Of a DNA stretch of 64,000 bases, positions 1-64,000 are shown piece after piece (positions within the stretch are counted from its first letter, which is position 1; every line of letters starts with the position of its first letter). The notes below the pieces were generated by a model. That model was not told where the DNA came from, made no database searches, and saw only the letters and a program-made list of their open reading frames with translations. The position numbers and the translations under genes were made by a program. This DNA comes from Armatimonadota bacterium (GTDB lineage Bacteria; Armatimonadota; SYMT01), in the NCBI GenBank assembly GCA_046292385.1, contig JBKBRF010000023.1, positions 32,001 through 96,000 on the forward strand, written 5' to 3'.

Positions 1-282
1 GACATCACCCGCGGCCTGCGCGGCGACTGGGACACGCGCGGCGAGTCGGTCGGCTTCCTGAAGCTCGACGCGGACGGCGCGCGCGCGCTGCGCCGGCTGC
101 TGGAAGAGGCGATTGCCCGCGGCGAGGACGGCGGCGAGCACGAGGAGCTCTACCCCGCGCTGATGCGGGAGTGCGTGATCGGCTTCGAGACGGCGGACGA
201 CTTCCCGTGGCTGGAGATCGACTTCCCGGAAGACGTAGAGCGCGCCCGGGAGTTGGTGGCGGGTGAGGGGCAGCGTTCGTGA
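1..282 (+). CDS. NTP-transferase / phosphocholine cytidylyltransferase (LicC-like), C-terminal part, truncated by window start
   Basis: Frame 1 is open from base 1 (DITRGLRGDW...GESVGFLKL...FPWLEIDFPEDVERA). WxEIDxxED is typical of this family's C-terminus. The stop overlaps the next start (GTGA). Confidence 0.75.
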   Translation, partial: DITRGLRGDWDTRGESVGFLKLDADGARALRRLLEEAIARGEDGGEHEELYPALMRECVIGFETADDFPWLEIDFPEDVERARELVAGEGQRS

Positions 283-1556
283 TTAGAGCCTGGATCTTCG
301 ACACCGATCTCCCCTTCCTGCCCGCCGGCGCCGCCGCCTCCACCGTCCCGCCCGAGACCCGGATGGCCGGGCTCACGCTGCTGCGGCGGATGATCCTGAT
401 GGCGCGCCACGAAGGCGCGGAGCAGGTGACGGTGATTGCGCGCGATGAGACCGCGCGGCAGTGCTGGGTCGCGTCGGAAGGGCATCACCCCGTCGCGATC
501 GCCAGCGTGACCGACGCCGCGTCGGCGCCGCTGGACGAGGACGACCAGGTCCTGCTCCTCTCCACCCACCTGCTCCCGGAGCGCGGTCTGCTGCGCCGGA
601 TCCTCGGCGAGGCTCGAGAGCGGGAGATGCCGGTTTCCGCCGCTCCCGAGGAAGGCGGCGCGTGCGGACCCGCGCTCGTTCCCGCCGGGTGGCTCCTCCC
701 CGCCCTGCGCGCCGGCGCTGCTCCCGCCGAGGCGGCCCGGCAGGCGCTCCGGTCCGGGAGACTCGTCCCGCTGGAGGTGAACCCGGGAGCGGTCCGCCAC
801 CTCACCTCCCCCGAGGCGGTGCGCGCGGCCGATCGGAGCCTCTACGAAGGGCTCACTTCGGTGGCGGACGGCTACATCGACCGCACCTTCAACCGCCGCC
901 TCTCGAAGTGGTTCACCCGCGCGATCATCAACCTGCCGATCACGCCGAACGCCGTCACCGGCCTTCACTTCTCCCTCGGGCTGGTGGCGGCGTGGCTCTT
1001 CGGAACCGGCGAGTACTGGCAGCAGGCGCTCGGCGCGGTGCTGCTGCAGCTTGCGGTGGCGCTCGACTGCTCCGACGGGGAGGTCGCGCGCCTGAAGTAC
1101 CAGTTCAGCAAGGCGGGCGGCTGGCTCGACGTCTGGGCGGACGTGCTGGTCACCATCGCGGTGTTCATCGGCGTGGCGAAGTCGGCCACGGGCATCCTCG
1201 GCACTTCCACGGCGCTCACCCTGGGCGCGCTGGCAGCCAGCGGCGTGCTGATGTGCATCGTCGTGATCTACTCGCTCGCGCAGGTGCAGTCGCGCCGCGG
1301 AGAGGCGGCCCGGCTCGCCGCCACCAGCCGACTCGGCTCCGGCACCGCGCCCGCCGCCGGGGGGAACGCGCTGATCGACGCCGTGATGAACGAGGCGACC
1401 TCTCGCGACTTCACGGTGCTGATCGTCGGCTGCGCGCTGATCGGCCGCCTGGAATGGATCGCCTGGATGGCCGGCGTCGGCTCCCACCTCTTCTGGATGG
1501 TCTTCGCCGCCATCCAGCTCGCCCTCTTCCGCACCGCTCGCACGGAGCCGCGATAG
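279..1556 (+). CDS. CDP-alcohol phosphatidyltransferase with N-terminal NTP-transferase-like domain
   Basis: Signature DCSDGEVAR-x8-G-x3-D-x3-D and several C-terminal TM helices. Confidence 0.85.
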   Translation: MIRAWIFDTDLPFLPAGAAASTVPPETRMAGLTLLRRMILMARHEGAEQVTVIARDETARQCWVASEGHHPVAIASVTDAASAPLDEDDQVLLLSTHLLPERGLLRRILGEAREREMPVSAAPEEGGACGPALVPAGWLLPALRAGAAPAEAARQALRSGRLVPLEVNPGAVRHLTSPEAVRAADRSLYEGLTSVADGYIDRTFNRRLSKWFTRAIINLPITPNAVTGLHFSLGLVAAWLFGTGEYWQQALGAVLLQLAVALDCSDGEVARLKYQFSKAGGWLDVWADVLVTIAVFIGVAKSATGILGTSTALTLGALAASGVLMCIVVIYSLAQVQSRRGEAARLAATSRLGSGTAPAAGGNALIDAVMNEATSRDFTVLIVGCALIGRLEWIAWMAGVGSHLFWMVFAAIQLALFRTARTEPR

Positions 1557-1562
1557 CCAGTT

Positions 1563-1717
1563 CCGAACGAACGCGAAGGCGCGAAGTTCACGCGAAGGAC
1601 GCGAAGGAAAGCCCGTGGAGAAACCCGAAGCGCTGCGTCAGCATCCGGTTTCCGCGGCAGCGTTTACCCAATCCCTTTCGCGTTCTTCCTTCCCTTCGCG
1701 CCTTCGCGTTCGTTCGG
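1563..1717. repeat. 24-bp perfect inverted repeat (CCGAACGAACGCGAAGGCGCGAAG), REP-like
   Basis: Arms at 1563-1586 and 1694-1717, between convergent genes. A third copy is at 57207-57230. Confidence 0.85.
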
Positions 1718-1753
1718 GAGTGCCTTCGCGTTCGCTCGGAAGCGCCTTTGCGT

Positions 1754-2578
1754 TCAGCGGCGCTTCTTCTTCAGCAGGCCCTTGATGCCGAAGTAGGCGA
1801 AGGCGTCCTTCAGGTTGGAGAAGATCCGCTGGAAGCGGCCCATCTCCTGGTTGGTGACGTACTCCAGGGTGAGCACGATCCGCTCCTCGCCCGCGGCGAG
1901 CGGCGTGACGGCGTGCCAGAGCTTGTCGCCGTTGAAGACCACTAGCGAGCCGGGCTCGGTCGCCAGGCGCACCTCCTCGGTCTCCCGGTGGGGGTCGTCC
2001 TTGTAGAGCTGGCAGACCAGCCGGCACGAGGGGGAGCGCTCGACGATGCCGAGCAGCACCGTGTAGCGGGCGCCCTTGTAGTAGGACGTGTCGTAGTGGA
2101 AGCCGATGTGGTCTCCCGGCTCCGTGTAGTAGTAGAGAGCGCAGGAATGCGGATCGTCCTCGGGACAGGTCATCAGCTCGGCGCCGACAAGCCGGCTCAG
2201 GAAGTCGATGAACGCCGGGGACCGGTAGAGCTCGATGTATGCCGGCGCGTGCTCCTGGAGCTGGTAGTAGCTGACGCTGCCGCCCTTCTTGTGCCCGGGG
2301 ATGAAGTTGCGGTTCATCTCCGAGCGCAGGCGCTGCGCCGCCGGCACCAGCTCCGCCTCCACCGCGTCTCGCGGCAGGAACGGGTCGAGAAAGAGGCACT
2401 CGTTCTGGTCCCAGTAAGTCTTCCGCACCTCCTCGAAGCTCCGCGCCGCCACCGCCGAACGGACCGCCTCCTCCAGGCCGGTAGAACTGGGTGCGTTAGC
2501 GGAAAGTCGGGATTCGGGGGCGATCATCCTCAAGGCTCCTGCGGCGGCACGGCGGTCCGGAAAGGCGACCCGGTACAC
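1754..2578 (-). CDS. 2OG-Fe(II) oxygenase family protein
   Basis: HYD...H facial triad (GFHYDTS, LWHAVTP) followed by R in the distal beta-strand. Confidence 0.8.
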   Translation of the reverse strand: MYRVAFPDRRAAAGALRMIAPESRLSANAPSSTGLEEAVRSAVAARSFEEVRKTYWDQNECLFLDPFLPRDAVEAELVPAAQRLRSEMNRNFIPGHKKGGSVSYYQLQEHAPAYIELYRSPAFIDFLSRLVGAELMTCPEDDPHSCALYYYTEPGDHIGFHYDTSYYKGARYTVLLGIVERSPSCRLVCQLYKDDPHRETEEVRLATEPGSLVVFNGDKLWHAVTPLAAGEERIVLTLEYVTNQEMGRFQRIFSNLKDAFAYFGIKGLLKKKRR

Positions 2579-2682
2579 GCACCGGACCTCTTCGCCCCTT
2601 CAGCCCGCTTCCCCTTCCACGAGACCGATACCGGTTCTCGCGGCTCGGGCTCCAGGGAGGCGGCTGACGTCTGCGGTTACTC

Positions 2683-2870
2683 GGAACCCGAGGCGTCCGG
2701 AGGCGCAGCCGGAGCGTGAGACGCTTGTCCCCCGCACGGGGGAGCCGCGGAGGGTAAACGCCGGGTGAGGGCCGACACCCGGCATCAGGGGGCGCAGGGG
2801 TCGGACTCGCGATAACGGTACACCACCGTGAGAGACGGCAACCGACCTCGGCCGAAGGGCACGGGGTCGG
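2683..2870 (+). ncRNA. Structured element family, copy A (short or internally deleted form)
   Basis: Shares GGAACCCG..GCGTCCGGAGGCGC, GGAGCGTGA, GCTTGTCCCCCG..CGGGGG, GAGGGCCG and GGGGTCGG with copy B, and the 3' motif CGT.AGA.ACGGCAACC with copy E. Confidence 0.65.
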
Positions 2871-2917
2871 CCCCGCGGTTTCAACGCTGCTCAACGACAA
2901 CCAAACCCCACCCCCTG

Positions 2918-4498
2918 ATGTCCCACTACGACACCATCATCGTCGGCGCCGGCCATAACGGCCTCGTCTGCGCCGCCTACCTGGCGCGGGCCGGCCGCCG
3001 CGTCCTCGTGCTGGAGCGGCGAGAGGTAATCGGCGGCGCCTGCGTGACGGAGGAGCTCTGGCCGGGCTTCAAGGTCTCCACCGCTTCCTACGTCAACAGC
3101 CTGCTGCGGCCGGAGATCATCCGCGAGCTGGAGCTGAAGCGGCACGGATTCCAGATGCTGCCGCGGAACCCGTCGTCGTTCACCCCGTTTCCGGACGGCC
3201 GCTCCCTGCTCCTGGGCCCGGATGCCGCGGCGAACCACCGGGAGGTGAGCAAGTTCTCCGCGCGCGACGCCGACGCGCTGCCCCGCTACGAGCGGATGCT
3301 GGAGCGGGTGGCCGACCTGGTCGAGCCGACGCTGATGGAGCCGCCGCCCGACCCGTGGTCCGGCCGTCCCGCCGACCTCCTCCGGCTGGCGCGCCTTGCC
3401 TGGAAGCTCTCCCGGATGGGCGCCGACGGCCCCCGCGCGCTCGAGGTGCTCACCGGCGCCGCGCGGGAGATCCTGGACCGCTGGTTCGAGTCGGAGGAGC
3501 TGAAGGCGACCCTCGCCACCGACGCCGTGATCGGCGCGATGGCGGCCCCGTCGATGCCCGGAACCGCCTACGTCCTCTTCCACCACGTGATGGGCGAGTG
3601 CGACGGCGCGCGCGGCGTGTGGGGATACGTCCGCGGCGGGATGGGCGGCATCACGCAGGCGCTCGCCTCCGCGGCGCGGGCCCACGGCGCCGAGATCCGC
3701 ACGAACGCGCCCGTGGCGCGGATCCGGGTCCGCGGTGGCCGCGCGGACGGCGTGGTGCTGGAAGACGGCACCGAGATCGCCGCCGACCGCGTCGCCTCCA
3801 ACGCCGATGCCCACGTCACCTTCGTGAAGCTGACCGACCCCGCGGAGCTGCCGCCCGAGTTCCTCCAGGCGGTGCGCGGAATCGACTACACCAGCCCCTC
3901 GCTCAAGATCAACCTGGCGCTCAGCGAGGTGCCGGACTTCACCGCGCTGCCTGGCCGGGTGCCCGGTCCGCAGCACCGGGGCACGATCCACCTCTGCCCC
4001 ACGCTCGACACGATCGAGCGCGCCTACGACGACGCGAAGTACGGCCGCCCTTCCTCGACGCCGATCCTCGAGTGCACGCTTCCGAGCGCCGTCGACGACA
4101 CCCTGGCCCCTCCCGGGCAGCACGTGATGTCGATGTTCGTCCAGTATGCCCCCACGAATCTCCGCGAGGGCTCCTGGGACGACGTGAAGGAGGCGTTCGC
4201 CGACCGCTGCTTCGAGATCATGGACCAGTACGCGCCAAACTTCAGCCGGTCCGTGCTGCACCGGGAGGTGCTCTCGCCTCTCGATATCGAGCGCCGCTAC
4301 GCGCTCACCGGCGGCAACATCTTCCAGGGCGCGATGACGCTGAGCCAGCTCTTCTTCCTGCGTCCGGTCGCCGGCTACGCGCAGTACCGCACCCCCATTC
4401 GCGGTCTCTATCTCTGCGGAGCGGCCGCGCATCCCGGCGGGGGCGTGATGGGCGCCTGCGGCTACAACGCCGCGCGGGTGATCCTCCGCGACCGCTGA
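2918..4498 (+). CDS. FAD-dependent oxidoreductase, phytoene dehydrogenase-like (COG1233)
   Basis: N-terminal IVGAGHNGL Rossmann motif and C-terminal GLYLCGAAAHPGGGVMG. Confidence 0.9.
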   Translation: MSHYDTIIVGAGHNGLVCAAYLARAGRRVLVLERREVIGGACVTEELWPGFKVSTASYVNSLLRPEIIRELELKRHGFQMLPRNPSSFTPFPDGRSLLLGPDAAANHREVSKFSARDADALPRYERMLERVADLVEPTLMEPPPDPWSGRPADLLRLARLAWKLSRMGADGPRALEVLTGAAREILDRWFESEELKATLATDAVIGAMAAPSMPGTAYVLFHHVMGECDGARGVWGYVRGGMGGITQALASAARAHGAEIRTNAPVARIRVRGGRADGVVLEDGTEIAADRVASNADAHVTFVKLTDPAELPPEFLQAVRGIDYTSPSLKINLALSEVPDFTALPGRVPGPQHRGTIHLCPTLDTIERAYDDAKYGRPSSTPILECTLPSAVDDTLAPPGQHVMSMFVQYAPTNLREGSWDDVKEAFADRCFEIMDQYAPNFSRSVLHREVLSPLDIERRYALTGGNIFQGAMTLSQLFFLRPVAGYAQYRTPIRGLYLCGAAAHPGGGVMGACGYNAARVILRDR

Positions 4499-4516
4499 GC
4501 CCGGTGGAGGATCGCG

Positions 4517-5248
4517 ATGCCCGACCTCTCCCCAGCCACCCGCGCCGCCGTCGAAGGTTATTGGGCGAGCTTCCTCGGTCTCCCCGCCTCCACCTGGTGC
4601 CACAGTGGGGTCCGCGTGGTGCGGCACGGGCCCGAGCTGGCGGACTATCGGGGCGTCTACTCGCTGCTGGTGCCGGGTCTGGCGATCCTCTCCGCTCCCG
4701 CGTCTCGACTGTCGCAGGTGGAGCGCCTGGCCGCTCGCGCGTCGCCGGAGTCCCTGCGCGACTCGACCTTCTGGAGCGACGCGCTGCAGGTCCCGCTAGC
4801 ACGCGTGATCGGTCCCGCCGTCCTCGGGTACGCGGACGCCGAGCACCTCCGCGAGCTCCCCGGTGACGCAAGGCTTCTGGACGCTTCCGACTTCCCGGCC
4901 GCGCAGGCACTGCGCGAAGTGTGCCCGCCACAGGAGTGGGCCCATGGCGGCAGCGACCCCGCGGAAGTGCCGGCCGCCGGCGTCTTCCGCGGAGACACGC
5001 TGGCAGCGCTGGCCGGGTACGAGGTCTGGGGGAACGTCCTCGCGCACCTCTGCGTCGTCACCCACCCGGGATACCGGGGCCGGGGTCTCGGGCGGCAGGC
5101 GGTGAGCCGGATCGCGCTCCACGCGCTGGGGCTCGGCTTCGTCCCGCAGTACCGCACACTCGAATCGAACCGCGCCTCGATGGCGATCGGAAAGGCGCTC
5201 GGGTTCCGTACCTGGGGCCGCAGCATCGCAGTGCGTCTACCGCCCTGA
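4517..5248 (+). CDS. GNAT family N-acetyltransferase
   Basis: Acetyl-CoA motif VVTHPGYRGRGLG and C-terminal N..S....KALGF. Confidence 0.85.
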   Translation: MPDLSPATRAAVEGYWASFLGLPASTWCHSGVRVVRHGPELADYRGVYSLLVPGLAILSAPASRLSQVERLAARASPESLRDSTFWSDALQVPLARVIGPAVLGYADAEHLRELPGDARLLDASDFPAAQALREVCPPQEWAHGGSDPAEVPAAGVFRGDTLAALAGYEVWGNVLAHLCVVTHPGYRGRGLGRQAVSRIALHALGLGFVPQYRTLESNRASMAIGKALGFRTWGRSIAVRLPP

Positions 5249-5300
5249 TAGGGCCGAGCTTCCCCAGGCCTGAAGAGAGAGCTCGCGGCCTGGGTCAGAA

Positions 5301-5330
5301 TTCATCCCTCATCCCTCATCCCTCATCCCT
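5301..5330 (+). repeat. Heptamer tandem repeat (CATCCCT)x4
   Basis: ttcatccctcatccctcatccctcatccct read directly. Confidence 0.9.
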
Positions 5331-5396
5331 CAGAACCGGGCATCCTGATCTCAGAGGCGGGATGGAGCGCCTCCGTAGTGGAGAGGGGAAAGCGGT

Positions 5397-5810
5397 ATGA
5401 CACCCCCGACAGGGAGCCTCGGATGGTGGTGCGGAGCGGAGACGCCTCCGCTGCTGCCGGGAGAGTGGGCGTTTCGGATCGATGCGGGGTGCCCTGCCGC
5501 CGTCTCACCCCTCAACCCCCGGGGCATTCCCACGTTGGCGCCGTTCCAGAGCAGCCCGTGGTCCGCCGAGATCAGCCTCGATGACGTAGTCGGGATACCG
5601 TCGGGCGCGCGGGTCGTCCTTTCCCTCACCGGGCCCGGCTTCGAGCACCGGCTGCGCGGCCGGGTCGATACCGTCCACGAGGGAGCTTCCGGACCGGTCG
5701 CCGTCATCTCCGGCACCACCTGGGAGCCGCTCGGGATCCCGAGCCCGATGCACGCGGGCGACGATGGCGTGCGGCTCCGGCTGGAGCGTTGGATCGGTGA
5801 ATCGCTGTGA
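5397..5810 (+). CDS. Hypothetical protein
   Basis: Purine-rich RBS and GTGA overlap with the next ORF. Confidence 0.55.
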   Translation: MTPPTGSLGWWCGAETPPLLPGEWAFRIDAGCPAAVSPLNPRGIPTLAPFQSSPWSAEISLDDVVGIPSGARVVLSLTGPGFEHRLRGRVDTVHEGASGPVAVISGTTWEPLGIPSPMHAGDDGVRLRLERWIGESL

Positions 5811-6193
5811 GTGTCGAGACGACGAGCACCACGACGATCGAGTCGCTGACGCGTCGACTGGCGCTCTACGAGGAGCTGCAGGGCCAGGTCCGCCAGGCCG
5901 AATCGCTCGCGCAGCGGATCCGCCACCACCTGGGAGCCGCCCGCCGCGACTACCCTGGCCTGCCGCTGATGGAGCCGATCCGCGAACTGGAGATGCTGAA
6001 GCAGCTCCTGCGCAGCGCGGACCTGATGCTGGCGGACCTGATGGCGCTCGACAGCGCCACGCCGGGCGTTGATGCGCACGCCGCGGAGCCGCTGACCGGC
6101 CCGGCGGCGGCGCAGCGCGCGTCGGAAGAGCAGCGGAGCCGCACCCTCCGCATGCTCCGACACCTCGCCGAAGAGTCGCGATCGGGGGGCTGA
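5807..6193 (+). CDS. Hypothetical helical protein
   Basis: High GC3 codon pattern and translational coupling to the upstream ORF. Confidence 0.65.
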   Translation: MSVETTSTTTIESLTRRLALYEELQGQVRQAESLAQRIRHHLGAARRDYPGLPLMEPIRELEMLKQLLRSADLMLADLMALDSATPGVDAHAAEPLTGPAAAQRASEEQRSRTLRMLRHLAEESRSGG

Positions 6194-6275
6194 TCGAAAG
6201 CCAATACGGCGAGGTGGCGGCGAGGTGTATTCCTCAAAAGTGAACGGCATCCGTGCGAAACGCCACCATGCTCGC

Positions 6276-7940
6276 ATGTCACGCCGTGTCTCCACCCTCA
6301 ACCGCAGGCGGCTGCTTCAGGCTCTGCCCGGGGCCGCAGCCTCCATGGCCGTTCTCCCGGCGTGGGCAGGCATTAGGAACGAAAGGAGCAGGTTCGATCT
6401 CTCCGCCTCCGGGCATTCGCTGGGGGAAGTCCTGGCGGCACTCGGTCGCGCTTCCGGGGTCACCCTGACCGCTTCTGCCGGGATCGCGGAGGAGCGGATT
6501 GGCCTGCAGCTCCGCGGTCAGCCGCTCCCCCAGCTCATGCGGAGCGTCGCCCGGCTCTTCGGCTACACGTGGAAGGAGAGCTCGTCGGGCGAGCTCCGGC
6601 AGTACCGCCTGGAGCCGACGCGGCGGACCCGCGGCCTGGAGGCTTATCTGCGGCGCATCCAGCTCCGCGACGGCCTGCCGGAGCTGCGTCAGAGCGCCCT
6701 CCGATCGCTCGACGCGCTGAATGGCTCCCCCTTCACCCGTCAGGAAGCTACGGAGCACCACTTCGGCGACTCTGCCCGAGCAGGCCTCTTCCTTTCCGCG
6801 CTCACGGAGGCGCAGGCGGAGGCCATGCTTCACCGTGGATCGCTCCAGCTCGCGCCGACCCAGCTCTCCCCGCTGCAGCGAGAGCTGCTCCAGGAGTACG
6901 TGCGGGTCTGCCTGGCCCGGAACCTCGACCTCACCCCGGAGGAGCGGGAGCGGCAGATCGAACGGCTCGCAGTCGAGGGGCTGGGTACCCGCAGTGTGTT
7001 TCTTCGTGCTGCACCGACTCGCCACGGCGTCGAGCTGGCGATGCACGTTCCTGACAGTGGGCAAGAGACGGTGGCTCTCCGCTCGAGCCGCCTGGAGTGG
7101 CCCCCGGGCCTTTGCCCCTACGACTACGCCGAGCCTGCCCACCAGGAGCGGGCAAGACCCGTTCGGACCGGAGGGGCGGTCCATGCTGAAGTGCCGGGCG
7201 ACTGGTCGGAAGTAGTGGTCCTGATCGCGCGGCTCTTCGGCAAGCCGGTCCTCTGTGACTGGCTGACCAGCGACCCGTACACCGCGGTACTCCGCTCGAA
7301 GGCGCGGGGAGCCTACCAGGCGCCGGACCGCGAGGCGTTTCTCACCGCACTCTGCGAGCGGTGGCTGATGCTCTGGTGGGAGGACGAGGAGGCCCTCTAC
7401 CTGCAAGACCGTGCCTGGTATCTCGCCAGATTGCAGGAGCCGCCGCTCTCCGTCCGTCGACGCCTGGAGCTGGACGTGCGCTCCGGCCGCCTCCGACGCG
7501 CCACCCTCGACGCCCTGGCCGATCTCCCACGGCCTCAGCTCCGCACCCTGGTGGAGCAGATGGAGGCGGAAGAGCTCTTCGCGGTCAGCGAGAGCGGACT
7601 GGCTGACTGGCTCTCCATCTACCGCCTGGGGAGTCTTGCGCAGAGAGAAGCAGTGCTCCGACAGGGCATCGGCCCGCACCAGCTCACTCCGAGCCAATGG
7701 CAGCTCCTGCGCGCCCTACCTCCGGACAGCATCTTCTATCCGGCGGGCGAGGTGCCTCCGGACCGATGGGTATTCCGGCTCACCCAGAATCCCGAGCCTC
7801 CCGACACGGACGAACATGGGAAGCGGGCTCATCTTCGCATTACCTGCTCCGCGGGGGGCGAGGCGGTGGTGATCAGGGTCTTTCGCACGTCAGCGCGCCC
7901 CTTGAACCCAGCGCTGGTCTGCAGACTCTCCGGCGAGTAA
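6276..7940 (+). CDS. Hypothetical exported protein with Tat-like signal and STN-like N-terminal domain
   Basis: RRRLL..hydrophobic..AWA leader, then SLGEVLAALGRASGVTL...LMRSVARLFGYTW, which resembles an STN domain. Start chosen by inspection. Confidence 0.6.
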   Translation: MSRRVSTLNRRRLLQALPGAAASMAVLPAWAGIRNERSRFDLSASGHSLGEVLAALGRASGVTLTASAGIAEERIGLQLRGQPLPQLMRSVARLFGYTWKESSSGELRQYRLEPTRRTRGLEAYLRRIQLRDGLPELRQSALRSLDALNGSPFTRQEATEHHFGDSARAGLFLSALTEAQAEAMLHRGSLQLAPTQLSPLQRELLQEYVRVCLARNLDLTPEERERQIERLAVEGLGTRSVFLRAAPTRHGVELAMHVPDSGQETVALRSSRLEWPPGLCPYDYAEPAHQERARPVRTGGAVHAEVPGDWSEVVVLIARLFGKPVLCDWLTSDPYTAVLRSKARGAYQAPDREAFLTALCERWLMLWWEDEEALYLQDRAWYLARLQEPPLSVRRRLELDVRSGRLRRATLDALADLPRPQLRTLVEQMEAEELFAVSESGLADWLSIYRLGSLAQREAVLRQGIGPHQLTPSQWQLLRALPPDSIFYPAGEVPPDRWVFRLTQNPEPPDTDEHGKRAHLRITCSAGGEAVVIRVFRTSARPLNPALVCRLSGE

Positions 7941-8039
7941 AGACCCTTGCTCGGCGTGCCGAGAGGTCGTCTCCAGGGCTGCCGTTCGGCCGCGTAGACC
8001 CACAGACGACCTCTCGATCGGCGGAGTACACCGCTGAGC

Positions 8040-8225
8040 TTACTCTGCGCCGCGCGCACCCGTGCGCTCCTCGCTCCCGGCGGCTTCTTCGTCCGCGTCC
8101 GGCGGCGGCTCCCGGTGCAGCCGGCCCTCCTTGTCCTGCCACGCGTCCGCGTCCATTCCCTCCGGCGCCACCCGGTCCGGCTGGCGCTCCGTCTGCCACT
8201 CGCGGCGGCTGTCGTTCTGCTCCAC
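8040..8225 (-). CDS. Small acidic hypothetical protein
   Basis: Strong AGGAGGAG RBS before GTG at 8225, giving 61 aa. Confidence 0.55.
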   Translation of the reverse strand: MEQNDSRREWQTERQPDRVAPEGMDADAWQDKEGRLHREPPPDADEEAAGSEERTGARGAE

Positions 8226-8345
8226 GGCTCCTCCTCCTGGTCGATTGCCGGTGGTACATTCCCACCGGCACGGCATTCCACGCGCCGGCTTCGCCGTTTC
8301 GGTGGCCAGGAGTGCGGGGAAGATGCCGGGTGGGAGGAATGGGCG

Positions 8346-8783
8346 ATGTCACGCAACCGAATCGAGCAGCATCCGGACGAATACCGGGACGACCTGAACC
8401 CGAACTATACCGCCGGGGAGAACTACGGCCAGCCGACCTACGACACCCTGCCGGCTTCCGAGAATAAGGAGATCGTGGAGGCGCTGTCGTTCCTGCGGGT
8501 AGACCAGCTCCGCCAGATCCCGATCATCCAGTCCGGCGGGCGCCTGGAGCAGGGCGCGGTCTACTTCGACCTCCGCCACCCGGAGCGCGGCGAGCTGAAG
8601 GCGCTCGGCTGCATGGAGGCGGGACGGGACAACTGGTACGTCCCCAAGAGCGAGACCGACTATGAGCTCTGGAACCTGCTGATCGGAGTGGATAACTGGG
8701 ACCGCCTGGGCCGCCTCGTCCCCGAAGCGGAGAACGAGGAGGAGACGGCGCCCGCGGGAATGGGGCCCGGCGGCGGCCGGTAG
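8346..8783 (+). CDS. Hypothetical protein
   Basis: GGAGG RBS before ATG at 8346, with protein-like composition (MSRNRIEQHPDEYRDDLNPN...). Confidence 0.75.
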   Translation: MSRNRIEQHPDEYRDDLNPNYTAGENYGQPTYDTLPASENKEIVEALSFLRVDQLRQIPIIQSGGRLEQGAVYFDLRHPERGELKALGCMEAGRDNWYVPKSETDYELWNLLIGVDNWDRLGRLVPEAENEEETAPAGMGPGGGR

Positions 8784-8795
8784 AGTGACGACACG

Positions 8796-9542
8796 ATGCC
8801 GCGCCGCGGACTGACGACCGGAGAGCGGGAGGACGGCGCCGGGGCGGCGCTCCGGGGGCCGTCCTCCGAGCCTCGCGAAGAGAAACAGCCGCTCGATATC
8901 CACCGCATGCTGGAGCTGATCCGCGCGGCGGTGGAGCCGTTCCCAAAGGCGGCGCTGTTCGAGCTGGCGGACGAGGGTCACGCGACGGCCTTCGAGCAGC
9001 TCGTCGCCTGCGTCCTCTCGATCCGCACCCGGGACGAGGTGATGCTCCCGACCGCGCGCCGTCTCTTCGAGCGCGCCCGCACACCCCAAGAGCTCTCCGC
9101 GCTCGACGTCGAGGAGATCGACACCCTCATCCGCGCCTGCTCGTTCCACGAAGCGAAGGCGGCACAGCTCCGGGAGATTGCGCAGCGCGTGGTCGCGGAA
9201 CACGGCGGCGAGCTGCCGTGCGACCGGGAGGTGCTCACCGGCTTTCGCGGCGTCGGTCCCAAGTGCGCCCACCTGGTGCTCGGGATCGCCTGCGGGCAGC
9301 CGTACATCGGGGTCGACATCCACGTGCACCGCGTCACCAACCGGTGGGGCTACGTCAGCGCGACCTCCCCCGAAAGGACGATGGAGGCGCTGGAGGCCCG
9401 GCTGCCCAAAGAGTATTGGATTGAAATAAATCGACTACTCGTACCGTTCGGCAAGCAGATCTGCACCGGAACCCTACCCCGGTGCTCCACCTGCCCCGTC
9501 GAGCCGATGTGCCGGCAGGTCGGCGTCGAGCGTCACCGGTAG
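8796..9542 (+). CDS. nth: Endonuclease III (HhH-GPD, 4Fe-4S)
   Basis: HhH motif FRGVGPKCA, VDIHVHRV, and C-x6-C-x2-C-x5-C. Confidence 0.9.
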   Translation: MPRRGLTTGEREDGAGAALRGPSSEPREEKQPLDIHRMLELIRAAVEPFPKAALFELADEGHATAFEQLVACVLSIRTRDEVMLPTARRLFERARTPQELSALDVEEIDTLIRACSFHEAKAAQLREIAQRVVAEHGGELPCDREVLTGFRGVGPKCAHLVLGIACGQPYIGVDIHVHRVTNRWGYVSATSPERTMEALEARLPKEYWIEINRLLVPFGKQICTGTLPRCSTCPVEPMCRQVGVERHR

Positions 9543-9653
9543 CCGTGAGCGGGATAAGATGCGAAGGAGCTCACGCGCACGGGGATTGGCGTAGACTCCT
9601 CGTAGAGTGCGCGTTGCGTCCAGAGAGCTGCTCCTGAAGACGGAGAACGGCCG

Positions 9654-10025
9654 GTGCGAGTCCTGATCGTAGATGATCACGAAGATTACGCGAACATGTT
9701 CGCGGAGATGCTCCAGCTCTGGGGGTACACGGTTCGGGTCGCCTATTCCGGAGGCGAAGCGCTCACTGCGGCGCGAGAGTTCGCGCCGGAGGTAGTGCTG
9801 TGCGACCTGGTGATGCCGGAGATCGACGGCTGCCAGGTCGCCGAGCAGCTCTGCCGGGAGGCAACCTTCACCGAGACCCGCTTCGTAGCGCTCACCGGCA
9901 TGACGACCAGCGAAGTCCGGGACCGCGCCCTGGCCGCCGGCTTCGAGCGCGTCCTGCTCAAGCCTTTCGACCTCCACGACCTCCGCCGCCTCTTGGAAAA
10001 CCCGGGTGCTGAGGAGCCTGTGTAA
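9654..10025 (+). CDS. Single-domain response regulator (receiver)
   Basis: VLIVDD, CDLVMPEIDG, ALTG and LKPF motifs. Confidence 0.9.
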   Translation: MRVLIVDDHEDYANMFAEMLQLWGYTVRVAYSGGEALTAAREFAPEVVLCDLVMPEIDGCQVAEQLCREATFTETRFVALTGMTTSEVRDRALAAGFERVLLKPFDLHDLRRLLENPGAEEPV

Positions 10026-10213
10026 GAAAGGGAGATAAGGAGATGTGTTGGGGATAGGGGGATGAAGTTAAGGACGGAGTAGAGAGGACGGAGTGCAGAG
10101 GACCGAACCTGCCATTCACAACAGGTTCGGAATTCCGCCCTCTGCCCTCATCCCTCTGCCCTTCTAACATCCCCTTATCCCCAGCGCCATCCCCTTATCT
10201 CCTTTTCTTACAC
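10020..10213. repeat. Imperfect ~45-bp inverted repeat built from short GGAGATA/GGGGATA units
   Basis: GTGTAAGAAAGGGAGATAAGG... against ...CCTTATCTCCTTTTCTTACAC, between convergent genes. Confidence 0.75.
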
Positions 10214-10225
10214 TTCCTATAGGAG

Positions 10226-11044
10226 CTACGCGGCGAGCTTCTCGGCGGGGGTGTCCCAGTAGCGGGCGCGGTGGTAGTGGCGGCAGAGCTGTTCCTCGTA
10301 CTCGCGCGTAGGCGGCGTATTGCCGCTCCATTCCGGCGCCAAGCGCACTGCGTCGCGGGTGAGGCAAACGGTCAGCACGCCTTCGGGACCGATCGTGTTC
10401 TGGATCCAGTCCGGCGAGAGCAGCACCTTGCGTCCGCTCCACCAGGAGCCGGTGTCGATCGCCAGGTAGCGGACCCTGCCGTCGGCGTCGTCCACCAGCA
10501 GGTCGTCCACGTTCCCGATCTCCTGGCCGTCCTCCGCCACCACCGTGAAAGTCTTCAGGGTCTCTCCGCTCTTGATCCGCGGCTCGTCCGGCAGCTCCTC
10601 CTCCGGCCAGCGAGACCGGTCGTCTTCTCCGGGGGTCGCGTCAGAGGGGATCGGACCCATGGCCGCCGCCGGGCCCATCGGCCAACCCCACACCCCCGCC
10701 GCCCCCCAGGCACTCGCAGGCCCCCAGTAGAATGGGAAGCCATAGTAGCGGTGGTAGTCCGCCTCCCAACGCCGCGTAACCGGCGCGCTCAGGTCTACGG
10801 CCGGCGCGTTCTTTACCTGCTCGCGCGTCAGCTTCACGCGGAGCTGCTTCCGCGCCCAGTCGCACCCCTCCACGGACCGCGGGGAGAGCAGCACCCTCCG
10901 GCCGAAGAGCCACGGCCCGGTGCTCACCGCCCAGTAGCGGATCGTCCAGCTCTCGTCGTCCACGTAGACGTCGTCCACCTGACCGATCTCGCCGTCGGTC
11001 GCCAGGATCGAGAGCTCTCGAAAGTGCTGTAATGATCGCAGCAT
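10226..11044 (-). CDS. PRC-barrel domain protein (two PRC domains)
   Basis: ATDGEIGQVDDVYVDDESWTIRY and a second IGNVDDLLVDD...RYLAIDTGSW. RBS GGGAGG. Confidence 0.85.
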   Translation of the reverse strand: MLRSLQHFRELSILATDGEIGQVDDVYVDDESWTIRYWAVSTGPWLFGRRVLLSPRSVEGCDWARKQLRVKLTREQVKNAPAVDLSAPVTRRWEADYHRYYGFPFYWGPASAWGAAGVWGWPMGPAAAMGPIPSDATPGEDDRSRWPEEELPDEPRIKSGETLKTFTVVAEDGQEIGNVDDLLVDDADGRVRYLAIDTGSWWSGRKVLLSPDWIQNTIGPEGVLTVCLTRDAVRLAPEWSGNTPPTREYEEQLCRHYHRARYWDTPAEKLAA

Positions 11045-11084
11045 CGCTTGCCTCCCGTCCTGACTTACCCCTCCCGGCTGAGGC

Positions 11085-12428
11085 TCACACGCCGGACGGG
11101 TAGGTCTCGGGTGCTTCCCGGGTATGCTTCGCGCGCATGTGCAGCGGCCGGACGGCATGCGACTCCTCGACGTAGAGGAGCGCGTCGTAGCGGCGCGGCA
11201 GCACGGTCGGCACGTAATTGCCGAACGCCTCCCATTCCGGGTGGTAGACCACGCCGATCGCCCGGTGCCCCCGCTCTCGCTGGAGCGGCGCTGCCGCCTG
11301 CTCCCCCTCCAGCAGCAGCAGCGAGTCGCGCCCGGTCGCCTCGTGCAGCGCGTGCTCCCAGCTTCCGGGGCGTCCCGGCGGCACCGGCAGCTCTTCCATC
11401 GGCGCTTCCCAGGCGTTGGCGGCGATGACGGAGCCCCGGTGGGTGCCGAAGCCGACCAGCACCACGCCTTCCCGCCCGCGCGCTTCCCGGCAGAGCTGGC
11501 CGATATTCACCATGCCGCTCGCCGCCATGTCGGTAAAGCGGGCGTCGCCGATGTGGGTGTTGTGCTCCCAGACGATCGCCTTCGCCCGCGGACCGTGGAA
11601 GTCGGTCAGCCGCTCCAGCGTCTGCATCATGTGGCGGTCCCGCACGTTCCAGGAGTCGGGCCCGCCCATCACCATGGTGCGGTAGTAGTGCTCCGCGTTC
11701 CGCGCCACCAGCGCGTTCTGCTCCGCGTCGAAGTAGGCCTCGCGGGTGCCGTCCAGGTACTGAGGCGCGTTGCGGCGCAGCTCCAGCAGCACGGAGACGA
11801 CCTCCCGCTCGCAGCCCCCCGGCACCCAGCGGGTGGAGCGGGCGTACTCCTGCACGTCGCCGCGGAAGGCGTCGAAGCAGCCGTACGCCTCCCGTGCCCG
11901 CTGCACCGCGTCCGGCGACTGTTCCTGCAGATACTGGATCACTTCCGCCATGGAGCTCCAGAGGCTGTAGACGTCCAGGCCGTAGAACCCGATCCGCTGC
12001 GCTTCCGGCAGCTCGTCGTTCAGCTCCCGCAGCCACTCCGCCAGCTCCACGATCTCCTCGTTCGCCCACATCCAGGTCGGCCAGCGGTCGAAGGCGTGGA
12101 GCACCTCCTGCGCGCTGTTGCCGGAGTCGTGGCAGGCTTTCACGTACCGGTTCACCCGGTAGCAGTCCGGCCAGTCCCCCTCCACGGCGATGAACGAGAA
12201 GCCCTTCTCCTCGATCAACCGCTTGCTGATCTCCGTCCGCCAGGTGTAGAACTCGGAGGTCCCGTGGGTCGCCTCTCCCAGCAGGACGAACCGGGAGTCT
12301 CCGATCCGCTCCATCAGCGGGTCGAGATCGCTCGGGTCCCGCAGCGGGCGCGCAATCTCGCGGATCGCCGGGACCAGCTCGGAAAGGTCGCTGGTGCCCG
12401 GCTCGTGGCTCAGGTGCATCCGTCGCAT
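11085..12428 (-). CDS. Erythromycin esterase family protein
   Basis: LLGEATHGTSEFY, VEGDWPD and VWEHNTHIGD motifs. Confidence 0.9.
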   Translation of the reverse strand: MRRMHLSHEPGTSDLSELVPAIREIARPLRDPSDLDPLMERIGDSRFVLLGEATHGTSEFYTWRTEISKRLIEEKGFSFIAVEGDWPDCYRVNRYVKACHDSGNSAQEVLHAFDRWPTWMWANEEIVELAEWLRELNDELPEAQRIGFYGLDVYSLWSSMAEVIQYLQEQSPDAVQRAREAYGCFDAFRGDVQEYARSTRWVPGGCEREVVSVLLELRRNAPQYLDGTREAYFDAEQNALVARNAEHYYRTMVMGGPDSWNVRDRHMMQTLERLTDFHGPRAKAIVWEHNTHIGDARFTDMAASGMVNIGQLCREARGREGVVLVGFGTHRGSVIAANAWEAPMEELPVPPGRPGSWEHALHEATGRDSLLLLEGEQAAAPLQRERGHRAIGVVYHPEWEAFGNYVPTVLPRRYDALLYVEESHAVRPLHMRAKHTREAPETYPSGV

Positions 12429-12430
12429 CG

Positions 12431-13117
12431 TTACTCCTTGGCTGAGTCCTCGCTGCCGAGGTGCCGCACGAACCACTCGCCGGCGAGCCGCGCCACCTCT
12501 TCTAGGGTGCCGGGCTCCTCGAACAGGTGCGTGGCGCCCGGCACGATCACCATCTCCTTGTCGCAGGTGAGCTGTGCCAGCGCTTCCTCGTTGAGCCGGA
12601 TCACCGGCGAGTCGTGTCCACCCACGATCAGCAGGGTCGGCGCCTGCACCCGCGGCAGAAACTCTCCCGCCAGGTCCGGACGCCCCCCCCGAGAGACGAC
12701 GGCATGGATCAGTCCCGGATGCTGCGCCGCGGCAACCAGCGCCGCCCCACCACCGGTGCTCGCTCCGAAGCAGCCGACCTGCAGCGCGGCGGTCTGCCGC
12801 TGGCTGCGCAGCCAGGCCGCGGCCTCCCCGAGCCGCGAGGCGAGGAGACCGATATCGAACCGGAGTGCGCGAGTGCGCAGGTCGACCGTTTCCTCTTCTC
12901 GGGTCAACAGGTCCATCAGCAGCGTGCCCAGGCCCCGCCGCTGCAGCTCCTGGGCCACGAAACGGTTCCTCGGGCTGTGGCGGCTGCTGCCGCTGCCGTG
13001 GGCGAAGAGCACCAGACCGCGCGCGCCGGGAGGGACGATCAGGCTGCCTTCGAGCAGCTGGTCCTCCACGGGAATCTGGACCTCGCGATTGATGGCGAGG
13101 CCGGTTGAAGTCATCAT
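12431..13117 (-). CDS. Dienelactone hydrolase family alpha/beta hydrolase
   Basis: FAHGSGSSRHSPRN, GASTG nucleophile and GATHLFEE. Confidence 0.9.
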   Translation of the reverse strand: MMTSTGLAINREVQIPVEDQLLEGSLIVPPGARGLVLFAHGSGSSRHSPRNRFVAQELQRRGLGTLLMDLLTREEETVDLRTRALRFDIGLLASRLGEAAAWLRSQRQTAALQVGCFGASTGGGAALVAAAQHPGLIHAVVSRGGRPDLAGEFLPRVQAPTLLIVGGHDSPVIRLNEEALAQLTCDKEMVIVPGATHLFEEPGTLEEVARLAGEWFVRHLGSEDSAKE

Positions 13118-13312
13118 CGGGTCAGCCCTCCAGCCAGTAGTTACCCGTCCCGGCCCCGACCGAAAAGGTCACGCCCAGATTCGGGCGCGCCGCGGCGGGG
13201 CCGGAAGGATGCCGGCACGGTTCGGCCCGGAGAATTGCCGAGGGCATGGCGGCCCGGGGGGCGAAGGAGTAGATAAGCCTGGCGGCGCCGGCCGCGAGCC
13301 CGGGAGGAGACG

Positions 13313-13555
13313 ATGGCTGAGAAGACCGAGACTGTCCCCCTCAAAGAGCGCCGCATCCTCGGCCGCACCATTCCGCAGCTCGTGACCCAGGGCGCCGCGG
13401 TGGCGCTGCTCGCCACCTTCATCTTTCAGAACCAGGAGCGCGTGGCGGTGCGCTTCCTCGTCTGGGAGATCGGCGGCGCGCTCGTCTGGGCCCTCACCGC
13501 CTCCGCCGGGCTCGGCTTCCTGATCGGTTACCTCACCCGCGGCCAGAAGGGCTGA
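13313..13555 (+). CDS. LapA/DUF1049-like small membrane protein
   Basis: FIFQN..V.VRFL.W pattern, two TM helices and a GGAGGAG RBS. Confidence 0.7.
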   Translation: MAEKTETVPLKERRILGRTIPQLVTQGAAVALLATFIFQNQERVAVRFLVWEIGGALVWALTASAGLGFLIGYLTRGQKG

Positions 13556-15184
13556 TTAGGAGCCGGTACCGCTCCGGAGCGACCCCACGGCGTCGGCGGC
13601 ATGCGGAGCGACGACGGCGGTGAGTCGGTCGCCCGCGGCGAGACGCATCTCGGCGGTCGGGATGATGTCACGGAGACCGCGGCGCACCGTGATCAGCAGG
13701 CAGCCGGGGGGCAGACCCAGCTCCCGAATCTTCCGGCCGTCGAAAGGCGCGCCAGGTAGGAGCGGCATCTCCACCAGGAGCGACTCCTCCAGCTCCGGCG
13801 ACGACTGGCTCCGCAGCAGGTCGCGCTCCAACAGTGCCTCGTAGACGGGGCGGTCGCCCAGGAGGTCGGCTACCCCGTAGGCTGCCAGGCAGGCCACCAG
13901 CAGCGGCAGCATCTGCTCGTGGCTGCCGGTCATCTCCACGATCATCACGATCCCAGTCAGCGGCGCCCGCACCACGGCGGTGAAGAACGCCGCCATCCCC
14001 ACTACGGCAAAGGCGCCGGGGTGTCCTACCATCCCCGGGGCAACGTGGTCTGCCACCAGGCCTACCCCGAGCCCGACCTGCGCCCCCAGCACCAGCATCG
14101 GCGCGAAGATGCCGCCGGGCGCGCCGGTGCCGTAGCTGACCATCGTCAGGACGAAGCGCAGCACAAAGTAGAATGGGATGAGCGCCAGCGCCACCCGGCC
14201 GGAGAGCGTCTCCTCCACCAGCGGATGCCCGCCGCCCAGCATCTCCGGGGCGAACCACCCGACCAGCCCCACCCCCGCCCCGACTACCGCCGCGCGCGCC
14301 GCGGGCGCCAAACTCGTGGTACGCTGCGTGAAGGAGAGCGTCCGCAGCAGCATCCGGTTGAAGAGAACGCCGAGCACCCCCGCCACCGCTCCGAGCACTA
14401 GAAAGGCGGGAATGGAGGCGAGCGGAGGGATCGGATAGGCCGTGACGTGAAAGACGGGGAGCTGACCTAACAGCCCGCGCGCCACGATGTCGGCGGTTAC
14501 CGCGGCCACGAACGCCGCGGTGAAAACGCCTGCGGAGAAATCGCGCTGCAGCTCCTCCAGCACGAAGACGAGCCCCGCCAGCGGCGCGTTGAACGCCGCC
14601 GCCAGCCCCGCTCCGGCACCGGCGGCGACCAGTGTCTGTCGCTCCCGCGGCGTGCTCCTGAACCACTGGGCCACCGCCTGTCCGGCGGCACCCCCCATCT
14701 GAACGGTGGGGCCCTCCCGCCCCAGGACCAGCCCGCCGCCGATCGCCGTAACCCCTCCCAGGAATTTCACCGCGATGATCCGCGCGCCGATCATCCCGCG
14801 GAGCCGGTGCAGCACCGCCTTGAGGTGCGGGATCCCGCTCCCCGAGGTCTCCGGCGCGAACCGGCGGACCATCCAGACCGAGACGGCGGCGCCGAACGCC
14901 GAGTAGAGCATCGGCAGCAGCCAGCCCCACGCCGGGTAGCCGTAAGCGAGCTCGGTCAGCCGTTCCCGCAGCAGGTCCGCCGCCCGCAGGGACCAGCGAA
15001 ACGCCACCGCCACCAGGCCCGCCAGGAGACCGACCATGAGGGCGCGCGGCAGGAGGTGGCGGCGCTGCTCGTGGGAGCGGATAAAGTCCCGCACCTCCCC
15101 CACGACTGCCCGCGCCGCCTCCAGCGACGATCGCTCCTCTCCCGCCCCGCCCGTCGGTTCGAGCTCGTTCGCTTTTTCCGGCAC
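13556..15184 (-). CDS. clcA: H+/Cl- exchange transporter (ClC) with C-terminal TrkA-C domain
   Basis: GSGIP, GREGP, LEE, GGIFAP and PVY motifs, plus an RCK_C-like tail. Confidence 0.9.
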   Translation of the reverse strand: MPEKANELEPTGGAGEERSSLEAARAVVGEVRDFIRSHEQRRHLLPRALMVGLLAGLVAVAFRWSLRAADLLRERLTELAYGYPAWGWLLPMLYSAFGAAVSVWMVRRFAPETSGSGIPHLKAVLHRLRGMIGARIIAVKFLGGVTAIGGGLVLGREGPTVQMGGAAGQAVAQWFRSTPRERQTLVAAGAGAGLAAAFNAPLAGLVFVLEELQRDFSAGVFTAAFVAAVTADIVARGLLGQLPVFHVTAYPIPPLASIPAFLVLGAVAGVLGVLFNRMLLRTLSFTQRTTSLAPAARAAVVGAGVGLVGWFAPEMLGGGHPLVEETLSGRVALALIPFYFVLRFVLTMVSYGTGAPGGIFAPMLVLGAQVGLGVGLVADHVAPGMVGHPGAFAVVGMAAFFTAVVRAPLTGIVMIVEMTGSHEQMLPLLVACLAAYGVADLLGDRPVYEALLERDLLRSQSSPELEESLLVEMPLLPGAPFDGRKIRELGLPPGCLLITVRRGLRDIIPTAEMRLAAGDRLTAVVAPHAADAVGSLRSGTGS

Positions 15185-15273
15185 CCGGTCCCAACCTTCA
15201 CCACACGCGCAAGACGCCCGACCGAAACTCCGGCCGGGCGTCGCGCAACACGCGAGTCCGCTCTATACCGCTG

Positions 15274-17238
15274 CTACTTCTTCTCCGCGGGCGGCGCGGG
15301 CTTTACGGTGAGCGCCACGGCGGGCGCGGCGACCACCACATTCTTGCCGTTCCCCTGGACCACCACCGAGGAGGGACCAACGGCCGCGTTCCCCGCCGCT
15401 TCCAGCACCAGCTTGCCCTCGGTCTGGTCCTTCTTGATCGTCAGGCCTGCCGCCTTCACGTTCCCCGGCAGCCCCAGCACGGTGACCGCCACGTCTTCCT
15501 TGAAGTCGTCCTGGCGCTTCACCCGGACCGTGAGCTCCACCTTCTGGCCCGCCTGCACCTCCGCGGCGTCGCCCGTCACCTCCAGCACGTACTTCGGCGC
15601 GGCGCCGACCGCTCCCACCAGCAGCTCCGTCTCGCGCGTCTTCTGCTGGTTGGGCTGGTTCGTCAGCGGCGGCTGGTACTTCTCGGTGCCGGCGGCGCGG
15701 CGCTCCACGGTCTGCTCGCCCATCTTCGCGCTGCCGACTACGCTGATCCGCGAGTGGACCGGGGCCGTGCCGGCCGGCGCAAAGAGAGTCACCAGCGTGG
15801 AGCCCTGACCCTTGCGGATCGCCGCGGGGCTGGCCACCACCCCGGCGGGAAGCCCCTCGATCCGGAGCGGAATCTCCTCGTTGAAGCCGCCGCGGCGCTC
15901 GGCCGTAACGGTGATCACCGCGGCGGCGCCGGGCGGGATCGTCGGATTATCCGGGGCGACGGTGAGCCGGTAGTCCGGCCCCTCCGGCGGCGAGAGGCGG
16001 AGCCGGTAGTAGTAGCCGTCGCCGCCCCGTCCGCTCAGGCTCGACACCTCCGCCAGGTAGTCGCCGTCCGCGGGCGGGGTGAAGTTGAGCGCGGAGTCCT
16101 TCCCCGCGTCGTCGTCGTTCCTCGCCAGCTCTTTGCCGGACGAGTCGAGCACCCGGAGAACGGAGTCGAGCCGGGAGCCCAGCCGCCGTGCCGCGACCTC
16201 GATCCGGACCGGCTGCTTCCCTTTCGCGGAGAAGCGGTAATAGTCCCGATCTCCCATCCGGCCGATCCAGCCGCTAACGCCGCCCGGGATCTCCCCGACC
16301 TCCCCGGCTTTCGCTGCCTCGTCGTTCGGCTCGGCTTCCGAGCGCCCGGCTCCACCGGGGAAGACGGGGAACGGCGCGGACGGTCCCGTGGGTGTGGAGA
16401 CGGTGACCAGCGCCGGCTCCTCGCTGCCGCCGGGGAGCTTCACCTCGGCTTCCCGCATTGCGCCGAGGTTCACGCCCTGCACCGCCAGCTTGACCGTGCT
16501 GCCCGGCGCACCGCCCAGGGGGCTCCACCGGGTCACCACCGGCAGCTTGCCCATCGAGAGCCGGTAGGTGTACTGCGGCCCACCCCGGAAGAGGCTGTCC
16601 CGCACCTGGAGCACGTAGCGCCCCGCCTTCTTGAAGGTGTGGACCAGCCGCGGATCCCGCTCGAAGTTGTCCATCGCGAACTTCACCACGCGTCCTTCGG
16701 CGTCGTGAAGACTCAGATAGCCGTCGAGGGCGGAGTGGTGGCCGGCGGCGTTGAGCGAGAAGACCCAGGTCTCCCCCGCCTGGGCCCGGAAGACGTACGA
16801 ATCGATATCCTGTCCCTTGTCCGCGCGCCCGCTAAGTGTCACCGGGAAGGAGCTCACTTCCTGCGGCTGCTTGAGCGCGTCGTTCGGCTCCTTCTCCAGC
16901 GCGTCGGGGTACAGTCCCACCCAGATCCGCCCCGCGTTGGAGACCCCTTTCGCGGTGACGACCCGTATCTCCCGCGGTCCGACCGGGGCGTCCGCCGCGA
17001 TCGTGAGTTGGATCGGCAGACTCGCCGCCGCGCCGCCCATACCCGGTGAGGCGGAGACTCCGCTGCCGCTGACCAGCACCTCCCGGACCTCCGTCAGCGC
17101 GGCGCCCGAGACCGCGGCCGTCACCTCCGTCCCGGCCTTTCCCCCCGGGGGATAGACCGCGTTGAGACTGGGGGCCTGTGCCGCCGCCGGCAACGGGCCC
17201 AGCGCCAGACACACCGCACCCAGCAGCAGCCGTTTCAT
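15274..17238 (-). CDS. Secreted PPC (pre-peptidase C-terminal) domain protein
   Basis: Signal peptide, YPPGGKAG, repeated EKEPND/EAEPND, D.D.Y.F and LARNDD motifs. Confidence 0.8.
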   Translation of the reverse strand: MKRLLLGAVCLALGPLPAAAQAPSLNAVYPPGGKAGTEVTAAVSGAALTEVREVLVSGSGVSASPGMGGAAASLPIQLTIAADAPVGPREIRVVTAKGVSNAGRIWVGLYPDALEKEPNDALKQPQEVSSFPVTLSGRADKGQDIDSYVFRAQAGETWVFSLNAAGHHSALDGYLSLHDAEGRVVKFAMDNFERDPRLVHTFKKAGRYVLQVRDSLFRGGPQYTYRLSMGKLPVVTRWSPLGGAPGSTVKLAVQGVNLGAMREAEVKLPGGSEEPALVTVSTPTGPSAPFPVFPGGAGRSEAEPNDEAAKAGEVGEIPGGVSGWIGRMGDRDYYRFSAKGKQPVRIEVAARRLGSRLDSVLRVLDSSGKELARNDDDAGKDSALNFTPPADGDYLAEVSSLSGRGGDGYYYRLRLSPPEGPDYRLTVAPDNPTIPPGAAAVITVTAERRGGFNEEIPLRIEGLPAGVVASPAAIRKGQGSTLVTLFAPAGTAPVHSRISVVGSAKMGEQTVERRAAGTEKYQPPLTNQPNQQKTRETELLVGAVGAAPKYVLEVTGDAAEVQAGQKVELTVRVKRQDDFKEDVAVTVLGLPGNVKAAGLTIKKDQTEGKLVLEAAGNAAVGPSSVVVQGNGKNVVVAAPAVALTVKPAPPAEKK

Positions 17239-17396
17239 GGGATCCTCCGAAGATCGCGCAGGGACGTAGTCGTTTCGCGGGGAATCGTAATGAGTGTAAT
17301 GTAACCGCGGAGCGAGGGCTCGCAGGCCGGGGAGAGTGACCGCTGTCACTCCTGCCGGGAGCCTCTCACTCGACTCTCGGCGACTCGGAGGGTACG

Positions 17397-17663
17397 ATGA
17401 CGCACGCGAAGACCGCCGGACTGGCGCTCCTGGCAGTGGCGGCTGTGGGGCTGATGGTGTTTAGCCTGAAGCAGAGCTTCTTCAACGAGCCGGAACGCGC
17501 GGGCGCGCGCGAAGCCGCCATCATGAAGGCGTCGATGGAAGCCGCGATCCGCGCCGCCAAGGAGCGCGAGGCGCGAGGCGAGCGCACGGAAGGCACCTCC
17601 GCCGCCGCGAGCGCCAAGAAGGACGCCAACACGCCGGGAAAGGCGCCCGCCCCGGCGCGGTAG
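17397..17663 (+). CDS. Small membrane-anchored hypothetical protein
   Basis: GGAGGG RBS and an N-terminal TM helix. Confidence 0.65.
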
Positions 17664-17772
17664 AGCCTCGCGAGGCCGAAACCGAGGGTCGGAAGGCACG
17701 TCCCGGGCAGCCGTTGAACCTGCGTGGGGACGCATCCGCGCGTACTCCCAACCTCGAGAAGGCAATCCCCCG

Positions 17773-18513
<741 letters not shown>

Positions 18514-18601
18514 CGCCGGTGGCAGGTTGGCAGGTCCACAGGTGGGCACCCCGATAGACAGGGCTGGAAACCTGAGGCCTGCAACCTGCTAACGCAGGGA
18601 G

Positions 18602-20767
18602 CTACTTCCCGCGGAGAGCGGTGAGCGAGCCGTCCATTCCGGTCACGTAGACCACGCCGCCGGCCGGCACCGGGTCGGAGAAGACGTAGAGCCGCGGCGT
18701 CACCTGGTACTCCCAGAGCCGGCGCCCGTCCGCCGCGGCGAGCGCGACGATCCGTCCCGTCCCGCCGGCGGAGTAGACGATCCTGTCCTGCTCCGCCGGG
18801 GCGGAGGGGATGAAGCCGGTCCCCGCGGCCGCCGTCCAGAGTGGGGTGCCGTCGGCCGCCAGTTTGCGCAGGTTGCCGTCGGTGCCGCGCAGGTAGACCG
18901 CCGAGCCGTCCTCCGAGCGGGCGACGCTGGAGACCTTCTCCTGCTGCTCGCCCAGCGTGCCGGTCTCGGGGTCGAGGAGCGACAGGCGGTACATCCGGTC
19001 GGCGATCCAGACCCGGCGCCCGGCGACCACCGGCCCCGCGTCGGCCGGGCTGTAGTAGCGCGCCACCCCCGGCAGCGAGGCGGCGCTCCCGGCGCCCTTC
19101 GCCTTCCAGCGGATCTCGCCGGTGGCGGCGTCGAGCGCGTAGACGTGGCTGTCCCACGCGCCGTAGTAGAGCGTCCCCTGCTCCAGCCAGGGGCGGCTCT
19201 CGATCGAGTAGTCCGCCACGGCGCGCTCCCAGAGCTTCCGCCCGTCCGCTGCGGCCAGCGCGTAGACCCGGCCGTTGTTGGCGGCGAAGACGATGGTGTC
19301 GCCGACGGCGACCGCCGCGGAGTAGACCGGGTCGCCGACTTCGAACGACCAGCGCTGCCGCCCGCGGCGGTCGACCGCATAGAAGCGGCAGTCTCCCGAG
19401 CCGACGTAGAACGCGTCGCCGTGCGCCAGCGGCTGCGCCAGGATCTCGCCGCCGGTCCGGAAGAGCCACCGGCGCTTTCCGCTCTCCCGGCTGAAGGCGT
19501 AGAGGCCGCCATCGCCCGCGCCGGCGACCACCAGGTCTCCCGCTGCCGCCGGAGAGCCTTTGCCGGAGCCGCCCATCCGCGCGCGCCAGAGGACTCGCTT
19601 CTCCGGCGCCTCTACGTAAAAGCGAGTGGTGCGCTGGAGCTCCTCGCCGTCTTTCGCGCGGAAGGTGACCCGCAGGTAGTGACAGCCCGGCTCCCACGCG
19701 GAGGTATCCACGCTCGCGCGCCACTCGCGCCGGTCCCGCTGCAGCGTGCCGGTCCGTCCTTCCACGTCGTCCGCCTGCCAGGTCGCCGACTCCAGGTCGT
19801 CCCGGTCGATCCGGACCCGCAGCGTCGTCAGGCCGGCCTCGACGTTCGCCGAGTCGCGCGGCGCCTGGAACGTGATGCGGGGATAGCGACTCGCCTTCCG
19901 CAGGGGACGCTCCAGCAGCGGCTGGCGCGGCGCCGGCTCCCAGGCCCGGCGGTAGGCGACCCGCAGCACGCCGTCCTTTACGGAGACGACCGAGTAGCCC
20001 GGCGCATTCCCGAAGGTGCTGCCGCCCATCACCTGGTCCACCCCGGCCACCACCCGGTGCTGCGCCGCGTGGCCGTGACCCACCAGGATCAGCGCCACGT
20101 TGTAGGGGCGGAGCAGGTCGAGCAGCCGGTCGCGCTCGTAGAGCGAGGCGAGCTCGTTACTGTCGATCGGGTGATGGCAGAAGAGGAAGATCGGGGTGCT
20201 GCGGGAGACCCGCTTCAGGTCCTCCTTCAGCCAGCGGATCCCCTCTTCCCCGAACGACGGGCGCGGATCCTGCGGCGTGGCGGAGTCCCACCCGATGAAG
20301 TGACAGCCGTGCGCGTCGAAGGAGTAGTAGGGCGAGCCATGCAGCTTCCGGATCTCGTGGCGCTGGCAAGCCCAGGTGGAGTCGTGGTTGCCGGACTGGT
20401 GGTAGACCGGGAACGGCGCCCCCTTCCAGAGGTCGAGATACTGCTGCCACCAGCCCGAAAGCCCGCCGAACTCGGTGAGGTCGCCGGTCGCAATGGCGAA
20501 CGACGGCGCCGGGACCTCCACCCCGTAGCCCGGCAGCGAGATCGGCTGCGTCAGCGTCTTGATCTGCGCGATCACCTCGGTCGAGCCGAACTGCCGCTCC
20601 GGGTCCGGCCCCGTCCTGCGCGTGACACCCGGTGGGACGTGGACGTCGCTGCAGTGGATGAAGCTGAAGTCCCCCGGCCCGCCGGGCTCCGCCGCGGAGA
20701 CGAGAGAGACGAGCGTCGACGCCGCCAGCACAGCGGCGAGAGTGGTGAGCGCGCGGAGGAATCGCAT
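18602..20767 (-). CDS. Secreted metallophosphoesterase fused to a PQQ-like beta-propeller
   Basis: SDVH, TGDLT, GNHD, HHP and GHGH motifs, plus C-terminal 'YALDAATGEIRW' repeats. Confidence 0.85.
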   Translation of the reverse strand: MRFLRALTTLAAVLAASTLVSLVSAAEPGGPGDFSFIHCSDVHVPPGVTRRTGPDPERQFGSTEVIAQIKTLTQPISLPGYGVEVPAPSFAIATGDLTEFGGLSGWWQQYLDLWKGAPFPVYHQSGNHDSTWACQRHEIRKLHGSPYYSFDAHGCHFIGWDSATPQDPRPSFGEEGIRWLKEDLKRVSRSTPIFLFCHHPIDSNELASLYERDRLLDLLRPYNVALILVGHGHAAQHRVVAGVDQVMGGSTFGNAPGYSVVSVKDGVLRVAYRRAWEPAPRQPLLERPLRKASRYPRITFQAPRDSANVEAGLTTLRVRIDRDDLESATWQADDVEGRTGTLQRDRREWRASVDTSAWEPGCHYLRVTFRAKDGEELQRTTRFYVEAPEKRVLWRARMGGSGKGSPAAAGDLVVAGAGDGGLYAFSRESGKRRWLFRTGGEILAQPLAHGDAFYVGSGDCRFYAVDRRGRQRWSFEVGDPVYSAAVAVGDTIVFAANNGRVYALAAADGRKLWERAVADYSIESRPWLEQGTLYYGAWDSHVYALDAATGEIRWKAKGAGSAASLPGVARYYSPADAGPVVAGRRVWIADRMYRLSLLDPETGTLGEQQEKVSSVARSEDGSAVYLRGTDGNLRKLAADGTPLWTAAAGTGFIPSAPAEQDRIVYSAGGTGRIVALAAADGRRLWEYQVTPRLYVFSDPVPAGGVVYVTGMDGSLTALRGK

Positions 20768-20890
20768 GGGGTTTCCGGGAGAGAGCTCGCTGGGCCGGCA
20801 AACGGCCGCACCCGTTCACTCTCCACCCCCGGACCGCAGGGCTCCTCCCTGCGGCTTCAGAACCCCGCCACAGACGTACACGCCACCGCC

Positions 20891-21250
20891 GGAACCCGGG
20901 CGTCCGGAGGCGCTGCCGCAGGCAGAGCCGGAGGGCGGCATTTGTGACCACCCGTTGGCGGAGGGGTGGTCGCTCGAAGGTTTACCACCCGTACGGGTGG
21001 GTCGGGAATCAGCCCGTGAGCTCCGCTCCTGTGGGGGTAGGGCGGAGTGGCGCGGGAAGAGCCTATCGGAGCGCACTCCCGGAGCGGCCCGCTAACGGAG
21101 CGAAGCGGAGTGTGAAAGGCTTGTCCCCCGAACGGGGGGGGCCGGCGGAGGGCCCACGTCGCGGGAGGGCTGATTCCCGACACAAGGGCGCGGGGTCGGG
21201 GCGACGGTCTCGAGGCCGGTCACCGGAAGAAGGGCGAGACTTACGACCCG
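20891..21250 (+). ncRNA. Structured element family, copy B
   Basis: Perfect 15-bp long-range helix 21001-21015/21167-21181, hairpins CTGCC-GCA-GGCAG and GACCACCC..GGGTGGTC, and close similarity to copy D. Confidence 0.75.
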
Positions 21251-21519
21251 GTAAGCTCCGCCAGTCGCGCCTGGAGTCCCTCCGCGTCGAGGCCGGTGAT
21301 CCGGAAGCGCTTGTCGCGAGACTTCTCGCCGCCGATCAGCTCCACGTCCGCCCGCTTCACGCCCAGCACGTCGGCGAGGAAGTCGCGGCACGCGCGGTTG
21401 GCGGCCCCCTCGACGGGCGGGGCCGTGAGACGGATCGCGAGGACGCCCTCCCGCCAGCCGACTACCTCGCTCTTCGACGCGCGCGGCTGCACCCGGACTC
21501 GCAGCTCCGTCTGGCGCAT
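21241..21519 (-). CDS. DUF167 (YggU/UPF0235) family protein
   Basis: RVQPRASKSEVVG...APPVEGAAN...GEKSRDK, with a TGATG overlap to the upstream gene. Confidence 0.9.
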   Translation of the reverse strand: MRQTELRVRVQPRASKSEVVGWREGVLAIRLTAPPVEGAANRACRDFLADVLGVKRADVELIGGEKSRDKRFRITGLDAEGLQARLAELTGS

Positions 21520-21896
21520 CAGCCGAACAGCAGGTGGCGATAGAACTCGACGACCCGGCCCGAGTGCGCGAAGACGCCGGCCACGTAGCCGACCAGGTAG
21601 CAGACGATGACCCAGCGCATCACCTTGGTGATCAGGACCGGGTTGCGGGGCCGGTACCACTCCGCGGCGATGACGGCGGGCACGAACGTCACCATCTTGG
21701 CGACGATGAACGGCACCGTTCCCATCTCCAGAAACCGCACCAGGACCGGGTTGCCTTCCCAGGCGATTCCCTGCCAGACCCAGTAGAGGGTGGTGATGAG
21801 ATCCGCGAGGCAGATAAAGGTGATCAGCGTCCCTTCCCCGCTGACGGTACGGTGGAGGAGGGGTTTTCCAGTAGGTCCGAGGGAAGTCGCTTCCAT
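21519..21896 (-). CDS. DUF5658-like membrane protein
   Basis: ADLITT....G..WEGNP motif and three TM helices. Confidence 0.7.
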   Translation of the reverse strand: MEATSLGPTGKPLLHRTVSGEGTLITFICLADLITTLYWVWQGIAWEGNPVLVRFLEMGTVPFIVAKMVTFVPAVIAAEWYRPRNPVLITKVMRWVIVCYLVGYVAGVFAHSGRVVEFYRHLLFG

Positions 21897-21988
21897 GCAC
21901 TGCGTCCTGCCGCCCGCTGCGGCTTCCGTGCCGCCGGGCGCTGATGGGGAAGGCTACAGGAGTAGTATTCCAGATTATCGCCGATTCG

Positions 21989-22834
21989 TTAGGCTAGTTG
22001 CCGCGTGCTCGTTTGCGTGCACTCTTCTATGACGACCGTGGAGCGCCGGAGGATCGCCGCCTCCGCTCCGGGTCGCCATCGGGCGGCGCCGGAGAGCCAC
22101 TCCGCCGCGCGCTCCCGGGCGAACCCGACCTCCTCCGGCGCGTGAGAGTCCGACCCGTACGTCAGCGGCACCCCCGCGTCGACGCAGCGGCGCAGCAGCC
22201 TCTCGTCCGGGAACGGCGCGCTGCCGCCCTTCCGGATGGCGGAGGTGTTGATCTCGATGCCGACTCCCGCCCCGGCGAGGACTCGGGCCGTCTCCGCAAA
22301 CTCCTCCTCCAGGAGCGCGGGGTCGGGCGCAGGCCCAAAAGCAAGGATTCCGGTGATGTGACCCAGCACGTCGAAGAGCCCGCTCCGCGCGGAGTCCCGC
22401 ACCAGCCGGAAGTACTCGCGGTGCTGCTCCTCCGCCGGCTTCCCCTCCCGCCAGCGGCGCTGGTCGTAGATGTGGACGTCGCCCACGAAGTGCACGGAGC
22501 CGATCAGGTAGTCGAACGGGTAGGCGGAGAGCACCTCCCGGTAGAGCTCCTCGAACCCGGGGGCGTAGTCGACCTCCAGCCCGAGCAGCACGTCGATGCG
22601 CCCGGCATAGCGGCGCTTCAGCTCCAGCACCTCGTCCACGTAGCGCGGCAGCTCGCTGCGGGCCATCGCCGTGCCGGGGAGCACGTGGTCGCCGTCCCAG
22701 AAGTAGATCGGCGCGTGGTCGGTCACCCCGATCTCCCGCATGCCCAGCGAGAGCGCGGCCTCCACGTACTCCTCGATCGTGCCGCGGGCGTGGCCGCACC
22801 GCTCGTGATGGGTATGGTGGTCGAACGTCAGCAT
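21989..22834 (-). CDS. PHP-family histidinol-phosphatase (HisJ/HisK type)
   Basis: DHHTH, VTDHAP, GLEVDY, IGSVH, EINTS and GSDSH motifs. Confidence 0.85.
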   Translation of the reverse strand: MLTFDHHTHHERCGHARGTIEEYVEAALSLGMREIGVTDHAPIYFWDGDHVLPGTAMARSELPRYVDEVLELKRRYAGRIDVLLGLEVDYAPGFEELYREVLSAYPFDYLIGSVHFVGDVHIYDQRRWREGKPAEEQHREYFRLVRDSARSGLFDVLGHITGILAFGPAPDPALLEEEFAETARVLAGAGVGIEINTSAIRKGGSAPFPDERLLRRCVDAGVPLTYGSDSHAPEEVGFARERAAEWLSGAARWRPGAEAAILRRSTVVIEECTQTSTRQLA

Positions 22835-23012
22835 AGATCTCCGGTACTTCGGCGCCCCGGCAAACCAGCCGGTGCTGAGCTGTTGTACCACGTTCGCCGC
22901 CTTCGCCAACGGCGTTCTCCGAGGTGCCCCCTCTCGCGGGCCTTGCGGTGGGAGACGCGAGTGTAACCCGCGGAAGCCGGGGAGCATCCTAGTGGCGGAG
23001 GTGCAGCCAGCG

Positions 23013-25385
23013 ATGTTCCGATCTCTCCGAAACCTGATTCTCTTCTCCGTACTCGGAGCGCTGCTCTCGGCGGCAGCGCCCGCGGCGGCGCAGGGGTTGA
23101 TCCTGCCCGACCGCCGCCTGCCGATCCCCAACCCGAGGGCGGTCTCGGTGAAGTCGCAGCACATCACCATGCAGGTCAACAGCGGCGCGATGCGGGTGGA
23201 AGTCGAGCAGGTGTTCTACAACCCCAACCCGGTGCCGGTGGAGGGGACCTACCTCTTCCCGCTGCCGGAGGGTGCCGTGCCCTCCAACTTCCGGCTGCTG
23301 ATCGATAAGGAGCCGGTCGACGGCAAGATCCTCACCACGCAGGAAGCGCGGCGGATCTACGAGGCGTACCTCCGGCAGAACATCGACCCGGCGATCCTGG
23401 AGTACGCCGGCCGCAACACCTTCCGGGCGCGGGTCTTCCCGATTGCCGCGGGCGGAGAGCGGCGGATCTGGATGGGCTACTCCCAGGCGCTGGAGTTCAA
23501 CAACGGCATCTACCGCGCGGTCTACCCGCTCGATTCGGAGCGGGTGACGCAGGCGAGCGCGGGCGACGTCACCATCGACTGCACCATCCGCAGCCCGCAG
23601 CCGCTCAAGGCGGTTTACAGCCCCACGCACGAGATCCACGTGAAGCGGGAGAGCGACCACCTGGCGCGGGTCACGTTCGAGGCGAAGGAGCTGCGCGCCA
23701 ATCGGGACTTCGTGCTCTACTACACCACCTCGGAGAAGGCGTTCGGCGTGAACCTTCTCGCCCACCGGAAGGCGGGGCAGCCCGGGTACGCCATGCTGAT
23801 GCTCGCCCCGAAGCGGGAGGTGGACTCTGCCGACGTCTTGCCGAAGGACGTCGTCTTCGTGGTCGACACCTCCGGCAGCATGCAGGGCGACAAGATCGAG
23901 CAGGCGCGCAAGGCGCTCCAGACCGTGGTCGGCGCGCTGAACGACAAGGACCGCTTCAACATCATCCGGTTCAGCAGCGACGTGGTGCCGTTCCGTGAGA
24001 GCGTGGTTCCCGCCAGCCCGGAGAACCGGGCCGCCGCGTCCGCCTTCGTGGACCAGATCAAGGCGGTGGGCGGCACCGCGATCGACGACGCGCTCCAGGC
24101 CGGCCTCGCTTCTCTGCCGAAGCCGGAAGACCGCGTCGGCCGCGCGCCGTTCCTCGTCTTCGTGACCGACGGCCTGCCGACGATCGGCACGACCGACGTC
24201 GACCAGATCCTGAAGAACGCCGCGAAGGCAGCTCCGGCCGACCTGCGCCTCTTCTCGTTCGGGGTCGGCGCGGACGTGAACACGCTGCTGCTCGACCGCC
24301 TCGCCCGGGACAACCGCGGCGCGGCCGACTACATCTCCCCGTCCGAGGACCTGGAGACGGAGATCGGCAGCTTCTACGCCAAGATCGCCAACCCGGTGCT
24401 CTCCAACGTGAAGGTCTCCGTCGAAGGCGCGAAGCTGACGGAGGTCTACCCCAGCAAGGTCCCGGACCTCTTCGCCGGCACGCAGCTTCTGCTGCTGGGC
24501 CGCTACGAGGGCAGCGGCAAGGGGAGCGTGGTGCTCACCGGCGAGGTGAACGGCAAGCCGCAGCGCTACAGCTTCCCGGTGGAGCTGCCGGAGCGGAACG
24601 CGGGCGAGGAGTTCATCCCCCGGCTCTGGGCCGGCCGCCGCATCGGCTTCCTGCTGGAAGAGATCCGCCTGAACGGCGAAAAGGAAGAGCTGAAGGACGA
24701 GGTGATCCGCCTGAGCAAGGAGTGGGGCATCGTGACTCCCTACACGTCCTACCTGGTGGAAGAGCCTGGCGCGCTCGGCGCGGGATTCAGAACCCATTTC
24801 TCCATTGGTGGCGCAGAAGCTCTCGGTGGGGGTGTTGGCGGTGGCGGATTTGGCGGCGCGGCCGGCCGCCCCGGCGAGCGCGGTCCCGCGGGTCCGCCGG
24901 GACTTCCGGGGCCGGCCGGACCTCCCGGAGCCCGCGGCGCCACTCCGCCCGCGGCTTCCAAGCCCGAGGCGGAGCGGGTGCGACGCGAGACCGCGCAGAC
25001 CCGGGCGCGGCAGCAGGTGGACGGCTACTTCAACCGCTCCACCGGCTGGAACGCCGTCGAGGCGAGCAAGCGGGTGCGGGAGCTGAAGGACCGGAGCGTG
25101 GCGGAAGGCGACGTGGAGGTCCGCCGCACGGTAGAGGGCCGCGCCTTCGAGCTCCAGGGCGAAGTGTGGCGGGACCGCACCCTCCCCGCCAAGGCGAAGC
25201 CGGTGGAAGTACAGTACGGCTCGGAAGCCTATTTCCAGCTCCTGCGCGCCAAGCCGGAGTGGGCAAAGTTCCTGGCGCTCGGGCGGCAGGTCGCCTTCCG
25301 CACCGGCAAGACGGCCGCGGTGGTGATCGGCCCCAAGGGCAAGACGAAGCTCACCGAGGCCGAGCTGAAGGCGCTGGAGAAGTAA
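23013..25385 (+). CDS. Secreted VIT + vWA domain protein
   Basis: Signal peptide, VIT (EGTYLFPLPEGA), MIDAS DTSGS, VTDG and IVTPYTSYLV. Confidence 0.9.
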   Translation: MFRSLRNLILFSVLGALLSAAAPAAAQGLILPDRRLPIPNPRAVSVKSQHITMQVNSGAMRVEVEQVFYNPNPVPVEGTYLFPLPEGAVPSNFRLLIDKEPVDGKILTTQEARRIYEAYLRQNIDPAILEYAGRNTFRARVFPIAAGGERRIWMGYSQALEFNNGIYRAVYPLDSERVTQASAGDVTIDCTIRSPQPLKAVYSPTHEIHVKRESDHLARVTFEAKELRANRDFVLYYTTSEKAFGVNLLAHRKAGQPGYAMLMLAPKREVDSADVLPKDVVFVVDTSGSMQGDKIEQARKALQTVVGALNDKDRFNIIRFSSDVVPFRESVVPASPENRAAASAFVDQIKAVGGTAIDDALQAGLASLPKPEDRVGRAPFLVFVTDGLPTIGTTDVDQILKNAAKAAPADLRLFSFGVGADVNTLLLDRLARDNRGAADYISPSEDLETEIGSFYAKIANPVLSNVKVSVEGAKLTEVYPSKVPDLFAGTQLLLLGRYEGSGKGSVVLTGEVNGKPQRYSFPVELPERNAGEEFIPRLWAGRRIGFLLEEIRLNGEKEELKDEVIRLSKEWGIVTPYTSYLVEEPGALGAGFRTHFSIGGAEALGGGVGGGGFGGAAGRPGERGPAGPPGLPGPAGPPGARGATPPAASKPEAERVRRETAQTRARQQVDGYFNRSTGWNAVEASKRVRELKDRSVAEGDVEVRRTVEGRAFELQGEVWRDRTLPAKAKPVEVQYGSEAYFQLLRAKPEWAKFLALGRQVAFRTGKTAAVVIGPKGKTKLTEAELKALEK

Positions 25386-25418
25386 GGTAAGAGGTACGCT
25401 GGAGCGATTGGCCGCTTT

Positions 25419-25474
25419 CGCCTCGGACTAGAATCGAGGCTACACGGAGCGAAGCCCGCCTGCGCGGGCTCAGA
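25419..25474 (+). repeat. REP-like bipartite palindrome, left arm
   Basis: CGCCTCGGACTAGAATCGAGGCTACACGGAGCGAAGCCCGCCTGCGCGGGCTCAGA. Confidence 0.85.
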
Positions 25475-25570
25475 ACTCCACCGGTAAGCGTGTCAGTGAC
25501 TTCCCGCAACCCCTTCAAGTGAGGGCGGGTCCGCGCGGACCCGCCCCCGCTTCTCCGGAGGCGTTTTACC

Positions 25571-26203
25571 GTGGCTACGCTCGAGCTAATGGTCGAGATT
25601 CGGAGGCTCGTGGACGATGGTTTTCCGCCCGCCGTTGAGTGCGCCTTCGCGGATGCCGCAGGCCGCGAGTGGCGGTTTATAGGGAAATGCATCGATTTCA
25701 CCTCTGACATCCTCACTCTGGACAGTTCGTTTCCGCAGCCGGGATCGCTCGCCTGCGAACTGGTCTCGGTCCACGTCGATGATGAGGATCAGCCCCGGGT
25801 AGAGATTGACACCGCCTTTCCGTGGTACACCGAGGCGGTAGATGGAGAGACTCGCTTCGTCGTCCGCCCTGAGCAGCTCGAGGGCCTTGAGGCCGCGGTA
25901 GACCAGCAGCGGCGCTGGCGTGAATACCTTGCCATTCACTCCGCTCTACTCGTGCGCGCCGGAGTGCCAGACGCCTTTCTGTCTCAACAAGGAGCGTTCG
26001 TCTCGGTGCTTTGCAATGGCTCATTGCCTGATTGGAGCTGTCGAGTGGCGGATCTGTCGAGAGATCAGCAGGCGCAGCTCGAAGAGGCGGTGGTTCAGTA
26101 TCTCTACGCTGGGCTGGAGCATATGGCGATCCAGTTGTTCGACCGTGCTCGCGTTCGGGAGATCTTCCGCCGAGTTGATGAGCTGAAATCGCTTGAGAAG
26201 TAG
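25571..26203 (+). CDS. Hypothetical protein between inverted REP copies
   Basis: 210-aa ORF, visibly more AT-rich than flanking genes. N-terminal VDDGFPPAVECAFADAAGREWRF. Confidence 0.65.
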   Translation: MATLELMVEIRRLVDDGFPPAVECAFADAAGREWRFIGKCIDFTSDILTLDSSFPQPGSLACELVSVHVDDEDQPRVEIDTAFPWYTEAVDGETRFVVRPEQLEGLEAAVDQQRRWREYLAIHSALLVRAGVPDAFLSQQGAFVSVLCNGSLPDWSCRVADLSRDQQAQLEEAVVQYLYAGLEHMAIQLFDRARVREIFRRVDELKSLEK

Positions 26204-26367
26204 ACGTCGCGGGGGCGGCGCTCGCGTTTACCGGGTCATTGCCCCGCGTCCGAACCACTGAGGAGTTGCCAGGTGGGGTATCGGCAGAGCAAGTCGACCG
26301 CCCAGGACCAGGCTCCTGCGGACTAAGGTACAAGAAGTAAGTAACACCAGCTTCTCGGTCCGCCGGG

Positions 26368-26423
26368 TCTGAGCCCGCGCAGGCGGGCTTCGCTCCCTGT
26401 AGCCTCGACTTTAGTCCGAGGCG
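26368..26423 (-). repeat. REP-like bipartite palindrome, right arm (inverted)
   Basis: Reverse complement matches 25419-25474 at 53/56 positions. Confidence 0.85.
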
Positions 26424-26468
26424 CGAAGCCGGCAGTACTTCTTGCCTACCCCTTAATAGTGGTGAGGA

Positions 26469-27797
26469 TCAGCGCCGCAGTGTCAGCGTAATCCGGTCGA
26501 GGGCCAGGGCCTCGCCGGCGGGGGCGCGGAGCTCCAGCAGATGCCAGGCGGCGCTCTGGTCAGGCAGGAGCACGTCCCAGCCTCCGGAAGCCTCTCCCTT
26601 CGTCAGCGCCGCTCCATCCAGCGCGAGCGCGGTGTCTTTCGGCATGCGGCCCTCCGGCTGGATCTGCCAGCTCCCGCCGGGGAGCAGCAGCCGGTAGGTC
26701 GCGCGGCGGAAGCCGTTCTCCACCCGCTCCGTGCGCGACGGAACGAACGCGTCGGCGGCGACGGTGAGCCGCACCGGGTCGAGCTCCCGGAAGGCGCGCG
26801 CCACGTAGCCGGGCAGGTTGAGCGGCCGGGGGGTATCGAACCGGCGCCAGACCGCCCGCAGCGCGGAAGGCCCATAGATCGCCTCCAGCGCCAGCACCTG
26901 GCCGATGAACGAGTACATCCCCACGGCGTCGCCGCGCGCCAGGAGCGGCGTGCCGCCCGGATCGGCGGCGTCCGGCCCGCGCTCCAGGAACCGCTCCCGC
27001 AGCGGGGCGATCTGGTGGGTCACGTAGCCGGCGGCGTCGATCGGCTCGCCCCAGATCCCGCTCTGGCCGTTGTCTGCCAGCAGCCACTTGAGGTAGAGGC
27101 GCTCGCCCAGGTAGCCCTCTCCCCACTCCTCCGGCTCCGAGTAGGGACCGACCCGCGGCAGCACCAGGTGCGCGTACTCGTGGGCCAGCTCTCGCAGCCA
27201 TTCCGCCGGGGCGCGCTCGGTGCGGATCGCGTGCAGGTAGATGTTGCCGCGATACTCCTCCCCGCTCGGCTCTCCGCCGCGGTGGAGCCAGATGCTGGTG
27301 TAGCGGGGGGCCGGCGGCGCGTAGGCGAGGTAGTCGACCGAAATCCAGTAGAGCCGCGCCATCACGGCGCCGACCTTCCGCGCCAGCGGCTCGTCTTCCG
27401 GGGTGAGGAAGTGGACCACGAACCGCCGCTCCCGCCGCTCGCCGGAGACGCACTCCACCTGCAGGCGGTGCGGATAGTGGACGTTCAGCTTCGGGTCGCG
27501 GGCCGGGCCGTAGTCGTAGTCCCGTCCGAGCTCGCGGGAGACGTAGGTGAGCCAGCCCCGCTTCGGCGGCTTCGGCAGCAGCCGCGGATCGGAATAGACG
27601 AGCGAGCCCTCCTCCGAGATGCCGGCCTGCACACCGGTCCGCGCCTGCGCATCTCCCCGCCGGGAGATCGCCGTGGTCAGTCCGATTCCGAGCGCGCGCC
27701 GCAGCAGCGTGCGGCGTTTCCAGGCATTCCCCACCATGGGCGGCGTCCGTTCCTTCCGTGCGACCCGCGATCGAGTCCCCTCCAAGATATCGGTCAC
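26469..27797 (-). CDS. Putative exported zinc metallopeptidase-like protein
   Basis: KRRTLLRRALG Tat-like leader and ELAHEYAH...EG HExxH motif. Start uncertain. Confidence 0.6.
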   Translation of the reverse strand: MTDILEGTRSRVARKERTPPMVGNAWKRRTLLRRALGIGLTTAISRRGDAQARTGVQAGISEEGSLVYSDPRLLPKPPKRGWLTYVSRELGRDYDYGPARDPKLNVHYPHRLQVECVSGERRERRFVVHFLTPEDEPLARKVGAVMARLYWISVDYLAYAPPAPRYTSIWLHRGGEPSGEEYRGNIYLHAIRTERAPAEWLRELAHEYAHLVLPRVGPYSEPEEWGEGYLGERLYLKWLLADNGQSGIWGEPIDAAGYVTHQIAPLRERFLERGPDAADPGGTPLLARGDAVGMYSFIGQVLALEAIYGPSALRAVWRRFDTPRPLNLPGYVARAFRELDPVRLTVAADAFVPSRTERVENGFRRATYRLLLPGGSWQIQPEGRMPKDTALALDGAALTKGEASGGWDVLLPDQSAAWHLLELRAPAGEALALDRITLTLRR

Positions 27798-28045
27798 CTG
27801 GCGCTTGCTACGTTGGGAATCCGTTGGATCGATTCGAATCTGCGGCTCTACGGGAGGGAAATACGCAAGCTACCCACCAACTGCGTCATTGAAACCCAAT
27901 AACGCCGGGGCGTCTTCCCCGCTAAAGCTAAGACAGCTTGCTACCGACATCCATGGGTAAGCAAGTCGCTCACTACGCCGGTGCCCGGACCCCCAGCCGG
28001 AGCCACCGCAAGTAATCAATTCACACGCTACGCAGGAGTTCGCGC

Positions 28046-28675
28046 ATGCGTTTTGCCGTCCACTACGGTTGCTACCTCGCCATCGGAGGGGCCGCTCTCG
28101 CCCTTACCGCCGTCCCGTCGGTCTTCGCCGAGGAGATGGTGCCGCCGGCCCCGGTCCAGGCCCCGGCCGTCCCGACCCCCAGCACCGCCAAGGCGCTCCC
28201 GGCGGCGCAGGGAGAGGTTCTTCCCACTCCGGAAGAAGTCCGCTTCGTGGAGCTGGCGAACCAGGAGCGAGCCCGCCGCGGCCTCGGAAAGCTAACGATC
28301 GATCCGCTGCTGATCCGGATCGCTCGGAAGCACAGCCAGGAGATGATGGAGAAGGACTACTTCAGCCACACCTCCCCCACCCGTGGCAGCGAGACGCCGC
28401 TGGACCGGTACCGGGTAGCAGTGCCGACCCCTCCGAACGACTACGCCTGCGTGGGCGAGAACCTCTACTACTGCACCGTGGTCGACGTGCAGCGCGGGCA
28501 CTCCGCCTTCATGACCAGCCCCAAGCACCGGGAGAACGTGCTCTTCCCGCGCTTCGAGAAGATCGGCGTGGGGATCATCACGGATCAGCACGGCAAGTTC
28601 TGGGTGACGCAGATGTTCCTGACGAACACGCCCCCGGAAGTGGTAGCGAAGAACCGCAAGGTCTCCAAGCGTTAA
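28046..28675 (+). CDS. CAP/SCP domain secreted protein
   Basis: NQERARRGL, HSQEM..YFSH, GENL, SPKHRENV and IGVG motifs. Confidence 0.9.
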   Translation: MRFAVHYGCYLAIGGAALALTAVPSVFAEEMVPPAPVQAPAVPTPSTAKALPAAQGEVLPTPEEVRFVELANQERARRGLGKLTIDPLLIRIARKHSQEMMEKDYFSHTSPTRGSETPLDRYRVAVPTPPNDYACVGENLYYCTVVDVQRGHSAFMTSPKHRENVLFPRFEKIGVGIITDQHGKFWVTQMFLTNTPPEVVAKNRKVSKR

Positions 28676-28730
28676 CCGCTCGACATCTGTCGAATCCGAG
28701 CGCGGGAAGGCAGCAACCGGAGGGGACACT

Positions 28731-29039
28731 GGGTAAAGGCAACTCCTGGCGAGATCGTCATCTCACCGGGGTTCCACCCCCCGCCCTCCCCGAACGGAGC
28801 GGCCCTCCCGCGTGATCGGCCCTCCCGCAGTCCTTTCACGCTCCGGCTTCGCCTTCGCTAGCGGACTGCTCCGGGCGTGCGCCCCGGCAGGCCGCGCTCC
28901 GCGACCGAGAGCTGCGTCGCAAACCGTCACTGCGAATCACGGGCCGCGCCGTCCGGCTCAAGCGAGGCCCCCGCGCTTGGGGCCTCACAAGGGGACCCCT
29001 CCGCCTCCGCCTCCGGGCTCCGCAGGTACCCACGCGCGG
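28731..29039 (-). ncRNA. Structured element family, copy C
   Basis: Colinear with copy E (GCGGAGCCCG, CCCCTTGTGA, GCTTGAGCCGG, GCCCGTGA, CACGCGGGAGGGCCGCTCC, GGGGTGGAAC..GGTGAGATG). 16-bp helix 28790-28805/28941-28956. Confidence 0.75.
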
Positions 29040-29090
29040 CGACCGCGGCGCAATCATCGCGTGACGAGTAGAGTCCCCCGGCAGGGAATA

Positions 29091-29129
29091 CAAAACGGCC
29101 CCGGATCGCAGCTCTCGATCCGGGGCCGT
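29091..29129 (-). terminator. Rho-independent terminator downstream of the Gfo/Idh/MocA gene
   Basis: 14-bp stem ACGGCCCCGGATCG/CGATCCGGGGCCGT followed by TTTG on the minus strand. Confidence 0.7.
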
Positions 29130-29147
29130 GCTGTCGGTTCGGGAGCT

Positions 29148-29223
29148 CCAGGTTAGCAAGTTGCGGGTTCCGAACCCCGCCTATCGTGGAGCCAACCTGT
29201 AACCTGCCAACTTGCTAACCTGG
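29148..29223. repeat. 16-bp perfect inverted repeat of CAGGTT-type units
   Basis: CCAGGTTAGCAAGTTG / CAACTTGCTAACCTGG. Similar units at 18520-18595 and 44444-44466. Confidence 0.75.
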
Positions 29224-29248
29224 AACAAGCATCTCCGGCCGGTGCGAG

Positions 29249-30199
29249 CTAGCCCACTCCGTTGCCGTAAGCCTGGTAGACCACCTCGACGGCGCGGACC
29301 CCGTCCTCCGCGGTCACGCGCGGCTGCGCCTCGCCCCGGATCACGGCGGCGAAGTGGCGGAGCTCCTCCACGAAGCGGCTGCGGGAGTCGGTCTCGATCG
29401 CGGTCCAATCGGCGTCTTCCGCGAGACGGAAGCGGGTGGCGCCGGTATCGTAGTCGATCACCGCGGCGCCGTGCTCGCCGTAGAGCTCCACCACGTTGGC
29501 GGACCATGGGGAGACCCAGCTCGCCTCGATGACGCCGATGGCGCCGTCCACGCCGCGGAGCAGCATCGCGGCGCTGTCCTCCACTTCTCGGATCTCCGGA
29601 TGGAAGCTCTGGGTAGCGCCCGCCGCCGTAGAGACCTCGCCCACCAGGTAGCGGAAGAGGTCGACGCTGTGGATCGCCGTGTCCATCAGCGCTCCGCCCC
29701 CCGCCATCTCCTGCCGGCTGAACCACTTGCTCTCCATGCCCTTCAGGAGTCCGCCGAAGCGGTTGCGGAACATCAGGATCCGCCCGAGCCGACCCTCCCG
29801 GATGAGGTCGCGCACCGCCTCGACCGGGGGGTGGAAGCGGTGGCAGAACGCCGTCATCAGCAGCACGCCGGCGTCGCTCGCCGCGCGCGCCATCTCCCGC
29901 GCTTCCTCCGGGCTGCGGGCCAGCGGCTTCTCGCACAGCACCGGCAGCCCGGCGGCGATCGCCGCCCGCGCGGCAGAGGCGTGGAACCGGGGCGGCGTGC
30001 AGATATCGACGGCGTCGAGCTGCTCCGCCGCCAGCATCTCCTCGATGCCGGGGTAGGCGGCCGCGCCCGCCGCCTCGGCGCGGGCCTGGTCCGGGTCGCA
30101 CGCGGCAACCACCCGCGTGGCCTCCACCTGGGCCCACGACCGCAGGTGCACGGCGCCGATCCCGCCGCATCCCACCACTCCAATTCGCAGTTCACTCAT
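29249..30199 (-). CDS. Gfo/Idh/MocA family oxidoreductase
   Basis: IGVVGCGGIG, LCEKP and GGGALMDTAIH motifs. Confidence 0.9.
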   Translation of the reverse strand: MSELRIGVVGCGGIGAVHLRSWAQVEATRVVAACDPDQARAEAAGAAAYPGIEEMLAAEQLDAVDICTPPRFHASAARAAIAAGLPVLCEKPLARSPEEAREMARAASDAGVLLMTAFCHRFHPPVEAVRDLIREGRLGRILMFRNRFGGLLKGMESKWFSRQEMAGGGALMDTAIHSVDLFRYLVGEVSTAAGATQSFHPEIREVEDSAAMLLRGVDGAIGVIEASWVSPWSANVVELYGEHGAAVIDYDTGATRFRLAEDADWTAIETDSRSRFVEELRHFAAVIRGEAQPRVTAEDGVRAVEVVYQAYGNGVG

Positions 30200-30378
30200 A
30201 GTGAGCAATTGTCTCACGACCGCCTGCACCTCCGGCAGTGAGCCGGACTGCGTTCTCTCCAGCGTTCAGTGAAACGGAGCGCTCCCGGAGGCGTCTCGAT
30301 GAGAGGCACGGCGCCTCCTCGCAGGTGACGGGAGAACCAGGGAGGCCACTGCGCCCCGGTACGAGCCAGGTACGACGA

Positions 30379-30684
30379 ATGGCTGCCCACTTCAGAGATG
30401 CGGCGATGCTGCTGGTGATGACCGGGATTCTCGCCTACTTCGCGGGCGGATTCGTGGCGGGCGTCGTCTGGTGCCGCGACTGCCACGGGCTGATTGGCAA
30501 TACGCTCGGGCGGCTCTTCATCGGGATCGTGATGGCGGTCCTCTCCGCTCTCTCCGGCGGCTTTCCACCTCAGAACGAGGCGGGAGTCGGCGAGCCCCGC
30601 AACGCCTGGCCGTTCATCCTCGGCTGCTGGGCCGTCTTCTTCGTCGGCTCCTTCCTCTGGCTCCGCCGCCAGCGGGGATCGTGA
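30379..30684 (+). CDS. Small membrane protein with a CxxC
   Basis: Three hydrophobic segments, WCRDC, and a GTGA overlap with the next gene. Confidence 0.6.
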   Translation: MAAHFRDAAMLLVMTGILAYFAGGFVAGVVWCRDCHGLIGNTLGRLFIGIVMAVLSALSGGFPPQNEAGVGEPRNAWPFILGCWAVFFVGSFLWLRRQRGS

Positions 30685-31658
30685 ACGCGCTTCGCTCCGC
30701 TGACCGCTCGATCGTCATCCGCCACATGTTCACGCGGCGCGAGTTAGCACGGGTCGACGCTCCGACGCTGCGTGGTGCGGAGCTTCGCGGCCAGAGCCTG
30801 CGGCGGGCGAACCTGCGCGGCCACTCCCCTCTCGGGGCGCTGTGGGTCTTCTGCACGTTCGGACCGGCGCTGTGGGCGATGCTCACGCTGCGAACGGAAT
30901 TGCTCCCGTCAGGAGCCGGGACGAGTCCGGTGGAGAGGGCTGTCGTGAGCGCGGTTCCGGCTGCGTTCGCGGCTTTGCTCACCTTGATTACGCCTTCCAT
31001 CGCCCGGCCCGTGATCTGGACCACGGCGGCAATTCTCCTCGGCTTCGTGGGCGGGGTGCTGGCCATCGCGGCCGGAGTGAGCCTCGGTGGGTGGGCGTGG
31101 CTGCCTGCTCTAATCTGCTGCGGCGGGTGCGCCTGGATCTTGCTGCGGACGCCCAAATGGTGGTGGTATTCCGGCTTCGACCGGCTCTGCGACCTGCGTG
31201 AAGCCGATCTGCGCGAGGCGGACCTCACCCGCGCGAACCTGGCGCGGGCTAACATGGCGCACGCCCGTCTGGATGATGCGACCCTCTCTCGTGCCAGCCT
31301 CTACAGCACAGCACTGGACGGAACCTGTCTTCGACGCTGCCTGCTGGAGGGCGCGGACCTGTCGCTGGGCCGGATCGACAACAGCGACCTGCGCCAGGCC
31401 TCATTGCGTAGGGCGCAGGCCTACCATCTCCGCCTCCGGCACTCGGATCTCGGCGGCTGTGATCTCACCGGCGCCATCCTGCGGGACGCTCGGCTGGAGG
31501 AAGTGGATCTCCGCGACGCGGTGCTCGATGGGGCGGATCTCCGCGGCTGCCGGCTGGAGCGGGTCCGGTTGGAGGGGGCGCGGTACTCTTCGAAGACGCG
31601 CTTCCCGCAAGGGTTCGACCCGGCGGCGGCCGGGATGCGCCTCTCCCACGCCGGCTGA
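30681..31658 (+). CDS. Pentapeptide-repeat protein with inserted TM segments
   Basis: A(D/N)Lxx repeats on both sides of a hydrophobic block. C-terminal ARYSSKTRFPQGFDP. Confidence 0.85.
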   Translation: MNALRSADRSIVIRHMFTRRELARVDAPTLRGAELRGQSLRRANLRGHSPLGALWVFCTFGPALWAMLTLRTELLPSGAGTSPVERAVVSAVPAAFAALLTLITPSIARPVIWTTAAILLGFVGGVLAIAAGVSLGGWAWLPALICCGGCAWILLRTPKWWWYSGFDRLCDLREADLREADLTRANLARANMAHARLDDATLSRASLYSTALDGTCLRRCLLEGADLSLGRIDNSDLRQASLRRAQAYHLRLRHSDLGGCDLTGAILRDARLEEVDLRDAVLDGADLRGCRLERVRLEGARYSSKTRFPQGFDPAAAGMRLSHAG

Positions 31659-31813
31659 GGGAGCTGCCGTCTGCGGCTCGGCACTCCCCCCCCGCGCCAT
31701 CCAAAGTTCATCCTCCGGTTACCTCGGGTTAACCGGCGCTTAATGAGGCGCGGTTACGCTAACCCTGCGACGCATTCAGGGGCCGAGGTTGGTTTCTCGG
31801 CCCAACGCTCCAA

Positions 31814-31866
31814 CGGCGGAGCTCCGGATCCTCACTGGATCTCCGGAGCGTCCGCCGATTTTTTTT
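31814..31866 (+). terminator. Rho-independent terminator
   Basis: CGGCGGA-GCTCCGGA...TCCGGAGC-TCCGCCG stem followed by an 8-T run. Confidence 0.75.
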
Positions 31867-32470
31867 GTTGGAGGCAAACGTGCAGTCAGTACGGTGCTGG
31901 GATTCGTTGGCGGGGAAGCGGGTCACATCGTCCCGGTGGACGCTCTGCGTGGCCGCGGTGGCGCTGCTGGGGGCTGTCGCCGCGGCGCCGGTGCGAGTTG
32001 GCGTAACCGTGGGCCATTCGATGGAGCCGGTGCTCCGGCCGGGCCAGCCGTTCCTCTTCGTCAGGCGGGACGGCGCAGCGGAGCCGGTCACACGCGGAGA
32101 GGTGGTGCTCCTTCGTTTGAACGGCCAGACGTGCGTCAAGCGGATCTTCGCCGTGGGCGGCGACCAATTCCTGAGCGTGCAGGCGGACAAGTATCCATAC
32201 CGCGGGACGCCGCTGCAGCTTGGGGAGTCGGCCCGGCGCTGGAAGCTGCGGTTTCCGCATCTCAGCATGAAGCGCGTGCGCGTGCCGCGTGGTACCGTCT
32301 ACGTCCTGGGAGACGGCGCATGGTCGCGCGACAGCCGGGACGTCGGCCCGATCCCGGTTTCGGACGTCCTGGGCAGGGTCCTGCTGCCGGGCGGGCAGGG
32401 CTCCGACCTCTGCCCCAACGCCCAGGCGCTGCGCGATCTGCCGCCGAAGCCGAGTCCGCATCGCTCCTGA
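31865..32470 (+). CDS. lepB: Signal peptidase I (S26 family), start uncertain
   Basis: GHSMEP (catalytic Ser), VKRI (catalytic Lys) and LGDG..SRDSR. Confidence 0.8.
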   Translation: MLEANVQSVRCWDSLAGKRVTSSRWTLCVAAVALLGAVAAAPVRVGVTVGHSMEPVLRPGQPFLFVRRDGAAEPVTRGEVVLLRLNGQTCVKRIFAVGGDQFLSVQADKYPYRGTPLQLGESARRWKLRFPHLSMKRVRVPRGTVYVLGDGAWSRDSRDVGPIPVSDVLGRVLLPGGQGSDLCPNAQALRDLPPKPSPHRS

Positions 32471-32633
32471 GCCGTCCGCGCCGGAGGAGAGCCGCGCGCG
32501 GCCGACCAAACTGGGGAAGGAGGCCGCCGGGCTCGGGTCCGGTTGGCCGCTTCCCTTTAGAGCCTATCCGAACAGGCCTGCCTGGCTGCGGCCAAGCCTG
32601 TCCCGGATCGGCTCTTAATTTGCGCAGAGAAGA

Positions 32634-33596
32634 ATGCGACTACTCACCTTCGAAGTGGCCGGACGCTCCCGCCTGGGCGCGGAGTGGAACGGCTTTATCG
32701 CAGATCTACAGAACGTGGCCGCGCTTGCGGACCTCGTGCAGTACGGCGCCGGCTCCGTGCCCGGGAGCATCGAGCGGTGCCCGTCGGATATGCTCTCCTA
32801 CCTCCAGGGCGGCGAGGCGACCCGCGCGGTGGCGAAGGAGGCGCTCGGCTTCCTCGACATGCTCCAGGCCGACGTGGTCGACTCCCTCGCCGGAAACAGC
32901 GCCCTGCTCTACCGGGAAGAGCAGATCCGCCGGCGCGCGCCGATCTCCAACCCGAGCAAGATCATCTGCCTGGGGCTCAACTACCGCGACCACGCGGAAG
33001 AGAGCGGCATGGAAGTGCCGACGGAGCCGGTGCTCTTCTGCAAGTACGCCACCACCATCATCGGCCCCGGCGACACGATCGAGCTGCCGCACGACAGCGA
33101 GGAAGTCGATTACGAGGCGGAGCTGGTCTTCGTCATCGGCAAGCGGGGCCGGCACATTCCCCAGGACCAGGCGCTCGGCTACGTCGCCGGCTATACCTGC
33201 GGCCACGACGTCAGCGCCCGCGACTACCAGTTGAAGCGCGGCGGCAACCAGTGGATGGTCGGCAAGACCTGGGACACCTTCGCCCCGCTCGGCCCGGTGC
33301 TGGTTACCCCGGACGAAGGGATCGACCCGGAGAGCCTGCCGATCCGCTGCGTTCTGAACGGCGAGACGATGCAGGACTCGAACACCAACCAGTTCGTATT
33401 CGGCATCGCGGAGACGGTGGCGTATCTCTCCCGGATCATGACCCTGGAGCCGGGCGACGTCATCTTCACCGGCACCCCGCCCGGCGTCGGCTTCGCCCGC
33501 AAGCCGCCGGTCTTCCTGAAAGACGGCGACGTCGCCGAGATCCAGATCGACGGCATCGGCAACCTGCGGAACCCGGTCTCCGCCGCGAAGCAGTAG
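32634..33596 (+). CDS. Fumarylacetoacetate hydrolase family protein
   Basis: KIICLGLNYRDH, DYEAEL, DVSARD and GDVIFTGTP motifs. Confidence 0.92.
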   Translation: MRLLTFEVAGRSRLGAEWNGFIADLQNVAALADLVQYGAGSVPGSIERCPSDMLSYLQGGEATRAVAKEALGFLDMLQADVVDSLAGNSALLYREEQIRRRAPISNPSKIICLGLNYRDHAEESGMEVPTEPVLFCKYATTIIGPGDTIELPHDSEEVDYEAELVFVIGKRGRHIPQDQALGYVAGYTCGHDVSARDYQLKRGGNQWMVGKTWDTFAPLGPVLVTPDEGIDPESLPIRCVLNGETMQDSNTNQFVFGIAETVAYLSRIMTLEPGDVIFTGTPPGVGFARKPPVFLKDGDVAEIQIDGIGNLRNPVSAAKQ

Positions 33597-33622
33597 GCAC
33601 GGGTTCAGCGTCCGTACAAGTT

Positions 33623-33650
33623 GATGGCCGGGGGTTAACCCCCGGCCATC
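33623..33650. terminator. 28-bp perfect palindrome between convergent genes
   Basis: GATGGCCGGGGGTTAACCCCCGGCCATC. Confidence 0.6.
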
Positions 33651-33673
33651 ACGTTTTCTTCTATCCCATGAGT

Positions 33674-34531
33674 CTACGCCGGCACGACCGGCGGCATCGG
33701 CTTGCGGCGCTTTTGCTGCCAGATCTCGATCACGTTGGCGATCGGTCCCACGGTGAAGAGCGCGTAGTACGGCGCATGGACGTTGCCGGAGAGCCGGAGC
33801 GCGCACTCCGCCGCCGCTACCAGGAACGCCACCAGCACCTGCCCGCTCTTGCTCTGTACCGTCGTCTTCGGATCGGTGATCATGAAGAAGATGAAGAGCT
33901 GGTACATCGGGCCGGTAATCGGCGCCACCGTCGTCGCGAACGCCTGGCCGGTGATCGCCGCCCGCAGCGCCGCGAAGAGCACGAAGGAGAGGGCGTAGGT
34001 CAGGCAGATGTGGAACCGCTTGAGGCGGTAGATGATGATCGAGCCGATGGCCCAGATCACCAGCATCGGCCAGTGGATGTTGCCCCACTCGCCGCTGAGC
34101 GTGTGGACCGCCCACGGCGCCACGATCAGCGTCATGGCGATGCCGAAGTTGGACGGGTTCCAGATGTGGCGGCCTTCCCACCGGATCACGTACTTCGACA
34201 TGATCGAGATCGCCGCGCAGAAGGCGTAGGGCCAGTAGACTCCCTCCGCGCGGAGCAGGATGCCGACGCTGATCCCGCTGATGTAGGCGCTGGCGAGGTG
34301 GGGCCACTTGCCGTAGTAGACCCGGCTGAAGATCAGCTCCGTCACGATCGAGGTGGCGATGGCGAGCAGAGTGCGGTCGAAGCTGACCAGCACGTTGAAC
34401 TGCCAGTTCGCCACCAGCAGGATCGCGGTGATGAAGATCGGCGCGATGTAGCGCTGGTCGAAGCCGCCCTTCCGCTTCTCGGGGATCGCCGTCGTCCCGG
34501 CGGGCGTCAGTGTGGTGGGCTCGGTGCTCAT
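33674..34531 (-). CDS. UnbU-like / RnfD-NqrB-like membrane protein
   Basis: SKYVIR...HIWNPSNFG and FFMITDPKT motifs, with many TM helices. Confidence 0.75.
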   Translation of the reverse strand: MSTEPTTLTPAGTTAIPEKRKGGFDQRYIAPIFITAILLVANWQFNVLVSFDRTLLAIATSIVTELIFSRVYYGKWPHLASAYISGISVGILLRAEGVYWPYAFCAAISIMSKYVIRWEGRHIWNPSNFGIAMTLIVAPWAVHTLSGEWGNIHWPMLVIWAIGSIIIYRLKRFHICLTYALSFVLFAALRAAITGQAFATTVAPITGPMYQLFIFFMITDPKTTVQSKSGQVLVAFLVAAAECALRLSGNVHAPYYALFTVGPIANVIEIWQQKRRKPMPPVVPA

Positions 34532-36303
34532 GCCGATTCCTTCACATGGTGCCGCTTCCCGATCTCGGGAGCTTCAAGCGTCTGCCGGGTGCCGGAGGGC
34601 CAGAGGATCTCGACCTTGTCGATCTTCTCCGCCTCGCCCAGGCCGAAGTGGAGCCGCCGGCTGTTCTGCGCGGCGAAGCCGCTGCCGCCGGAGACCTGCT
34701 GGAGCTGCACCTTGCCGTCCCAGTAGAGCTTCACCTGGGCGCCGATGGCGCTCCGGTTGCTCTTCGTTCCTTCCAGCTCCAGCTCCACCCACCGGTGCTT
34801 CGGCTCGGCGTCGTTCCGGTAGAAGAGCAGCGGGCCGCGCTGGTGCGCCACGGCGACGTCGAGCACGCCCCGGTTCTGGAAGTCGCCCATCACCACGGCG
34901 CGGCCGTCGAACGTCTCACTCACGCCGACCTGCGGCGCGATGTCGACGAAGCGCTTTCCGTCCTGGCTCAGCCAGACCTTCTTCGGCTGGTAGCCGGCGA
35001 GGGTGCGGTTGTTCAGGGCCGGCCAGTTCACGGCGTCGCTGATGATCGACCCGTGGGCGCCGGTGATTTGGGAGTAGTCGTGCCAGTAGCTGGAGCCGCG
35101 GTCGCCGGAGATGAAGCCGTTGGTGAGGAAGAGGTCGAGCCAGCCGTCGTTGTTCAGGTCGCCGAACTGCGCGCCGAACGCCCAGCCGCCCTCGGAGACG
35201 CCGAGCTCCGTCGCCCGCTCCTCGAAGCTCAAGGCGCCGCCGCCAGCGCCCTCGAGCGGCGACCAGAGGTTGTTGAGCTGCATCATCACGCCGCGCTCGC
35301 TGATGTTGGAGACGTAGGCGGCGAGCCGGCCGCTGTTGGTGATGTCGCCCAGGGAGACGTTCATGCCGCTGCGGGGATGGTCCGCGATGCCGACCGCCTT
35401 GCCGATCTCCCGGAACTTGCCGCCGTCGTTCGCGAAGTACTCCGCGTAGCCGTAGTCGTTGGCGATCACCAGGTCCGGGTAGCCGGTGCCGCGGAAGTCG
35501 CCGGCCATCGCCGCGAGCGCCCAGCGGTTGCTGTTGAGGCCGACCTTCGCGGTGACGTCTTCGAACTTGCCGCCGCCCGAGTTGCGGAGCAGGTACTTGC
35601 GGCCGCCGTTGGTGGCGTACTTGAAGCTGTCCGGCATGATCCGCGTGTCGCGCAGGCGGAAGAGGTCGACGTCCTCGCGGTAGTAGCCGCCGAGGAAGAG
35701 GTCGAGCCGGCCGTCACGGTCGTAGTCGAGCCAGACCGCGGAGTTGGCGTTCGCCCAGGCGGGAAAGCCCTGCACCTCCACGCGGGTCAGCTTCTTGCCG
35801 CCCTCGTTCCGGAACAGCTCCGGCCGGCCCCACTTGTAGAGGAACAGGTCCTCGAAGCCGTCGTTGTCGTAATCGCCCCAGACGGCGCCCATCGACACGC
35901 CGGTGCCGGGCTGGTTGACGTCCGCCACGCCCAGCTCGGCGGCGACGTCCTTGAACGTGCCGTCCTGCTGGTTGCGGTAGAGCCGGTTCTGGCTGCCCTC
36001 GGCGCTGTTGGTGACGTAGAGATCGTCCCAGCCGTCCCGGTCGAAGTCGACCACCGACGCCGCCGCCCCATACGAGGCGACGAGCGGCGAGATCTTCTCC
36101 AGCCGGGGGTCGAGCTGCGGCGCCTGGTGGGTGAAGTCGAGCCCCGCCTTGCGGGACGCCTCTTCCAGGCGGAAGCCGTACCGCTGGATCGCCAGCGAGG
36201 GATCTACCGCCGCGGTGGTCTTCATCTGCGACCAGACCACCGGCGCCGCGAGGACGCCCACGAAGACGATACTCAGCCCGATTCGCGCGACGCGATTCTC
36301 CAT
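34528..36303 (-). CDS. CRTAC1 family protein (FG-GAP/VCBS repeats + ASPIC/UnbV domain)
   Basis: Repeated D(F/Y)D.DG..DL motifs and C-terminal SNRSAIGA...GGSGF...LHFGLG...I.WPSG. Confidence 0.9.
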   Translation of the reverse strand: MENRVARIGLSIVFVGVLAAPVVWSQMKTTAAVDPSLAIQRYGFRLEEASRKAGLDFTHQAPQLDPRLEKISPLVASYGAAASVVDFDRDGWDDLYVTNSAEGSQNRLYRNQQDGTFKDVAAELGVADVNQPGTGVSMGAVWGDYDNDGFEDLFLYKWGRPELFRNEGGKKLTRVEVQGFPAWANANSAVWLDYDRDGRLDLFLGGYYREDVDLFRLRDTRIMPDSFKYATNGGRKYLLRNSGGGKFEDVTAKVGLNSNRWALAAMAGDFRGTGYPDLVIANDYGYAEYFANDGGKFREIGKAVGIADHPRSGMNVSLGDITNSGRLAAYVSNISERGVMMQLNNLWSPLEGAGGGALSFEERATELGVSEGGWAFGAQFGDLNNDGWLDLFLTNGFISGDRGSSYWHDYSQITGAHGSIISDAVNWPALNNRTLAGYQPKKVWLSQDGKRFVDIAPQVGVSETFDGRAVVMGDFQNRGVLDVAVAHQRGPLLFYRNDAEPKHRWVELELEGTKSNRSAIGAQVKLYWDGKVQLQQVSGGSGFAAQNSRRLHFGLGEAEKIDKVEILWPSGTRQTLEAPEIGKRHHVKESA

Positions 36304-36359
36304 AGCAGCTCCGTCCTACCGAATCGCGGCCACACCTGGTGACCGGCGGCCTCCGCGCG

Positions 36360-37379
36360 TCACTTCAGGGTGATGCTGGCGGGGCGAATGTCTTTCGGGA
36401 TAAAGCGGCGGTCGATCAGCTCCGACATCGGCACCGGCCGCTCCAGGATACCCGCTCGCAGGCCCATCTCCTGGATGCGGTTCAGCTCCTCATCCGTGGG
36501 GGTGAGCATCCGGTAGCTCACGCGGTTGCGGGGCTGCGTCAGGACGTGGCGCACCACTTTCTCATCCTGACGGAAATACGGTGCGGCGAGCGCGGCGGCC
36601 TCCAGCCGGTGGGTTTCCGCCCATTCGCCGGACTCCGCGATGCCCCGTACCAGGTCGGCCACCACCTGGGGCTTTTCCTTGATCACCCGCTCGGTCACCA
36701 CCAGGCAGCAGGAGATGAAGCTGGGCCACACGTCCTTGATATGGTGGAGCACCCGCCCGGTACCGTCCAGCTCCGCCCGCGCTGCGTGCGGCTCGCCGAT
36801 GATGTAGGCGTCGATCGCCCGCACGGCGAGCGCGCCCGGCATGTCCGGCGGCGGCATCTCGATGAACTTCACGTCGTTGGGTGAGAGCCCCCGGTCTTCC
36901 ATCAGCTTGCGGATCACCAGGTACTGGTTGCTGTACTTGCTCGGGATGGCGACCGTCTTGCCGCGCAGTTCGCCCACGTCCTTCGCAGTCGAGTCGCTGC
37001 GGACCATGATCGTGGTGCCGTCGCGGTGGCCCAGGTAGGCGATCTTCACCGGGACGCCCTGCTCCCGCAGCTTCATGGCGAGCGGCACGATCATGAAGGA
37101 GGCGTCGAGGTGACCCGCCTTGATCGTCTCCACCACGGTGGGAAAGTCTGTAAAACGCTGCGACTCGAACCGAGTCGTCGTGCTGGTCTTCGACGCGAAG
37201 TCGGTGACCGGGCACGTCAGGTGTCACGTCACCGGCAGGAAGCCGACCTTCAGCGTCTCCTTCGCCACCACCTGCGGCTCCTTCGCCGCCAGCGCCTCCC
37301 ACGGCCGGAACCGGAGGACGCCGATGCCGGCGTAGACCGCCGCCACCGTGGCCCAGACTTTGATGCTCGATCGGGTCAT
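36360..37379 (-). CDS. NitT/TauT-type ABC substrate-binding protein, probable selenoprotein (in-frame TGA at codon 52)
   Basis: GGGAG RBS, ATG at 37379, N-terminal TM, LKVGFLPVT-TGA-HLTCPV continuing in frame into ORF 36360..37136. Read-through gives 339 aa. Confidence 0.8.
37179..37216 (-). promoter_or_regulatory. Candidate bacterial SECIS hairpin
   Basis: CGTGC-CC-GGTC-AC-CGAC-TTCGC-GTCG-AA-GACC-A-GCACG, beginning 8 nt after the TGA. Confidence 0.65.
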
Positions 37380-37426
37380 GCTTTACTCCCGGACAACAGT
37401 TCTCGGATCCTTCTCGCCGCCCGTCC

Positions 37427-37764
37427 CGTGTCGGCCAACGCACCGCAGCTTGCCCCTGGCTCACGTTTCTTGCCGATGTGCCGCGTCAGCACCGCGGCTC
37501 CGACCCCGCGCCCTTGTGCCAGGAAGCAGCCCTCCCGCGACGACGGTCCTCCGCGCCCTTTTCACACTCCGCTGCGCTCCGTTAGCAGGGCGCTGCGGGA
37601 GTGCATCCCATCAGGCTCTGCCCGCGCCAACAACCGGGGCTCCAATCAGAGGCTCGGTTCACGGGCTGCCTCCTGGCCCTTCGAGCGAACCCCCCTGCGC
37701 CCAGGGGGGTTCACAGGTGCCGTCCTCCGCCGCAGCCTGCGGCTGCACCTCCGGACGCCTCGGA
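37427..37764 (-). ncRNA. Structured element family, copy D
   Basis: Colinear with copy B (GCTAACGGAGCG.AGCGGAGTGTGAAA, GTCGCGGGAGGGCTG, CACAAGGGCGCGGGGTCGG). 15-bp helix 37518-37532/37663-37677. Confidence 0.75.
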
Positions 37765-37813
37765 AACATGGTGGTCACCGACTAGGAGACCCCTTTCGGG
37801 AATCGCAGGTACA

Positions 37814-38200
37814 CGCGCGATGGCTACCAGCGGAGCCCGTAGGTTCTGCCGTAGGCAGAGCCGGAGGGTTCCCCTTGTGACCACCCCTGGCGAGGGGTGG
37901 TTGCTTGAGCCGGGGGGAGCGGCCCGTGAATCGCCGCGATGGTGCAGTCGCCGTGACCGATCGCGGCCCACAGCGGGACGGGGAGCACGCCCGGACCAGC
38001 CCGTTAGCCCGAAGGGCGTGGGAGGGCTGAGGGAGGGCCACTCACGCGGGAGGGCCGCTCCCCCCGGTGGGGGCACGGGGTGGAACTGCGGTGAGATGTC
38101 TTGCCCGAAAAGTGGCGGAAGGCCTCCTGCTCGGGAGGCTGGGCCCACAGACGGGGAACGGTGCACGTGGGAGCTGTCACGATCGTAAGACACGGCAACC
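37814..38200 (+). ncRNA. Structured element family, copy E
   Basis: Perfect 16-bp helix 37910-37925/38052-38067, colinear with copy C, ending in CGTAAGACACGGCAACC. Confidence 0.75.
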
Positions 38201-38204
38201 CTCC

Positions 38205-38946
<742 letters not shown>

Positions 38947-38957
<11 letters not shown>

Positions 38958-39717
38958 AACCCCACCGCACCTCCGGGAGCAGCGTGAGCCGCGCGAGCAG
39001 CCAGTCGAGCCCCATTCCGATCACTCCGATCACCACCATGTGGCAGACGAGCCAGTCGGTCCGCAGCGCGTTCCGGTCGTCCCACACCGCAAAGCCGAGG
39101 CCGTTGATGCCCGCGATCATCTCGGCCGCCACCACCACCATCCAGGAGACGCCGGCCGCTACCCGCAGCGCGGTGATGAACTGGGGCATGATCGCCGGCA
39201 GCGAGACCTTCGTGATCAGCTCCAGGCCCTTGTAGCCGTAGTCGCGGGCCACCCGGAACTGGACGGCCGGGATGTTCGCGACAGCGGCGCTGATCGAGAG
39301 CACCAGCGTGAAGAAGGTCCCCATGAAGATCAGGAAGATGGCGGGCGCATCCCCGATCTTGAACCAGAGCACCGCGAAGGTGATCCAGGCGAGCGGCGAG
39401 AGATTGCGGAAGAAGTTGACCGCCGGCAGCAGGGCGAGGCGCGCCAGCCGGGAGTGCCCCATCCAGAGCCCCACCGGCACGCTGAGCGCCACCGCCACGC
39501 CGAAGCCGATCGCCACGCGCCAGAGGGACGCGGCCACGTCGGTCAGCATCCGGCCGCTCCGCACCTCGTGCGCGAAGCCTTCCAGCACCGCCTGCGGGGG
39601 CGGGAACGCCGACTTCGGATAGATCCCGAGCGCGGAGACGACGCTCCATGCCACCAGCAGCACGGCAAAGACCCCGAGCGGCAGCAGCAGCGTTTGGGCG
39701 GATGCGCGTTCCTTCAA
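38947..39717 (-). CDS. NitT/TauT-type ABC transporter permease
   Basis: FPPP, SPLAW and VVAAEM..GLG motifs. TTG start with GGAG RBS. Confidence 0.9.
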
Positions 39718-39907
39718 GACTACGGCTCCGGTCGCGGGGGGAAAGCGGGCGGCGCGACGACTTCGACATACGTTGTTACGGGCCCCAACCGGGGCGGTCC
39801 TCCACCGGCGGCGGTCCCTTAACCGTTTCTAATGCCCGCCCTCCCCACGAAAAAAGTTCCTCCGCGCAGCGTCACGCCGCAACCGGGCCGCGCGTACCGG
39901 CTCTGAA

Positions 39908-40480
39908 ATGACGACCATGGACGCCGCCATCACCGAATGCACCGCGGACGACGAGGCGATGCGGCTCGTCGCGGCCGGGGACAGCCAGGCGCTCGCGATG
40001 CTGTTCGAGCGTCACAAGACCCGGCTCTTCGGGTACCTCTGCCACGTCACGGGAGACCGGTCGCTGGCGGAAGACCTGCTGAGCGACGTCTTCCTGCGGG
40101 TCTACCGGGCGCGGGGCACGTACCGCCCCGGCAGCGGATTCGCGCCGTGGCTCTACCGGATCGCGCGCAACCTGGCGATCGGAGAGCTGCGCCGGCGCTC
40201 CACCTTCCGGAAAGTCTGGGACCGGCTGGTGCGGGAAGCGCGCACCGCCCCGACCGATCCGTGGGAGCCGTTCCGCGGGGAGGTGAAGGAGCAGGTGCAG
40301 GCGGCGCTCTCCCTCCTGCCGGAGGAGCAGCGCTCCGCGCTGGTGCTGAAGGAGTATGCCGACCTGAGCTACCGTGAAGTGGCGGAGGTGCTGGGCTGCA
40401 CCGAAGAGGCGGCCCGGGCGCGCGCCTACCGGGCGCGGATGAGCCTCCGGGAGTCGCTGCGCGAGTATGTCGATGCGTGA
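39908..40480 (+). CDS. ECF sigma-70 factor
   Basis: AEDLLSDVFLRVY, WLYRIARN, and region 4 LSYREVAEVLG. Confidence 0.9.
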   Translation: MTTMDAAITECTADDEAMRLVAAGDSQALAMLFERHKTRLFGYLCHVTGDRSLAEDLLSDVFLRVYRARGTYRPGSGFAPWLYRIARNLAIGELRRRSTFRKVWDRLVREARTAPTDPWEPFRGEVKEQVQAALSLLPEEQRSALVLKEYADLSYREVAEVLGCTEEAARARAYRARMSLRESLREYVDA

Positions 40481-40508
40481 ACGCGTCGGGAGCTAGGAAT
40501 TCGGGAGT

Positions 40509-40991
40509 ATGCAGTATTCGGATCGATCCCTGACTTGCGCCGACGCCGCTCCCCTGCTGCCGGCCCTCGGCGACCTGCCGGAAGCCCGCCGTCGGGAAGT
40601 CGTCCTGCATCTCGAGTCGTGCGTCTCCTGCGCGGCGGAGGCGCGGGCCTACCGGGCCGTCGACGCGCTGGTCCGCGACGACCCGTTCCCGGGCGTGCCG
40701 CTGCCGAGCGGGCGGAGCGTGGTGACCGGAATCCTGGAGCAGGAGGCGGCGCGCGCCCGGCCGTCGTGGAGCCGGTGGGCCTGGGCGCCCGCGGCGGCAG
40801 TGGCGGCCTCACTGATCTTCGTCGCCGCGCGCCCGGAGCCGGCGCCGACCCCTGTGCCGGCCCCTGCGGTCGAGGTGGAGCCGCTGCCCGTGCTGCGCAT
40901 CGTGGACGACGAGCAGGGGCGCAGCGTGTGGCTCTCCTCCCCCACCGCGGCCGACGCGGGCGACCGCGAGCGAGCGGACCGCAAGCTGTGA
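40509..40991 (+). CDS. Anti-sigma factor (zf-HC2/ZAS)
   Basis: HLESCVSC (HxxxCxxC), a single TM helix, and position downstream of the ECF sigma gene. Confidence 0.8.
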   Translation: MQYSDRSLTCADAAPLLPALGDLPEARRREVVLHLESCVSCAAEARAYRAVDALVRDDPFPGVPLPSGRSVVTGILEQEAARARPSWSRWAWAPAAAVAASLIFVAARPEPAPTPVPAPAVEVEPLPVLRIVDDEQGRSVWLSSPTAADAGDRERADRKL

Positions 40992-41896
40992 TGCGCCTGT
41001 TCCGCGCATCGGTAGCTGCCCTGGCGTTTGCTCTCGCTGGAGCGCTCGGGCTGTCCCCCAGCTCCGCGGCGGCGCAGGAAGCGGTATCCGACGGGCTGCG
41101 GATCCGGGTGGTGGAGCTGGCGCAGAGCGTCGACCTCTCCCGCGGCAAGGAGCGGTTCCTCACCGTGACGGTCGAGCTTTCCGCCGCCGACCCGGTGCGC
41201 CTCCGGCGCGTGCAGCCGCTGCGGGACGACTTTACGGTGCTGGCGGGTAAGGCGATGCTCCCCTGCCGCTGGCTTCGCGGCGGCTCCCTACCGGAAGATC
41301 CTACCCGGCTGCGCTTCACCCTCGGCTTCTCCCTTCCGCCGCCGGGCACCGCTCGCGTCGCCCTGCAGGCGAACCTGCCGCGCCTGGACGGCGGCGAGGC
41401 GCTCGAGCTGCGGCTGGACGATCTCTCCGCCGGCCAGACCCGGAAAGGCCCGGGCTGGACACTCACGGTTCAGGCCTTCTCCCCCGAGAGCTACGATCCA
41501 CCCGCCGTGCCGCCGAAGGGCACGTTCATCTCCAAGCTCGGCCCGGTCGACGCGCGCGTCTTTCGGAAGCAGAGTCCCAAAGCCGGTGAGCCGGACCGCG
41601 CCGTGCTGCTGCGGATCCACTCGGAAGACACCGCGCTCTACGACCCGATCCTCGACGTCTCCGGGAATCTGCTGGTCGACGGCCGGCCGGGCCCCGCGCT
41701 CCTCTCCGCGCGGATGCTGCGGGAGCCCTCTCGCACCGTGGAGAAGCCGCCGGCCGGCCCGTTCGTCCGCGGCGAGTTCTACTTCCCTGTCCCCGCGAAG
41801 GGGCGGCCCACCGGAGCGGTGATCCGTCTCCACCGCCGCGGCGCCGGCACCGAAAAGCCGGTGCTCCTGCGCGACCTGCCGGTGCCGAGTGTCTGA
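40991..41896 (+). CDS. Secreted hypothetical protein
   Basis: Signal peptide ending AAA-Q and a TGATG overlap with the anti-sigma gene. Confidence 0.7.
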   Translation: MRLFRASVAALAFALAGALGLSPSSAAAQEAVSDGLRIRVVELAQSVDLSRGKERFLTVTVELSAADPVRLRRVQPLRDDFTVLAGKAMLPCRWLRGGSLPEDPTRLRFTLGFSLPPPGTARVALQANLPRLDGGEALELRLDDLSAGQTRKGPGWTLTVQAFSPESYDPPAVPPKGTFISKLGPVDARVFRKQSPKAGEPDRAVLLRIHSEDTALYDPILDVSGNLLVDGRPGPALLSARMLREPSRTVEKPPAGPFVRGEFYFPVPAKGRPTGAVIRLHRRGAGTEKPVLLRDLPVPSV

Positions 41897-41991
41897 GCTA
41901 CCGTTTGAACGGTTGCAATCGACGGCGACGCCTACTATGGAGGGTGGGAGAGCTGGCGACGCGTTGGCTGCGGCGCCGGCGGGGGAGTTGA

Positions 41992-42462
41992 ATGGAAGTG
42001 CGCGGTTCCTGGGACTGCGGGTGCGGCCGTCGCAATCATGGGCTTCGGGAGAGCTGCGTCGCTTGCGGCTCTTCGCGCGCCAGCGGGCTCGACGTCTACG
42101 ACTACCGCTCCAGCAGCGCTTCCACCCCCCGGGCACAGCGGCGCGGCCTTAGCTTCCGGGACTATCTCTCGCTCGCGGTCATCGCGGCAGCGCTGGGTGG
42201 TTACGCCTACTTAACGGCCGGTGCCGAGCTCCCCGGGCAGGCGCAGGGCTCCTACCTGCGCCACGTGGCCACGGTCCGCCATGGAATGTCGGACGCGCAG
42301 GTGCGCGACCTCTGCGGTCCGCCGGACGAGATCCGCATCCGCCCCTCGGCCCAGCTTCCGATTGCCACCTCGGCCCGCCGCATCGAAGTGTGGAGCTACG
42401 ACAACGGCGGAGCGCTCCTCACCTTCGGTGATGGCGAGCTGATCGCCATCCGCCGGAATTAA
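41992..42462 (+). CDS. Membrane protein with RanBP2-like Zn finger and SmpA/OmlA-like C-terminus
   Basis: WDCGCG..N....CVACG, a TM helix, and GMSDAQVRDLCGPPD...EVWSY. Confidence 0.6.
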   Translation: MEVRGSWDCGCGRRNHGLRESCVACGSSRASGLDVYDYRSSSASTPRAQRRGLSFRDYLSLAVIAAALGGYAYLTAGAELPGQAQGSYLRHVATVRHGMSDAQVRDLCGPPDEIRIRPSAQLPIATSARRIEVWSYDNGGALLTFGDGELIAIRRN

Positions 42463-42735
42463 AGGCAGCCCTCTCCCACCGCAGCGGGCAGTTAGCTGCG
42501 CTCCTCTGTGGCACGTGCGGGAGACGCGTCCCTGGCACGCCCAAAGTCGCAGAATTTCGCAATAAATCGCCTCCTGCCGCCCCGTAACTAACCTGCCGGT
42601 GCCGGCGTTCTATGTGTGAGAGGCCGCAACCCGGTTTCTCTCCCCACTTCGAGGCGAACCTCTTCGCCAGCTGCGTCGTCAATCTGCTGGTTGCTTGCCG
42701 TCCGAGCACAGGCCGCTCCTCACCCGTCAACCAAG

Positions 42736-44442
42736 ATGGATCTCTTCACCGGCGCACCCTCCCTGCACCAGGCGCTCGTCGCCAGCGGTTTACTCTCGGC
42801 CGACGCCCTCGCGGCGGCGCTCGCGGAGCAGCGCACCTCCGGCAAGCGGCTGGTGGAAGTCCTCCTCTCGCGCGGACTCGTGGCGGAACGGCCGCTCATG
42901 CAGGCGCTGGCGGAGATGCTCGGGCTGGAGCTGGTCAGCCTGGCGGGAGAAGAGGTGCCCTCCGCCGTGCTGGGCAAGGTGCCGAGCGAGCTGGCCCTGA
43001 GCCGGCAGGTACTGCCGGTGAGTGCCGACGTGACGACGCTGACGGTCGCCGTCGCCGACCCGCTCGACCTGGCGACCCAGGACGACCTCCAGATGCTCAC
43101 CGGCCTGGCGATCCGGCCGGTGCTGGCGACGCCGTCCGAGATCCGCCGCGCGACCGAGCGGTTCTATATGGCGCGGATGCTGCAGGACGCGGAGGCGGAC
43201 GAGACGCAGGAGGGGCGTGGCGGCGACGAGGCGCTCGACGTGGCCGATCTCCAGAAGATGGCGCAGGAAGAGCTGATCATCCAGCTCGTCAACCTGCTCA
43301 TCAACCAGGCGATCCAGGACCGCGCCAGCGACATCCACATCGAGCCGTTCGAGCGGGAGCTGCGGGTGCGGTACCGGATCGACGGCATCCTGCACGAGGC
43401 CTCCTCCCCGCCGAAGCGGCTGCACCCGGCGATCGTGTCCCGCATCAAGATCCTGAGCGACATGGACATCGCCGAGCGCCGCCTGCCGCAGGACGGCCGG
43501 ATGCGGATCCAGTCGGCCGGCCGCCAGATCGATCTGCGCGTCTCCACGGTGCCGTCGCTCTACGGCGAGAGCGTGGTGATGCGTATTCTCGACCGCTCCG
43601 CTGCGGTGCTCTCGCTGGAGGAGATCGGGATGCGCTCCGACGCGCTCTCCCGCTTCCGGTCGCTCATCCGCTCCCCGCACGGCATCATCCTGGTGACCGG
43701 CCCGACCGGCTCCGGTAAGACGACCACGCTCTATTCCGGCCTGACGGAGATCTATTCCGAAGAGCGGAAGATCATCACGATCGAGGACCCGGTGGAGTAC
43801 CGGCTGCACGGCATCACCCAGATCCAGGTCCATCCGCAGATCGGCCTCACCTTCGCCGGCGGACTCCGCTCGATCGTGCGGCAGGACCCCGACGTGATCA
43901 TGGTCGGCGAGATCCGGGACGGCGAGACGGCCGACATCGCGATCCACGCGGCGCTCACCGGACACCTGGTCCTTTCCACCCTCCACACCAACGACGCCGC
44001 GGGTGCCGTGAGCCGTCTTCTGGACATGGGAGCGGAGCCGTTCCTGGTCGCCTCCTCGCTGATCGGGAGCCTGGCGCAGCGGCTGGTGCGCGTGATCTGC
44101 CCCGCTTGCCGCGTTCCGGTCCCGGAGGGGCACGAGATGTGGAGTCAGGCGGCACTCTTCGGCGGCGAGCTGGCGCGGGGACCGCTCTACTACGGCCCCG
44201 GCTGCGTGGAGTGCCGCGGCCTCGGCTACCGCGGCCGCACCGGGATCTTCGAGCTTCTGCCGGTTGATGAAGAGGTGCACCAGATGATCATGCGCCACGC
44301 CTCCGCCGGAGAGATCCGCGCTCACGCGATGCGCCACGGAATGACGACGCTCCTCGGCGACGCGCGGCGCAAGGTGCTCGCCGGAGAGACCCCCGTCAGC
44401 GAGCTCCTCCGCGTCTGCCAGCGGGAAAGCGACAGCGACTAG
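42736..44442 (+). CDS. gspE: Type II secretion ATPase GspE/PulE
   Basis: ASDIHIEP, GPTGSGKTTT, TIEDPVE, RQDPDVIMVGEIRD and two CxxC motifs. Confidence 0.93.
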   Translation: MDLFTGAPSLHQALVASGLLSADALAAALAEQRTSGKRLVEVLLSRGLVAERPLMQALAEMLGLELVSLAGEEVPSAVLGKVPSELALSRQVLPVSADVTTLTVAVADPLDLATQDDLQMLTGLAIRPVLATPSEIRRATERFYMARMLQDAEADETQEGRGGDEALDVADLQKMAQEELIIQLVNLLINQAIQDRASDIHIEPFERELRVRYRIDGILHEASSPPKRLHPAIVSRIKILSDMDIAERRLPQDGRMRIQSAGRQIDLRVSTVPSLYGESVVMRILDRSAAVLSLEEIGMRSDALSRFRSLIRSPHGIILVTGPTGSGKTTTLYSGLTEIYSEERKIITIEDPVEYRLHGITQIQVHPQIGLTFAGGLRSIVRQDPDVIMVGEIRDGETADIAIHAALTGHLVLSTLHTNDAAGAVSRLLDMGAEPFLVASSLIGSLAQRLVRVICPACRVPVPEGHEMWSQAALFGGELARGPLYYGPGCVECRGLGYRGRTGIFELLPVDEEVHQMIMRHASAGEIRAHAMRHGMTTLLGDARRKVLAGETPVSELLRVCQRESDSD

Positions 44443-44563
44443 TTTCAGGTTCCAGGTTCCAGGTTGCAGATCGCTGGCGCGCGGGAGAGGGACGAGCTCC
44501 ACGCAAGGCTATCCCCGTAGCCACAGACCTAGACCCTATCCCCTAAACCCTAGACCCTAAGAA

Positions 44564-45811
44564 ATGCCGCAGTTCAACTACCGAGCGCTCGATAAGGCTG
44601 GAGCCACCGTCTCCGGCGTCATCCAGGCGGAAAGCCCCGAGGCGGGTGCCGACCGCGTGCGCCAGCTCGGCCTGTTTCCGATGGCGGTGACGGCGACGGC
44701 GGCGGTACGGGACGCAGGCCGGGAAGCGCCCCGCGCGGCCGGGGAGCGGGGAAAGGCGGTCACTGGCGACCTGCGGCGGGTCGGCCGTATGGAGATCGTG
44801 CTCTTCACGCGCCAGCTGGCCGACCTGGTGAGCGCCGGGCTGCCACTCGACCGTGCCCTGACCGTGCTGACCCGGCAGACCGACTCCTCGGGGCTGCGGC
44901 AGCGGCTCCTCAAGGTCCAGGAAGAGGTCCGCGCCGGCCGCTCCCTCTCGGAAGGGCTCTCCGCCTTCCCGCGGGAGTTCCCGCGGCTCTACATCAACAT
45001 GGTCCGGGCGGGTGAGGCGACCGGTCAGCTCGGCGCGGTGCTGGAGCGGCTGGCCGGCTACCTGGAGCGGGAGGCGACCCGGCGCGCCCAGCTCATCTCC
45101 GCCCTCACTTACCCGGGCGTGTTGATCGGTGTCGCGTTCTCCGCGGTCGGCTTTCTCCTGGCGTTCGTGATTCCGCGGCTCTCCACCGTCTTCGAAGAGC
45201 TGGACCGCGCCCTGCCGCTGCCGACGCAGATCCTGCTGGGGCTGGTCGGCTTCCTCACCGGCTACTGGTGGCAGCTCCTCCTCGGGCTGGCGCTGGCGGT
45301 CTTCGCCATCCGGCAGGCGATCTCCACCCCCGCGGGCGGGCTGGCGTGGGACTCCGGCAAGCTGCGGGTCCCGATCGTGGGCAAGCTGTTGAACCGGGTC
45401 ATCTCCGCCCGCTTCGTCCGCTCACTCGGGACGATGCTGGCGGGAGGCGTGCCGATCCTCGACTCGCTGGAGATCGCCCGCGAGGCGGTCGGCAACGCCG
45501 CCGCCACCCGCGCCGCGGACGCGGTGCGCGAGTCGATCCGCCAGGGGAAGAGCCTGGCCGAGGCGCTCGAGGAGAGCGATCAGTTCCTCCCGGTGGTGGT
45601 CCACATGGCCGCGGTCGGCGAGGAGACCGGACGGCTGCCGGCGATGCTGATCCGCACCGCGGAGAGCCTCGACTTCGAGATCGACAGCCAGATCCGCCGC
45701 CTGGTGACGCTGATCGAGCCGGTGATCGTGCTGCTGATGGGGGCCTTCGTCGGCTTCATCGTGCTCTCGATCCTGCTCCCGATCTTCGAGGCCAACGTGG
45801 CCGTGCAATAG
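44564..45811 (+). CDS. gspF: Type II secretion inner membrane protein F
   Basis: FTRQLA..AGLPL, AGEATGQL, YP and VGEETGRL motifs. Confidence 0.93.
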   Translation: MPQFNYRALDKAGATVSGVIQAESPEAGADRVRQLGLFPMAVTATAAVRDAGREAPRAAGERGKAVTGDLRRVGRMEIVLFTRQLADLVSAGLPLDRALTVLTRQTDSSGLRQRLLKVQEEVRAGRSLSEGLSAFPREFPRLYINMVRAGEATGQLGAVLERLAGYLEREATRRAQLISALTYPGVLIGVAFSAVGFLLAFVIPRLSTVFEELDRALPLPTQILLGLVGFLTGYWWQLLLGLALAVFAIRQAISTPAGGLAWDSGKLRVPIVGKLLNRVISARFVRSLGTMLAGGVPILDSLEIAREAVGNAAATRAADAVRESIRQGKSLAEALEESDQFLPVVVHMAAVGEETGRLPAMLIRTAESLDFEIDSQIRRLVTLIEPVIVLLMGAFVGFIVLSILLPIFEANVAVQ

Positions 45812-45911
45812 AAGCGACCGTTCCTGCCGGAGCAGTGACCCCGCCTCCGGCTCACTCATCTAATCAGAGGGGACGCGAGCGTCCCACGGGATCGATGGAA
45901 GGACTGCAGCC

Positions 45912-46355
45912 ATGCTACGCCTGCGCAACCGGAGCCTCGCCCGCGGCTTTACACTGATCGAGCTGCTGGTGGTGATCGTCATTCTCGGCATTCTGGCGGC
46001 CGTGATCATTCCGAACGTCGTCGGTAAGACGGAGGACGCCCGCGTGGCGAAGGCGCGCGCCGACATCGAGAGCCTCGGCACGGCGCTCGACATGTACAAA
46101 GTCGAGAACGGCCGGTTCCCCACCACGGAGCAGGGCCTGCAGGCGCTGCGGGAGCGACCGACCACCCCGCCGCTGCCGCGCTCCTGGAACGAGCCGTTCC
46201 TGAAGAAGCCGCTCCCGGCGGACCCGTGGGGCCAGCAGTACCTCTACCGCTCCCCCGGCGAGCATGACTTGGTCGGATACGACCTCTACTCGCTCGGCGC
46301 CGACGGGCGCGAAGGCGGCAGCGGCGCCGACGCGGACATCACCAACTGGAACTAA
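45912..46355 (+). CDS. gspG: Major pseudopilin GspG
   Basis: G|FTLIELLVV, PTTEQGLQAL, DPWG and SLGADG motifs. Confidence 0.95.
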   Translation: MLRLRNRSLARGFTLIELLVVIVILGILAAVIIPNVVGKTEDARVAKARADIESLGTALDMYKVENGRFPTTEQGLQALRERPTTPPLPRSWNEPFLKKPLPADPWGQQYLYRSPGEHDLVGYDLYSLGADGREGGSGADADITNWN

Positions 46356-46372
46356 GCTCGTTAACGCCCACC

Positions 46373-46423
46373 CGCCTCGGACTGAAGTCGAGGCTACTGA
46401 GAGCGAAGCCCGCTGCGCGGGCT
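46373..46423 (+). repeat. REP-like bipartite palindrome
   Basis: Same family as 25419-25474, located between gspG and gspH. Confidence 0.8.
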
Positions 46424-46491
46424 AAGTGCCCCGTGTGCAGCAGGCGACTCCCGATTCCAGATCTCTCATCTCTCTTCTCCCCTCTTCCATC

Positions 46492-47001
46492 TTGAAACGC
46501 GCTTTCACCCTGGTCGAGCTGATTATCGTGCTGGCACTGCTGGTGCTGGCGACCTCCGCGGTGGTGCCGAGTTTCGTGCGGTTCCATCAGCAGGAGCAGC
46601 TCGGCCACGCCGCGCGGCGGGTGATTTCGATGGCGGGGGAGGCGCGGGGGCTGGCGCTCTCGCGCGGGGCGGTGGCGGCGCTGGCGTATGATCCGCAGGC
46701 CCGGGAGCTGGCACTGGTGGTGGAGCCGAACGAGACGGAGCCGGACCCGGCGCTGGACGGCGAGGCGCCGCTCCCGGCGCCGGAGCCGCCCTCGCCGGAC
46801 GCGCGGCTGCTCCGGTTTCCGCCGGAGGTGCGGCTGGAGATCGAGAACCGGGACGGCCCGGAGACGCTGTCGCTCCGGTTCTATCCCGACGGCCGGGCCG
46901 ACCTCGGCCGGATCGCCATCTTCCGGGAAGAGCTGCGGCCGATCCGGCTGGCGGTCAATCCGCGGACGGGCCGGATGGCGGTCGTGGAGGAGCAGCCGTG
47001 A
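46492..47001 (+). CDS. gspH: Minor pseudopilin GspH (start may be 46426)
   Basis: KRA|FTLVELIIV and RFYPDG motifs, plus gene order. Confidence 0.8.
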   Translation: MKRAFTLVELIIVLALLVLATSAVVPSFVRFHQQEQLGHAARRVISMAGEARGLALSRGAVAALAYDPQARELALVVEPNETEPDPALDGEAPLPAPEPPSPDARLLRFPPEVRLEIENRDGPETLSLRFYPDGRADLGRIAIFREELRPIRLAVNPRTGRMAVVEEQP

Positions 47002-47357
47002 AGAGCCGGCGGGGCGCTTCTCTGGTCGAGGCGATGGTGGCGGTGGTGCTGCTGGCGGTCGGCATCTCCGCGAGCGTCGCCTGCATCGGCACGGCGACCG
47101 AGGCTTCCGGGCGGTCGGAAGAGTACACCGCCGTGCAGCTGCTGGCGCGGGAGAAGCTGAGTGAGCTGGAGTTGCAGCCGGTGCAGGTCGGGCCGCAGCA
47201 GGGCGACTTCGGCGAGCAGCGCCCGGGCTACCGTTGGGAGACCTTGACCGAGGAGACCGAGACGCCGGGCCTTAACCGCGTGCGGCTCCGCATCCTCTGG
47301 GGTGACCCGGAGCGGCCGAAACAGGAAGAGTTCCTCACCTTCACCCGCAGCCGGTAG
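46998..47357 (+). CDS. gspI: Minor pseudopilin GspI
   Basis: RRG|ASLVEAMVA and G.F....YRW motifs. Confidence 0.8.
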   Translation: MKSRRGASLVEAMVAVVLLAVGISASVACIGTATEASGRSEEYTAVQLLAREKLSELELQPVQVGPQQGDFGEQRPGYRWETLTEETETPGLNRVRLRILWGDPERPKQEEFLTFTRSR

Positions 47358-47400
47358 TCACCGCTCCCGATCACCCCTTCGATCTTCGCCCTCCACTCCG

Positions 47401-48225
47401 ATGCAGCACCGCCGCCGACAGCGCCAGAACGGCTTCACGCTCCTCGAGTCGCTCGTGGCGCTCGTGCTCGCCGGCATTATCACGGCGGGGGTGGCGCTGG
47501 CGCTCCGGACGGGGCTGGACGCCTCCGCCCGCATCCAGGAGCGCGCCGACTCCCACGCGGAGGCGCGCGCGGTGCTGGAAGAGCTGCGGGCCGACCTGAC
47601 CGCCGCCTACCTTTCCGGCGCCAACACCCAGCGCACGCAGTTCGTGGCGCTGCCTCCGGAGTCGGCAGCCGCGGGAGAGCCGTTCCTTTCCTTCAGCACG
47701 CTCAGCTATCGGAGCAGCCATGGCCCGGGCGCGCGACCGCCGCGGCAGGATGCGGTGCTGGTGGAGTACCGCCTGGAGGCGCCGCCTCGCCCCGCGGCCG
47801 AAGAGGACGGCCGGCAGGTGTTGATCCGTCGGGAGACCTGGCCGACCGAGCGCGGCGAAGGGCGGCGGGACGTGGTGTGCGACCGCGTCGCCGGGCTGCG
47901 CCTGCGCTACTTCGACGGCACCGAGTTCCAGGAAGGGTGGTCCGCCGACCCGGAAGCCGACCCGCCGCTGACCGTGGAAGAGGGCGAGAGCTATCCGGAG
48001 CCGTCCGCCCGGGAGCTCCCGCGGGCGGTGGAGATCACGCTGCTGCTCCACAGCAGCGGAACCGCGGACGCACCCCGGCCGCCCCGGACCTACCGCACGG
48101 TGGTGTCGCTCGGCGCCCAGGCGGCCCTGCCGTTCGAGACCGAGGTCATCCCCCCACCGGAGCCGGCCGGCGAGACGCCGCAGCCGGGTCCGGTGGTCCC
48201 TCCGGGAGGCGAGAATGGCGAGTAG
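47401..48225 (+). CDS. gspJ: Minor pseudopilin GspJ
   Basis: NG|FTLLESLVA, LRYFDG..W and LPRAVEITL motifs. Confidence 0.85.
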   Translation: MQHRRRQRQNGFTLLESLVALVLAGIITAGVALALRTGLDASARIQERADSHAEARAVLEELRADLTAAYLSGANTQRTQFVALPPESAAAGEPFLSFSTLSYRSSHGPGARPPRQDAVLVEYRLEAPPRPAAEEDGRQVLIRRETWPTERGEGRRDVVCDRVAGLRLRYFDGTEFQEGWSADPEADPPLTVEEGESYPEPSARELPRAVEITLLLHSSGTADAPRPPRTYRTVVSLGAQAALPFETEVIPPPEPAGETPQPGPVVPPGGENGE

Positions 48226-49591
48226 CCGCCGCACACGCCGGGGACAGGCGCTGGTGGTCGCCATCCTCGCGCTCACCATCCTCGTCACCGCCGCAATCGC
48301 GCTCTCCGGCGTCGCCCGCATGGAGGTGCGCGCTGCCCGCCGGGGAGTCGACGCCGTCCGCCGCGAGGCGCTGCTGCGCGGGGCGGTGAGCCGCGGCATC
48401 GCGCTGCTCGACCAGGGCCGCACCGACTCCGCGGCGCTGCTCGACGCCCTGCGCCGCTACCGCGAGCTTCGCTGGGAGCCGGTGCCGGAGCTTTCCGGGC
48501 CGGACCAGCCCCCGCTGCAGGTGGCGCTTCAGCTGGTCGACACCTGCTCCCGGCTCAACGTGAACACCGCCGACCGGGAGACGCTGGAGCGGCTGGAGGC
48601 GGTGGACAAGGACACCGTCAGCGAGATTCTCGCCTGGCGCGAGGAGGATCGCGGCGACGATGACGAGACCTACTCCGGCACGCCGCGGCCTTACGACCCT
48701 AAGGACCGCCCGTTCGACACCGTCGAAGAGCTGCTCATGGTGCGCGGCGTCGAGCCGCCGCTCTTCTACGGACCGCCTACCGTCGCCGAGGCTCGCTCGC
48801 TGCGATATCCGCCGCTCACCGAGCTCCTCACGACCTTCTCCGGCGACAACAATACCGATCCGGAGGGCCACCCGCGCGCGGACCTGAATCGCGCCTCCGC
48901 GGAAGAGCTGATCGAGGCGGCGAATCGCGGGGGCAACCTCGTCACCCGGCGCCTGGCGGAGACGATCGTCCAGCGAAGGGAAGAGCGCGAGCGGCAGCGG
49001 CGCCCGCCGTTCCGCTCGGTGCTGGAAGCGGTCGTCGAGGCGATGGGGAACGGAGGCGATAACTCGCAGTTTTTCGACCCGTCTGTAAAGGAAGAGGACG
49101 CGGTCGAACGGATCCTCTATGCCTGGACCGCGGATCGGCGGTCGTTCGCGGCCGGCAAGGTGAACCTCAACACCGCGCCGCCGCTGGTGCTGCGGACGCT
49201 GGGATGGTCCGACACGCAGCTCCAGGCCCTGATGGAGAAGCGGCGGGAGCGACCGGACGGGTTCCGCTGGGTCGACCTGATCGAAATGGTGCTCAGTCCG
49301 ATGGGCCTCGGGGGAAATCCGGGGGACGACGCGAACTCCCGGATGCTCCAGCGGATCGAGCGCGCCGTGTCGGTCCGGTCCTCCACCTATCTGGTCCGCT
49401 GCCTGGTGCGCGACCCCCAGACCGGCCGGGTGGACGCGGTGGCGGCGACCGTTTACTGGCCGGCCTCTCCGGACGAGGCGGCACAGATCGTTCAGTGGCG
49501 CGAGCCGGACCGGTACCCCGGCTGGAGCGCGTGGTACCGGGTTCCCGGTGAGGAAGAGGGAGCGACGAGTGATCGCAACGGCAGGCAGTAA
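48215..49591 (+). CDS. gspK: Minor pseudopilin GspK
   Basis: RRG|QALVV, RLNVNTA and FDTVEELLMVRGV motifs. Confidence 0.85.
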   Translation: MASSRRTRRGQALVVAILALTILVTAAIALSGVARMEVRAARRGVDAVRREALLRGAVSRGIALLDQGRTDSAALLDALRRYRELRWEPVPELSGPDQPPLQVALQLVDTCSRLNVNTADRETLERLEAVDKDTVSEILAWREEDRGDDDETYSGTPRPYDPKDRPFDTVEELLMVRGVEPPLFYGPPTVAEARSLRYPPLTELLTTFSGDNNTDPEGHPRADLNRASAEELIEAANRGGNLVTRRLAETIVQRREERERQRRPPFRSVLEAVVEAMGNGGDNSQFFDPSVKEEDAVERILYAWTADRRSFAAGKVNLNTAPPLVLRTLGWSDTQLQALMEKRRERPDGFRWVDLIEMVLSPMGLGGNPGDDANSRMLQRIERAVSVRSSTYLVRCLVRDPQTGRVDAVAATVYWPASPDEAAQIVQWREPDRYPGWSAWYRVPGEEEGATSDRNGRQ

Positions 49592-50999
49592 GCGGAAGGC
49601 GCCGCCGCGCGGCGAGGTGCTGGTGCTCGGCCTCTCCGCCGGGTGCGTGCGCCTGCTGCAGGCGCGGGCGCAGGGCGGCGACGTGGTGAGCGATCGCTGG
49701 GTCTCCGTCCCCGCCGCGGACGACGAGACCCGCGCCCGCGCCGTGGTGGACGCGCTGGCCGGCGCCGGGGTCAGGGAGCGCCGGGTGACCGTCTGCCTGC
49801 CGGCATCCTGGCTCACGATGAAGCGAGTCCAGCTTCCGCCGGCGGAGCCGGAGCAGATCCCGGAGCTGGTGCGCTACGAGGCGCAGCGCCACCTCCCCCT
49901 GCCGCTGGAGCAGCTCGCCTTTGGCTACCAGGTGATGTCTCACGGAAAGCCGGGCGAGGGCGCCGGCACCGACGTGCTGATCGCGGTTTGCCGCAAGACG
50001 GACCTGTCCCGTCTGGAGCGGAGCCTGTCCGATGCCGGGATCACGGTCGACGGCTACGGCATCGAGCCGCTGGGCGTCACCGACTCGTATCTATCCGGCG
50101 CCGCGCCGTTCCGGAACGGAGACGCCCGTCTGCTGCTGGCGCCGGAGAGCGCGGGGGTGCACGTGCAGGTGCTGCGCGGGAGCGACCTGGTCCACTCCCG
50201 GTACGTGGTCTCGAACGGGGACGACTGGACCGGCAGCGTGCGCCGCTCGCTGACCGCCTTTGCTCTCGAGAGACCCGACCTGCACCTGGCGGAGGCGGTC
50301 GCCCTCGGCGCGGAGGACCCGGAGCGCCTGTCGCTGGCGCTGGACCGCCCGGTCTCCCCCGCCGCCGCCGACCCGACTCTGCCGGCGGAATACCTGCCGA
50401 TGCTCGGGGTCGCCCGCCAGTCGCTCGGCCTGGGCCAGTACCCGCTCCGAATCGAGCCGCAGGGCTGGCAGGAAGCGCGGGCCGGGTCGGAGCGTCCCGT
50501 GGCGCTGCTGGCAGTTGCCGCGGCGGTCCTGGTTGTCGCCGGGTTGGTCGGCTGGCAGCTGACCCGCGTCCGCGCCCGGGCGGCCGATCGCCGGGAAGCC
50601 GGGCGCATCGCCAGCCTGGCGGCGCGGGACCAGAAGGCCCTGACGCAGCTGCGGGAGGAGCGGGACGCACTCCGCGCGCAGCTCACGGTGTTGGGCGACG
50701 GCGAGACGCGGCGCCCGCTCGACCTGCTCGATGACATCGCCGGCAAGGCGCCGCGCGGCCTCTGGCTGACCCACGTCGGCTTCCAGGCGGGAAAGCCGCT
50801 CCAGCTCGAGGGGACGGCGCGCGAGGCGACCCAGGTGACCCGCTTCCTGCGCGACCTGGAGCGGATCCCCGACTTCGGCCGCGCGGAGCTCGGCTTCCTC
50901 CGCAGCGAGAACGCCGGCGAGATCCCGGTCACCGAGTTCCGCATCGACTGTCACTTCCGGGCCGGGTCAGAGAGTGAGACCGTGGAGACGACGCCATGA
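49548..50999 (+). CDS. gspL: GspL / PilM-PilN-like protein
   Basis: Actin-like N-terminus (YEAQRHLPLP), a TM helix, coiled coil and a PilN-like C-terminus. Confidence 0.75.
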   Translation: MRKRERRVIATAGSKRKAPPRGEVLVLGLSAGCVRLLQARAQGGDVVSDRWVSVPAADDETRARAVVDALAGAGVRERRVTVCLPASWLTMKRVQLPPAEPEQIPELVRYEAQRHLPLPLEQLAFGYQVMSHGKPGEGAGTDVLIAVCRKTDLSRLERSLSDAGITVDGYGIEPLGVTDSYLSGAAPFRNGDARLLLAPESAGVHVQVLRGSDLVHSRYVVSNGDDWTGSVRRSLTAFALERPDLHLAEAVALGAEDPERLSLALDRPVSPAAADPTLPAEYLPMLGVARQSLGLGQYPLRIEPQGWQEARAGSERPVALLAVAAAVLVVAGLVGWQLTRVRARAADRREAGRIASLAARDQKALTQLREERDALRAQLTVLGDGETRRPLDLLDDIAGKAPRGLWLTHVGFQAGKPLQLEGTAREATQVTRFLRDLERIPDFGRAELGFLRSENAGEIPVTEFRIDCHFRAGSESETVETTP

Positions 51000-51532
51000 G
51001 CACGCTTTCGAAGCGGGAGCGCACGCTGGTGGCGCTGATGGTCGGGGTCGCCCTGGTAGTCGGCGTTCCCGGGCTGCTGCTGACCGGCGGGCGCGAGCCG
51101 GGTCCTTCGCTGGAGGCCGAGCGGGAGCGCCATGCCGGCATCCGGACGGAGCTGGCCGAGGTCCGCGAAGAGGTAGCGTCGCTGAAGAGCCGAATGGGCG
51201 GCCGCATTGTGCCCGGCACCCCGCGGCTGCTGGTTCCGCGGATGGTGCAGGCGGTCCACCGCGCCGCGCGCGCCGCCGGGATCCGGGTCGACGACCTGAA
51301 GCCGGTGCCGGACCAGCGGGAATCGGAGCTGAAGCGCGTGGCGGTGCAGGTGACCGCCAGCGCGCCGTTTCCCCGGGCGGTGCGGTTCCTGTACGAGCTC
51401 GACCGGCAGAGCAGCCGTTACGGAGTGGAGCAGCTTTCCATGGATGCCGCCAACCGGGAAGCGGACGAGCTGCAGCTCGAGCTGCGGCTCGTCGCGTACG
51501 TGAGATCGGAGGAAGCAGATGCAGTACCGTGA
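50996..51532 (+). CDS. gspM: GspM / PilO-like protein
   Basis: LSKRERTL + TM + coiled coil, plus gene order. Confidence 0.75.
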   Translation: MSTLSKRERTLVALMVGVALVVGVPGLLLTGGREPGPSLEAERERHAGIRTELAEVREEVASLKSRMGGRIVPGTPRLLVPRMVQAVHRAARAAGIRVDDLKPVPDQRESELKRVAVQVTASAPFPRAVRFLYELDRQSSRYGVEQLSMDAANREADELQLELRLVAYVRSEEADAVP

Positions 51533-52301
51533 GGACGCGATCCTACTGGTGATCCCCCGCCGCGCGGCGGTTACCGGCCTGGCGGTGGTGGCCACCGCCG
51601 CGGCGCTCTGGGGATTCCCCTCCGGCACCCAGGCGGAAACTCCCGTCAAGCCGCCGGAGACCGCGGTCGTGGAGACCCGCAAGACGGCGCGCCCGCGGCG
51701 GGAGCGGCTTCCGGACGACTTCGGGCGCTACCGCCGGCTGCTCGAGCGGAACCCGTTCGCGCCGCAGCTTCCACGCGTGCCGAACGTCTCCGTCACTCCG
51801 GCCCCGCCGCTCCCCGGCTCGGCTCCGCCCCTTCCGGTGCCCACGGTGCCGCCTCCGGGAGGTAACCCCGGCGGCGCCCCTGCCGCCGCGCCGCCGGCCT
51901 CCCCGGACCCACTTCAGGGCTGGACCTACGCCGGCACGGTGGTGATCGGCGACCAGGTCTACGCGGTGGTAGAGCACGCGCCGACGAAGCGCGGCGAGTA
52001 CGTCAAGCTGGGCGGCGAATTCCAGGGCGCGAAGGTGACCGGGATCTACCAGGGTGAGCTGACGGTCGAGATCGGCGGCCAGAGCCGCACGCTGCAGAAG
52101 TCGACCGCCTTCAACGCCACGCCGCTGGCCGGCGCCGGCACGCCCGGACAGCCGGGGCAGCCCGGACAGCCAGGGCAGCCCCAGCCGGGACAGCCACAGC
52201 CGGGGCAGCCACAGCCCGGCGTGCCGCAGCCCGGAGAGGGACAGCCTCACGGGGCCGTGGAGATCCATGAAGCTCCGGTAGCGGTCGCCGTTCCCGGTTA
52301 G
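51519..52301 (+). CDS. GspC-like protein with Pro-rich linker and PGQP repeats
   Basis: TM helix, RNPF, an HR-like beta domain and a (PGQ/PGQPQ)n tail. Confidence 0.6.
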   Translation: MQYREDAILLVIPRRAAVTGLAVVATAAALWGFPSGTQAETPVKPPETAVVETRKTARPRRERLPDDFGRYRRLLERNPFAPQLPRVPNVSVTPAPPLPGSAPPLPVPTVPPPGGNPGGAPAAAPPASPDPLQGWTYAGTVVIGDQVYAVVEHAPTKRGEYVKLGGEFQGAKVTGIYQGELTVEIGGQSRTLQKSTAFNATPLAGAGTPGQPGQPGQPGQPQPGQPQPGQPQPGVPQPGEGQPHGAVEIHEAPVAVAVPG

Positions 52302-52331
52302 CCCAGTCGTCCGCAGCAGCAGTCACGTGAA

Positions 52332-55163
52332 GTGAGGGGGAAGATCGAGATGAAAGACCGGTACCTCTGCGCCTTCGAGCGGACGGGCGAATCGTCGTCC
52401 GGGCTCCTGGCGTTCTCCAGGCTCTACCCGCTGCCGGACGCGCGGTGGCGCCGCCGCTCCCGCGCCGGGATGCTGGCGCTCGTGATGGCGGCGGGAACGG
52501 TCGGTGCCGTCTCGGCAGCCCAACCCGCCCCGAAGGCGCAAGCCAAGCCCGCGCCGAAGAAGGCGGGCGAGGCGAAACCGGCCACTGCCCCCGCCCCCCA
52601 GCCGGGAGCCCCCGCCCCGGCCGGCGCGCCGAACCCGGGCCAGCCGATGCCGATGCCTGCACCGGGAGCGATGCCGACGCCGATGGGCAACAACGGCGAG
52701 AAGGCCCGGGCGGCGGTGGCGGGCCTGCCTCCCGGAATGATCAAGCTCGACTTCCGCGGCACCGACATCGACACGGTGCTGCACGCCTACTCGCTGGCGT
52801 ACGGGTGGACGATCGTGAAGGATCCGTCGGTCTCCGGTCCGGTGACGATCATCGAGACGAACCCGCTCGACCAGAAGAAGGCGTTCCAGGTGCTGCAGGC
52901 GGTGCTCGACGTCCGCGGCTTCACGGCGATGCTGGAGGACAACATCCTGAAGGTGATGCCGCTCAAGCGGGCGGTGACCTCCACGCGCAGCGTCCGCGTG
53001 CCCGCGCCGGACTCCCCTGCGCTGGACGGCAACCAGGTGGTGACGGAAGTGGTACCCCTCTCCAACGCGGAGGCGGCGAGCCTGGCCAAGGACCTCCAGC
53101 CGCTCCTCACCGACGGCGCGAACATCATCGGGGCGGCCGGGGCGAACGCGCTGATCATCACCGACGCCGCCAACAACATCGAGCGGCTCAAGACGATCAT
53201 CAACTCGCTCGACAAGGGCGCGGGCAACAACGAGCTCGAGATCTTCCGGCTCAAGCACGTCACCGCCAAGAAGATGACGCAGATCATCAACGACCTCTTC
53301 GGCAAGATCGCCCCGCGCGGCGGTGGCGGGCCGGCGCCGATGCCGGGCCAGCCGCAGCCGGTGGGTCCGGACGGCCGCCCGCTCAAGACCGGTCCCGACC
53401 CACGGCCCGCGGTGGCCGCCGTGGAAGACGAGCGAACCAACTCCGTCATCGTGGTCGGCTCGGAAGACAACCTGGCGCGGGTGAAAGAGATCGTGGAGAA
53501 GCTCGACAACGAGCTCAACCCGCACAACGAGACCCGCGTCTTCGAGCTGAAGTTCGCGAACGCGGCGGAAGTCGCCAAGCTGATCAACGACGCCCTGGTG
53601 GGGCGGGACGAGGGCCAGAACACCAACCGGCAGCCGAGCTTCGGCTTCTTCAACCCGTTCGGCGGCCAGCAGCAGCAGGAGCAGGCGCAGACCAGCTTTC
53701 AGGTCGGCGGCACCCGCATCGTCGCGGACACCCGCACCAACAACCTCATTGTGACCGCGGACGAGGACACGATGAAGACGATCGAGGGGCTGCTGGAAGA
53801 CCTCGACCGCGGGGTGGAGTACGAAACGACCACCTTCTCGATCAAGCTGAAGAACGCGCACGCCGAGGACATGGCGTACGTGCTCTCCCAGGCCTTCGGC
53901 ACCCAGCAGCAGAACCTCAATCCGTTCGGCTTCTTCGGCGGCTTCTTCGGCAACCAGGGTGCCGGGCGGGAGTCGAGGCGCGACCGCCGCATCCGACGCC
54001 GCGTGAACTCCAACGATCAGCGGACGGATGCCTCCCTCGGCGGCGACCTGCCCCGCACCGCCTTCGTACCCGATGACGGACGGGAGCTCATCGCGGACGC
54101 GAGCCGCCCGGAGATCCCGGAGGGCGCGCGCCAGCTGGCGCAGTTCTTCTACGACTACTACTATGGCGGCAACCGCCGCGGCTCCGACGCCACCACCGGC
54201 CGCACGTCGGACGGGCGCTACGTCAACCTGCTCCAGCTCCGGAACAACGTGCTGGTCACGCCGGAGCGGAATACGAACAGCCTGATCATCACCACCTCGC
54301 CGGAGAACGTGCAAGCGGTAAAGGACCTGATCGCGGACCTCGACATCGAGGTGAAGCAGGTCCTGCTCGAAGCGATCGTCGCCGAAGTCACGCTCGACAA
54401 CCAGCAGCGGTTCGGGGTCGAGTACCTCCTCGGCAACCTGCGAAACCAGATCCAGGGGGTGTTCCCGGTGCTGCCTGGCCGGGGTCCGATCAGCGCGGAT
54501 CCGCTCGGCGCCGGCTTCCGCTACACCGTGATCCGCGGCGACCTGACCGCGATGGTGACCGCCATCGGCCGGGACGAGCGGGTGCGGATTCTCTCCACGC
54601 CGCGGATCTTCACTTCCAACAACCAGGAAGCCGAGATCGACATTACGGACAGCATCCCCTACCTGGAGGGCAACTCGATCGGCTTCGGCGGCCAGGTCAG
54701 CACCAGCGTCGACTTCCTGAATGTGGGCCTGATCCTGAACGTCACCCCGCGCATCACCGAGGACGGGATGGTGACGGTCGACGTCTACCAGGAAGACAGC
54801 AACCTGATCGAGTTCCGCAACGTCGGGAACGGCGCCGTGGCGCCGGTCACCACCCAGCGCGTCACCGACACCTCCGTGGCGCTGCGGGACGGGGACACGC
54901 TGGTGCTGAGCGGCCTGCAGCGGGAGTCTCAGACCCTGGTCCGCAACAAGATCCCGGTGCTGGGAGACATCCCGGTCCTCGGCAACCTGTTCCGGAACAC
55001 GACCCGGCTGAAGAAGCGCACCGAGCTGGTGGTCTTCCTCACGCCGCGCGTGGTGAACAACTCCGACGAGGCGAGGGCGCTCTCCCAGCAAGAGCTGGAC
55101 CGGATCCGCAAGACCCTGCCGGGAGTCCAGCCGAGCACGCCGGAAGCTCCGAGTAAGCCGTAG
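52332..55163 (+). CDS. gspD: Type II secretion secretin GspD (start uncertain)
   Basis: N0 LDFRGTDI, repeated DERTNS/DTRTNN N-domains, QVLLEAIVAEV, and IPVLGDIPVLGNLF...ELVVFLTPRV. Confidence 0.93.
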   Translation: MRGKIEMKDRYLCAFERTGESSSGLLAFSRLYPLPDARWRRRSRAGMLALVMAAGTVGAVSAAQPAPKAQAKPAPKKAGEAKPATAPAPQPGAPAPAGAPNPGQPMPMPAPGAMPTPMGNNGEKARAAVAGLPPGMIKLDFRGTDIDTVLHAYSLAYGWTIVKDPSVSGPVTIIETNPLDQKKAFQVLQAVLDVRGFTAMLEDNILKVMPLKRAVTSTRSVRVPAPDSPALDGNQVVTEVVPLSNAEAASLAKDLQPLLTDGANIIGAAGANALIITDAANNIERLKTIINSLDKGAGNNELEIFRLKHVTAKKMTQIINDLFGKIAPRGGGGPAPMPGQPQPVGPDGRPLKTGPDPRPAVAAVEDERTNSVIVVGSEDNLARVKEIVEKLDNELNPHNETRVFELKFANAAEVAKLINDALVGRDEGQNTNRQPSFGFFNPFGGQQQQEQAQTSFQVGGTRIVADTRTNNLIVTADEDTMKTIEGLLEDLDRGVEYETTTFSIKLKNAHAEDMAYVLSQAFGTQQQNLNPFGFFGGFFGNQGAGRESRRDRRIRRRVNSNDQRTDASLGGDLPRTAFVPDDGRELIADASRPEIPEGARQLAQFFYDYYYGGNRRGSDATTGRTSDGRYVNLLQLRNNVLVTPERNTNSLIITTSPENVQAVKDLIADLDIEVKQVLLEAIVAEVTLDNQQRFGVEYLLGNLRNQIQGVFPVLPGRGPISADPLGAGFRYTVIRGDLTAMVTAIGRDERVRILSTPRIFTSNNQEAEIDITDSIPYLEGNSIGFGGQVSTSVDFLNVGLILNVTPRITEDGMVTVDVYQEDSNLIEFRNVGNGAVAPVTTQRVTDTSVALRDGDTLVLSGLQRESQTLVRNKIPVLGDIPVLGNLFRNTTRLKKRTELVVFLTPRVVNNSDEARALSQQELDRIRKTLPGVQPSTPEAPSKP

Positions 55164-55184
55164 CCAAAGGATGGATTGGCTTCT

Positions 55185-55237
55185 CCCGGGCGGTTGAAAC
55201 CGCGGCAACAACAGCACGAAGTCCCCCTGCGGGGACT
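55185..55237 (+). repeat. Divergent REP-like bipartite palindrome
   Basis: GCGGTTGAAACCGC hairpin plus CGAAGTCCCCCTGCGGGGACT. Confidence 0.65.
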
Positions 55238-55246
55238 GAAAAGAGC

Positions 55247-55285
55247 GGGGGCAGGCGTCCTGCGGGACGCCTGCCCCTTCGTTTT
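55247..55285 (+). terminator. Rho-independent terminator after gspD
   Basis: GGGGCAGGCGTCC/GGACGCCTGCCCC stem followed by TTCGTTTT. Confidence 0.8.
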
Positions 55286-55428
55286 GCGTCTCACCCCTGG
55301 AGACCCCGTGAGCGATACCTCTATGTCCGTCGGACAGACGACTGCAGGGCTCTTCAGCATCCTTCGAGAAAGGGATCGTTGACGGGCCGTGGCCGTGTCT
55401 TCGTATGCCCACCAGATTGGCGTTAGCG

Positions 55429-56388
55429 ATGACTCCTGTTTATCTGACCGAAAGTGACGTAGACCGCCTGGTGACGATGGCGGATGCGATGGAGGTGGTG
55501 GAAGGTTGCTTCCGCCGCCAGGGCGCGGGCGCGGCGACGAACGAGCCGCGCCGACGGGCGCGGGTGCCGGGCGGGCTGCTCCACGTGATGTTCGCGGCCG
55601 ATCCGGGCGCGGGCTACCTCGGGCTCAAGAGCTACACTACCTTCCGCGAGGGCAACCGCTTCCACGTGCTGCTCTACAGCGCGGAGGACGGGCGGCTCCT
55701 GGCGTTGATCGAGGCGGACCGGCTGGGCCAGCTTCGCACCGGCGCCGCTTCCGGCGTGGCGACCCGCCTGCTCGCGAGACCGGACGCGTCGGTCGCGACC
55801 GTATTCGGCACCGGCTGGCAGGCGCGCGCGCAGGTGGAAGCCCTCAGCTACGCGCGCAGCCTCTCCGAGATCCGGGTCTACGGGCGGGATGTCGACCGCC
55901 GCCAGGCATTCTCCAATGAGATGTCCGGACGGCTGGGCCTGTGGGTGGTGCCGGCGGCGAGCCCGGAAGCCGCGCTGGACGGCGCGGACGTCGTGACCAC
56001 GATCACCACCTCGGCGCGACCGGTCTTCGACGGCTCCCTTCTGCAGCCGGGAGCACACGTGAACGCCGCGGGATCGAACTCGCTGCTTCGCGCGGAGATC
56101 GATGAGACCACCGTCTCGCGCTCCGACGTGGTGACCGTCGACAGCCTCGCGGCGGTCCCGCTGGAAGGCGGCGATCTCTTCCCCGCCATCCAGAAGGGAA
56201 GCCTCTATCCGGAGGCGCTGGTGGAGATCGGGAAGGTCGCCGCGGGTCTGCACCCCGGACGTACCAGCGCGGAGCAGATCACCCTCTTCAAATCGCACGG
56301 CATCGCGCTGGAGGACATCGCCCTCGCCGCGCGGGTCTACGAACGGGCCGTGGAACGGGGCGCCGGCTCTCCGCTCGGGAGCGCCTGA
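55429..56388 (+). CDS. Ornithine cyclodeaminase / mu-crystallin family protein
   Basis: LRTGAASGVAT, FGTGWQA and ITLFKSHGIALED motifs. Confidence 0.9.
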   Translation: MTPVYLTESDVDRLVTMADAMEVVEGCFRRQGAGAATNEPRRRARVPGGLLHVMFAADPGAGYLGLKSYTTFREGNRFHVLLYSAEDGRLLALIEADRLGQLRTGAASGVATRLLARPDASVATVFGTGWQARAQVEALSYARSLSEIRVYGRDVDRRQAFSNEMSGRLGLWVVPAASPEAALDGADVVTTITTSARPVFDGSLLQPGAHVNAAGSNSLLRAEIDETTVSRSDVVTVDSLAAVPLEGGDLFPAIQKGSLYPEALVEIGKVAAGLHPGRTSAEQITLFKSHGIALEDIALAARVYERAVERGAGSPLGSA

Positions 56389-57050
56389 TGGCCGGGCGGG
56401 GTAGCGGCCTGCTCCAGACGGTGTGGGCCGGCACGCTCGACCTGCTCTTTCCCCCGCGCTGCCTGGTGTGCGATGCCCTGGCGGAGCCGTTCTGCGCGGA
56501 ATGCCGGGGCGAGGTGCAGCCGGTCGGACCCGATGCGCTGCTGCCGCCGCTCCTGCGTGACGTCCGCAGCGCGGGCTACCACGCAGGCCCGCTCCGCAGC
56601 GCGGTGCTCCGCCTGAAGTTCGAGCGAAAGGTGGCGCTGCTCGATCCGCTGGCGGAGCTGCTCGCGGCGGAGCTGGAGTCCCACCTCCCCGCCTGGCGCG
56701 CCGACGCCCTGCTGCCGGTTCCGATCCACTGGCTCCGCCGGCTGGAGCGCGGCTTCAACCAGAGCGAGCTGCTGGCGGAGGAGGTCGCCCGGCGAACGGG
56801 GCTGCCGCTCTCTCGCGCGCTGCGGCGCGTCCGGAAGACGCCGCACCAGGTCGGCCTGCCGCGAGAACGCCGGCAGGAGAACCTCGTGGGAGCGTTTGCC
56901 GTTTCGCCCGGCGAGACGGTCGGCGGGCGGCGGTTCGTCCTGCTCGACGACGTCCGCACCACCGGCGCCACGCTGACGGAGTGCGCGCGAACCCTCCGCG
57001 CCGCCGGTGCCGAGGAAGTCTACGGCCTCACCGTGACGTACGACGCGTAG
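56388..57050 (+). CDS. comF: ComF family amidophosphoribosyltransferase-like protein
   Basis: LFPPRCLVC, RGFNQS and LLDDVRTTGATL motifs. Confidence 0.88.
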   Translation: MAGRGSGLLQTVWAGTLDLLFPPRCLVCDALAEPFCAECRGEVQPVGPDALLPPLLRDVRSAGYHAGPLRSAVLRLKFERKVALLDPLAELLAAELESHLPAWRADALLPVPIHWLRRLERGFNQSELLAEEVARRTGLPLSRALRRVRKTPHQVGLPRERRQENLVGAFAVSPGETVGGRRFVLLDDVRTTGATLTECARTLRAAGAEEVYGLTVTYDA

Positions 57051-57090
57051 GCTTCCGGAAGAACACGATGCTGCGCGGAGATCGCCAACC

Positions 57091-57142
57091 CGCCCGCGAG
57101 TAAACTCGGGGCTACTGAGAGCGAAGCCCGCCTGCGCGGGCT
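57091..57142 (+). repeat. REP-like bipartite palindrome
   Basis: ...GGCTACTGAGAGCGAAGCCCGCCTGCGCGGGCT. Confidence 0.8.
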
Positions 57143-57269
57143 GTCGAACCCGGTACTCGGAGCGCCTCGCCCGTTCCCATCAGGTTCCCTTCGCGTCTTT
57201 CGCCATCTTCGCGCCTTCGCGTTCGTTCGGAGCTACCCCCCGGCGAGGCTTCGCCCGTATACTGCTGTG

Positions 57270-58574
57270 ATGCACCGGAATCGGCTGACACGACGGGACT
57301 GGCTGCGCCTGGGGGCCGCGGCGGCGGCGCTGCCGCTGGCGGCGGGCTGTGACGCGCCTTCCGCGGACGGCGTGACGGAGATCCGCTACTGGACGGGCTG
57401 GACCGGGCACGAGCTTGACGTTCAGAAGCGGCTGGTGGCGGAGTTCAACCGTACGCATCCCGGCATCCGCGTCCGCATCCTTAGCGTCGCCAACGCCTAC
57501 CAGAAGGTCCGGATCGCGTTTGCGGGCGGCGCCACGCCGGACGTTTGCTCCGCCGTGTGGGCGGACGAGCTGGCGGCCTACGCCATGCGCGGCGTGCTGC
57601 TGCCGCTGGACGAGTTTCTTCACGAGAGCGGGCGCTCGGGAGAAGAGTGGCTCCCGGGGCTCTGGCGGATGCTCCAGTACCGAAATCGCGCCCACGGCCT
57701 GGTGGTGACGACGAACGCCAGCTTCATCGTCTTCAACAAAGAGATCTTCCGCGAGGTAGGGCTCGACCCGGAGCGCCCGCCGCGAACCATCGAGGAGCTC
57801 GACGCAGCGGCCTGGGCCTGCACCCGGATCGAGCGGGACGGCTCGATGAGCCGCTACGGCCTCCGGCCGGCCGACCTGAACCGCTGGGCGTACTCCTTCG
57901 GCGGGCGCTGGGCGGATGAGGACGGGCAGCGGATCACCGCCAACCATCCGCGCAACGTGGAGGCGCTCCGGTGGATGGCGTCCTACGGGAAACGGTACGA
58001 CGTGCGGCGGATGCAGTCGTTCGAGGAGACGTTCGGGCGCAACACCGGCGCCAACGGTCCGTTCTTCACCGGCAAGGTGGCGATGTGGCAGACCGGCGAG
58101 TTCGCGCTGGAGCACCTGCGGCGCTACGCCCCGGACATGGAATGGGGCTGGTTCCCCTACCCGGCGCCCCCTACCGGCCGCGAGAACTGTGTTGTTACTG
58201 CCGGCGGCAGCGCCTTCGTCATCCCGGCGGCGACGAAGCACCCGCGGGAGGCGTGGACCTTCCTCGACTGGCTGACCCGGCCTCATGCCGTGGGAGAGTT
58301 CTGCGAGGGGATCGCCAACCTCCCCCCGCTGCGTTCTCTTGTCGGCTCGGAGCGGTTCCGGAAAGAGCCGCTGTTCCGGTTCGCCCTCGACCTGGCGGCG
58401 GGGGAGAACGTCTTCGGGCCGCCCGTCGTCCCGACCTGGCTCCGGTACAAGCAAGAGATCCAGCGGGCGGAAGAGTACGCCATCTTCGGCGGAGCCGATC
58501 CGCAGTCGCTGCTCGACGGCGTCCAGGCCCGGGTGGAACAAGACCTCGCTCGCGCCCTGCGTGAGGCCGCCTGA
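57270..58574 (+). CDS. Sugar ABC transporter substrate-binding lipoprotein (Tat)
   Basis: TRRDWL Tat motif, LAAGC lipobox, FNKEIF and GKVAM. Confidence 0.9.
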   Translation: MHRNRLTRRDWLRLGAAAAALPLAAGCDAPSADGVTEIRYWTGWTGHELDVQKRLVAEFNRTHPGIRVRILSVANAYQKVRIAFAGGATPDVCSAVWADELAAYAMRGVLLPLDEFLHESGRSGEEWLPGLWRMLQYRNRAHGLVVTTNASFIVFNKEIFREVGLDPERPPRTIEELDAAAWACTRIERDGSMSRYGLRPADLNRWAYSFGGRWADEDGQRITANHPRNVEALRWMASYGKRYDVRRMQSFEETFGRNTGANGPFFTGKVAMWQTGEFALEHLRRYAPDMEWGWFPYPAPPTGRENCVVTAGGSAFVIPAATKHPREAWTFLDWLTRPHAVGEFCEGIANLPPLRSLVGSERFRKEPLFRFALDLAAGENVFGPPVVPTWLRYKQEIQRAEEYAIFGGADPQSLLDGVQARVEQDLARALREAA

Positions 58575-58592
58575 ACCCGGCTCTGACCCCGT

Positions 58593-59525
58593 ATGACCGC
58601 TCCCCTTCTCCACTCTCCGAAGCGCCGCGCCTCCACCCGCAGCCGGCAGGACCTGCGCAACGGCCTCCTCTTCGCGGCGCCGTGGTTGCTCCACCTGGCA
58701 GTCTTTATCGCCTACCCGATCGCCGCCTCGCTTTACTACAGCTTCTGCTACTACGACGCGCTGCGACCGCCGCGGTGGGCCGGCCTGGAGAACTACCAGC
58801 GGCTCTTCTTCCAGGACCCGGTCTTCTGGCAGGCACTCTGGAACACGCTCTACCTGATCGCCTTCGGTCTCCCGATCGGCCTGGTGGCGAGCCTCGGCAT
58901 CGCGCTCCTGATGAACCAGCGGCTGAAGGGCATCGAGCTCTACCGGACCGTCTTCTACCTGCCGAGCATCGTGCCGGTGGTCGCCACTTCCGTCCTCTGG
59001 CTCTGGCTGCTCAACCCGGACATGGGGCTGATCAACCTGCTGCTGAAGCAGGTCGGGATCGCCGGGCCGGGCTGGCTGCAGGACCCCGGCTGGAGCAAGC
59101 CGGCGCTGATCCTGATGGGGCTCTGGGGCGCGGGCGGAGGGATGGTGATCTACCTGGCCGGGCTCCAGGACGTGCCGCAGGCGCTGTACGAGGCGGCGAG
59201 CCTGGACGGCGCCGGAAAGCTGGCGCAGCTCCGACACGTCACGCTGCCGATGATCAGCCCGGTGATCCTCTTCAACCTGATCATGGGGCTGATCGGAGCG
59301 TTCCAGTACTTCACGCAGGTCTACGTGATGACCGGCGGCACGGGGCGCCCGCAGGACAGCACGCTGGTCTACGCGCTCTACCTCTTCAACTCGGCGTTCC
59401 TCGACTTCCGCATGGGCTATGCGTGCGCCATGGCATGGGTGCTCTTCGTGGTGACGCTGCTCTGCGCGCTGGCGGTCTTCCGCACCTCCGCGAAGTGGGT
59501 CTACTACGGCGGAGAGGCGCGATGA
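58593..59525 (+). CDS. Sugar ABC transporter permease
   Basis: EAA loop LYEAASLDGA. Confidence 0.92.
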   Translation: MTAPLLHSPKRRASTRSRQDLRNGLLFAAPWLLHLAVFIAYPIAASLYYSFCYYDALRPPRWAGLENYQRLFFQDPVFWQALWNTLYLIAFGLPIGLVASLGIALLMNQRLKGIELYRTVFYLPSIVPVVATSVLWLWLLNPDMGLINLLLKQVGIAGPGWLQDPGWSKPALILMGLWGAGGGMVIYLAGLQDVPQALYEAASLDGAGKLAQLRHVTLPMISPVILFNLIMGLIGAFQYFTQVYVMTGGTGRPQDSTLVYALYLFNSAFLDFRMGYACAMAWVLFVVTLLCALAVFRTSAKWVYYGGEAR

Positions 59526-60355
59526 AGCCGAAGCTGCGCTGGCTCGGGGTGCTGGGCAGTCACGCCGCGCTGGTGGCGCTGGGCGCGCTCTTCTTTCTGC
59601 CGTTCTTCTGGCTCGTGAGCACCAGCTTGAAGGCAGACGCGGAGCTCTTCTCCGCGGAGATGGTCTGGCTCCCGGCGCGGCCGCAGTGGCAGAACTACCG
59701 GGAAGCGGTGCGATACATCCCGTTCTTTCTCTTTCTGAAGAACACGCTGGTGATCTGCGCGCTGAGCGTGGTGGGGACCGTCTTCTCGTCGTCGCTCGTC
59801 GCCTACAGCTTCAGCCGCATCCGCTGGCCCGGACGGGACGCCCTCTTCGTGCTGCTGCTGGCGACGATGATGCTCCCGGCCCAGGTGACGATGATCCCGG
59901 TCTTCTCGATCTTCCGCGCGCTTGGGTGGGTCGATACGATCCTGCCGCTGGTGGTGCCGACCTTCCTCGGTACCGCCTTCTTCATCTTCATGCTGCGGCA
60001 GTTCTTCCTCTCGATCCCGCACGAGCTCTCCGACGCGGCCCGGATCGACGGCTGCTCCGAGTGGGACATCTACCGCCGCGTGGTGATGCCGCTCTCTCGC
60101 CCGGCGCTCGCCACGGTGGGGCTCTTCACCTTCATCGCGGCGTGGAACGACTTCGCCGGGCCCCTGCTCTACCTGAACGACGAGCGGAAGGCGACGCTCT
60201 CCCTCGGGCTGCAGCAGTTCGTGACGCAGCACGGCACCGAGTGGTCGCTCCTGATGGCCGCCTCCACGCTGATGACGATCCCGATCATCGTGCTCTTCTT
60301 CCTGGCGCAGCGGACCTTCATCCAGGGCATTACCCTCACCGGGATCAAGGGGTAG
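59522..60355 (+). CDS. Carbohydrate ABC transporter permease
   Basis: ELSDAARIDGCS and WNDF motifs. ATG at 59522 overlaps the previous stop. Confidence 0.92.
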   Translation: MKPKLRWLGVLGSHAALVALGALFFLPFFWLVSTSLKADAELFSAEMVWLPARPQWQNYREAVRYIPFFLFLKNTLVICALSVVGTVFSSSLVAYSFSRIRWPGRDALFVLLLATMMLPAQVTMIPVFSIFRALGWVDTILPLVVPTFLGTAFFIFMLRQFFLSIPHELSDAARIDGCSEWDIYRRVVMPLSRPALATVGLFTFIAAWNDFAGPLLYLNDERKATLSLGLQQFVTQHGTEWSLLMAASTLMTIPIIVLFFLAQRTFIQGITLTGIKG

Positions 60356-60634
60356 AGCGCGGCCGGTCGGAGCCCTGCCGGACGGGAGACGGACGAGAGT
60401 GTCTCCGGGCGAGGCCTCCCGTCTCCGCCCGAACGTCAAGCGATATGCCTCTCCTTTCGTTCGGAGAAAGGGGACTCGCGTGCAGCTCCCTTCCTGGTGT
60501 ATACTGGCGCCAAACTGGAAAGAAGCTTGGTGGGAACGGCCCGCCCACCCGGGCAGCGCCGCGCGATGGTTTGGCAGTCGCGGTGGTGCCCCTTCTGTTG
60601 TGAGTCGAGGGCCTTAGGAGTAAGTGGCGAGCCT

Positions 60635-60853
60635 ATGCCGCGTGAAGACATGATTACGGTCGAGGGGACGGTGGTGCAGCGTCTCCCCGCCGCGGAATTC
60701 AAGATCGAGCTGACCACCGGGCACACCATCACCGGGTACCTCTCCGGCAAGACCCGGCGCAATTTCATTCGCATCCTGCAGGGCGATAAGGTGCGGGTGG
60801 AGATGTCTCCGTACGACCTCACCCGAGGCCGCATCGTCTACCGGCTGAAGTAG
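60635..60853 (+). CDS. infA: Translation initiation factor IF-1
   Basis: 72 aa, [26 protein letters not shown]. Confidence 0.95.
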
Positions 60854-60952
60854 CGCGGGCAGCTTCGGTCCGGTCCCCGCGCACGGCTCTCGGCCCCGCC
60901 GAACCGCGCGCTCGTCCCCCACCGCCCGCACCCACTCGATCGGGAGGTTGGC

Positions 60953-62824
60953 GTGGAGGGCTCTTCCAAGAAGACCCACTGGCACCCCTGGCTAGCGCTG
61001 GGGCTGGTTCCGGCCCTGCTCTACCTGGGGCTGTTCTGCGCGTTCACCTACCCGCTGATCGAGCGCTTCTCGACCCACCTCTTCTGCGACACCGGAGACG
61101 GGCTGCAGAACGTCTGGAACATCTGGTGGGTCAACAAGGCGGTGACGGAGCTCGGGACCCACCCGTGGTTCACGCGGGAGGTGCAGTTCCCGCACGGCAC
61201 CACGCTCATCGGGCAGACCCTGAACCCGTTCAACGGCTTCGTCTGCGTCGGGCTGCTCCCGTTCCTCTCCCTCACGCAGGCCCACAACGCGATGGTGGTC
61301 TTCTCCTTCATGATGGGAGGGCTCACCGCGTTCTGGCTGGCCCATCACGTCACGAAGTCGTATCCGGGCAGCCTGGTGGGTGGGGCGGTCTACACCTTCT
61401 CCAGCTACCACTTCGCGCACGCGCAGGGGCACCTGCAGCTCGTGTCGCTGGAGTGGATCCCCCTTTTCCTGCTCTCCTGGCTGGTGCTGCTCCACCGGCC
61501 CAGCGTGCGCGCGGGGCTCTTCGCGGCGGGCGCGCTCTTCCTGGTGATCCTCTGCGACTACTACTACTTCTTCTGCAGCGTGGTCGCCGCGGTGCTGATC
61601 CTCGCCTACTACGGGCTGCGCGCGCGGAAGCTCTCCTGGAAGCAGATCCTCTGGAACGACCTGCTCCGGATCAATCCGTTCAGCCGCCAGGCGCTGGAGA
61701 CGGAGACGTTCCGCAGCATCGTCCGCCGCTGGCCGGAGTTCCGGGCGCGCTACCTGGCGCCGCTGGCCGCCTTTGCCGTCGCCGCACTCTGCAGCTCCGG
61801 GGTGCTCGCCATCACCCTGCTGGCGACCGGCGCGCGGGATCCGTTCTTTCCGCCCGGCCACCCGCCGGACCTCTTCTCGCTCGACCTTCCGGCGGTGCTG
61901 ATCCCGGGCGGACACTGGCGCTTCGCGGAGTGGACCCGGTGGTACTGGTCGCGGCTGCCGGGCGTCATCCATGAGAGCAGTGTCCACCTCGGCGTCTCCG
62001 TCCTGGCGCTCACGGCGATCGCCTGGGCGTGCCGGCGGCGGGCCGGGGCACGCGACCTGGGCCTGTGGCTCACGGTGCTGCTCGTCTTCTTCGTGCTCGC
62101 GCTCGGTCCTTACCTGCGGGTCGGCGGCTCCCCGCTCGGGTACGTGAAGCTGCCCTACGCGTGGATGACGGACCTCTTCCCTCCACTCACACTCGGCGGG
62201 ATGCCGGTGCGCCTGATCGTGATGGTCACCCTGGCGGCGGGAGTGCTGGCGGCGGCTGGGATCGGTGTCCTGGCGCGGGCGGGGACCGCCGGCCGGCTTG
62301 CTGCCGCCGCCTTCGTGCTCCTCTGGGCGTTTGAGATCGCGCCGTCGGAGCGTCCCGCCTCTCGCCTGGAGACGCCGCGCTACGTCACGCTGCTCCAGGA
62401 GCAGCCCGGGCGCGAGGCCGTCTTCGATCTCGTCAGCGGCCTCTCGGAGGGCCTCTACTGGCAGACGGTGTACGACCGCCCCCAGGCGTTCGGCTATATC
62501 TCCCGCTGGCCGCGCTCGGTCAAGGTGAAGAACAACCAGATCCGGCGCCTGGAGCATCGAGCGCAGTGGGAGCTGCTCTATCCCCGGTTCGGCATCCGCT
62601 ACCTGATCGCGCCGGCCGGCACCGCCGCGGACCGAAGGCATTCCGGCATCCGGCGGATGTACGCGGATCACAACGCGGAGCTCTACGACCTCCTCGGCAC
62701 GCGCGACGTGAAAGAGCCGGTCAAGCCGTGGGCGCCGCCCCCGCCAGCGCCGGCAATCCGGAACGGGCCCGCGGGTACCGCGCGCCACCCGCAGCCGGTG
62801 CTGCGCCCCGGCAGCGTCCGTTAG
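60953..62824 (+). CDS. Polytopic membrane protein, GT-C/YfhO-like glycosyltransferase
   Basis: GDGLQNVWNIWW, Y.FSSYHFAH..GHLQL and many TM helices. Confidence 0.65.
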   Translation: MEGSSKKTHWHPWLALGLVPALLYLGLFCAFTYPLIERFSTHLFCDTGDGLQNVWNIWWVNKAVTELGTHPWFTREVQFPHGTTLIGQTLNPFNGFVCVGLLPFLSLTQAHNAMVVFSFMMGGLTAFWLAHHVTKSYPGSLVGGAVYTFSSYHFAHAQGHLQLVSLEWIPLFLLSWLVLLHRPSVRAGLFAAGALFLVILCDYYYFFCSVVAAVLILAYYGLRARKLSWKQILWNDLLRINPFSRQALETETFRSIVRRWPEFRARYLAPLAAFAVAALCSSGVLAITLLATGARDPFFPPGHPPDLFSLDLPAVLIPGGHWRFAEWTRWYWSRLPGVIHESSVHLGVSVLALTAIAWACRRRAGARDLGLWLTVLLVFFVLALGPYLRVGGSPLGYVKLPYAWMTDLFPPLTLGGMPVRLIVMVTLAAGVLAAAGIGVLARAGTAGRLAAAAFVLLWAFEIAPSERPASRLETPRYVTLLQEQPGREAVFDLVSGLSEGLYWQTVYDRPQAFGYISRWPRSVKVKNNQIRRLEHRAQWELLYPRFGIRYLIAPAGTAADRRHSGIRRMYADHNAELYDLLGTRDVKEPVKPWAPPPPAPAIRNGPAGTARHPQPVLRPGSVR

Positions 62825-63112
62825 CCGCAGGACTGGCGGGCTGCCCCGGCAAGCCCCCTCGGTCCCCCGGCAGTCTCCTCGCTGCTGGCGTCCTCCGGGT
62901 TCGGTGCCGCCGAGACACAAAAAGTTGTGTAGTGCGCCAGAACGGCGGGCATCCTCGGTAGCAACCAGCGCAGAGCGCCGCGGGCTCCATCGGCCCCCCT
63001 CCGGGCAGCCGGCCTCCATGGAGACAGGAGTCTCCGGCTCCTCCCAGGTCTCCCATCGGAAACACCTGATCTCCTGCGGCACTCTGCGCCGAGCCGAACG
63101 GAGATCGGAATC

Positions 63113-64000
63113 ATGCAGCAATCAATCCCCACTTTCGCGGGAGCGCCGACGAGATGGCGCAAGGGCTTCCTCGTGGCGGGCGTCGGACTGGTCGGCACGC
63201 TCCTGGCACATTCCGCGAGCAGCGTGCAGGCCGGTGCCGCCGCGCCGGAAGTCGTCGATCCAAACCTGGCGGTGCGGACGGTGGTGAGCGGCCTGGACCA
63301 GCCCACGAGCATGGCGTTCATCGGGGAGAACGACTTCCTCGTCCTGGAGAAGGCGACCGGGCGGGTGCGGCGCGTCACCAATGGCGCGGTGCAGGGTACG
63401 GTGCTGGACCTCCCGGTGAACAGCGGGTCGGAGCGTGGGCTCCTGGGAATCGCGCTCCACCCGAGATTCCCGCAGGACCCCGGCGTCTACCTGTTCTGGA
63501 CGGAGTCGACCACCGGCGCCGACACCGAAGTGCTCAGCGAGACGCCGCTCCTGGGGAACCGGGTCGACCGGTTTACCTGGAATGGGACGGCGCTCACGAT
63601 GGACCGGAACATCATCCGCCTCCGCGCTCTGCAGCAGGACGCCAACCAGCCGGAGCGGGGCAACCATAACGGCGGGGTCCTGCGCTTCGGGCCCGACTGC
63701 AGGCTCTATATCATGGTGGGCGACGTCGGTCGCCGCGGGCAGATGCAGAACCTGCCGGACGGCCCGTTCGGCAGCGGACTCCCGGACGACCAGTTCGGAG
63801 GTCCCGAGCCGGACGATGCCCACCTGACGGGCGTGATCCTGCGCTTGAACGACGACGGCACGGCTCCCCGGGACAACCCGTTCTTCCGGGCCGGCGCGCT
63901 TCGCGGCGGCGAGGTCGGCGAGAATCTCCAGAAAGTCTTCGCCTACGGCGTCCGCAACAGCTTCGGCATGGCGTTCGAGCCGCGTACCGGCCGGCTCTGG
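63113..64000 (+). CDS. PQQ-dependent sugar dehydrogenase (GSDH family), truncated by window end
   Basis: Translated by hand: signal peptide, GLDQPTSMAF, ERGLLGIALHP, NHNGGVLRFGPD and YGVRNSFGMAF. Confidence 0.88.
   Translation, partial: MQQSIPTFAGAPTRWRKGFLVAGVGLVGTLLAHSASSVQAGAAAPEVVDPNLAVRTVVSGLDQPTSMAFIGENDFLVLEKATGRVRRVTNGAVQGTVLDLPVNSGSERGLLGIALHPRFPQDPGVYLFWTESTTGADTEVLSETPLLGNRVDRFTWNGTALTMDRNIIRLRALQQDANQPERGNHNGGVLRFGPDCRLYIMVGDVGRRGQMQNLPDGPFGSGLPDDQFGGPEPDDAHLTGVILRLNDDGTAPRDNPFFRAGALRGGEVGENLQKVFAYGVRNSFGMAFEPRTGRLW

What the first reader, a model, noticed from the sequence alone, without database searches (positions are those of the whole stretch)
20891..21250. Multicopy family of large structured non-coding elements with strong covariation (five copies in 64 kb)
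Seen: five intergenic loci share colinear blocks: A 2683-2870(+), B 20891-21250(+), C 28731-29039(-), D 37427-37764(-), E 37814-38200(+). The blocks are CC/CGKAGG, TGTGA-hairpin-GCTYGA, GCCCGTGA, GCAC.CCC, GYTA, GGAGYGTG, GCGGGAGGGCYG and GGGGT(C/G)G. Sequences diverge but pairing is kept. Long-range helix: B GTCGGGAATCAGCCC/GGGCTGATTCCCGAC (15/15); D GCCAGGAGGCAGCCC/GGGCTGCTTCCTGGC (one G-U); E CCGGGGGGAGCGGCCC/GGGCCGCTCCCCCCGG (16/16); C CCGGACGGCGCGGCCC/GGGCCGCTCCGTTCGG (one G-U, one mismatch). Hairpin after TGT: GACCACCC/GGGTGGTC (B), GAACCCCCC/GGGGGGTTC (D), GAGGCCCC/GGGGCCTC (C). CACTCC/GGAGTG (B, D) becomes CACGCCC/GGGCGTG (E). G-U pairs favour the strands assigned. There are two subfamilies (A/B/D and C/E). 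Inference: a functional large RNA (ribozyme-like or RNP scaffold) or a non-autonomous element folding as RNA/ssDNA and spreading in trans. No RT, transposase or nuclease gene is adjacent. From memory only and unverified, the ends resemble msr-msd regions of myxobacterial-type retrons. I do not recognise it as a known Rfam family.
Basis: partly seen in the sequence, partly recalled or inferred. Interest (0 to 1): 0.88.

Follow-up and report, generated by a model that had tools for sequence, protein, structure and literature searches.

The report
Abundant two-type folded intergenic repeat family
A roughly 300-base non-coding element that keeps an elaborate fold through matched base changes is scattered about 134 times between the genes of one uncultured soil or hot-spring bacterium, often as head-to-head pairs of two distinct types, and matches no catalogued RNA or mobile element.

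Summary
The window holds four full copies (B, C, D, E) and one degenerate fragment (A). The whole 7.04-Mb genome holds 134 near-full copies and 22 partial hits. Mean identity is 68%.

A multi-helix fold is kept by compensatory changes within the genome and across three genera.

Rfam 15 gives no match. Copies show no orientation bias towards genes. No neighbouring gene recurs. The genome has no RVT_1 or TnpB hit.

Copy number among relatives is 134, 15, 8 or 0. Composite units have been copied into unrelated sites. Orthologous sites lack the element.

There are two types, alpha and beta. All 27 adjacent pairs are head-to-head alpha/beta.

Best reading: a large, structured, REP/BIME-like, non-autonomous mobile repeat whose folded single strand is the selected form. 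A multicopy functional RNA family is not excluded. The retron idea is not supported. This scan had noted two copies on another piece of this genome (e1-1434673).

The parts
20890..21231 (+). Copy B, alpha type, full length. It carries two small extra hairpin inserts, at about 20980-21001 and 21120-21140.
   Evidence: R1 match at 203.5 bits, E=4.1e-50, model positions 1-301. nhmmer hit at window 20895-21229. Typed alpha. The inserts were read against the other copies in alignment A2.
20901..20937 (+). P1, the 5' hairpin of B. It has three stacked stems separated by a GGA/GGA 3x3 internal loop and capped by a 3-nt loop (GCA in B, GGA in the consensus).
   Evidence: Helix columns 14-16:44-46, 20-22:38-40 and 24-28:32-36. 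Covarying pairs are 12:52 (CG 30, AU 25) and 29:39 (UA, AU, CG). The region is only 71-82% paired because short-5' copies lack it. The loop description is my own reading.
20947..20970 (+). P2, the hairpin that follows the conserved TGTGA.
   Evidence: 98.5% of cells are paired and 4 of 7 pairs change on both sides. MI pairs 61:78, 59:80, 58:81 and 60:79.
20971..20975 (+). P3, 5' strand (CGCTC). It pairs with 21186-21190 and closes the core domain.
   Evidence: 97.9% paired. Pair 110:354 shows CG 33, UA 14, AU 9. There is a conserved U-G at 113:351. MI pair 82:259.
21002..21016 (+). P4, 5' strand (GTCGGGAATCAGCCC). It pairs with 21167-21181.
   Evidence: 12 pairs, 97% canonical, 9 of them covarying, on the HMM alignment of 134 copies. 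90.6% paired with 12 of 15 pairs changed on both sides across genera. On the MAFFT alignment A2 with B-derived columns only 48% pair, which I read as a register slip of that alignment.
21053..21143 (+). Central core of B. It holds P5 (21053-21057 with 21077-21081), P6a (21086-21090 with 21118-21119 and 21141-21143), P6b (21095-21096 with 21110-21111), the conserved GCTAAC and GTGAAAGG blocks, and an inserted GC hairpin at 21120-21140.
   Evidence: P5 87% paired, P6a 97-100% paired, P6b 98% paired, each with covarying pairs.
21144..21200 (+). Conserved 3' blocks of B: GGAGGGCC, CGCGGGAGGGC, the P4 and P3 3' strands, and GGGGTCGG.
   Evidence: These are invariant or nearly invariant columns in A2 and in the HMM consensus. 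The blocks are also kept in genera G005 and G006.
28742..29030 (-). Copy C, beta type, full length. It lies after the terminator-like hairpin of the upstream minus-strand gene and converges on a CAP-domain gene.
   Evidence: R1 match at 178.6 bits. Typed beta. Flanks were read. Neighbour annotation.
37468..37768 (-). Copy D, alpha type. It is the left arm of a head-to-head pair.
   Evidence: R1 match at 248 bits. The pair is listed with a gap of 58. Typed alpha.
37823..38115 (+). Copy E, beta type. It is the right arm of the D/E pair. The pair sits between an ABC-ATPase gene and an NMT1-like binding-protein gene, both on the minus strand.
   Evidence: R1 match at 217.3 bits. All 27 pairs are alpha plus beta. 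Neighbour annotation.
2683..2870 (+). Locus A, a degenerate, internally deleted fragment. The start of the 5' hairpin is joined to 3' core blocks, and it holds a small GC hairpin.
   Evidence: R1 reports only 2683-2725, at 12.9 bits and E=0.025. nhmmer does not report it at E<=1e-3. Sequence was read and aligned.

Best explanation
This is a lineage-restricted family of about 300-nt interspersed intergenic elements. Their sense strand folds into a conserved multi-helix structure: a 5' hairpin with GGA loops, a hairpin after TGTGA, and a core domain closed by two long-range helices that holds invariant unpaired blocks.

The family behaves as a non-autonomous mobile repeat. It amplified within each genome, either as single units or as head-to-head dimers of two distinct types (alpha and beta). 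These units landed between unrelated genes in either orientation.

I infer that an enzyme acting in trans recognises the folded single strand, either ssDNA as in REP/RAYT and IS200/IS605 ends, or an RNA copy. That would explain why selection preserves the fold rather than the sequence. It works like a much larger and more elaborate version of the REP/BIME elements of enterobacteria.

Shown: copy number, fold, strand asymmetry, lack of linkage to genes, patchy distribution, copied composite units.

Inferred: mobility by a single-strand intermediate and the existence of a trans-acting enzyme. The enzyme is not identified.
For: Copy number and identity:
- 134 near-full copies plus 22 partial hits in 7.04 Mb, about 0.53% of the genome.
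- Mean identity 68%.

Fold:
- Covariation within the genome and across three genera.
- In the helices, G-U 314 against A-C 66.
- Sense-strand MFE -143.7 against -121 kcal/mol for the antisense strand.

No link to genes:
- The downstream gene is co-oriented in 65 cases and convergent in 69.
- Inside co-directional gene pairs, 21 copies are sense and 18 antisense.
- No sigma-70-like promoter or intrinsic terminator was found at B or at D/E.
- Neighbours are unrelated housekeeping and other genes.
- The largest paralogue group among 301 neighbouring proteins has 7 members.

Mobility-like pattern:
- In the same GTDB family, counts are 134 (G000), 15 (G005), 8 (G006) and 0 in G001, G002 and G004. 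None was found in 144 other genomes of the phylum.
- In a tree, copies group by genome.
- Two young subfamilies have 19 and 15 copies at >=88% identity.
- In 12 loci, a composite alpha/beta unit of about 780 bp has sharp ends and unrelated flanks.
- A G005 pair between pfkB and NIF3 faces a 151-nt empty spacer between the G000 orthologues.
- Metagenome contig L110 has a copy where the G000 orthologous spacer has none.
- Eight copies sit in and beside a prophage.

BIME-like features:
- 27 of 27 adjacent pairs are inverted and alpha/beta.
- Copies are mixed with other repeat families. Some of those families flank Y1-transposase genes in this genome.
Against: - No mobilising gene was found. The five Y1_Tnp loci are flanked by other repeat families, not by this one. 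Y1_Tnp also occurs in relatives that lack the element.
- No target-site duplication or clear terminal inverted repeat was seen at subfamily ends.
- No identical or nearly identical copies exist. The maximum identity is 96.9%, and 95 of 134 copies have no relative at >=88%. Recent activity is therefore not shown.
- Old copies whose nearest neighbour is under 80% identical still keep 93% canonical pairs. Paired columns diverge half as fast as unpaired ones, 8.6% against 17.4%. This looks like constraint on each resident copy, which a purely selfish element does not predict.
- No strain-level insertion polymorphism could be examined. The other runs hold only short contigs of nearly the same strain.
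Confidence: 0.45

Rival explanations
1. A multicopy family of functional non-coding RNA genes. Each copy, or each divergent alpha/beta pair, is transcribed, and the RNA acts in trans. It could be a protein sponge or scaffold that displays many GGA/GGAGG motifs in loops, or a ribozyme-like RNP. The family grew by duplication, and each copy is kept by host-level selection.
For: - Constraint on resident copies: 93-98% canonical pairs whatever the copy's age, and 110 of 126 double changes are compensatory.
- Conserved G-U pairs and strand asymmetry.
- Invariant unpaired blocks are kept across genera.
- The head-to-head heterotypic pair recurs in two genera.
- Repeated GGA/GGA internal loops in P1 and P6 (my reading).
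Against: - No promoter-like or terminator-like signal at B or D/E. Similarity between unrelated copies starts at the element's first base, so no shared upstream promoter exists.
- Pair gaps of 13-19 nt leave no room for two promoters.
- Copy number ranges from 0 to 134 among genomes of one family, and orthologous sites are empty.
- Small foreign hairpins are tolerated inside the core at varying places.
Confidence: 0.3
2. Orphan guide-RNA-like elements of an RNA-guided mobile system, such as IscB/IsrB omega-RNA (HEARO), TnpB reRNA or IS110 bridge RNA. On this reading the protein gene is lost, unassembled or supplied in trans.
For: - Size, multi-helix fold, long-range helices, multicopy dispersal and mobility resemble HEARO/omega-RNA. 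That resemblance is recalled, not tested.
- Two IS110-type transposase genes exist in the genome.
Against: - No Rfam match, including at E<=5 on four loci.
- No TnpB zinc-ribbon match.
- No RRXRR match, though that search rang in no control genome and so is inconclusive.
- No copy lies beside the IS110 genes, by the hit lists.
- No neighbouring gene recurs.
Confidence: 0.06
3. A chromosomal single-strand DNA signal used by the host, for example a priming or primosome-assembly site, a recombination site or a structuring site. It would fold when the strand is exposed. Inverted alpha/beta pairs would serve both strands, as ssiA and ssiB do in RSF1010 oriV (recalled).
For: - Strand-specific fold without transcription signals.
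- Inverted heterotypic pairs.
- 52 of 80 unpaired copies have the sense strand on the locally C-rich strand, Fisher p=0.013.
- 8 of 8 copies in and around the prophage share one strand.
Against: - The skew bias is weak. It is also opposite to what the lagging-strand template would give, by my reasoning.
- GC skew on draft contigs correlates with gene strand (r=0.41).
- Relatives with 0-15 copies manage without it.
- Conserved G-U positions fit RNA better than DNA.
Confidence: 0.07
4. A cis-acting mRNA element: a leader or riboswitch, or a 3' stabiliser or attenuator of the neighbouring gene.
For: - Intergenic position.
- Locus A and copy D lie just upstream of a co-oriented start codon.
Against: - No orientation preference: 65 co-oriented against 69 convergent.
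- B and C point at the 3' ends of convergent genes.
- Neighbours share no function.
Confidence: 0.03
5. Retron-type msr-msd regions or another reverse-transcriptase-dependent retroelement.
For:
- RVT_1 genes exist in G005, G006 and G001.
Against: - No RVT_1 match in G000, which is 98.45% complete and holds 134 copies.
- No RT next to any copy examined.
- G001 has an RT but no element.
Confidence: 0.02

Closest known systems
REP / BIME / REPIN elements with RAYT (Y1, IS200/IS605-like) transposases of proteobacteria (features recalled from general knowledge)
   Same: - Hundreds of intergenic copies, in either orientation relative to genes.
- Stem structure kept by compensatory change.
- Distinct unit types (Y and Z in E. 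coli) that combine in inverted orientation with specific linkers.
- Mosaic arrangement with other motifs.
- Copy number varies widely between related genomes.
- The genome carries Y1-transposase genes flanked by repeat families.
   Different: - The unit is about 300 nt, with at least six helices, two long-range closing helices and invariant unpaired blocks. REP is a single hairpin of 20-40 nt.
- The arms of a pair are only 62.5% alike, so they cannot form a REPIN-type hairpin with each other.
- No Y1 gene is flanked by this element.
- No GTAG-type end motif was identified.
HEARO RNA (omega-RNA of IscB/IsrB, Rfam RF02033) and other large orphan bacterial RNAs (OLE, GOLLD, ROOL, raiA) (recalled)
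   Same: - Large and GC-rich, with a covariation-supported multi-helix fold.
- HEARO is multicopy, mobile and often lacks its ORF.
   Different: - No Rfam match.
- No associated ORF at any of the sites examined.
- Copy number is far higher than for OLE, GOLLD, ROOL or raiA.
- Two paired types.
MITEs and IS200/IS605-derived PATEs (recalled)
   Same: - Non-autonomous and intergenic.
- Amplified in bursts (subfamilies of 19 and 15 copies).
- Present or absent at orthologous sites.
   Different: - No terminal inverted repeats or target duplications were seen.
- Copies are far more diverged (68%), yet the structure is intact.
- No parent IS with matching ends is in the genome.
Integron attC sites (recalled)
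   Same: Structure rather than sequence is conserved, and the fold is strand-specific and single-stranded.
   Different: - attC sites are 57-141 nt simple hairpins that follow cassettes in one array beside intI.
- Here the copies are dispersed over more than 50 contigs, in both orientations, with a branched fold.

Membership tests
Any Rfam 15 family | Covariance-model match at the gathering score, or at least a low E-value | tested here: not met
   The whole window at gathering score gave only a CRISPR-DR28 hit elsewhere. Four loci with copies, searched at E<=5, gave no hit on the element.
Retron msr-msd | An adjacent or genomic retron reverse transcriptase | tested here: not met
   No RVT_1 match in G000. 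No RT among the neighbours.
Retron msr-msd | a1/a2 inverted repeats, a branching G and msDNA production | not testable with these tools
   This needs an msDNA preparation. No such anatomy was sought once the RT test failed.
REP/BIME-RAYT | Short (20-40 nt) imperfect palindrome unit with a conserved 5' tetranucleotide | tested here: not met
   The unit is about 300 nt with a branched fold.
REP/BIME-RAYT | A cognate Y1 (RAYT) gene flanked by the repeats | tested here: not met
   The five Y1_Tnp loci are flanked by other repeat families.
REP/BIME-RAYT | Distinct unit types combined in inverted orientation, intergenic, with many copies | tested here: met
   27 of 27 pairs are inverted and alpha/beta. 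There are 134 copies, 14 of which overlap a crude gene call by more than 60 nt.
IscB/TnpB omega-RNA or reRNA | Physical linkage of at least some copies to an IscB, IsrB or TnpB gene | tested here: not met
   No PF07282 match. No PF14239 match, but the controls were silent, so that half is inconclusive. No recurrent neighbour.
IS110 bridge RNA | Location in the non-coding end directly upstream of an IS110 recombinase gene | tested here: not met
   Two IS110 genes lie at C91:683-1144 and C6:74659-75102. No element hit lies near them in the hit list.
MITE | Terminal inverted repeats and target-site duplication | tested here: inconclusive
   None is evident at the ends of two subfamilies. Ends were defined only by loss of similarity among 9 and 12 copies.
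Riboswitch or cis-regulatory leader | Constant orientation upstream of functionally related genes | tested here: not met
   65 co-oriented against 69 convergent. Neighbours are unrelated.

The most novel reading that the evidence does not exclude
The elements are genes for a new class of large structured RNA that comes in two paralogous forms, alpha and beta. The two forms are transcribed divergently from head-to-head pairs and work together, for example as a heterodimeric RNP or ribozyme, or as an RNA-level replicator. Each of more than 100 copies per genome is kept by selection. No known large bacterial RNA has such a copy number or organisation.
Probability: 0.25. Interest if true: 0.88.

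Novelty: new variant of a known kind. Interest (0 to 1): 0.68.

Why it matters
If the main reading holds, bacterial interspersed repeats are not limited to short hairpins. Here a 300-nt branched fold, comparable in complexity to a riboswitch or small ribozyme, has been amplified more than 100-fold and has kept its structure at 68% identity. That implies a recognition machinery, still unknown, that reads a complex single-strand fold.

The strict head-to-head pairing of two types is a clear, testable rule without a known mechanism.

The family offers hundreds of natural sequence variants of one fold for structure work. It also gives a handle for finding the partner enzyme in a little-studied phylum. 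Earlier notes of this scan call that phylum Armatimonadota, which I did not verify.

If the copies are instead RNA genes, this would be a new large RNA class with unprecedented copy number.

Tried and rejected
- **Rfam.** The gathering-score scan of the window and the E<=5 scan of four loci gave nothing on the element.
- **BLAST-level DNA search of 40 relatives**. It gave one 49-nt hit at E=4e-4 in G004. That hit did not match the family HMM, and the CM found nothing in G004.
- **Exact-pattern scan of genome contigs**. It returned 3 stretches, all chance, with 0 HMM matches. The tool says the own genome may be left out of this scan.
- **Metagenome pattern scan**. Of 25 stretches, only 4 matched R1.
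- **Expression.** No RNA holder was listed.
- **Read laying on four DNA runs**. These gave only short contigs, mostly of nearly the same strain. No usable joint lay across an element, so there is nothing on insertion polymorphism.
- **Association with another roughly 70-nt repeat family.** Only 15 of 114 hits lie within 300 nt of a copy, so I rejected it as a systematic link.
- **Local hopping.** The nearest relative is on the same contig for 11 of 134 copies, against 5.0 +/- 2.5 expected. This is a weak excess. The prophage copies are not each other's closest kin.
- **Positional orthology of copies between G000 and G005/G006.** No clear case was found.
- **L105 against G000 contig C43.** The synteny is unclear.
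- **Literature.** Four searches gave no paper on such an element in this phylum. I saw listings and abstract openings only and read no paper.
- **Helix P4 on the MAFFT alignment A2.** It counted only 48% paired. I attribute this to a register slip: sliding by -1 gives 56% paired for the whole structure, the HMM alignment gives 97% and the CM alignment gives 90.6%.
- **PF14239 search.** It was uninformative because its controls did not ring.
Full report
**Observation**

A covariance model built later from 58 genomic copies (R1) finds four full-length matches in the window:
- 20890-21231(+)
- 28742-29030(-)
- 37468-37768(-)
- 37823-38115(+)

At locus A it finds only a 43-nt remnant, at E=0.025. 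By reading, A joins the start of the 5' hairpin to 3' core blocks, so it is a degenerate, internally deleted fragment.

**Size of the family**

The window is G000:C23:32001-96000, in a 7.04-Mb, 69% G+C draft genome of 91 contigs that is 98.45% complete.

| Search | Result |
|---|---|
| BLAST with B | 69 matches |
| nhmmer, first round | 147 hits |
| nhmmer, second round | 156 hits |

Of the 156 hits, 134 span more than 200 of the 306 model columns and 22 are partial. The 134 copies cover 37.4 kb, 0.53% of the genome. Mean pairwise identity is 67.8%, with a range of 48.6-96.9%, and only 1.1% of pairs exceed 90%. At >=88% identity there are two young groups of 19 and 15 copies, and 95 copies stand alone.

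**Fold**

After APC correction, the strongest mutual-information column pairs are Watson-Crick covarying pairs. Examples are 61:78 (AT 81, CG 25, GC 16), 82:259 (CG 80, AT 25, TA 24) and 98:243 (AT 60, TA 31, GC 31). They assemble into these helices:

| Helix | HMM columns | Note |
|---|---|---|
| P1 | 14-46 | 5' hairpin in three parts |
| P2 | 58-66:73-81 | follows the invariant TGTGA |
| P3 | 82-86:255-259 | long-range closing helix |
| P4 | 94-105:236-247 | long-range closing helix, 97% canonical |
| P5 | 144-148:168-172 | |
| P6 | 177-181:209-213 and 186-187:201-202 | |

Invariant, mostly unpaired blocks lie between the helices: GCCCGTGA, GCGCGGGAA, CCCGG, GCTAGC/GCTAAC, GTGAAAGG, GGAGGGCC, CGCGGGAGGGC and GGGGTSGG.

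By my reading of the consensus, P1 and P6 each present a symmetric GGA/GGA internal loop. P1 is also capped by GGA.

In the helices G-U (314) outnumbers A-C (66). The sense strand of B folds 23 kcal/mol better than its complement. Both strands beat shuffled sequences, with z-scores of -3.1 and -3.9.

Among 62 independent closest pairs of copies:
- paired columns differ at 8.6% of sites, against 17.4% for unpaired core columns;
- double changes at paired positions number 126, against 19.7 expected;
- 110 of the 126 double changes keep the pair.

The same alpha/beta differences are compensated in P5 (199:219, AU 29 and CG 24) and in P6b (237:275, GC 30 and AU 25).

On that MAFFT alignment P4 counted only 48% paired, using columns taken from B. 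I read this as a register slip, because the HMM and CM alignments give 97% and 90.6%.

**Not a known RNA**

Rfam 15 gives nothing on the element at gathering score or at E<=5 on four loci.

**Context**

A crude GC3-based gene caller (74% of the genome called as coding) puts 120 of 134 copies between genes.
- The downstream gene is co-oriented in 65 cases and convergent in 69.
- Among unpaired copies inside co-directional gene pairs, 21 are sense and 18 antisense.
- No sigma-70-like promoter or intrinsic terminator is predicted at B or at D/E.
- Similarity between copies from different sites begins at the element's first bases, so no upstream promoter is shared.

Neighbouring genes have no common theme.
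- In the window they include an amine oxidase-like flavoprotein, a PQQ-propeller/metallophosphatase protein, YggU, a CAP-domain protein, an NMT1-like binding protein and an ABC ATPase.
- On contig C8 they include CTP synthase, SMC, class II aldolase and MsrB.
- In relatives they include a PQQ dehydrogenase, DUF1592/DUF1552, pfkB, NIF3, a sulfatase and type I-E cas genes.
- Among 301 proteins within 1.5 kb of a copy, the largest paralogue group has 7 members.

Searches for mobilising genes in the genome gave:
- no RVT_1 match;
- no TnpB zinc-ribbon match;
- two IS110 genes that are not near copies;
- five Y1_Tnp loci, whose flanks are other repeat families.

**Two types and a pairing rule**

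Signature columns split the copies into 70 alpha, 58 beta and 6 mixed.

Twenty-seven pairs of copies lie within 300 nt of each other. All 27 are minus-then-plus, that is 5' end to 5' end, and all 27 combine one alpha with one beta.

The arms of a pair are less alike (62.5%) than random copies (67.8%). The pairs fall into 12-14 lineages at 85-88% identity, or 3 lineages at 80%.

One lineage of 12 loci is a composite of about 780 bp with sharp ends and unrelated flanks. Its short-5' alpha arm carries other hairpins in place of P1.

**Distribution**

- R1 finds full-length matches in 2 of 6 other genomes of the same GTDB family, and in none of 144 other genomes sampled from the phylum.
- With 150 candidates scored per genome, G005 has 15 matches, G006 has 8, and G001, G002 and G004 have none.
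- G003 (69% complete) and G007 had none, but only 11 candidates were scored for each.
- Four metagenome contigs also carry a copy.

On the cross-genus alignment 91.4% of cells pair, against 38-51% when partners are slid. Twenty-three pairs change on both sides, against 6-9 in the slid controls, and 0 of 500 shuffles reach the observed values.

In a FastTree of 86 distinct copies, the copies group by genome and the alpha/beta split lies inside the G000 group. In G005 each of the four head-to-head pairs joins members of different clades (my reading of the tree). G005 and G006 also have tandem arrangements.

**Signs of gain and loss**

- The G005 pair between pfkB and NIF3 (an 1137-nt spacer) faces adjacent G000 orthologues, 66% and 71% identical, that are separated by 151 nt on a contig without any copy.
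- Metagenome contig L110 has a copy upstream of a gene whose G000 orthologue has a 340-nt spacer without one.
- Contig C40 carries a prophage (terminase, portal, capsid, head and tail completion proteins, a Rad52-like protein). Eight copies lie in and beside it, all on the minus strand. They are only 72-85% identical to their nearest relatives. Eight of eight on one strand has a two-sided p of 0.008.
- Small GC hairpins of another family sit inside some copies at different places.

**Interpretation**

The following features are those of a non-autonomous mobile repeat:
- orientation that is neutral with respect to genes;
- no transcription signals;
- no linked gene;
- copy number from 0 to 134 within one bacterial family;
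- grouping of copies by genome;
- copied composite units;
- empty orthologous sites.

The strand-specific fold, kept by compensation, says that a folded single strand is what selection sees. The nearest known logic is REP/BIME with RAYT: unit types that combine in inverted orientation, mosaics with other motifs, and hundreds of intergenic copies (recalled knowledge). The unit here is ten times larger and branched, and no cognate enzyme gene was found.

Several findings argue against a purely selfish element. Old copies remain well folded: 93% canonical pairs when the nearest relative is under 80% identical. Ninety-five copies have no close relative. The alpha/beta rule is kept in two genera. 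These findings keep alive the rival that the copies, or the pairs, are functional RNA genes.

The retron reading fails on the absence of any RT in the genome with the most copies.

Whether the molecule that matters is RNA or ssDNA is not settled. No RNA run was listed. The DNA runs that were laid held only short contigs of nearly the same strain.

**Earlier notes of this scan**

Note e1-1434673 described two copies on another piece of this genome as an undescribed structured RNA and 'not a jumping element'. The fold agrees with what I find. The genome-wide count and the gain/loss evidence here speak against the second half of that reading. Those notes also name the phylum (Armatimonadota), which I did not verify.

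Noticed in passing
G000 contig C40:17000-40000 (outside the window; loci L084, L085): A prophage-like block with terminase, SPP1-type portal, capsid, head and tail completion proteins and a Rad52-like recombinase. Copies of the element lie between its late genes, all antisense to them.
   Followed up: partly
G000 C22:55627-55965, C51:25920-26261, C83:9901-10122, C40:62344-62622, C5:163128-163307: Five Y1_Tnp (IS200/RAYT-like) loci. Each is flanked by its own short repeat family with dozens of copies genome-wide, and several of those copies sit at contig ends. The genome appears to hold several REP/RAYT-like systems.
   Followed up: partly
window 21120-21140 and 2724-2745; also inside copies on C2, C10, C40 and C60: A small GC hairpin (GTCCCCC-loop-GGGGG type) occurs about 87 times in the genome and is inserted at different positions inside some copies. 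It looks like a separate miniature repeat nested in the larger one.
   Followed up: partly
window 57120-57143 (+): A lone match to Rfam CRISPR-DR28 just at the gathering score (35.4 against 35 bits) between two plus-strand genes. It is a single GC hairpin rather than an array, so it is probably a chance or REP-like hairpin.
   Followed up: no
G005 C3:829000-840000 (locus L078): Four copies lie inside a type I-E CRISPR-cas locus. Two are between cas6e and cas1, and two are beyond the stretch after cas2 that may hold the array. All four are on the strand of the cas genes.
   Followed up: no
window 29085-29135 (-): A strong hairpin followed by TTTTG after the minus-strand gene that ends at 29181. 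It looks like an intrinsic terminator and lies directly upstream of copy C.
   Followed up: no
5' flank of about 9 beta copies, for example G000 C2:5050-5103 and C35:24988-25045; weakly at window 29040-29100 (-): An extra hairpin module of about 55 nt (ACTACTCACCG...GAGAATCT...AGATTCTC...) precedes one beta subfamily. It reappears inverted at the far end of the 780-bp composite pair unit.
   Followed up: partly
whole genome, 80 unpaired copies: In 52 of 80 unpaired copies the sense strand lies on the locally C-rich strand (10-kb flanks; Fisher p=0.013). This is a weak bias of unclear meaning on draft contigs.
   Followed up: partly

What the first reader, a model, noticed from the sequence alone, without database searches (positions are those of the whole stretch)
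37179..37379. Hidden selenoprotein: ABC substrate-binding protein with UxxxC motif and SECIS-like hairpin
Seen: ATG 37379 with RBS encodes a membrane anchor and LKVGFLPVT, then TGA (37226-37224), then HLTCPVTDF... in the same frame as the 258-aa ORF. A three-segment stem-loop (CGTGC/GCACG, GGTC/GACC, CGAC/GTCG, loop TTCGC) starts 8 nt downstream. The protein also has a CC pair (FISCCLVV). Established: bacterial Sec insertion uses UGA plus an adjacent 3' hairpin bound by SelB, usually at positions where homologs have Cys. Sec-containing ABC binding proteins have been reported but are rare. Inference: the protein has U-H-L-T-C, a possible metal- or redox-active ligand site, and standard callers would truncate it or call it a pseudogene.
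Basis: partly seen in the sequence, partly recalled or inferred. Interest (0 to 1): 0.8.

Follow-up and report, generated by a model that had tools for sequence, protein, structure and literature searches.

The report
Selenocysteine codon in transporter binding protein
An apparent stop codon inside the gene for a transporter's binding protein is almost certainly read as the rare amino acid selenocysteine, which points to a widespread selenium-containing protein family that gene finders routinely cut short.

Summary
The minus-strand gene 37379..36360 has one in-frame TGA (37226-37224). Read through, it gives a 339-aa NitT/TauT-type (Pfam NMT1_2) ABC substrate-binding protein next to its permease and ATPase. 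The TGA aligns with an invariant Cys of the motif LPVT-C-HLTCPVT in 24 of 24 aligned homologues. The genome has selA, selB, a Sec-containing selD and tRNA-Sec. In a 401-genome sample of the phylum, 9 of 60 orthologues carry TGA at this codon. A codon-degenerate scan of species genomes hit its 120-locus limit, with titles naming Planctomycetota, Acidobacteriota, Armatimonadota and Myxococcota. Two downstream hairpins are kept in 32 Sec forms: 93.6% of cells paired, six pairs with compensatory changes. They are degraded in 31 Cys forms (MFE -27 versus -13 kcal/mol). Independent metagenome contigs keep the TGA. So this is a genuine selenoprotein, not a pseudogene or a sequencing error. The next hairpin (37176-37162, loop GUU) probably binds SelB. 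I did not find the family in a 2026 selenoprotein catalogue or as an NCBIfam model. The closest known proteins are SaoX and SaoB. The ligand is unknown; I infer a thiophilic metal or metalloid.

The parts
36360..37379 (-). Gene for a 339-aa selenoprotein substrate-binding protein (NitT/TauT type, NMT1_2). Start ATG 37379, Sec-UGA at codon 52, stop TGA 36362-36360.
   Evidence: Pfam NMT1_2 scores 104.8 bits against a cut-off of 24.7. Full-length homologues of 336-381 aa cover 88-100% of it. The closest solved structure is 3un6: profile E 1.4e-38, Foldseek TMq 0.71.
37311..37373 (-). N-terminal hydrophobic helix (residues 3-23), a probable signal anchor.
   Evidence: Sequence. Helix 3-23 in the AF2 model. 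The topology is inferred.
37224..37226 (-). In-frame TGA = selenocysteine codon 52 (U-H-L-T-C).
   Evidence: It aligns with an invariant Cys. The same codon is TGA in 9 of 40 orthologue loci examined and in 120 loci of the genome scan. It is kept in independent contigs.
37212..37214 (-). Cys56 codon (TGC), the partner of Sec52 in U-x3-C. It also forms part of stem 1.
   Evidence: Invariant in 100 of 100 rows.
37179..37216 (-). A probable spacer module of the SECIS.
   Evidence: In 32 Sec forms, 13 pairs, 5 of them with compensatory changes. Cys forms keep on average 7.2 of the 11 inner pairs, against 10.1 in Sec forms.
37162..37176 (-). Hairpin 2: GACUCG-GUU-CGAGUC. The probable SelB-binding loop.
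   Evidence: All 6 pairs form in 32 of 32 Sec forms; Cys forms average 3.55 of 6. selD of the same genome has a GUG triloop on an 8-bp stem, 33 nt after its UGA.
36705..36710 (-). Cys224-Cys225 (FISCC). C224 is invariant.
   Evidence: It aligns with the CC of 3un6.
38205..38957 (-). ABC transporter ATP-binding subunit.
   Evidence: Pfam ABC_tran E 6.3e-29. The best NCBIfam match is SaoA at 193.6 bits, under its cut-off of 360. Synteny.
38947..39717 (-). ABC transporter permease.
   Evidence: Pfam BPD_transp_1 E 1.3e-17. Synteny.
34528..36303 (-). FG-GAP / ASPIC-UnbV repeat protein directly downstream, a frequent neighbour.
   Evidence: A strong match (53-62% identity, E 4e-179 or lower) lies within 7 kb of the binding-protein gene in 8 of 18 loci.
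33674..34531 (-). RnfD/NQR2-like membrane protein, a frequent neighbour.
   Evidence: Pfam NQR2_RnfD_RnfE E 1.3e-9. Found in 6 of 18 loci.

Best explanation
The gene encodes a membrane-anchored periplasmic substrate-binding protein of a NitT/TauT-type ABC importer, and UGA-52 is decoded as selenocysteine. Decoding works as in other bacteria: SelB carrying Sec-tRNA(Sec) is recruited by an mRNA structure just 3' of the UGA. Here that structure has two parts. A 38-nt three-stem hairpin (37216-37179) holds the canonical distance but has a variable loop without G. A short invariant hairpin with a GUU triloop (37176-37162) follows it. I infer that this second hairpin binds SelB and that the first folds away the intervening 38 nt, so the effective spacing falls from 53 to about 15 nt. 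In the protein, Sec52 sits in the loop after the first beta-strand, at the mouth of the binding cleft. With the invariant His53, Cys56, His118 and Cys224 it most likely forms a thiophilic ligand site for a soft metal, a metalloid or an organometallic or chalcogen-bearing substrate, which is then handed to the permease. Shown here: the Sec/Cys pair, the decoding machinery, the conserved and covarying RNA structure, and the transporter context. Inferred: which hairpin binds SelB, the spacer role of hairpin 1, and the ligand.
For: 1. Sec/Cys pair. The read-through protein aligns end to end with 24 of 24 chosen homologues (of 118 non-self hits listed), all with Cys at column 52 inside an invariant LPVT-C-HLTCPVTD.

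2. Machinery in the same genome. selB 367.5 bits (cut-off 242), selA 577.9 bits (cut-off 268), selD 362.3 bits with its own in-frame TGA, and tRNA-Sec 66.6 bits (cut-off 47) with anticodon TCA.

3. Recurrence. In 401 genomes of the phylum, 60 have an orthologue at E <= 1e-60, and 9 of these carry one TGA. All 9 TGAs fall on this codon. The 31 Cys-form loci I examined (of 51) have TGC or TGT there. These fall into three subfamilies of 27, 65 and 28 loci.

4. RNA structure. On 32 distinct Sec forms, 93.6% of 608 cells are paired, against 22-38% when partners are slid. Six pairs show compensatory change, and 0 of 500 shuffles reach the covariation score. In 31 Cys forms the same pairs are degraded, and the MFE of 63 nt is -13.0 versus -27.0 kcal/mol. 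Synonymous sites are fixed in 9 of 9 Sec forms (ACG TGC CCG) but are 71%, 65% and 48% in Cys forms.

5. Not a sequencing error. A 626-nt contig from another study is identical across the site. A 208-nt contig with 15 differences, all upstream at 37266-37350, keeps the TGA and hairpin 1.

6. Trait linkage. selA was found in 8 of the 9 Sec-form genomes. The ninth, 92% complete, has selB over its cut-off.

7. Transporter context. The permease and ATPase lie upstream in the window. Both lie beside the gene in 12 of 18 loci, and the ATPase alone at a contig end in one more.

8. Metal hint. The closest structure, 3un6, has a title that ends 'with Zin' (cut off) and has His where Sec52 lies. One Sec-form locus has a P-type heavy-metal ATPase directly upstream. 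The ATPase's best NCBIfam match is SaoA.
Against: No selenium incorporation has been measured. Neither hairpin alone meets the published bacterial SECIS model (passages of PMC13188914): hairpin 1 has no G in the first two loop positions, and hairpin 2 lies 53 nt from the UGA where the model allows 16-37. The window's hairpin alone is not better than shuffles (z = -1.59). The covarying structure was derived from the same sequences on which it was counted, and these sequences are related. The AF2 model is weak exactly at residues 52-55 (pLDDT < 50), so clustering of Sec52, Cys56 and Cys224 is not shown. The ligand evidence is thin. The heavy-metal ATPase is a neighbour in only 1 of the 4 loci I annotated. 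The zinc in 3un6 may be a crystallisation artefact. The commonest neighbours (FG-GAP/ASPIC, RnfD-like) say nothing about metals. selA and tRNA-Sec were not found in one Sec-form genome. An 826-nt gap separates the gene from the ATPase gene here, so co-transcription is not certain.
Confidence: 0.9

Rival explanations
1. The gene is a pseudogene: a TGC-to-TGA nonsense mutation has inactivated an ordinary Cys-containing binding protein.
For: TGA differs from TGC by one base. Gene callers split or truncate the gene: the database holds 286-aa and 258-aa products of this window. An unusual 826-nt gap lies upstream.
Against: The same TGA occurs at the same codon in 9 orthologues from three families of the phylum and in 120 or more species genomes. 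The downstream frame stays open and about 70% identical to homologues. A Sec-form-specific RNA structure is kept by compensatory changes.
Confidence: 0.02
2. The TGA is a sequencing or assembly error.
For: Most records in this family that carry the TGA are metagenome assemblies (record titles), and one base decides the reading.
Against: Contigs from other studies carry it: X2 record 12, with 0 differences over 626 nt, and X6 record 24, a diverged variant. No alternative letter is reported at 37224-37226 in four runs. The TGA also recurs in many independent assemblies.
Confidence: 0.01
3. The UGA is read through, but not as Sec: by near-cognate Trp or Cys insertion, or by Cys-tRNA(Sec) when selenium is scarce. 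The hairpins would then only slow termination.
For: No chemical evidence for selenium exists. The element does not fit the canonical SECIS model. 35 of 51 Cys-form orthologues sit in genomes that also have selA, so Cys works at this site.
Against: All 9 TGA-form genomes have at least one Sec-machinery marker. The gene's own stop is also TGA, so UGA is not generally reassigned. Hairpin 2 resembles the selD SECIS of the same genome, a G-U-N triloop on a perfect stem.
Confidence: 0.05
4. There are two separate products: a 51-aa membrane peptide, and a shorter binding protein started internally (for example at GTG 37136).
For: This is how ORF finders read it.
Against: An internal start would remove the signal anchor, the first beta-strand and the invariant motif that all homologues keep. 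Homologues are single proteins of 336-381 aa.
Confidence: 0.02

Closest known systems
SaoX, the CD2365-family extra substrate-binding lipoprotein of the SAO system (Haft & Gwadz, bioRxiv 10.1101/2022.07.06.499078; sections 6 and 17 and search passages read)
   Same: An SsuA/NMT1-like ABC binding protein with conserved Cys residues, including a CC pair, placed by its authors in the binding cleft and thought to bind a metal. It is occasionally a selenoprotein. The window protein matches the SaoX model weakly (67.4 bits, residues 81-277), and its ATPase matches SaoA best.
   Different: The score is far below the SaoX cut-off of 300. The Sec of SaoX is at 191-192 (TU) in mid-protein and was seen in one species. 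Here Sec is at residue 52, N-terminal to the region that aligns with the SaoX model, and is found in at least 120 species. The window protein has a signal anchor rather than a lipoprotein signal (inferred). No SAO nine-gene locus is seen next to it. The hosts appear to be soil, freshwater and marine bacteria (record titles and run labels), not the anaerobic fermenters that carry SAO.
SaoB, the substrate-binding selenoprotein of the SAO ABC transporter (same paper)
   Same: An ABC substrate-binding protein with Sec in the predicted binding pocket. It is truncated by gene callers at the UGA.
   Different: A different binding-protein family: there was no NCBIfam SaoB match at E <= 0.01. Its motif is CU, against U-x3-C here.
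PDB 3un6, ligand-binding component of an ABC import system from Staphylococcus aureus
   Same: The closest solved relative: profile E 1.4e-38 over residues 27-313 and Foldseek E 1.1e-22, TMq 0.71. It shares GH..G, EP and the CC at the FISC position.
   Different: It has His, not Cys or Sec, at position 52, and Leu at position 56. It is not a selenoprotein. Its function is not known to me (recalled).
SsuA, TauA, NrtA and CmpA (sulfonate, taurine, nitrate and bicarbonate binding proteins)
   Same: The same fold and Pfam clan. All rank among the top 50 Foldseek matches; SsuA and TauA rank 2-10.
   Different: The window protein scores 131 bits on TIGR01728 (SsuA_fam), below the cut-off of 163.5. 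These proteins lack the C/U-H-L-T-C-P motif: the NrtC-type domain in the alignment has T-D-S there.
Canonical bacterial SECIS (consensus model as given in PMC13188914, Fig. 2 legend)
   Same: It lies in the coding region directly 3' of the UGA. Hairpin 2 has a 3-nt loop beginning G-U on a 6-bp stem. Subfamily B of this protein family fits the model fully, with loop AGUUG 21 nt after the UGA.
   Different: In the window's subfamily the G-U loop lies 53 nt from the UGA, outside 16-37 nt, behind an extra conserved 38-nt hairpin whose own loop has no leading G.

Membership tests
Bacterial selenoprotein gene (UGA decoded by SelB and a SECIS) | The in-frame UGA aligns with Cys in homologues (a Sec/Cys pair). 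| tested here: met
   24 of 24 aligned homologues have Cys. 31 of 31 Cys-form loci have TGC or TGT at the codon.
Bacterial selenoprotein gene (UGA decoded by SelB and a SECIS) | The UGA is conserved at the same codon in other species, with similarity continuing past it. | tested here: met
   9 of 60 orthologues in the phylum sample. Homologues cover 88-100% of the protein.
Bacterial selenoprotein gene (UGA decoded by SelB and a SECIS) | selA, selB, selD and tRNA-Sec are present in the genome. | tested here: met
   all four score over their curated cut-offs. ARAGORN finds tRNA-SeC with anticodon tca.
Bacterial selenoprotein gene (UGA decoded by SelB and a SECIS) | A conserved stem-loop lies just downstream of the UGA and is specific to the UGA forms. 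| tested here: met
   93.6% of cells paired, 6 compensatory pairs, MFE -27.0 versus -13.0 kcal/mol in Cys forms.
Bacterial selenoprotein gene (UGA decoded by SelB and a SECIS) | Fit to the consensus bSECIS model: a 3-9 nt loop with G in its first two positions, 16-37 nt from the UGA. | tested here: not met
   Checked by hand against the criteria quoted. Hairpin 1 has loop UUCGC at 24 nt, with no leading G. Hairpin 2 has loop GUU but at 53 nt. bSECISearch itself was not run.
Bacterial selenoprotein gene (UGA decoded by SelB and a SECIS) | Selenium is present in the protein. | not testable with these tools
   This needs 75Se labelling or mass spectrometry.
NitT/TauT-family ABC substrate-binding protein (Pfam NMT1_2) | The family profile is matched over its curated cut-off. 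| tested here: met
   PF13379 scores 104.8 bits against 24.7, over residues 40-265.
NitT/TauT-family ABC substrate-binding protein (Pfam NMT1_2) | It is encoded with an ABC permease and an ATPase. | tested here: met
   Window. Both partners lie beside the gene in 12 of 18 loci, and the ATPase alone at a contig end in one more. 5 loci showed no partner within about 7 kb.
SsuA subfamily (TIGR01728) | The score reaches the curated cut-off. | tested here: not met
   131 bits against 163.5.
SaoX (NF040735) | The score reaches the equivalog cut-off. | tested here: not met
   67.4 bits against 300.
SaoX (NF040735) | It lies in the nine-gene SAO locus (SaoL, C, T, D, E, P, A, B). | tested here: not met
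   The neighbours are a permease, an ATPase, an FG-GAP/ASPIC protein and an RnfD-like protein. The only Sao model among the neighbours' matches is SaoA, under its cut-off. The rest of the genome was not searched for Sao families.
SaoB (NF040727, number as in the table of PMC13188914) | The family profile is matched. | tested here: not met
   It is not among the 8 NCBIfam families matched at E <= 0.01.

The most novel reading that the evidence does not exclude
This would be a large, so far uncatalogued selenoprotein family: ABC-importer binding proteins of soil and aquatic Planctomycetota, Acidobacteriota, Armatimonadota and others. Selenocysteine would itself be the ligand-contacting residue for a soft metal, a metalloid or a selenium or sulfur species. 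In two of its three subfamilies, decoding would use a non-canonical, distal SECIS: a small G-U-loop hairpin 50-70 nt from the UGA, brought close by an intervening folded spacer. Model-based selenoprotein finders would not see such an element.
Probability: 0.4. Interest if true: 0.8.

Novelty: new variant of a known kind. Interest (0 to 1): 0.72.

Why it matters
Selenocysteine in transporter binding proteins was first described in 2022, in the SAO system of anaerobes. This family would extend it to a different binding-protein lineage that is common in soil, freshwater and marine bacteria, judging by record titles and run labels.

Annotation would gain directly. The gene is being truncated or split: this window's product is stored as 286-aa and 258-aa fragments.

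It also gives a natural test bed for how far a SECIS can sit from its UGA. Three subfamilies solve the same decoding problem with three different RNA layouts.

A Sec residue at the mouth of a binding cleft suggests an unusual substrate: a soft metal, an organometal or a chalcogen. A 2026 review states that no specific high-affinity selenium uptake system is known in prokaryotes (PMC13188914, passage), so the substrate is worth finding.

Cultured carriers of the related subfamily B exist (record titles: Engelhardtia mirabilis Pla133, Rohdeia mirabilis Pla163, Paraliomyxa miuraensis SMH-27-4), so experiments are possible.

Tried and rejected
- The single-sequence fold of the hairpin region is not better than shuffles (z = -1.59), so I did not use it as evidence.
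- Rfam found nothing in 37000-38400 at E <= 1. Across the whole window it found only a borderline CRISPR repeat match elsewhere. So no known riboswitch or RNA explains the 826-nt gap upstream of the gene.
- The ORFs in that gap (165 aa at 37711-38208 minus strand, and several on the plus strand) have no Pfam or NCBIfam match. The six-frame translation looks non-coding.
- ORF 38954-39769 has no Pfam match. The permease is the overlapping frame 38947-39717.
- The AF2 model (mean pLDDT 71.4) is below 50 at residues 52-55, and no coordinates are returned. I could not measure whether Sec52, Cys56 and Cys224 touch, and I did not use it for the site.
- SaoX, SaoB and SsuA membership was tested and rejected on score.
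- I considered alternative genetic codes (TGA = Trp or Gly) and rejected them: the gene ends in TGA and homologues have Cys.
- Literature. Haft & Tolstoy 2025 (mSystems, PMC12013261) is not held. Two searches failed on term format.
- Table S9 of PMC4807772 lists planctomycete selenoprotein candidates, including ASPIC/FG-GAP proteins, but no binding protein of this type.
- Earlier notes of this scan: none near this place and none by sequence.
- The neighbourhood scan of the 120 short loci was limited by flank length: subfamily B showed no neighbour within reach.
- Run X1 may be the source sample, so I did not count it as independent.
- I did not run complex prediction, the search of protein representatives or the protein-atlas search.
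Full report
**The observation**

On the minus strand, an ATG at 37379 follows a GGGAG box. The frame runs to a TGA at 37226-37224 and then continues, in the same frame, into the 258-aa ORF that ends at 36360. Read with TGA as U, the product is 339 residues long. It has a hydrophobic N-terminus, then LKVGFLPVT-U-HLTCPVTDF, and later FISCCLVV. The gene's real stop is also TGA.

Its stems are CGUGC/GCACG, GGUC/GACC and CGAC/GUCG, its loop is UUCGC, and it spans 37216-37179. On this sequence alone the fold is not better than chance: z = -1.59, and 16 of 200 shuffles fold as well.

**What the protein is**

Pfam places it in NMT1_2, at 104.8 bits against a cut-off of 24.7. NCBIfam gives only sub-threshold matches: SsuA_fam at 131 bits against 163.5, and SaoX at 67.4 against 300.

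The closest solved structure is 3un6, a Staphylococcus aureus ABC ligand-binding component. The profile E-value is 1.4e-38. Foldseek gives E 1.1e-22 and TMq 0.71 on an AF2 model of mean pLDDT 71.4. SsuA, TauA, CmpC/NrtC domains and NrtA follow.

The gene lies downstream of a permease (39717..38947, BPD_transp_1) and an ATPase (38957..38205, ABC_tran). It lies upstream of an FG-GAP/ASPIC-UnbV protein and an RnfD-like membrane protein. The permease and ATPase both lie beside the orthologue in 12 of 18 loci fetched with about 7 kb on each side, and the ATPase alone lies at a contig end in one more. A strongly matching FG-GAP/ASPIC gene is present in 8 of these loci and the RnfD-like gene in 6. 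Five loci showed no partner within reach.

**Is the TGA a selenocysteine codon?**

Six lines of evidence agree.

First, a protein search returned full-length homologues of 336-381 aa at 68-74% identity, covering 88-100% of the read-through protein. The window's own product is stored only as 286-aa and 258-aa fragments. I aligned 24 of these homologues, and all 24 have Cys at column 52 within an invariant LPVT-C-HLTCPVTD.

Second, the genome holds selB, selA, selD (itself with an in-frame TGA) and tRNA-Sec, all above their curated cut-offs. ARAGORN calls tRNA-SeC with anticodon tca.

Third, the TGA recurs.
- Among 401 genomes sampled from the window's phylum, 60 have an orthologue at E <= 1e-60, and 9 of these contain one TGA.
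- I examined 40 loci at the codon: all 9 TGA forms and 31 of the 51 others. Every TGA sits on this codon, and every other locus has TGC or TGT there.
This pattern is blind to synonymous choices.
- The record titles name Planctomycetota (including three cultured strains of other subfamilies or types), Acidobacteriota, Armatimonadota, Myxococcota and a few others.

Fourth, the TGA is not a sequencing error. A 626-nt contig from a different study is identical across the site. A 208-nt contig from a third study differs at 15 positions, all upstream at 37266-37350, yet keeps the TGA and the hairpin.

Fifth, the TGA form is tied to the selenocysteine trait. selA was found in 8 of the 9 TGA-form genomes, in 35 of the 51 Cys-form genomes, and in 218 of the 401 overall. 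The ninth TGA-form genome, 92% complete, has selB above its cut-off but no tRNA-Sec above the gathering score. These genomes are related to one another, so I read this as consistency and not as a statistical test.

Sixth, a tree of 100 rows (69 Sec, 31 Cys) needs at least 9 Sec/Cys changes, 4 of them forced by well-supported branches. It contains near-identical sister pairs of opposite state. The 100 rows came from 160 translated loci. I dropped 41 that ran off a locus end, 17 outside 270-330 aa, and 2 duplicates. Sampling is uneven: Sec forms come from all species genomes and Cys forms only from one phylum. So I infer no direction of change.

**The RNA element**

In the window's subfamily (A: 27 of the 120 loci, plus those from the phylum sample, 32 distinct sequences) two hairpins follow the UGA.

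Counted on alignment A2, 93.6% of 608 cells pair, against 22-38% when the 3' partners are slid by 1-3 columns. Six of 19 pairs show changes on both sides, for example GGUC/GACC to GGUG/CACC, GGUU/AACC or CGUC/GACG, and CGUGC/GCACG to CUUGC/GCAAG. None of 500 shuffles reaches the covariation score. I drew the structure from these same sequences, which inflates such counts.

An independent control is therefore the Cys-form orthologues.
- They keep 7.2 of the 11 inner pairs of hairpin 1, against 10.1 in Sec forms.
- They keep 3.55 of the 6 pairs of hairpin 2, against 6.0 in Sec forms, where all 32 of 32 are perfect.
- They fold at -13.0 +/- 3.9 kcal/mol, against -27.0 +/- 2.2.

Synonymous third positions are fixed in 9 of 9 Sec forms (ACG, TGC, CCG). 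The commonest letter at those positions reaches only 71%, 65% and 48% in Cys forms.

**Which hairpin binds SelB?**

The published consensus is quoted in the Fig. 2 legend of PMC13188914. It asks for a 3-9 nt loop with G in its first two positions, 16-37 nt from the UGA.

Hairpin 1 has the right distance (24 nt), but its loop, UUCGC, has no leading G and varies between species.

Hairpin 2 (37176-37162) has an invariant GUU triloop on a 6-bp stem, but it sits 53 nt from the UGA.

The selD gene of the same genome has, 33 nt after its UGA, a GUG triloop on an 8-bp stem. That is the same kind of loop as hairpin 2. Subfamily B (65 loci) has a single canonical hairpin, GGUCACC-AGUUG-GGUGACC, 21 nt after the UGA, with compensatory GGUGACC/GGUCACC variants. 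Subfamily C (28 loci) has a small GAACC-CGUGA-GGUUC hairpin about 70 nt away.

I therefore infer that hairpin 2 is the SelB-binding part. Hairpin 1 would be a folded spacer that takes 38 nt out of the path, leaving about 15. This is inference, and a reporter assay would settle it.

**What Sec does in the protein**

Across 100 rows spanning the three subfamilies, the invariant residues outside the ascertained motif include H118-R119-D120-G121, E196-P197, W218, S223-C224, W253, R258 and R286. The only invariant Cys and His residues are C/U52, H53, C56, H118 and C224.

In the AF2 model, Sec52 lies in the loop between strand 41-47 and helix 57-65. That stretch is modelled poorly (pLDDT < 50).

In 3un6 the aligned residue is His, and the FISC position carries CC. 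The entry's title, cut in the output, ends 'with Zin'.

One Sec-form locus has a P-type heavy-metal ATPase (E1-E2 plus HMA) directly upstream on the same strand. Another has a CNNM/CorC gene divergently placed. A third has an Asn-synthase-like, radical-SAM and FAD-halogenase-like insert.

Taken together with the SAO precedent, I commit to a thiophilic ligand site for a soft metal, a metalloid or an organometallic or chalcogen substrate. I give that detail roughly even odds.

The alternative is a redox-active or covalently acting selenylsulfide pair (U-x3-C). The PBP-fold desulfinase DszB, whose entry title names a C27S mutant, appears among the structural neighbours at ranks 39-41.

**Comparison with what is known**

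Haft & Gwadz wrote that they knew of no earlier ABC binding protein with selenocysteine (bioRxiv 10.1101/2022.07.06.499078; I read sections 6 and 17 and search passages). They described SaoB, with a CU motif, and SaoX, which is SsuA-like, with Sec at 191-192 in one species.

A 2026 review tabulates prokaryotic selenoprotein families (PMC13188914; passages only). Among binding proteins it lists only SaoX, SaoB and a BtuF form. My term searches of it found nothing for NMT1, THI5, SsuA, PF13379, PF09084, PF12974, TIGR01728, COG0715, sulfonate, taurine, bicarbonate, periplasmic or UxxxC.

NCBIfam release 20 has no model that the protein reaches.

I could not read Haft & Tolstoy 2025, the supplementary family list of BSepDB, or the supplements of the other catalogues. 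The statement 'not catalogued' rests on those searches only.

Two earlier notes of this scan, on other genomes, reached the same reading for what appears to be the same kind of protein. They are unchecked AI notes and not independent evidence.

**Verdict**

The feature is a real selenocysteine codon in an ABC binding protein. The family is widespread and apparently unlisted. Its insertion element in this subfamily departs from the consensus model.

Noticed in passing
window 37500-37602: A dispersed repeat of about 105 nt sits in the 826-nt gap between the ATPase gene and the binding-protein gene. 40 copies at 81-95% identity were scored in the window's genome, out of 186 candidates. Depth over it in metagenome contigs is up to about 90 times that of the flanks, with contig breaks at 37499/37500 and about 37600. 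It shows no fold signal (z = 0.39). In a same-family genome the ATPase and binding-protein matches lie only about 60 nt apart (L074).
   Followed up: partly
window 57120-57143: A single borderline Rfam match to CRISPR-DR28 (35.4 bits, gathering score 35). I did not check whether an array is present.
   Followed up: no
G000:C11:87438-90122 (loci L009, L010, L012): selA, selD and tRNA-Sec are clustered. selD is itself a selenoprotein (...KCGG-U-ASK...) with a canonical SECIS: a GUG triloop on an 8-bp stem, 33 nt after the UGA.
   Followed up: partly
L078-L197 (genome-contig loci): The motif LPVT-U-HLTCPVT heads three sequence subfamilies with different downstream RNA layouts. A has two hairpins. 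B has one canonical hairpin at +17 to +35. C has a small CGUGA-loop hairpin at about +66 to +80, with possible long-range pairing CCUCACG...CGUGAGG.
   Followed up: partly
L054 (Sec) and L055 (Cys): These are sister orthologues on very short branches (0.04 and 0.03, support 99) with opposite states. In the Cys form both stem 1 and hairpin 2 are already disrupted, which suggests quick decay, or quick build-up, of the element.
   Followed up: partly
L060 3009-6980 and L061 (same layout by tblastn): In two Sec-form loci, about 4 kb lies between the ATPase and the binding-protein gene. In L060 (the only one of the two scanned against Pfam) it encodes an asparagine-synthase-like protein, a radical-SAM protein and an FAD/halogenase-like protein. 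A TPR-FG-GAP-ASPIC protein and a methyltransferase follow. The cluster looks biosynthetic. Its link to the transporter is unknown.
   Followed up: no
L063 4670-6922: A P-type heavy-metal ATPase (E1-E2_ATPase, HMA) ends about 80 nt before the start of a Sec-form binding-protein gene that has no ABC partner within 7 kb. DUF6174 lies downstream on the other strand.
   Followed up: no
PMC4807772, Table S9: ASPIC/UnbV FG-GAP proteins are the same kind as the window's downstream neighbour at 34528-36303. Four of them were listed in 2016 as selenoprotein candidates in two planctomycetes, with TGA aligned to Gly. The window's copy has no in-frame stop.
   Followed up: no
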